From Salpingoeca rosetta (lineage: Eukaryota > Protista > Choanoflagellata): a DNA stretch of 64,000 nucleotides. Position numbers and translations under genes: made by a program. How positions within the stretch are numbered: the first letter of the stretch is position 1; each line of letters opens with the position of its first letter. The notes beneath the pieces are model-generated. The model was not told where the DNA came from, did not search any database, and worked only from the letters and a program-made list of their open reading frames with translations. Shown piece by piece: positions 1 through 64,000 of the stretch. The DNA lies in the NCBI GenBank assembly GCA_033442325.1, contig JAWQFM010000007.1, forward strand, positions 228,735 to 292,734, written 5' to 3'.

Positions 1-38
1 AAAATGTGCGTGTGTGTATGTGTGTGTAGATGGTAGAC

Positions 39-1253
39 TCATGAGGCAGCGACGCGATGACGCCAACAGGCTGCAGGTTCCATGGTGTGCATGAGAGGGT
101 TGACCTGTGGTGCAGGGCTGATGCGGCGCTCGTACACGACTGGGCCGGTTCCGCGAATCAGACGCACACGCAGTCGCTCCACGTACCCTGTTGCAGACGC
201 AGGAGAAGAAGGGGGAGGGTGTGTGTGTGTGCGTGTGTGTGTGTGTGTGTGCGCGAAGCACATGAAGGCGCGTGAGCACGACCGGGAAGGAAGGGCTGTC
301 TCACAGCAGCAACGAGTCACACACAAACACTCACAGCAGACACATGCACACACGCACCTGGGTCAGCGCGTTGGTGGAATGGCTCAGGCTCAGGGGCGTT
401 GTAGTATGGAAACGAGGGCGCAGGATACACCATATCAATGTCCGTTGGCCTGCGTGAAGCCGTCAACAGGGTGCGGGCACACGTTAAGGGAAAGTGGGGG
501 GGGGGGACGGTGTGTGCGTGTGTGTCAGCTTGTGTGTTTGTGTGACGTGGGGAAAAAACGGGACGAATGGAATGGCCAGGCGTAGCGAGAAGGCGAGGCA
601 CGTCACGAGCAGAGTGGCAGCTCAGGGAACCACACCATCTGGGCTGCGGTTGCGTGTTGGTATCTCGTTCCTGTGGAAGGACCGTCTTGCGATGCATGGG
701 TGTCTTCAGCTTCGTCACCACCTACACGCACAACCACGGTGACACAGCATTCAGCAAGACCAAACAGGTAGCAGGTGTCAGTGAGTTGGAAAGACCTTTC
801 CCTGGGTGGCTTGTGGCAGGATCGAGTCGCAGCCAGACAAGCACACGCCACACGCAAGCATGCGCTTGCCATCACAGCGTACTTGCACAACAAGACCCAC
901 ACCACTACGCAGCACGTTTCCAAGGCACGACACAACAACAGCCATAGCACAGCATGTCATTGCACCTGTTTGCCTCCGACGACGACGTATTCCACTTGGG
1001 TGCTGAGCTTGGCTTGCTCTGCCGTTGACATGGGCGCCGATGCCCTGCGCTGCTCCGTGTGCCGCACAGCGCCACTTGCGTCGCGGTCCTCCTGGTCTTC
1101 GCCGTCAGCGTTGGCAGCGACCGATGTGTTGGAGAGGACATCGGTGTGGTATTCTTTTGCAATGCCATCGTAGAAGCGGTGGCGGATCTCGTTGTGCCCG
1201 CCCAGCATCTTCTCAAGGCGTTCGCGCAGCCGCCGCTCCACATCGTATGACAT
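39..1253 (-). CDS. Spliced gene of unknown function (3' end uncertain, may run off the window)
   Basis: ATG at 1253 (MSYDVERRLRERLEKMLGGHNEIRHRFYDG...) with a GT donor near 965. Further coding-like blocks lie at ~810-670, ~448-358 and ~188-39, separated by CA/GT-rich introns. No family recognised. Confidence 0.5.
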
Positions 1254-1438
1254 GGCCAGAGGGGATGCGTCGCCCCTCCTCTCACACCACACACACGCTC
1301 ACACACTCGCACTCTCGCACACACGACTCTCGCTCCCTCGCAACTACAACAACACCCTCAACAACAGCAACAACAACAACGACGAGTGTATCCGTTTTTT
1401 CGCGTTGCGTTGATGATTCGATTGCACACTGGCTGGCG

Positions 1439-8121
<6,683 letters not shown>

Positions 8122-8479
8122 TAGAGCAGGTGCACACGCACACAAGCACGTACGCACATGCATCGACACGCACGCACAACCATGCATGGGCGCACAGTTG
8201 ATGGTGGTGATGGTGTACCGATAGAGAATCGAACAACTGAACTTGTGTCGGATGAAGTTCGAGTATTCGTTCATTTGGAGTTGACGCGGAACATCAACTG
8301 GCGGTGACCAGGGACACGAAGACACAACACTATCCCAAAGAGATCAACGGGCAGACATCCATACAGCAGCCAAACACGCAGCATGACGCGTTAACGACGC
8401 ACACACACACACACATCTGCACACACGCACACACACACATCTGCACACACGCACACACGCACGCACACACATACACACA

Positions 8480-8517
<38 letters not shown>

Positions 8518-8617
8518 NNNNNNNNNNNNNNNNNNNNNNNNNNNNNNNNNNNNNNNNNNNNNNNNNNNNNNNNNNNNNNNNNNNNNNNNNNNNNNNNNNN
8601 NNNNNNNNNNNNNNNNN
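8518..8617. other. Assembly gap (100 N)
   Basis: N run within (CA)n. Confidence 1.
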
Positions 8618-8655
<38 letters not shown>

Positions 8656-8658
8656 AGG

Positions 8659-10160
8659 CTACAGGGCTGTGCCGCGTTCGAAGCTGTCCTTGATGTCTTT
8701 GCTGTATTTCCCGTAGTACTTCTCCAACTTTTCGTTGTACACGCGGTTCCTGCACACACACACACACACACGAGAAAGCGAGAGGGAAACGGAGGGAGGG
8801 AGAGCAAGGGCGTGATTGTACATATGCGTCAGAATATGTATGGGAGGGAGAGCAAGTGCGTTCGAGTATGTGGTGTATGCATGCGGCTTTGTGCGTGTGA
8901 AGCAGGTGTGTGCACAGAACGAACAGGATGTATCAGGTCACATCAACAAATCGCGAGATAGCACGCATGGCACGCGGGACGCACTTTTCGTTGATGTAGT
9001 CGATGTCACCGTGCTTGTACACTGCACGCCGCCTCCTGAACTTCTTCTTCTTCTCGATTCTGAAGAAAGTTGATAAAGCATGCACGCGGCGGCATTCATT
9101 GTGAGCGTTGGACACGATGGGGCACAGCTGATCCATTCACGCGAGCACGTGTCGAAGCAGATAGAGAGGAGCCACACGCACACACCGATGCACACACACA
9201 CACACACACACACAGACCGACGCGCGCGCGCACACACACACAGACACACACACAGACACAGACACACACAGTGCGAAGGTGCTGCTTGAACGTACTGTGC
9301 CTCGACATCGGTGACCAGTGCGTCAACGGCCTCCTTGCGCGGTTTCTTGAAGGGCTCAAGCTCATCGGCCTCCTCTGTGGCAACGTCTTCCGACACTGTC
9401 GGCTTCAGCTGCTTTGTCAAGCGCTCATATTGCCGCCTCGAGTCTGTGAAGCAGCAAACACGGGCAGTAAAGCAGTGAGCACACGCAAAGGCACACCGAC
9501 ACAGGGGCTGCGCTATCATGAGTGCAATACAATTGCAGAGATGGGTCCACCAAAAACACACACAGATGGACGAACACAAACAGAATCGGATTCAGACACA
9601 CACACACACATACACACACATACACATACACATACACATACACAAACAGACAGACAGACATACTGTGCGACGTACTTTCGGCCTTTGTGGCGATGCGTTC
9701 AGCAGCCATGTTTGGCTTCTTGGAGCGCTTCTTTGAGAACTGTTTTGCGTCCTCCACGGTCATGCTCATGGCACGCACGCGATCGTAGTCCAGTCCTTTC
9801 TCCTCCGCTTCCTGTGCCAAGAGGACAGGAGGACGTTACAAAGGTAAGCAGCGGACACGCGTCAACACCATGCACGCAAGGAGGACGCACGCGTGCCAAT
9901 GTTGACGTACATTCGCACGCCCTCTCTCATACTCACACTCAAATAGAGACACAATCATCACACACACACAAATAATGCACCTTGCGCTTGCGATCATCCT
10001 CCAGTTTCCACTCTGCGCGGGCTTTGCGTGCTTCGTAGTTCTTCGGCAGCTTTGCGCGCCTGTCCTCCTCTGCCACCTGCTCCTGCGTGTCACGCCTGCC
10101 TTGCTCCCTCTTCTTCTTCAGCTCAGCAAGGCGAGCTCGCATCGCCGAACGATCAGCCAT
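8659..10160 (-). CDS. SYF2: Pre-mRNA splicing factor SYF2, 5 exons
   Basis: [24 protein letters not shown]; [18 protein letters not shown]; [12 protein letters not shown]; KKKKFRRRR...[37 protein letters not shown], which is the typical SYF2 C-terminus. Confidence 0.95.
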
Positions 10161-10202
10161 ATCCGCTACTCTTTGTCGTGTCGGAGCGCGTACATGGATA
10201 TA
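10161..10202. promoter_or_regulatory. Ultra-short divergent intergenic region SYF2/BLOC1S4
   Basis: 42 bp between opposing ATGs. Promoter function is inferred from the geometry. Confidence 0.55.
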
Positions 10203-11529
10203 ATGGCCGACCAACAACGCGACACAACGGCTGCGGCAGTGGTGGTGGATGTTGACGGGATGGCGCGGGCGTGTGCGGCGTGCGTGGATGCCAGGACCCC
10301 GACGAGTGACAAGGACTTGGGTGACATCACAGAGAGTGCAGACCAGCTCCTTGCTCGCATCGATGCCTATGGCGGCCTACTGCAAGCCGTAAGCCCCTGT
10401 GCAGTGCTTGTGCTTTGGGTGCTTGTGCCTTGCGTGCTTGTGCTTTGTTTGTGTTTGTATTCAACGCGCCTCGTTGGTCGTGAACTGACGCAGCTGTGCA
10501 TGCCCTTGTGGTTGCGTGTCATCCGACGACAGTTGACAATGGAACGACAAGAGATGGAGACAGCAACCCTGCCCATGCTCAAGGCCAATTGCGACCGGCT
10601 TGTGGAGCTGTTCCACAAGATTGATCAGATTGAAGTGTGTTACAATTGTGCTTGTGCGTATGTGGGTGTGTGGCTGTGTGTGTATGGGTGTGTGTGTGCT
10701 TGTGCTTGTGCTTGTGCTTGTGCTTGTGCTTGTGCTTGCGCTTGTGCTTGTGCTTGTGCTTGTGCGTGTGTGGGTGTGTGGCTGTATGTGTTGTTGAAGG
10801 GATAGCAGGATGGATGGCGTACTATGGAGGGTCTGTACTCGTGTGTCCTTCTTGCTCACGCACGCACGCGCTTGCACGCATAGGCTGTGGTGAACATTGT
10901 TCGGGGTAGAATGCAGGATGTTGAGGCTGAACTGAACGCGGTAGACAAGAAGCCAAAGAGCACCTCGGTCGTCACTGGCATGTTCCGGTCTCTTCGTGCA
11001 GGCTTTCTCGGGGTATGCGGTTCTGTGTGTGTGCGTGTGTGTGTGTGTGTGTATGTGTGTGTGTGTGTGCGTGTGTGTCTGTGTGTGTGTGTCTGTGTCT
11101 GTGTCTGTGTGTGTGTGTGTGTGTGTCTGTGTGTGTGTGTGTGTCTGTGTACGCCTGTGTGGTTTTTCTGTGTGTGCCTGCCTATCTGTGTCCGTATGTG
11201 TCAGATGTTCCTGCCCCTCTGTCCATCTCGAATTCTTCCTGCCTGTCTTCTTGATCGTCTTTCTCCACATCTGTGTTTGCTTGCATCTCCCTGCCGCTCC
11301 CATGTCTCACGCTCTGCCATTCCCTCCCCCCTCCCTCCCTCCCACGCCATCCAAACCCCAGCGACGGTCCGCGTCGCCATCATCATCATCATCCTCATCA
11401 TCTTCTTCGAGTGCACCACCGCCTGGCGGGATAGCAGTAGAGCCCGACCCAAACTGGCAGCCGCCGCAACTCTGGTCAACACCAGACATATTCCCTGCCA
11501 CAACACCACCGCCGCCAGCAACCCAATAG
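10203..11529 (+). CDS. BLOC1S4: BLOC-1 complex subunit 4 (cappuccino-like), 4 exons
   Basis: LLARIDAYGGLL / LVELFHKIDQIEAVVNIVRGRMQDVEAEL / C-terminal WQPPQLWSTPDIFP. This parallels the cappuccino pattern as I recall it (L.R.DEF.G.L...IDRLEAFV..V...V..ME...P.LF.T.DYF). Alternative ATG at 10194. Confidence 0.7.
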
Positions 11530-11660
11530 TGTGGCGTGTGGCATGTCGGCGCACTCCCTGCGCACTTTTTAAGCCCGGCTCGCTCCAGTTCAACGCTGTG
11601 ACATGTTACAGGACTAGCCAGCAATGCATGCTTGTATCTCTGAGTATTGTGTTGTGTTGT

Positions 11661-11706
<46 letters not shown>

Positions 11707-12090
11707 GCACCTTAGCAACCCCTCCCCCCCCCCCTGTTGGCATTGCACAAACGAACTGTGCACGATTGTACGGTATACATGTGCGAGCTTGATACGTTGT
11801 ACGTGGGGGATACATGGCAGCACCAAGTTGCAATACCAAGTTGCAATACACACCACAAGAATCATACACAGACGTGCGACGTAAGCTGTTCGGTAGACAC
11901 ATTCACAAACATTCAAGCGATGAAGTGGCTGTGATGGGTGATAGTCAGCCCTCACATAACAGTGTGTGTGTGTGTGTGTGTTGGGGGGGGGTGAGAAACA
12001 GATTCACACCAATAACAGCAACCGCGTGTGCGTTGGGACGCGGTAGTTGGGGTGAGAGGGTGACACAAAGGCCAATCAATGTCAGCGGGT

Positions 12091-13145
12091 TTACTTCTTC
12101 TTGGCCTTGGAGCCGCGGGGAGGAAGCGGCTCGCCAATGTTCTTGCCGCGCAGCTTCACACCAAGCACCCGCTCCATCTTGCTCAGCGTCTGCTGGTTCG
12201 GGATGGCCTTGCCTGTCTCGTAGTCTTGCACAACAGCAGGCTTCTCGTTGATCTTCGTGGCAAAGTCCTTACGGTTCAGGCCCTTGTCGTTTCGCGCCTT
12301 CATGATCGTCTGTCCAACCTGCAGCGGCACCTTCTTGTCTGTTGTGTGTGTGTGTGTGTGCGTGTGTGTGTGTGTGTGTGCGTGTGTGTGTGTGTATTTT
12401 GTGGCATAACGGGTGGTGTTGCAATGATGTGATTGCGAGACACGAGATGAACGGCAGCGTTTTCATCAACCGACACACACACACACACACACATATATGC
12501 AAGGACACGGAGCGCGGAAAGAAGGCAAACGTACGTGCGAGCTTCTCTGTTTCGGCGTCGAGTACCGCCGTGTTCTTGTCGGTCGACTTCTGCTTGTTAC
12601 CGCCCGCACCATCTGACAACGAAGAAGATGCAGTCGAACAAAAAGCAACACGACAGGACGCAGGCGAGGTGAGAAAAATACAGCATACACACCTTGCAAC
12701 TCATCCAAGCGCCTCTCCTTCACACACACACACACATAGAGCTTGCTCCCAGTTGCTTACACTTCTTCTGTGTCGACACGCCAGCACCAGACCGCAGTGC
12801 CGCGTTCACGGCCTACACATGCAAGCGCGACAACAGCAGTGAGAAGGCTTGTAGCAAGAAGTGGACAAGAGCGTCTAACATGCATCACAAACGCAGACAC
12901 ACAAAGACACAAAGACACAAAGGCACAGATGCACACACACACACACACAAGCACACACACACACACAAAAACATACACTCACAGACACAGATGCACACAC
13001 ACACACACACACACAAACATACATACACACTCTCACACACACACACACGCACAAACAAACAGAAACACACCTGCTTGCTGCGGGCCTGGGATGCATTTGG
13101 CTTCTTCTTGCGAATAACCACAGGAGCCCAGTCTTGATCACCCAT
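12091..13145 (-). CDS. MBF1: Multiprotein bridging factor 1 (EDF1/MBF1), 4 exons
   Basis: [14 protein letters not shown]; [17 protein letters not shown]; GAGGNKQ...[12 protein letters not shown]; HTH domain [43 protein letters not shown]. Confidence 0.96.
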
Positions 13146-13332
13146 TGTTCTGCGTTGGCTTGTCGATGAGAACAGGAAGAAAATGTGCTTGCTTGCTCGC
13201 TCTTGCTGCTTTGCTTTGCTTCGATGATATTGGGTGGTGGTGGAAGAAATTACGTACACGCACAGCTGCCACGTCAGCGAAAGATTATTCACAAATTTCT
13301 ACAATCCAAACAACAGGACTGGGGCTGGTGTT
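13146..13332. promoter_or_regulatory. Probable bidirectional promoter MBF1/NAGLU-like
   Basis: 187 bp between opposing ATGs, with a more AT-rich core. Confidence 0.5.
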
Positions 13333-15747
13333 ATGGTGCGAGCTCAGCGCCCAAGAGTCGTGTACCTCTTGGTGGCGCTGGTAGCGCTGGTGCTGGGCTG
13401 TTGTGGGTGTTGTTGCAGGGGCACCAGTGAGGTTGGTGGTGGCGGTGTTGCTGATCCCGCGTCATCAACAACCACACGGCGTGGGCTGCCCGTGTTCACT
13501 GAGAAGGACGCCGTGCGTGCAGCGCAGGCACTGGTGCGACGCCGCCTGGGCAGCGACGCGCTCAACCACTTTGAGTTCTACCTGATCAACACCACACACG
13601 ATGAAACGCTGTGCTTTGAGCTGGCAAACAGCAACACCAACGCATCAGTCGTCACCATCGGCGGAACATCGCCCGTGGAGATGGCGACGGGGCTCAACTT
13701 CTTCCTGCGCGAGTACTTGCACATGTCCTTCTCCTGGAACAAGACTGGCGGAGACGTGATCCATCCTCTCCCAGCCACCATGCCGGTCGTCCACTCGCAC
13801 CACGCGCATGTCAACAAGACTACCTTCTACACATACTACCAGAACGTCGTCACCGTCTCCTACTCCATGGTGTGTGCATTTGCGTGCGTTGGCGTGTGTT
13901 TGCGCATGCATTTGCACAGCAGTGTGCGTGTGTGGCGTGCGCATGACGTATCTCCTCCTCATCGTCATCTTCCTCCTCTTCCTTCCTCCTGCTTTCTTCC
14001 TCCTCTCCTGTTTTGCCGTGATACCGTTGCCGCGCTCTGCAGGTGTGGTGGGACTGGCAGCGGTGGGAAGAAGAGATTGACTGGATGGCCATGAATGGCG
14101 TCAACCTTGCACTCGCATACACGGGCCAGGAGTACGTTTACCGCAAGGTAAACGCTCACACGCACACGCTTTGCTTGCACCACATTCACACGCATTCATG
14201 TGATATGAGATCACTCCTGACTACGGCAGCATACGCACGCACGCGCATTGCAAACACACGCACGCGCATAGCAAACACACGCACGCGCATAGCAAGCATG
14301 CACATTGCAAGCATGCACATTGCAAGCATACACAGCCCTCTTTTCCCCACGTAACCGGCCTCCCCCCCCCCCCTACCTCAAAATACACAATCAGGTGTAT
14401 GAGAAGCTTGGCGTGACGCAGGCGCAGCTTGCCGAGTTCTTTGACGGGCCGGCGTACCTGGCGTGGTCGCGTGGCCAGGGCGCCGCTGGCGTAGGAGGGC
14501 CACTGCCGTCACAATGGTACAAGCAGCAGTGGGAGCTGCAACGCGCAATCGTACAGCGGCAGACAGAGCTTGGTATCGGCAGTCTGCTGCCTGCGTTCCA
14601 GGGCAATGTCCCCGCTGCGCTGGCACAGCTGTATCCGCACGCCAACATCTCCAACGGGTGGCTGGACGGCCTCGACCCGCTCTTCGCAACCATCGCCGAC
14701 CTCACCATGCAGGAACTCATTGCGGACTTTGGCGCCACCCATTTCTACCAGGCTGACGGCTTCTTCGACCACTCCACAGGCCCGTGGGTGGATGGCTCCA
14801 GCTCACAGCCACCCGCACGCACACGCGCACCATCACAGCGGCAGCAGCACCAGCACCAGCACCAGCACCAGCACCAGCACCAGCACCAGCACCAGCACCA
14901 GCACCAGCACCAGCACCAGCACCAGCACCAGCACCAGCAGCAGCTACTGCAGCAGTGGCCGGATGCTGGTGTCACGTGCACGTTTTCCAATGCCACCCAA
15001 GACACATATCTTGCCGGCTGCAGCCAAGGGTGCAAGGCCTTCGCCAGCCTCGCAGCTGCAAAAGCCGCGTGCGCCGGTGAGATGACGTGTGGGGGCGTCA
15101 CCTTCAATCCGAGTGTGGGGCACTATGAAATGCGTGCAGGCATGACGCCGCTGCCGTCGCCGTCAAACGAGACGTCCTGGTTCATCACCAACGTCCTCCA
15201 GTGCCGCGACATCCAGCCAGATGCAGCAGCACACGCCCGCGCCAAGGCCGTGTACACCACCATGACAAAGCGCGACCCACACGCCATCTGGGTGTACCAA
15301 GGGTGGATATGGCTGGACCTCGACAACGCCCAAGGGTTCTCGTTCATGTCCGGCTTCACCAGCGCCGTACCGCGCGGGCGCCTGGTCATCTTGGATATGG
15401 AGGCGGAGTTTGACGAGATCTGGGCGTGGTCGCAGTCGTTCTTCAACACCACATTCATCTGGGCCGCCATGGACAACTTTGGCGGGAACAACGGCATGTA
15501 CGGTGACATCCAGCTCGTCTTTGATCGCACGCGTCGCGTGTTTGCACAGAGCGATGCGGTCGTTGGCGTCGGCATCACCATGGAAGGCATCGACCAGAAC
15601 CCAGCATACTACCAGGCGTACGTGGACCTGCCTTTGTTTTTCAACACTGAGTTGTTGTGGCAGTTGTCGCGTTTGGGGGGGGGGGGCACTTATGGGAAGC
15701 AAAGGGCGTTATTTGCTCGATGGTTGCCACGCGACAGGCACACACAC

Positions 15748-15808
<61 letters not shown>

Positions 15809-17433
15809 TATGCTCCACATTCCACGTGCTTGCTTGCTTGTCACCAAACAGGGTGCTGGATACGGCGTGGAAGACAGACCTCTCGCTGTCATCGTTCCTC
15901 CAAGGATGGGGTCGCTCGCGCTGTGGCATGCAGCCCACCACCACCACCACCACCACCACCACCACCACCACAACCACCACCACCACCACCACCACCACCA
16001 CCACCACCACCACCACCACCACCACCACCACCACCACCACCACCACCACCAGCAGCACTACAAACTACATCTGCCATGAACAACCTCATCACTCGGAAGT
16101 AGAGAAGACAGAATAGAAGAACAATAACTGCTCCTCTCTATTTACGTGCCCCATTGGCAATTTCGGGCTGTCAGGGATAGCAAAAAGGACGAGGTGGCGC
16201 GGTGAGTATGTGCTCGCGCTGCCACGGAGCGAGAGGAAGAAAACATGGATCGAGTACGATGCGTCGACACTGTCGCGGTAGGAGACGGGTGAGGCAGTGG
16301 GGGAAGGTATGGATGAGTATACATAGTAAACTATGAACAAACGAGCGATGAGAGAGAGTGCAGCCCAGTCTTGAGTAGAAAGTTACTAGTATGGCCGTGC
16401 AGGCACCTGCTTCGAGTGTTGTACAAGGGACCCTACGCTGTGGAAGCACTAGCATGCGTCGATCAGGATCAGTTAGCTGAAAAGTAGCAGCCGACTGATG
16501 CTACGTACCCTTTACCCTACCCATCAAATCTCGCTGCCCATGCAGCTCTAACGATCGGGATCCTAGTCGACCTATGCGTCATTGGAGGNNNNNNNNNNNN
16601 NNNNNNNNNNNNNNNNNNNNNNNNNNNNNNNNNNNNNNNNNNNNNNNNNNNNNNNNNNNNNNNNNNNNNNNNNNNNNNNNNNNNNNNNACAAAATAACGC
16701 TTTTTTTGCTTATTTTGCTTCTCGCCGCTAAGATTTGCTTGATTGTGTGATTATTAGATAAACTACTATATGGCCGATAAATGTATATATGTGGATGTAT
16801 GCGCACGTGCGTATGCGTGTGCGTGCGTGTGCGTGCGTGTGCGTGTCGTGTGTGTGTGTGTATGTGTGTGTGTGTGTGTGCGTGCGTGTGCGTGCGTGTG
16901 CGTGCGTGCGTGCGTGTGTGTGCGTGCGTGTGCGTGCGTGCGTGCGTGTGTGTGTGTGTTTGCGAATATGCTCCTTCATTTGTCGTATACGTCCGCGCTT
17001 GACTGTGGGGATGTGCACGCACTTTGCACGTCAGCACCTTATTGTGTGCACTTGCGTGACAGTGGTGCTCCACTACTCACAGCAAACTCCCACCTGCAAA
17101 CAGAGTGTCCTTTGTTCACTTTTCCTTGCCTCTCTGCCTCCCTGTTCACTATCAACACCACCCTCATTCCCTTCCATCCACACCCCCGCGTTCCTTTTGC
17201 ACCCAAGGATTGCCATGTTCGTTGAGCAAGCTGTTGAAGCGCTCCAGGCATCGACCTCACTGGACACGGGCGCATTCAAGCAGCAATTTCTTCGGTTCGC
17301 CGTGGACTTTGAGAATACCCCATACAATGCCACGCTGTTCCCCCATGTCCCACAGGAGGACCCACTCGCCGTTGCCACCGAGCTCTTTGCCAAGTACTCC
17401 AAGCAACACTCCACCACTTGCTCATGTCTCTAG
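13333..17433 (+). CDS. NAGLU: Alpha-N-acetylglucosaminidase-like (GH89) with internal insertion; part of the C-terminal domain is lost in a gap
   Basis: Signal peptide; [42 protein letters not shown]; [10 protein letters not shown]; [10 protein letters not shown]; WVYQGW; NFGGN; TMEGIDQNP. The terminal exon ~17209-17433 ([20 protein letters not shown]) resembles the NAGLU C-terminus. Confidence 0.88.
16589..16688. other. Assembly gap (100 N)
   Basis: N run inside the NAGLU-like gene. Confidence 1.
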
Positions 17434-18602
17434 CCCGCATGTGTGCTTGTTATATTCCATCCCCCACCCACCACCACCACGCGCTGTTACAGTGTGACCA
17501 CGCCTGCTCCTTCATGGGTGTGCCTGCTCTCCTTCCCCTCTGGCTGTCCTTCCCAACAGCCGATGTGGCTTTCGTGAACGATTTCATATAATTTTCTACA
17601 ATGCCATCCACACGGCAAACTCCCACAACAACAAAGAAGCAGCACGCACCACGACGACAATCACCACGCACGGTGTGCACGCACTGCGTGCTGTCGTGGT
17701 GCACGTTACCACTTCCCCTTTGCCCCTTGCTTCAACACAGTTGGAAGCTGCGTGTTCCAGAAACGTACCATCTGCAACAAGTGTCCTCGCTGGCTAAACC
17801 TGGTCAGCAGCTCGCGTCATCACTGCAAGCTCCATCAGCACTGCCACAATTCGTGCCATGTGTTGGTCGCAGTGCCAAGACAGAACCCGCCCGTGCAGGC
17901 CAACAGCCCATGCAACTTCCCATACGAGCTGCTCACAACCCCGTCTGCATTCACATACCCAAGCCGAGCACGTACCTTGTCCACTATGCAACAACATCCA
18001 AATGCAAATCAGGGACGAGGTGAGCACCGAGGCACACCAACGAGCCGCCCTCCCGTGTTCGTTCACCCTCAACGCGTCTCGCGCGACGGCCCAGAATGGA
18101 TGAGACGCCAGCACGTCGTGGGCAAGTCCGTCAGAGTTTTCCATCCACCATCCACGGCCTCAACCATCCCCCCGCCACCTCAGCACATGAGCACTAACCA
18201 CTCTGTGATCATGGGTTCAGCACGATGCAACGCACAGCAGCTTTGCACCACACCTAAACAGGGAGACGAACCACCCCATCCATCCATATTTGCACGTCCC
18301 CACAGCCGTGCACCGATCTGCAACAGCGAGCAGATGCGACAACAAGCTCGGGTATCTCCACATTTTCCTGATTGTACTCCCAACGTCAACGATCCAAACA
18401 AGACGCGCTCACGCAGAAGACGACGACAAGTTGACGACAGATAGCGCACTTGAAAGACGACCCCAAACAGGCAGCTCCACACCAACGATTGGAAAGTCAG
18501 CAACGGGCAACGCTCGTGAACTGAGTCATCACGTCAGCCACAACTCCTGCCTCAACATCATCGAACACCTTACTTGAACGCGCACACAGCCACAGGCAAG
18601 CC

Positions 18603-21600
18603 ATGAAGAAGCGTAACAAGAACGCAGCCAAACCACCAGCAGCGACTATGACAACAACACCACCAGCACCGTCACTTCGCTTCACGCCCACGATGGCGCG
18701 TGTTCTCGGCATCATCGCGTCTTGCCTGCTGCTGGCAGCAGGCTCAACTGCACAGTCCCTTCGCGATTTCGAGATTGCACACGCCGGATCCACAGACAGC
18801 CCTGCTCCTTCATGTCAGACCCGCTACGCCCCACGCGTGTACGCTGCAGACCCGCCGTGTGGGTTCCAAGACAGGGATGGCACCGTCAGGCTCAGCACAG
18901 GCATTGATCCGGCTGTGCAAGGCGATGCGAGGGCCACGTGCGCATTCTGGCTTCCGTTTACCGTCGCCCACAACACCACCACCCCTGGCCCCAACGGAAC
19001 GACAATCATCACCACAACGTCGTCCTTGAAGTGGTCCTGCTCGTGGCACGGGTGCGAGGCGTCTGCGACGGTGGTTGACGGGGGCAACGCGATTGTGTGC
19101 GCGGTGCCGGGCAACATGCCGACGAACATCACGGCGACGGGGCCGGACGGCAGCCAGGCCGTGCGGGTGACGGTGCGGGTGTGGCACGCGCAATACGCGG
19201 GCGGCAGCGGGGACAGCGCGTGCCAGTCGCACGGCGGAGAGCCACCGGCGCTGTGGGACCAGCACGACTACGTGGTGGCGCACCGCAGCTGCGGGTGCCC
19301 GCCCGGCGTCGGCTACGTCGAGTGCGAGGAGCCCGACATGTGCCGCACGCACCGCTGCCTGGCGCACCCGCGGGCGGTGTGCGAGGTGAGCCACTGCGGG
19401 GTGTGCGCGGTGCGGTTCTACGCGGAGAAGCGCAGCTCGTACGAGGGCGTGGCGCCGCTGGACTGCCTGCCGCGCGACAAGTGCACGGGCGAGTGCCGCA
19501 AGGAGTTTGAGGCGTGCTCGCAGTACACCGGGTGCAGGGAGGCGCTGTACCGGCTGGTGGACGAGCGGGCGTCGTCCGGCACGTGCAACGGCACATGCCA
19601 CGAGCGGCTGGCGGTGCCGACGGAGCCCGGCCGCACGCTGTTTGACCGCGTGTGGTCCTGCTACCGCACGTGCGAGGAGCGGGAGACGGTGCACACGGTG
19701 TGCGCGCTGCCGCCGCGGGCCGGGCAGTGCAAGGGGCGCATGACGCGGTGGTACTTTGACAGGATCACGGGCAAGTGCCGGCAGTTTGCGTATGGCGGGT
19801 GCGGCGGCAACGGCAACAACTTTGAGACGAGGGAGGCGTGCGAGCAGCGGTGCGAGCTCGGGGCGTGCTGCACGCGGCGCACGGTGCTGGACGACGTCGG
19901 GTACGACGCCAACGGGTACGACCAGTTTGGGTACGACCGGCGCGGGTATGCGCGGGACGGGTTCTCGCGGCGGCCGTGGACATACGCGGAGTTTGTGCGA
20001 AACACGTTTGACCTGTTTGGGCTGGACGAGCGCGGGTACGATCCGCGCGGGCTGGACGGGTCTGGGTTCTCCGTGGACGGCATGTCGCAGAACATGAGCC
20101 GCGACGGCCTGCAGTTTGAGTACCTGGAGGAGCAGATGTACGACGCGTGGGGCGTGGACAGGGCCAACATGAGCAGGCAGGGCTTTGACCTGCGCGGGTA
20201 CGGCTACAACGGGCTGTACCGGCAGGCAGAGTACACGTGCCAGCAGACGACGCGGGAGCAGTGCCAGGCGCTGGAGGAGGGCGATCCCAACACAGACGTG
20301 GTGTCGTTTGTGCGCGGGGTGGCGTGCGGGGACAGGCAGTGCGGCAACCCGCAGTGGCAGGAGCCGCGGCAGTGCATCTACCAGGGCCGGCGGTACAACT
20401 ACGGCGAGACGTTCCGCTACGCCTGCCAGTGGTGCGTGTGCGGGACAGACGGGGCGGTGACGTGCCAGTGCACGCCGCGGCGGCGCCGTGAGATAAGGGA
20501 CCTGACGCTTGACGAGGTGCAGACGTACATTGACGCCATCTGGCGCCTGTACAACAGTGGCAACAGGTGGAACGAGTTTGTCAACATGCATCTGGGCGCG
20601 GCAACCACAGCGCATGGCAACCCGACCTTTCTCCCCTGGCACCGAGAATTCACAAACCAGTTTGAGCTTGCGCTGCGGGAGGTGACTGGCAACTGCGACT
20701 TCACGCTGCCCTACTGGGACTGGACAATCGACAGCAGCTCGCCCGAGACCTCGCCTGTGTGGAATCTCATTGGCGGCAATGGCCAGGGTGGCAACAACTG
20801 CGTGCAAGACGGCCCCTTCGCCGGCTTTCGTCCGTGCCTCCGTCGAAACTGGGATTCAAGCGTGTCGATTCCTTCGATCGCAGATGTGACCAACGTGCTG
20901 AGAATCCGGGATTACACCACCATGTCGGCACGACTCGAAGCCATTCACGGCAACGCCCACAACTTCATCGGCAGTCAAATGTCCACCATGTCTGCACCCT
21001 ACGACCCTGTCTTCTTCTTGCATCACGCATACGTCGACAAGCAGTGGTACGACTGGCAAGTCGTGCTCGGAAACGGCAACGACTTTACACCTGAGCGACT
21101 CCACGACACGATGGACCCGTTTCCCAAGACGCCGGCAGACGTGCTTGACAGCGAGGGCCAGCTGTGCGTGGTGTACGAGCCGCCTGGCCGCACGCCGCCC
21201 TGCAACGAGGCACTCTTTGGCGGTTCCTATGAGACAAAGGGATACTACGCACCCGGTGCCCGGCCGCAGTACGACCGCGACGGCTACGACAGGGATGGAT
21301 ATGACAGGCGTGGACTTGACAAGCTCGGGCGGAACCGGGATGGGGTGCGTGTTGGCGGGGTCACTGCGACGGGGTTCAACACGGCCGGAGTGGACAGCCG
21401 CGGGTGCAGCATCATGCATCCGATGCCGCTGTACATGCGCGACGTGTTCCAGGCGCAGCGGGAGCTGTACCGGCGCATCCAGGCCAACGCATATGTGCAG
21501 CCCGCGCGCACGTGCAGCCCACTGCAGCCGCTGCCGGCGTGGTGGAAGGCGTCCATGTGGATGTCGCGCGGCGGGCTGTACGGGGCGATCATGGATGCGT

Positions 21601-23367
21601 ACGAGGCGTACCTCGAGGAGGCGCTGGTGAGGCAGCCGGACGAGTGGCAGCGGGACAGGACGCAGTCGCAGCCGTCGATCCTGGAGGACCTGTGCTTTGC
21701 GGCGGACGACCTGACGCTGCGGCAGGACGACAGCTGGCGGCCGGGCGACGACTACCAGTGCCCGCCCGGCTTGCCGCGGCAGAACTGCGAGTGGAATCCC
21801 TGTGCGAATGCGACGTGTCCCGGGTCGCCGGACGCGACGTGCTGGGTGAACCCCTGCGGGCGGTGCCGGCCCGAGTTCTACCGGGAGGACGGGTCGCGTG
21901 CGCGCTGCTACTCGACGTGCCCGGTGGAGGAGGGCACGTGCACGTTTGACCCGTGCGCGTATGCGACGTGCGAGGCCAACCCGGAGGCCGTGTGCGAGAC
22001 GAGCCCCTGCGGCGGGTGCGAGGTGGAGTGGAGCGACCCTGAGACGGGCGAGCCGGTGACGTGCGATGTTGAGCCGGACTCGTGCGCTGCGCAGGGCCAG
22101 ACGTATGTGTGCGGGGAGGACGGGCAGACGTACGACAACGTGTGCTATGCGCGGGAGGCTGGGGTGAAGATTGCGTACGGGGGGCTGTGCGTTGCGTGCG
22201 AGCGGCTGTGCCCGCCGGAGGGGATGGCGGCCAAGGCGTGCGGCGAGGACTGGCAGACGTATGCGTCTGTGTGCCACGCGCGGTGTGCCGGGGTGAAGGT
22301 TGTTGTACACGGGGGCGTGCCGGCCGCTGCCTGTGACGTGTGAGCAGGTGAACTTCTTCAAGGCGTCTGACGCGGGGCGGCAGCAGCTGTGCAACGAGCA
22401 CACGTCGTGCCTGACGACGGTGGCGCGGAGCGCGGACAACCGGTGTTTCTGGAACGAGGACACGCGGCGGTGCAGCTGCCAGCCGTCGGACGTGGTGTGC
22501 ACGGCTGGTGCGCACGAGTGTGCGCGGTGCTGCAACGACGACCTGCGGCGGTGCCTTCGCTGGGGGCAGGACAGCGTGGACACGTGCTGGCGGGAGGCGT
22601 ACGTTGCGTGCACGGTGCAGTGTGCGGAGGAGTACGATGCAGCCAAGCTGCCGGTAGCCGCGGCCTCTGTTGGCAGTGTTGATGATGGCGATGGCGGCGA
22701 TGGCGGCGATGGAGGGATTAACATCTTCCTTGGAGACGATGACATGGTGCACAGCGGTAACGACACGAACAGCACTGCGCCTGGCCCCACTGGCCCGCTG
22801 GACACGGTTGTGTTCCGTGTTGGGCTGCGCGGACGCCCGAGCACGACGATGGACGCGGCGCAGTTTGCGGAGGCGACAAGCCTTGCTGTTGGGCGGGCGT
22901 CGTTTGTGCCGTCGGCGATGCGTGTAGTTGGGGCGAGCGCGATGGCTGCGGAGCGGCTGGGCAACACCACGGCCGGGGTTGAGCTTGAGGTGAACGCGGA
23001 GAGCAGCGACGGGTACGCGGTGCAGGCTGCGCTTGAGGCCGCGGTGGTGGAGGGCCGGCTGGCAAAGGAGGTGGCCATCTACACCGGCAGCGCCACCACA
23101 GACGACGTCATGCTGGTTGGAGCTGTGGAGGTGATTGAGCCACCAACCACGCCTGCACCGACTGACGATCCAAAGGTCAACCCACGTGAGTCCGATGCAG
23201 CCATCCCGATCCCAGCCATTGCTGGTGTTGTTGCGGCCCTGATTGTAATTGTCGGCTGCATTCTCGCTGTCGCAATTGTTCGCAAGCGCTCATGTGTCCG
23301 CCCGAAAGCGTCAGAGTCGACGTCGCCTGCTGGGCCGCGTGGCGTCACCACCGTTGGCGACAACTGA
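18603..23367 (+). CDS. Intronless multidomain tyrosinase, copy A (signal peptide, IPT-like, Cys repeat, Kunitz, GYD repeats, VWC, tyrosinase, Cys repeats, 2 Kazal, TM); 1-nt frameshift at ~22303
   Basis: ORFs 18603-22343 and 22300-23367 together match copy B. Kunitz domain ~19701-19853 (FAYGGCGGNGNNF). CuA NMH..AHG..FLPWHR and CuB IHGNAH..DPVFFLHH. Kazal motif VCGEDGQTYDNVC. TM IAGVVAALIVIVGCILAVAIV-RKR. The real start may be 18693. Confidence 0.88.
19031..23115 (+). repeat. Left arm of ~4.1 kb inverted duplication
   Basis: Reverse complement of 34461-38544. Paired coordinates sum to 57575 before and 57576 after position ~22303, so the arms are colinear apart from a single 1-nt indel. Confidence 0.95.
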
Positions 23368-23379
23368 TCTGAACCATCG

Positions 23380-23448
<69 letters not shown>

Positions 23449-24013
23449 TGTGTGTTCTGATGCTTGCGATTGTGATCCTTGTACATGCGGTCATTCTTTT
23501 TGCTCTTTGCTGTGCATAGTCTCAGTTTCCCGCGCTGCTTACACAACTGTGTTCTGCCTACACGATCGCCCTTGCCCTACTGATAGCGCCTGTGTATGTG
23601 GGTTTTGTTCTTCCTACCATCGTGGGGTCTCTCTTGTCACCCGTGCGTGCATTGCGGCTGTTTTGTTTGGGAAGCCCCTCTCAAGATTGCTTCATGATGC
23701 GTGCTGCTGGTGCTCTGTTCATCATAGAATGTGCAAACTGTACAATTGCGGCAGATCCTATCAACAGTCATCAAATACGCGTGGTCAGAGGCAAGGCTAA
23801 ATGTGTGTATGTGTGTTGGGGGGAGGGGAACATATGGAAGAAAGCATCATCAAGCTAATGAATCTCACAAAAACGACAGGGACACAAGGCTGGCAAAGCG
23901 GAAGCTGTGAGCGGCACAACAAGGCAGAGCAGCAAGAAATGCTCTGCCCACATGATATTAAGGCAAAGTGACATTGGGAATGGCACTACAGAAAGGGAAT
24001 GCGCGCTACACAC

Positions 24014-32913
<8,900 letters not shown>

Positions 32914-34208
32914 GTGAACAGCAGCGAGGAAGCCCCGCAACCGAGAATGTCCGCGCCCGCAGCAGAGCGCGGGTGACAAGAGCGTCGCGGATGGAATCAC
33001 AACCACGCGCTTCCAGGCCCCAGCATGCGACTACGCAGGAAGAGCAGGAACAGCGCGCGTAATCAGCAGGCGCAGGAGAGGGGTGAAGACGGAAACGACA
33101 CGCCCGAGAGCCGTGCTGTAGATGGGGACGGCGCCGCGCTTCTGCAGTCAACAAGGTGGGATTGTTGCCGTACGCACAGGCACGTACACGCGTACGATCT
33201 GACACGAAGCCAACGCTGATGGGCAAGCAAGAAGCAGGGTACAGAGTGGAGAGCGCCAGACCGTTGTGTGGCCGCAACGTCAAGCACAGGCTCAGCGCAG
33301 GCCGACGCAAAGGTGGAAGCGAGGGGCGGACTTGTCGCAAGATTGTGCGCCCTCTTCGTCTTCTTTGCTTGTTCTTCTTCTTCTTCGCCTCCTTCAGTCG
33401 CTTCACTTGTTGCCGATGCAAGGCACACAATGGAGTCTGATTCTGACGGGTGCGTGCGGTGTGTAGCTCAAGATAGATAGTTACGTCAATCTGCCACCCT
33501 TGTCTCTATGTCTGTCGAGGCATGGGCGAGCGACCTGAGTGAGTGATGTGTGGCTGCTTGCTTGGTTGCTGTGTGTGTGGTTTGTGTGGTGTGTGTGTGT
33601 TTGAATTGGTGGTGTTGCTTGTGCCGTGCGATCACGGAATATTCACGATGCTACCAACAATTCTCAACAAGCACACCACCCAACCACACAAACCAAACGC
33701 CACAACCAACTGCACGCACGCAACGATGTGTGTGTGTGTGGTGTGTGTGTGTGCGTGCTCCCTTGTTGCTTGCTTGCTTGATTGCTTGCTTGCTCCCTCC
33801 CTCGCTTGGTTTGTGCGACTGAGTGTTTACACGTGAGGTTGACCCCGAATGGTGTGGCGGGGCGGAGCGTGCTGCTGGATGACACACCGCCCAAACAGTG
33901 CTTGGCTCACGCACACGCCTGGAACGAGTGAGTGGGTGGCTGTGCGTTTATGAACAGAGCGTAGGCACGCAAGTACACAAGCACGCACGCAAGCGCACGA
34001 GACAACGAGAGATGCACGCCGTGCGTACAGTGTCCATCGAAGCACACAACAGTAAACATGATGGACAACCACGTAAGCCAATTCAAAAACCGATAAGGAC
34101 GCACATCATCTAACCTTCACACAACATGTGAGACAAGGCATCAGGTACGAACAAGAGAAATGTGCAACATCATCAAGATGGCTGTTTCATGTATGCGACA
34201 ACGTCTCA

Positions 34209-39497
<5,289 letters not shown>

Positions 39498-40341
39498 GTT
39501 CTCGAGTTTGCTCCGATCTTTCGCTCCTGTCTTGCCTGTGCCTTTGCCCTCTGGTTCGATGCGTGCCCTCACACACACACACATACATACACACAGACAC
39601 ACACACACACTCTCTCTCTCTCTCTCGCTTGAGCAGCTTTGAGCTCTCTTCTGCTCGCTCCTGCTTGTTCCCCTTGCTCACCTGTTGGTCTCGATGCGAG
39701 TGTGTTGTGCGCTGTGTTGGTGTGATGCACACGGAACGTGTTCTCGAGGATGTGTCTCGCAGAAACCTTGCTCAGATCAGGTGGTCAAGCCGAGAAATGA
39801 ACGGTGCAACACGAACCCACCACCCCAGGTTTTCTCATGCGTTGCTTGCGGATAGCTGGCTTCTGCTTGGGCCCTGCGCTTGTGCGGTTGTGTGCTTGCT
39901 TTAAGTGCCGTTGACGAGCCGAGTGGTCAGCACATTGGCGCGGTGTGTCACGTCACACAACGCCCACAGCACACTGCGTGCAGGCGTGCGTGGCCTTGTG
40001 CATGCATCGCGCTGGTCATGGTTGCTGGTGGCGTGCACACTGTTGTGGGAAGGTCGTTTGTGCGTTGTTGTTTTGGTCTGCGAGGTGCGTGCCAGCAGAA
40101 AAATTGTGGTGTCGTTTGAGAAATTTGCCTAAGCTGTTGTTTTGGACAGTTGAACGCATACACTGCTTCTGTCCATCTTTGGCTGCTGTGTATTTTCGTA
40201 AGAGGCACACACCAACGAACGACAAGCAAGGCAAGGCAAGGAAGAAACCAGAGCCAAGACAGGAACATACCAGAACACAACAACAAAGCAGGTCTGTAGG
40301 CAACGAGGAACAGCGAGCGCAGGTCAAACAAGGCACGTACG

Positions 40342-40429
<88 letters not shown>

Positions 40430-40634
40430 CACAGACACACACACGTTCACAGACACACACACGTTCACACACAAACAGACTGTTCACACACATTCACACA
40501 CACACATTCACAGGCAGTCACCAGCACCGCAGCAGGCCAAGCAAACACCAAACACAGTTCGCGTCCAGGAGAAGGGGGAAAGGAGGGGGAAGAGACGGAT
40601 AAAGGAGGAGTGAGAGAGAGGGGGAAACGACCGC

Positions 40635-41692
40635 TCAGACAGAGTCCTGTGCGCCTTCGTCCTGGCTGCGTGCCTTTCGCGCCATGGCGACGCCAACAAC
40701 GACGCCGACCAGGAGCAGCACGCCAACGACAATGCCGGCAATGGCGCCAACAGAGAGGCCGGCAGCACCAGCAGCACCGTCGCTGCCACCGCTGCCATCA
40801 GAGTCGGAGACGCGTGGGGCGTTGGCCAGGTCGCTGTCCGTGTTGTTTCCGCGGGCAGTGGTGCTAGGTGCAGCCGTGGTGGACGGAGCGTGGCTGCTGC
40901 TGTAGATCATGGTTGGCTCGCCAGAGCCGGAGCCCATGTCCGAGGTGGTGGAAGTGGTGGTGGTGGCGTTCATGGTCGATGTTGTGGTGGGGGCTTCCGT
41001 TGTGGACATGCGGCGTGTGTGGCACTCTGCCTTCCAAATGCAATGGCGGTTGCGGCGGCAAAAGTACTCCCGCTGTCAAGCGCAATATGTATATGTGTGT
41101 GAGTGCGTGTGTGAGTGAGTGCGTGTGTGTGTGTGTGTGTGTGTGAGTGAGCAATGCATGCATGCAGCTCCAATACAGCACGAGCATGTCCCTCAGTGTT
41201 TTCATCCACCGACAACACACGTCAACCACACACGCACCCGCACACACACGCGTACACAAGCACACACACAAGACACAAACACACACACACACATGACACG
41301 AACAAGCACACCCCTCCGCACACACACACATGACACACATGACACAAACACGCGTACACAAGCACACACACACACACGACACAAACACGCATACAACACA
41401 AACTGATCCTCACCTCAATGGAGGCGCACGAGTCGGTCGTGGGGTGGCAGCCATTGTGTGGGTGCCAGGCGCAGCGACGATCGCGCTCGCAGTACATCCG
41501 CCGCGCGTAGTTGCAGTAGTTGAAGCGTGGTGCACAGGAAGCAGACACCGCGCAGCTGTAATCTGCTTTGCATCGGTGCATATCTTGTCCGTAAGCCTCG
41601 CAGTGGTCGTCTTGGCGCATGCCTCCGGCGGAAACTTGCAGGCACAGCAGAGCCAGTATGGCAGCCGAGATGCAGAGGGAAGAAGACAGCAT
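40635..41692 (-). CDS. Small type I membrane protein (238 aa): Cys/Trp modules, Thr stalk with Ser-Gly sites, TM
   Basis: Exons 41692-41414 and 41072-40635 are joined by a phase-0 GT-AG intron. Signal MLSSSLCISAAILALLCLQVSA. TM GAIAGIVVGVLLLVGVVVGVAMA-RK. Confidence 0.85.
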
Positions 41693-43570
41693 CTTGACGT
41701 CTTGCGTGAACGGTTCAGTGATCCAAAAGCGGTGTGAAGACCAGAGTGGCTTTATGGGCGAGAGTCGAAGCAGCGATGACTCGCGAAGAAGAAGGAAGCA
41801 GTTGCCAGGTATCGGGCGACGGTCTTGCAGTGTGTGCGAAGAGAGATGGGCTTGGTCAGCGATCCAAAGGGAGGGTGGCTGCAGCTGGCGTCGGTGGAAA
41901 ATGAACTCATGTCCACACTCCACCTGACATGAAATCCGGGTTGAGCCATGCAGCTGGCCAATGACCAGCACGCTAGCCGCTGGAGTCAACCCCTCCCCCC
42001 CCCCCCCCACACACACACGCAGGCATACATGGTGACCATTCGCCAAAACAAAGGTGCGACCATGGTTTCAGGGCAAGTGACACGAGGCCCGTGCGTGGCT
42101 GCACCCGGCATTGAAAACATTCACATTGTGAGCGGCCTCGTCAATGTGACAATGCCCAAAACGAAGCAGCATGCGAGGCCACTGTTTCCGTCGGCCTGCA
42201 CTCGACTTCAATGTGCTCCTGTCATCACACACACGCGCGGCATTCGTGCAATCGCCAGTGGGCCTACTGAAATGTTAGACACTGCTGGACTGCTCCATGC
42301 CACGTCGCATCAGGTCACCCCAATTGGTGATGCAGCCAATGCTGTGAGGTGAGATGGGGGGTGTCAGGGATGGCTCTGTCTTCACGGGAGCCGAAACAAT
42401 GGGGCGTACTGCAGACACCTCTGCGTGGGTGGTGGCTGATTTTACAAAAATAAGCAGATGAAGCCAAGAGTGCACACAAAGGTGTGTTTGTCTGTTCTTG
42501 TGTGCGCGTGGCACGAACGCGCAAGAGTGGTGCGACGAAGCGACAATGTGCTAATGTATGCTTGCGTGAGGTGGACAATGGCCTCAGCTGTGAGGGTGTT
42601 TTGTGAGCATGTTCCATCTTTGCATGTGCATTGAAGAAATATGGTTCAAGATTTACAACAATTGTCGACACTGCCACTTTTCAGTGTCTCAGTGTTCTGG
42701 TGTTCCACGTGGTTCGAACCCACCAAGCCACCACAGCACCACCACTCACTCAAAGACTCACCCATGCAGCTCACCCTTACTCAGGTCAAGTCAATAATGC
42801 AAGCTGCACTGTGTGTATGGGTGTAGGGATAACGGGCGGCGATATGTACAATGGGCAAGGCTCGCAACAATCATGCACGAGAGGGTGCAGCAAACAGCCC
42901 GGCAATCACAAGGCCGTGCAAGCAGAAGCAACAACAAGACAACAATCGAAGTGCAAGAAGGGAAGAAAGGACGTAGAACAGGACACCAACGCGAGAGAAG
43001 AGTGGAAGGAGAGTGCATCTTGGAACATATGCAAAACAAAAAAGAGCAAAGGCCTTTTTGCTCTTTTGGGCAACAATGATCACAAAAGAGTGGAGACGAA
43101 CAGATGAAGCAATTCCGACATCAGGAAGGAGAGGTTCTAAGATAGGGACGAGAGAGCATGAACTCATGAAGCGATGCACTGATGCAGTTCAGGCCAGTAT
43201 TGTCATGGGGTCACATACAGTAAACTGAAGTCAACGACCCAAGCAAGGTGCGGCGTTTGCACCGCTCCAACAAACAAACCTTCAACAAGGAAATGAGTCA
43301 GGGGCAGGCGCGTGAACATGGTCAACAGAGACAGTAAGGCTGGAAGGGGGCATATGCGGTGTGGTGGTCACTCTAACCAGGAAAGCTGGTGATGGAAACC
43401 AGCCCATCACACCAGCAAGGATCGAGCCAACAACCCAACGCCAACAACAACGCTCCGCAAGGAGGCAAGATTCAACCACACATGCGAGTATGCAGATGCA
43501 TGAGGGAAAAAAAAAAAACAAGAGAGGATGTTCAATCAATGAATCAACAAAGCCGCAAGAGACGAAAAGG

Positions 43571-44285
43571 TTAAATTGACAGGGAGGCGTCACGAGAGAG
43601 GGGGAGGCTGGACGGCGATGACCGGTCATCCGATGACGATGACGAGGATCGGCATCCCTTTCGCCAGGCCACGATGGCGACAATGATGATGATGACAAAG
43701 CCCAAGCCCGCACCAGCAGAGGCGAGAGGCAGCAACAGATCCCCTGCATCGCCCTGCACACCATCGTTTGTGGTGATTGGGGGTGGCTGTGAGGATGCGG
43801 ACGACGGCTGGCCAGCACCAACGCTCCCGCCAGCCGAGCTTGTCGTGGACGTCATTGGCGACGACGAAGACGTAGCATGTGTTGTCGTTGTGGAAATGCC
43901 GGGATTTGTCGTTGTAGTTGTTGTGGTGGTCGTAGTGGTTGTTGTGGTTGTTGTTGTGGTTGTGGTGGTCGTGGTGGTGGTTGTCGTGGTCGTGGTCGTT
44001 GTAGTGTTCGTGGGACAGGTCCATGTGCAGTCGAGGTTCAAGAGACATCCCGTAAACTGCAATGCCAAGCGCAAGAATTGAGGAAAGTGATCCGTGAGCG
44101 CAGCCGCATGATTGAATAGCGAACAGGCGCACGAAGCACAACGAACTAAACTGCATCCATCTCGCACGCACCACCTCCACACCTCTACCGCCCCTTCTGT
44201 CTCTCACTCACCCACACACTCTCACTCTTTGCGTCTCCCATCTCTCTCGCACTCTCACTTCTTGCATCTCTCTACATTCTCCGCT

Positions 44286-44336
<51 letters not shown>

Positions 44337-44573
44337 GCACACGCTGAAACGCACCGAGAGGCCGGCGCAGCCAAATCCTGCTGGGATGCAGCCATCGTTC
44401 GAGTCCCAGTCACAGGCAGCATCCAGTTCGCACAGCAGCTGTGTCAGCAGTGTACCGCACAGGGTTGCCTTGTCCTTGCATTCGCATGCCTCTGCCTTCT
44501 GGTGTCCCATTGTGCACAGTAGCACAAGCAGCACAGGCGCGAGCCAGCTGGAACTGCGCATCATCATCATCAT
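43571..44573 (-). CDS. Small type I membrane protein (~234 aa): Cys/Trp module, poly-Thr stalk, TM
   Basis: Exons 44573-44355 and 44056-43571, phase 0. Signal SWLAPVLLVLLC. Module CELDAACDWDSNDGC...CAGLS|FTGCLLNLDCTWTC. TM AGAGLGFVIIIIVAIVAW-RK. Confidence 0.82.
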
Positions 44574-46006
44574 GGTCTGCTGCTGCTGCCTGCTGCTGTT
44601 GCTGTCGAAACAAAGAGGGCGCTGTGTGTGTGTATGTGTGTGTGCGTGTGTGTATGCAGAAGTGGCTGTTCCTTCTTGGTTGTGCTTGTGCTTCTTCGCT
44701 TCCTTTGCTGCTGATGCTGATGCTTCACTTGGGTGTGTGGAGTGATGCACACCGCTTCCTCGTCCTTCCTGTGCTGCTCCTTGCACTGCTGCTTCTCGCT
44801 GCTACAGCTGCTGCTTTTGGCTGGCTGTCTGTCTGTGTGGCTATCTCGTGTGGAGGGAGCTGGTGTTTGTGGGAGAGCGTTGGTGTGTGTTGTCACATCA
44901 AAGGGAGCGGCGGGGAATGTGCTCGTTGTGGTTGTCCGTTCATCGCGTCAGGGTGCACAACGGCAACCAGCCCAGCACAGATGTGTTGGCTGACGAAGGC
45001 AAACCCGTCGACACGGAGCGAGGCGGATTGCTCGCTCGTCTTGCTGTTGCTCGCATTGCTGCGAGCGGCGGGCGCGGTCAGGGTCGGGTGCTCTGCTGCT
45101 GCGGCGATGATATCTGGTGGGATCCTCACGTCCAACATGCATGCTGTGCGCAATACGAGCTCGTGCGCTCTTGTGTTGCTGGTGGCTGTTTGTTGTGGTG
45201 GTTGTGATCGTCGTTGGTTGTTGCTTGCTGTTGTTTTGTCTGTTGTTTGTTTGTTGTTGTTGTTGGTTGTTGCTGTTGTTGGTTTTGTTTGTTTGTTGCT
45301 GGCGTGCCATGTCCTCCTGTCATCTTGCTCGCTGTGCTCACCACACAACCTCGACCATTCCAATGCTTCAGTCGTCAGGGGTGGGGGCGGAACAGGACAG
45401 ATTGCTCGCTGCATGTCTGTGACTTGTGTTGCTGGCGTGTTGTTGCTGATGCTGGCGTGGTGTTGCCTTGTTGCTGATGTTGGTGCATGCACACATCTGG
45501 ATATGTGCGTGCTTGCGTGCTTGCTTGCTTGCTTGCTCGTCGGCGTTGGTAAGAACGACAAACAAGGCACTAAGGCAGCACCACCACCAACACCACAATC
45601 CTCTCTTCCTCTTCCTCTTCCTCTTCCTCTCCCTCCTCCTCCTTCTTCTCCTTCTTCACTTCTTCCTCGACCCCATCCCGTCAGGCCATCCAGCGCGTGA
45701 CCGTCGCGGCAGCTCTTGCTCTTGCCACTGTTGTGTCGCAAAACTTTGCGTGAGCCACGCTTGCTGCTGTTTGCTTGCTCGTGAAGTCCTCCCCGCAGTG
45801 TAGGCCTATTAATAGGTAGGAAATACTGTATCTAGCACAGGATGCAGCCAAGGAATGGGCGCCCAGCCAGTCGTGTGAACTAATGTACTCGTCCTCTCAT
45901 CCTTCTTTGCATGCTCCTATGGAGTCACCTTGTTCTTGTTGACCCGTTCATGTCTTCGTGTGCTCTTTTGTACTACACCCCATACAACAGACACATGCGC
46001 AAAAGG

Positions 46007-46945
<939 letters not shown>

Positions 46946-46966
46946 GAACACACACGCGGCAGTGGT

Positions 46967-48960
46967 TCATACGTTGTCGTCTGCCGAGACGGCTGGAGTT
47001 GAGGAATGAGAACCAGAAGAGGAAGTCACCAAGGCGCAGCTTGAACCAGAAACAGCAGTCTTGCGAACGACAACAAGCGCGACCACAGCAGCGACCACGA
47101 CGACCAAGACGCCAACGACGATGCCGGCAACTGCGCCGCCGGAGAGAGCACTGCTCGACGACGAAGCGGGAGGGCCGCCCTGGCCACCACCACGCCCATC
47201 CCCCGACGTGGTGGTGCTTGCCAGCATTGTTGTTGTCGTCCGCGTGCGCGGCGTGGTGACGGGCTTGCCGAGGAAGTCGCTGTGGTCAACCGTGGTGCGT
47301 GGCGGGGACGGGTACCGAGGCTTGGTAGCATAAGCGTTTGTCGTCGTCGTTGTTGTTTTGGGGGGCCTGTATGGGCGCGTGGTTGTCGTGGTTGGCGGTT
47401 GACGAGTTGTCGTGTATGCGGGCGTTGGCGGTGGCGTCTTGCTTGCTGTCGTTGATCGTGTGTAAGGGCGTGGCGGTGTTGGCGATGACGGGCTGCTTGG
47501 CGTGTACGCAGTTGTAGAGCCTGCACACTCCTCCGTCCACGTGCATTCCGAGTTGTACGCGCACGCTGCCTCGTCCTGTATGTGTATGTGTGTGTGTTTG
47601 GGCGAGAGAGTGTGTGAGAGAGACAGAGTGAGAGAGTGTGCGAGTGGGTGTGTGGATGAGTAAGTGAGAGTGTGTGTGCGAGTATGTGTGAAAAGGAACA
47701 TGTTGAAAGGCAGCAGCATGCCAAAGTGTAGTGATGCATACACACGTTCACTTCATACATACATTCATACGCACATAGCACACAACACACCCAACTCTCG
47801 CACTCTCGCACACATTGCACACACTTGGACCCGCATGTACCGTGATGTAGGAGCAGTGGTGGGGTTCGGGGCGGCAGAAGCCAGTGTAGTCCCAAACACA
47901 GCCGTCGTGTGCCTCACACTGCGCCTGATACGCGTAGTCGCACGACACGGGATAGGTGGGCTCACACCTGCCAGCTGCCTCGCACGCCGTTGTGGGGCAG
48001 TCCTCAACCAGCATGCAGTGTTCATAATACACACATGAGTCGACCTGGATGTGATGGGCAGAAGAAAGGTGTGTTAAGGTGGTGTGAGCAGCAGCAATTC
48101 AAGGCCTGCGTATCTCGCAGGACGACTGACGGCTTTTTACACACGCACACACGTACACGCACACGCAAACACACACACACACACTAACAGACACACACAC
48201 ACACACACTTGCCCATGCACGCACCGGTCTGTTGCTACAGCCCATGTCCACCTCGACGCAGGTGCTGGTGTAATCCCATTCGCATGCAGCCTCCGCCTGA
48301 CACTCCTGCGGGCTATACAGCTGTGAGCATGGCTTGGGCCTGTCCACACACGTGGATGCGCAACGTGAGCGGGTTGTCTGTTTCGGGTGTTTTGTCGTGG
48401 GCCTTCTCGTCGTTGTTGGTGGCGGTGGTGGTGGTGGTGGTGATGGGGTTGTTGTTGGTGGTGGCGGTGGTGGTGGTGGTGATGGGGTTGTTGTTGGTGG
48501 TGGTGTTGGTGGTGGTGGTGATGGGGTTGTTGTTGTTGGCGGCGGCGGTGGTGGTGGTGATGGGGTTGTTGTTGGTGGCGGCGGTGGTGGTGGTGATGGG
48601 GTTGTTGTTGGTGGTGGTGTTGGTGGTGGTGGTGATGGGGTTGTTGTTGGTGGCGGTGGCGGTGGCGGTTGGGATTGGGTTGTCGTCGTCAACATCATTG
48701 TTGTTGTTGTCGTTGAAGTAGTGCGTGCGGTAGTTGTTGTCGAACTCGTGGTTGATGTTGTGGTACTCGTGGTTGTTGTTGTGGTCGACGTTGTGGTGGT
48801 GGTGGTGGTCATGGTCGTGGTGGAAGTCATTGTTGTGCTGGGGCAGTCGCCAACAAGCATGCAGTGTGGGTTTGGCTCGCATGCCACCAGCTATGATGCA
48901 CGCCAGAGAATGTGGGTGAGGTGGTGCACAACTCAAATGCCCAGTGCAGGGGCTTGCACG

Positions 48961-49023
<63 letters not shown>

Positions 49024-49255
49024 ATATGATTCAGAGAGACACACGCTTCGCATTCACGTGACACAAGGCACAGCAGATAGAATAAGAGCAACATGGTGCG
49101 ACTCACGGGGAGCATGTCGCAGCCCATGTTTGCTTGTTGACAGCCGGGCTCGGCTGGTCCAGAGATCCATTCGCAGGCGTCCACGGCAGTGCAGGAGGCT
49201 TGGTCGGGGAGGTTGCAGTCAAACGGTGCGCGCACGCACACGCAGCCAGATTCAG

Positions 49256-49344
<89 letters not shown>

Positions 49345-49346
49345 GC

Positions 49347-49419
<73 letters not shown>

Positions 49420-50085
49420 GCTGTAGCAGTAGTAGTAGTTGTTGTTGTTGTTGTTGTCGTCGTCATCGTTGTCGTCATCGTAGTCGTTGTGGTTGTTGTT
49501 GTTGTTGTGGTACTCGTGGTTGTGGTACTCGTGGTTATTGTTGTTGTGGTGGTACTCATGGTTGTTGTCGTCGTCGTCGTCGTGCTTGCGCAGTTGCCCA
49601 CAAGCATACAGTGTGGATTGGGCCCACACGCCACCAGCTGTTACAAAGAAAGACAAAGGAAATAGCGCAGACCAAGTCAGGGCAATGAGGTGAGAAGCCA
49701 GGCATGGCAAATGTACACTTAGTGAGCAGGATGCAAGCGCCAGGAACTACTACATGGGAGTATCCGCAACACACGTGCATGACGCGAGCGAGCAAAGACT
49801 CGACGAGGATGTCAGGAAGGTGCGACTCACGGGGAGCATGTCGCAGCCCATGTTTGCTTGTTGACAGCCGGGCTCGGCTGGTCCAGAGATCCATTCGCAG
49901 GCGTCCACGGCAGTGCAGGAGGCTTGGTCGGGGAGGTTGCAGTCAAACGGTGCGCGCACGCACGTGCAGTCAGCTGGCGTCGTAGAAGCGGTGGTTGACG
50001 TCTGGGCTAGCGCGGGGTTGGAGCAAGCCAACAGGCACAGCACTGCCACGCAACCAACTGCAGCTTGAATCGTCGGTTTGCCCAT
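46967..50085 (-). CDS. Type I membrane protein (754 aa): four Cys/Trp modules with Thr and Ser-Pro(n) spacers, TM
   Basis: Exons 50085-49831, 49637-49107, 48890-48225, 48044-47841 and 47575-46967 all have lengths that are multiples of 3 and GT-AG introns. Signal peptide present. TM GGAVAGIVVGVLVVVVAAVVALVVV-RK. Confidence 0.87.
49095..49963. repeat. 145-bp perfect direct repeat (49095-49239 and 49819-49963)
   Basis: Identical coding segment (CVRAPFDC...GCDMLP) plus the first intron bases. Confidence 0.9.
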
Positions 50086-52141
50086 GACGGTCCGATGCGC
50101 TGGTGAATGCGAGAGAATCTGGCGCCGAAGGCAAGACCAGCATCCACAGCAGCCAACACAGCAGAAGGCTGTCCGTTGCAGTGGTGGTCGCGGTGTTGGT
50201 CGGCTGGCTCGTTCGTTGGTTGGTGCTTTGGCGACAGGCGGTGCTTTGTTGTTGGTTGGTTGGTTGGTTGGTTGGTTGGTTGGTTGGTTGGTGATGTTGG
50301 TGTTCTGATTCCTGTCGTTCCCGTGTAGGTGCTTCTTCGGTGGTTCGCTGGTCTCCTCACGAGCTTCAGTTGGACCAACTGCGTGGGGCGGTCTGTGTTG
50401 CCTGTCTTGGTCTGTGTTGCCTGTCTTGTCAGCCTTGGAAGTGGTCGGCACTCAGGAAAATGAACCAAACACTCGCACCAACGCACCAACACACCAGCTC
50501 CCGTCAGTCTGGTCATGTCTCACTCTCACGCGCTGGGTTGCTGTGCTTGCGGCCACACTCCTTCACAGCCCGTGCCCTACCATGCCTCTGCGCCGCCGTC
50601 ACGCGCGCAGGCACGCACCACGAGATCACGAGAACGCGTGCCTGTGCGCGGTTGGTTGGTGCCGCTGTCTGATGCATCAGCTAGCTGGTGCTGATGCACG
50701 TGGGAACCAGTCATCGTTGTGATTGTTCCATCACCTCCAAAGACAGGTGCTTGTGTCTCACTGGTAAAGGGTAGAGTGTGCCAGTGGTATGCAACCCAAC
50801 CAGAAACTGAAGAGAAGAAGGGGATGTGCCGTCTCTGCAGGGCCGTGACTTGCAGGTTCGGTCAGCCTGTTTCCCAGGGAACGCTGAAACGTGGAGAAGA
50901 GATGTGACAACGCCTTCGCTGGCAAGGGGGGTACGTGCCAATTTGTCGGGGCCACTGCTGCTGTTACCTCTGCTGCTGCTGCTGCTGCTGCATTCATCAG
51001 CATGTGGTGTGAGGACTTGTGTGCTGAGGGAGGGATGGAGGGAGTTTGAGGTGTGTACGCCAGGATCGTTGTGAAGTGAAGAGACGTGGTGTACGAAGAA
51101 CATGAAGTCTGGAGGGGCGAATGCTTGTTTGCTCTTCTTGGGGCTTGGGGATCTGGTACGTTCTGCGTCCTGCTTGATGTTCTTGTCTTCTGAGGGGGAT
51201 CACATGAGCTCCAACTCGTGCTTGTAGCCTTGAGGCAAGGGCACGTGCTGCGTGTGCTGCTGCATGCCCACGTGCAAACACAGAAACAGCTCATCAGAGA
51301 GCAGAGCAGAACAAAGCCGGGGCTCAAACAGCCCTCAGACCTCAGCAGCAGCAGCAGCAGCACGAACTCTGGTGCAGTCATGGGTGATGTTCCGTGTCTT
51401 GATGTTGTTGCGCGGGGGCAAGACAGTGAGCTGCGTGGTCTCGTGCCCAAACGCAGAAACGTGTCCCATCCCACAAGAGCGCATCAGACTAAGATGCGGA
51501 GGCGTGCAGGGGCCTAACGTGTTTCTCGCGCGCGTGCGTGCTGTGCGTGTCAAGAAACAAGAAGAGGCACGTGTACCAGTCTACCAGTGACATGAGGAGG
51601 AAATGGAGTCTTGGAGTGACCAATTACAAATCTGAAAGATGATGTGATGTGACAATCATGCCTTCACGTGCCGGAGGGAAGTGGGAGCAATCAACCGTGC
51701 AGAAGCGCAGAAGCGCAGAAGCGTACGAACACCCACATCACAGCTTGCTTGAGAGCTTTTGTTGCACTGGCACTGAGGGGAGACGCATGCGTGCGTGGTG
51801 TGCGTTGCGTGCGTTTCAAAAACACGCAGAAACATCAACCCTGTCCTCTTGTCATAAATATAGGACGGGATGGCTTGCAAACGCTTTGTTGCTTCTTTGC
51901 TTTTGCTCCTGACTTGCTGAGTTGATTTGCTGAGTTGACTTGCTGAGTTGACTTGCATTGAAGTTGGCTTGCTTGTTGGAAGGCTCCATACACACACAGA
52001 CACGCACGCACGCACACACACACACACATGCACACACAAACACACACAAACACACACACACACACAAACACACACACAAACAAACACATGCGGCGGCAAG
52101 CAAGGAAGCAACGAAAGCGAGACCATATTGTGACGCAATCA

Positions 52142-57007
<4,866 letters not shown>

Positions 57008-57289
57008 GTTGTGTCCTCTGTTGATGTTGATGTGTGTGTGTGAGTGTGCAATCCGGGGTCGTTGCTTCTTGTCCTCCTGTCTTGTGTGCTGTTGTTTGGA
57101 TTTTCACCACTCCAACAACAACCCATACACGAGAGAAGCAAGACTGCGGTTTGTGACTGTGTGTGCAGAGCCACTCAACTCCCTCACCCAACTCACGCTC
57201 GTCGCTTGCTGCGTGCTTCTTCGAGCCAGCCTCTCGCTTTCCCCCTTCCCCTCCGTCAACCCCCTGGTTTGCGCTGCGGTAATGGTGGG
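57008..57289. promoter_or_regulatory. Probable bidirectional promoter copine/nischarin-like
   Basis: 282 bp between opposing ATGs. Confidence 0.5.

Positions 57290-64000
<6,711 letters not shown>

What the first reader, a model, noticed from the sequence alone, without database searches (positions are those of the whole stretch)
20590..21320. Inverted paralogs are near-identical everywhere except the catalytic domain
Seen, by manual comparison: about 46 amino-acid differences in the ~170-aa CuA-CuB core, and about 50 within 20590-21320 vs 36255-36985. Only about 6 differences occur over the remaining ~1,000+ shared residues, and there are no indels in the core. Changes crowd the substrate-pocket segments (HLGAATTAH vs HLSASASAH; LEAIHGNAHNFIGSQMSTMS vs LEGIHGNTHTWIRGLMSTYS) while all His ligands are kept. 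Many synonymous changes occur in the core too. This reverses the usual pattern of conserved catalytic domains. Inference: an old duplication whose flanks are homogenised by gene conversion between the inverted arms, while selection keeps two enzyme specificities apart.
Basis: partly seen in the sequence, partly recalled or inferred. Interest (0 to 1): 0.8.

Follow-up and report, generated by a model that had tools for sequence, protein, structure and literature searches.

The report
Mosaic inverted tyrosinase paralogs, gene conversion
Two ancient, oppositely oriented copies of a membrane tyrosinase gene in the choanoflagellate Salpingoeca rosetta are kept almost identical over two long stretches by copy-to-copy gene conversion. 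The catalytic core and both gene ends stay old and different, which is a well-known kind of pattern found here in a new gene family.

Summary
The window is Salpingoeca rosetta, and the copies are PTSG_11341 (A, + strand) and PTSG_11343 (B, - strand).

- **Clustering of differences.** Within the inverted arms (A 19031-23120, B 38544-34456), 126 of 144 nucleotide differences fall in 20591-21326. There are 46 amino-acid changes in the 171 codons from the first CuA histidine to just past the last CuB histidine. The region has no indels and all six histidine ligands are kept.
- **Rates.** Core dS is 0.77 and dN/dS is 0.25. Flank dS is about 0.013.
- **Assembly check.** Contigs from four independent public runs show both cores at similar depth. 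The shared flanks are single contigs at roughly double depth, so this is not an assembly artefact.
- **Qualifications.** The gene ends outside the arms are even more diverged (pS about 0.7). The core itself is a fine mosaic. The differences sit mostly at family-variable positions, and both copies evolve at equal rates.

An old duplication with recurrent gene conversion of the flanks is well supported. Selection keeping two enzyme specificities apart is plausible but unproven, and I put it at about 50%. This is the known "island of divergence under gene conversion" pattern described by Teshima and Innan.

The scan's first readers noted many other patchwork-conversion cases in this genome. The frameshift in copy A at 22303 is probably a reference error.

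The parts
18603..23367 (+). Copy A gene (PTSG_11341). Domain order: signal peptide, Cys-rich region, Kunitz, GYD repeats, tyrosinase, Kazal, C-terminal TM anchor. The reference carries a 1-nt frameshift at 22303.
   Evidence: ORF and translation. 100% match to P0001. Pfam Kunitz, Tyrosinase and Kazal_2. C-terminal frame.
34209..39497 (-). Copy B gene (PTSG_11343). Same architecture as copy A, plus a long Thr-rich N-terminal stretch and a different TM anchor and tail.
19031..20590 (+). Homogenised block 1 of arm A, paired with B 38544-36985. There are 5 differences in 1340 comparable nt.
   Evidence: Present as one 1560-nt contig in independent runs, starting and ending exactly at these edges.
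20591..21116 (+). Dense divergence island in A, running from the third base of the HisA1 codon to 31 codons past HisB3. It carries 46 aa changes, dS 0.77 and dN/dS 0.25. The densest part is 20771-20990, at 34% nt divergence.
   Evidence: The Pfam tyrosinase match is aa 654-819, which equals nt 20562-21059.
36459..36984 (-). The same dense island in copy B.
   Evidence: The B-form 136-nt contig is present in all four runs at a depth like the A form.
21117..21326 (+). Transition zone with intermediate divergence (dS 0.16). It holds two mini-islands, 21212-21242 and 21305-21326, between identical stretches.
21327..23120 (+). Homogenised block 2 of arm A, paired with B 36248-34456. There are about 13 differences.
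   Evidence: Present as one 2094-nt contig covering 21021-23115 in all four runs.
34456..38544 (-). Arm B as a whole.
37241..37460 (.). Assembly gap (220 N) in arm B. Its length equals exactly the matching stretch A 20115-20334.
   Evidence: Independent contigs cross the matching A stretch unbroken at double depth.
22303..22304 (+). 1-nt insertion plus substitution in reference copy A that truncates ORF A at 22343. It is probably an assembly error.
   Evidence: The base is left out in contigs of all four runs, and three of them keep the A-type T at 22304.
18603..19030 (+). Diverged 5' part of A, homologous to B 38545-38780. It shows 59% aa identity, pS 0.71, and an indel next to the arm edge.
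23121..23367 (+). Diverged 3' part of A (stalk, TM anchor, tail), compared with B 34455-34209. It shows pS 0.74 and an indel next to the arm edge.

Best explanation
PTSG_11341 and PTSG_11343 are ancient whole-gene duplicates. They lie tail-to-tail, with 11.3 kb between the arms. Each encodes a membrane-anchored Kunitz-tyrosinase-Kazal protein.

Recurrent interlocus (arm-to-arm) gene conversion keeps two intragenic blocks of about 1.5 and 1.8 kb at 99.3% identity or more. The N-terminal part, the CuA-CuB catalytic core and the C-terminal anchor have escaped conversion and keep old divergence. Both cores remain intact enzymes under purifying selection.

The central island most likely arose, and persists, because conversions that overwrite the core were selected against. 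That would make the two copies distinct tyrosinase variants, in the sense of the Teshima-Innan 'neofunctionalisation under gene conversion' model. Today the 24-34% mismatch density also blocks conversion by itself.

**Shown:** the mosaic, its reality in independent data, the age contrast, and the intactness of both cores.
**Inferred:** conversion as the homogenising process, and selection as the reason for the island.
For: **Age contrast.**
- dS is 0.77 in the core and 0.013 in the flanks.
- The gene ends are saturated.
- The clustering of differences is far beyond chance.
- A-B aa identity is 73% in the core and 99-100% in the flanks, while both copies are equally far from paralogs P0003, P0004 and P0007 in every block.
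- In the core tree A and B are not even resolved as sisters.

**Reality of the assembly.**
- Both cores and the shared flanks are seen in four runs from four studies, with a depth ratio of roughly 2:1 in three of the four runs (about 1.2:1 in X16).
- About 20 runs from 9 studies hold each core.

**Base composition.**
- GC3 steps coincide with the identity edges in both copies (0.91-0.94 against 0.66-0.73).
- Polarised third-position changes in the cores are 17 S>W against 4 W>S. This fits the known GC-biased signature of converted regions (PMC2720389).

**For selection.**
- The core is the most conserved block between paralog lineages (61% against 43-55%), yet it is the diverged one here.
- The island matches the Pfam domain, with about 0.02 probability by random placement (my own arithmetic, not a tool result, and post hoc).
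- There are no indels.
- The copies differ at HisB2+1 (Asn in A, Thr in B), the '2nd activity controller' of PMC7331820.
- Each copy departs from a near-invariant GG that follows HisB2.
- In the sister pair P0003/P0006 the core is homogenised, so the core is not mechanically refractory to conversion.
- Flank divergence below 1%, against saturated unconverted parts, implies a conversion rate far above the mutation rate. Under that condition neutral escape of an internal segment is unlikely (theory: Teshima and Innan, as cited in PMC3728101).
Against: - There is no positive-selection signal: dN/dS is 0.25 and never exceeds about 0.45 in any window.
- Rates are symmetric.
- The changed sites are enriched at family-variable columns (entropy 2.36 against 1.72, P = 2e-4), as neutral drift predicts.
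- The largest cluster of changes lies in a long loop (model residues 134-169) rather than at the copper ligands.
- Mini-islands in linker regions here, and islands in non-catalytic regions of the P0003/P0006 pair, show that patchy escape happens without an obvious functional reason.
- High GC3 is the family norm: singleton P0004 has 0.83-0.97. The GC3 argument for conversion is therefore weaker than it looks.
- There are no orthologues, population data, expression data or enzyme data.
Confidence: 0.5

Rival explanations
1. This rival has the same ancient duplicates and the same recurrent conversion, but the island is neutral. It would be a leftover of patchy, short-tract conversion that became self-protecting once mismatches exceeded the homology needed for heteroduplex formation. 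The two enzymes would do the same job.
For: - dN/dS is 0.25, rates are symmetric, and changes lie at family-variable sites.
- The mosaic is fine-grained, with identical micro-tracts inside the core and tiny islands outside it.
- The sister pair has islands in non-catalytic regions.
- First-stage readers noted many patchwork-identity paralog pairs in this genome (those notes are unchecked).
Against: - The escaped segment is the slowest-evolving block of the protein family, not a fast one.
- There is no indel to start a barrier.
- With flanks held below 1% divergence over a time long enough to saturate the unconverted parts, neutral internal escape should be rare.
- The coincidence with the catalytic domain would be chance (about 0.02).
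Confidence: 0.33
2. This rival posits a recent duplication of the 4.1-kb segment, after which the core of one copy was overwritten by conversion from a third, diverged tyrosinase paralog.
For: - A and B are not resolved as sisters in the core tree.
- S. rosetta has further paralogs.
Against: - No protein in the searched length ranges (177-562 aa and 685-2180 aa) is closer than 61% to either core.
- Both cores are equidistant from all known paralogs.
- The sequence outside the arms is homologous but saturated, so the genes themselves are old duplicates.
- Conversion from a donor that is 16-34% diverged is mechanistically unlikely.
Confidence: 0.07
3. This rival is an assembly artefact. The flanks would really be divergent, or the two copies would be alleles, and the identity would come from read sharing in the 2011-era assembly.
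For: - Arm B has an N gap whose length exactly equals the matching sequence in A.
- There is a probable reference error at 22303.
Against: - In four runs from four studies the flanks form single contigs bounded exactly at the arm and island edges. They carry only the known paralogous variants.
- Both core forms are present at similar depth, and the flanks run at roughly twice the unique depth in three of the four runs (X7: 245-274 against 127-158). In X16 the ratio is only about 1.2:1.
- Unique sequence continues from each arm end in those contigs.
Confidence: 0.03

Closest known systems
Islands of divergence between duplicates under ongoing gene conversion. Theory: Teshima and Innan 2008; Innan 2003. 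Examples: human RHD/RHCE, red/green opsins, yeast heat-shock pairs, copepod GOT1p1/p2. All as summarised in PMC3728101.
   Same: - Paralogs are kept near-identical by interlocus conversion, apart from a short exonic block without indels where both synonymous and non-synonymous differences pile up.
- The island is no wider than about one conversion tract.
   Different: - Here the island is a whole catalytic domain of about 0.5-0.7 kb at very high divergence (pS up to 0.68).
- No functional difference is known.
- The organism is a choanoflagellate and the family is an uncharacterised Kunitz-tyrosinase-Kazal surface protein.
Mosaic mammalian gene pairs with concerted and divergent regions (BMP8A/B, DDX19A/B, TUBG1/2; PMC2720389).
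   Same: - Exactly two copies.
- Sharp switches between homogenised and diverged regions.
- Higher GC3 in the homogenised parts.
   Different: - Those cases were proven with orthologues from many species, and none are available here.
- The GC3 control (paralog P0004) is ambiguous here.
Palindrome arms with arm-to-arm conversion, such as the ampliconic palindromes of sex chromosomes (named from general knowledge).
   Same: Inverted repeats of a few kb around a spacer, kept above 99% identical by intrachromosomal conversion.
   Different: - The arms here are wholly intragenic. They begin and end inside coding sequence.
- They are interrupted by an old island.
- The gene ends and the spacer are unique.
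Isoenzyme pairs of type-3 copper polyphenol oxidases with different substrate preference (walnut jrPPO1/jrPPO2; PMC7331820).
   Same: - Two tyrosinase paralogs that are about 73% identical in the core.
- All copper ligands are kept.
- They differ at 'activity controller' positions next to the CuB histidines.
   Different: - In walnut the decisive site is HisB1+1. Here HisB1+1 is Gly in both copies and HisB2+1 differs (Asn in A, Thr in B).
- No enzyme assays exist for the choanoflagellate proteins.

Membership tests
Type-3 copper tyrosinase (Pfam PF00264) | Profile match above the curated cut-off | tested here: met
   A scores 125 bits and B 121 bits, against a cut-off of 22.6.
Type-3 copper tyrosinase (Pfam PF00264) | Six histidine ligands (three at CuA, three at CuB) | tested here: met
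   His at model residues 74, 82, 91, 193, 197 and 218 in both copies. HisA1-HisA2 spacing is only 8 residues, but this is conserved in the family consensus.
Type-3 copper tyrosinase (Pfam PF00264) | Tyrosinase fold | tested here: met
   The AF2 model has pLDDT 86. Foldseek matches Streptomyces and Priestia (Bacillus) megaterium tyrosinases, with target-normalised TM 0.70-0.76 (0.60-0.67 by model length) and E about 1e-13.
Type-3 copper tyrosinase (Pfam PF00264) | Phenol or catechol oxidase activity | not testable with these tools
   Needs expression and assay.
Interlocus gene conversion (concerted evolution) mosaic | Paralog divergence is significantly heterogeneous along the gene, at synonymous sites too | tested here: met
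   dS is 0.77 against 0.013. Maximum chi-square is 583 against at most 31 in permutations.
Interlocus gene conversion (concerted evolution) mosaic | Homogenised parts are younger than the duplication (trees disagree between blocks) | tested here: met
   The ratio of A-B distance to A-outgroup distance is about 0.7 in the core and N-terminal part and about 0.01 in the flanks. In the core tree A and B are deep.
Interlocus gene conversion (concerted evolution) mosaic | Across species, flanks cluster by species and unconverted parts by copy | not testable with these tools
   No orthologues closer than 51-59% were found in two protein searches.
Interlocus gene conversion (concerted evolution) mosaic | Raised GC3 in converted parts (GC-biased conversion) | tested here: inconclusive
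   GC3 steps coincide with the identity edges, and the cores show an excess of S>W changes. However, paralogs P0004 and P0003 have high GC3 throughout their bodies.
Selection-maintained island (Teshima-Innan) | Island in exonic sequence, without indels or another structural block to conversion | tested here: met
   654 codons align without gaps. The sister pair has a homogenised core.
Selection-maintained island (Teshima-Innan) | Functional difference between the copies that maps to the island | not tested
   Only indirect evidence exists. HisB2+1 is Asn in A and Thr in B, and the near-invariant GG after HisB2 is altered differently in each copy. dN/dS is 0.25.

The most novel reading that the evidence does not exclude
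The genes are convergent and the homogenised blocks are inverted repeats. A crossover, rather than a conversion, in block 1 or block 2 would therefore flip the spacer and reassort the three old, divergent modules: N-terminal stalk, catalytic core and membrane anchor. The conserved blocks would then act as recombination hinges. Cells could carry up to four combinations of two tyrosinase cores with different stalks and anchors, and selection would keep the cores distinct.
Probability: 0.07. Interest if true: 0.65.

Novelty: new member of a known kind. Interest (0 to 1): 0.36.

Why it matters
If selection really protects the island, this locus points to two functionally distinct surface tyrosinases in a close relative of animals. 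It would also give a ready-made natural experiment, with the same scaffold carrying different catalytic cores, for asking what these uncharacterised Kunitz-tyrosinase-Kazal proteins oxidise. Matrix or theca cross-linking is a reasonable guess.

More modestly, it documents long-lasting interlocus gene conversion in a choanoflagellate. It also flags annotation errors in two gene models. It does not reveal a new kind of mechanism.

Tried and rejected
- **Assembly artefact or allelic collapse.** Rejected on independent contigs and depth.
- **Third-party donor for one core.** Two protein searches found nothing closer than 61% to either core. Lengths 563-684 aa and above 2180 aa, and unannotated loci, were not covered. 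I ran no further search on this.
- **Positive selection.** Nei-Gojobori windows never exceed a dN/dS of about 0.45, and Tajima's relative-rate test is symmetric.
- **GC-biased conversion as proof of sustained conversion.** Weakened by paralog controls with high GC3 everywhere.
- **3D mapping of the 46 changes around the copper site.** Model coordinates are not exposed to scripts. The residue-level PDB alignments printed were only for hemocyanins. Only motif-relative positions and secondary-structure elements could be used.
- **Expression of both copies.** All runs were contig sets and probably DNA, so nothing can be said. No paper mentions the locus tags.
- **Genes in the spacer.** Ten ORFs gave no Pfam hit.
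- **Literature on S. rosetta tyrosinases.** Nothing relevant.

Full report
**What the window is.** A protein search identifies the two long ORFs as Salpingoeca rosetta PTSG_11341 and PTSG_11343, both on a 321-kb scaffold. PTSG_11341 is copy A (18603-23367, + strand) and matches at 100%. PTSG_11343 is copy B (39497-34209, - strand). Both carry Kunitz, tyrosinase and Kazal domains and a C-terminal membrane anchor. The genes are convergent.

**Checking the observation.**
- Inverted-repeat search and blastn define the arms as A 19031-23120 and B 38544-34456. B has a 220-N gap at 37241-37460.
- A gap-free codon comparison gives 46 amino-acid differences in the 171 codons 20595-21105 and 50 within 20590-21320. 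There are 3 in the other 844 compared codons before 22300 and about 6 in the 271 codons after it.
- Of 144 nucleotide differences in 3870 comparable sites, 126 lie in 20591-21326. The maximum chi-square is 583, against at most 31 in 200 permutations.
- Nei-Gojobori estimates are dS 0.77, dN 0.19 and dN/dS 0.25 for the core, and dS 0.013 and dN 0.002 for the flanks.
- The first difference is the third base of the HisA1 codon. The dense block ends 31 codons after HisB3.
- All six His are kept in both copies.

- *The gene ends differ too.* Outside the arms the genes are still homologous but far more diverged. The N-terminal Cys-rich piece shows 59% aa identity and pS 0.71. The stalk, TM and tail show pS 0.74. 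Both outer arm edges abut indels. The pair is therefore a five-block mosaic: old, young, old, young, old.
- *The island is patchy.* Its heart, 20771-20990, is 34% diverged and as old as the gene ends. The CuA part is less diverged (pS about 0.48). Stretches 20700-20768 and 21021-21079 are identical even at synonymous sites. Two tiny islands, 21212-21242 and 21305-21326, sit in the linker after the domain.

**Is it real?**
- Each core is held by about 20 public runs from 9 studies, and several runs hold both.
- Contigs of four runs from four studies were laid on A 18900-23400. They show one contig for 19031-20590 and one for 21021-23115, bounded exactly at the arm and island edges.
- Both forms of the core start (0 and 22 other letters) are present in every run at similar depth.
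- Shared parts run at roughly twice the depth of unique parts in three of the four runs (X7: 245-274 against 127-158). In X16 the ratio is only about 1.2:1.
- Only the known paralogous variants appear in the flanks.
- The contig crosses the stretch that matches B's gap without a break.
- The assembly-artefact reading is therefore essentially excluded.
- All four runs lack the extra T at 22303, and three keep the A-type T at 22304. The frameshift that truncates ORF A is thus most likely a reference error. The annotated model bridges it with an artificial intron.

**How old are the blocks?**
- Against the other S. rosetta paralogs (P0003, P0004) and a metagenomic relative (P0007), A and B are equidistant in every block.
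- The A-B distance is about 70% of the A-outgroup distance in the core and N-terminal part, but about 1% in the flanks.
- In a maximum-likelihood tree of the core, A and B are not even resolved as sisters. Their distance (about 0.36) is close to that between P0003 and P0007 (0.44).
- The duplication is therefore ancient and the flank identity is secondary.
- In-register, indel-free replacement of two blocks inside coding sequence can hardly arise other than by homologous recombination, that is, by interlocus gene conversion. This step is inference, and it follows the standard reasoning for mosaic pairs (PMC2720389).

**Base composition.**
- GC3 jumps from about 0.65 to 0.93-1.0 at 19031. It falls to 0.62-0.80 across the island, rises again at about 21365, and falls to about 0.5 after 23120. 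This happens in both copies.
- Polarised third-position changes in the cores are 17 strong-to-weak against 4 weak-to-strong.
- This fits GC-biased conversion acting for a long time on the flanks.
- However, paralog P0004 has GC3 of 0.83-0.97 along its body, core included, and P0003 has 0.70-0.89. I therefore treat this as consistent, not decisive.

**Is the island kept by selection?**

*For selection:*
- Between paralog lineages the core is the most conserved block (61% against 43-55%), yet it is the block that escaped conversion.
- The island coincides with the Pfam domain, about 0.02 by random placement (my own arithmetic, post hoc).
- There is no indel that could start a barrier.
- The sister pair P0003/P0006 is also inverted, about 50 kb apart. 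Its core is homogenised, with 3 differences in 1 kb.
- The copies differ at HisB2+1 (Asn in A, Thr in B), a position shown to tune activity in plant enzymes (PMC7331820).
- Each copy alters one residue of a near-invariant Gly-Gly after HisB2.
- Flanks below 1% divergence, beside saturated unconverted parts, imply a conversion rate much greater than the mutation rate. Under that condition theory says internal neutral escape is unlikely (Teshima and Innan, as cited in PMC3728101).

*Against selection:*
- dN/dS is 0.25, with no window above about 0.45.
- Rates are symmetric, 11 against 12.
- The changes are enriched at family-variable columns (P = 2e-4).
- The biggest cluster of changes is in a long loop.
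- Mini-islands here, and islands in non-catalytic parts of the sister pair, show patchiness without an obvious function.
- First-stage notes list many patchwork paralog pairs in this genome (unchecked).

I put selection at about 0.5 and a neutral leftover at about 0.33.

**Structure.** An AF2 model of the domain (pLDDT 86) matches bacterial tyrosinases with target-normalised TM 0.70-0.76.

**Comparison and novelty.**
- The pattern is the textbook 'island of divergence under gene conversion'. Known examples are RHD/RHCE, the opsins, yeast heat-shock pairs, copepod GOT1 (PMC3728101) and the mosaic mammalian pairs (PMC2720389).
- It is new for choanoflagellates and for this protein family, so it is a new member of a known kind.
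- No paper mentions these loci.

**Not done.** Expression, enzyme activity, orthologue trees and long-read confirmation remain open.

Noticed in passing
window 22303-22304: The frameshift that ends ORF A at 22343 is absent from contigs of all four independent runs. Copy A is probably intact. The annotated PTSG_11341 model bridges the site with an artificial intron that removes about 25 residues of the second Kazal-like module.
   Followed up: yes
window 37241-37460: The N gap in arm B is exactly as long (220 nt) as the matching stretch of arm A, and it keeps the reading frame offset. Independent contigs suggest the missing sequence equals A's. The PTSG_11343 model skips the gap as an intron and starts inside the arm.
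   Followed up: partly
L002 11453-14334 and L003 19942-22856 (scaffold GL832969): A second inverted pair of the same family lies about 50 kb apart: the P0003 'protease inhibitor' gene and the P0006/PTSG_12389 locus. It is also a mosaic, but there the tyrosinase core is near-identical and the diverged patches lie elsewhere. L003 holds a 12.4-kb N gap.
   Followed up: partly
window 19031-23120 and 34456-38544: GC3 steps (0.93 against 0.66-0.73 against about 0.5) coincide with the identity edges in both copies. Because other paralogs have high GC3 throughout, the unusual feature is the low GC3 of the two cores. Their third-position changes are 17 strong-to-weak against 4 weak-to-strong.
   Followed up: partly
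window 21212-21242, 21305-21326, 22736-22740: These are tiny islands of 5-31 nt, with 20-80% of positions differing, inside otherwise identical sequence. Each changes two adjacent residues (SY/TF, RR/EN, DD/GV). They could be remnants spared by conversion tracts or multi-nucleotide mutations.
   Followed up: no
window 23381-23455, 33565-33757, 39570-39610: (GT)n microsatellite runs flank the 3' end of gene A, the far side of the spacer and the 5' end of gene B.
   Followed up: no
window 38800-39200 (- strand): Copy B has a long Thr-rich (mucin-like) N-terminal stretch, including a run of about 40 Thr, with GC3 down to 0.1. It is absent from copy A.
   Followed up: no
P0005, P0010, P0014: The same Kunitz, GYD-repeat and tyrosinase arrangement occurs in proteins of a hemichordate (Ptychodera flava) and of several teleost fishes, at 33-38% identity over the domain. 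The architecture therefore predates animals or has been retained in deuterostomes.
   Followed up: no
window 24000-26000: A low-GC stretch (0.41) with a 604-N gap lies in the spacer between the arms. Ten spacer ORFs had no Pfam match.
   Followed up: partly
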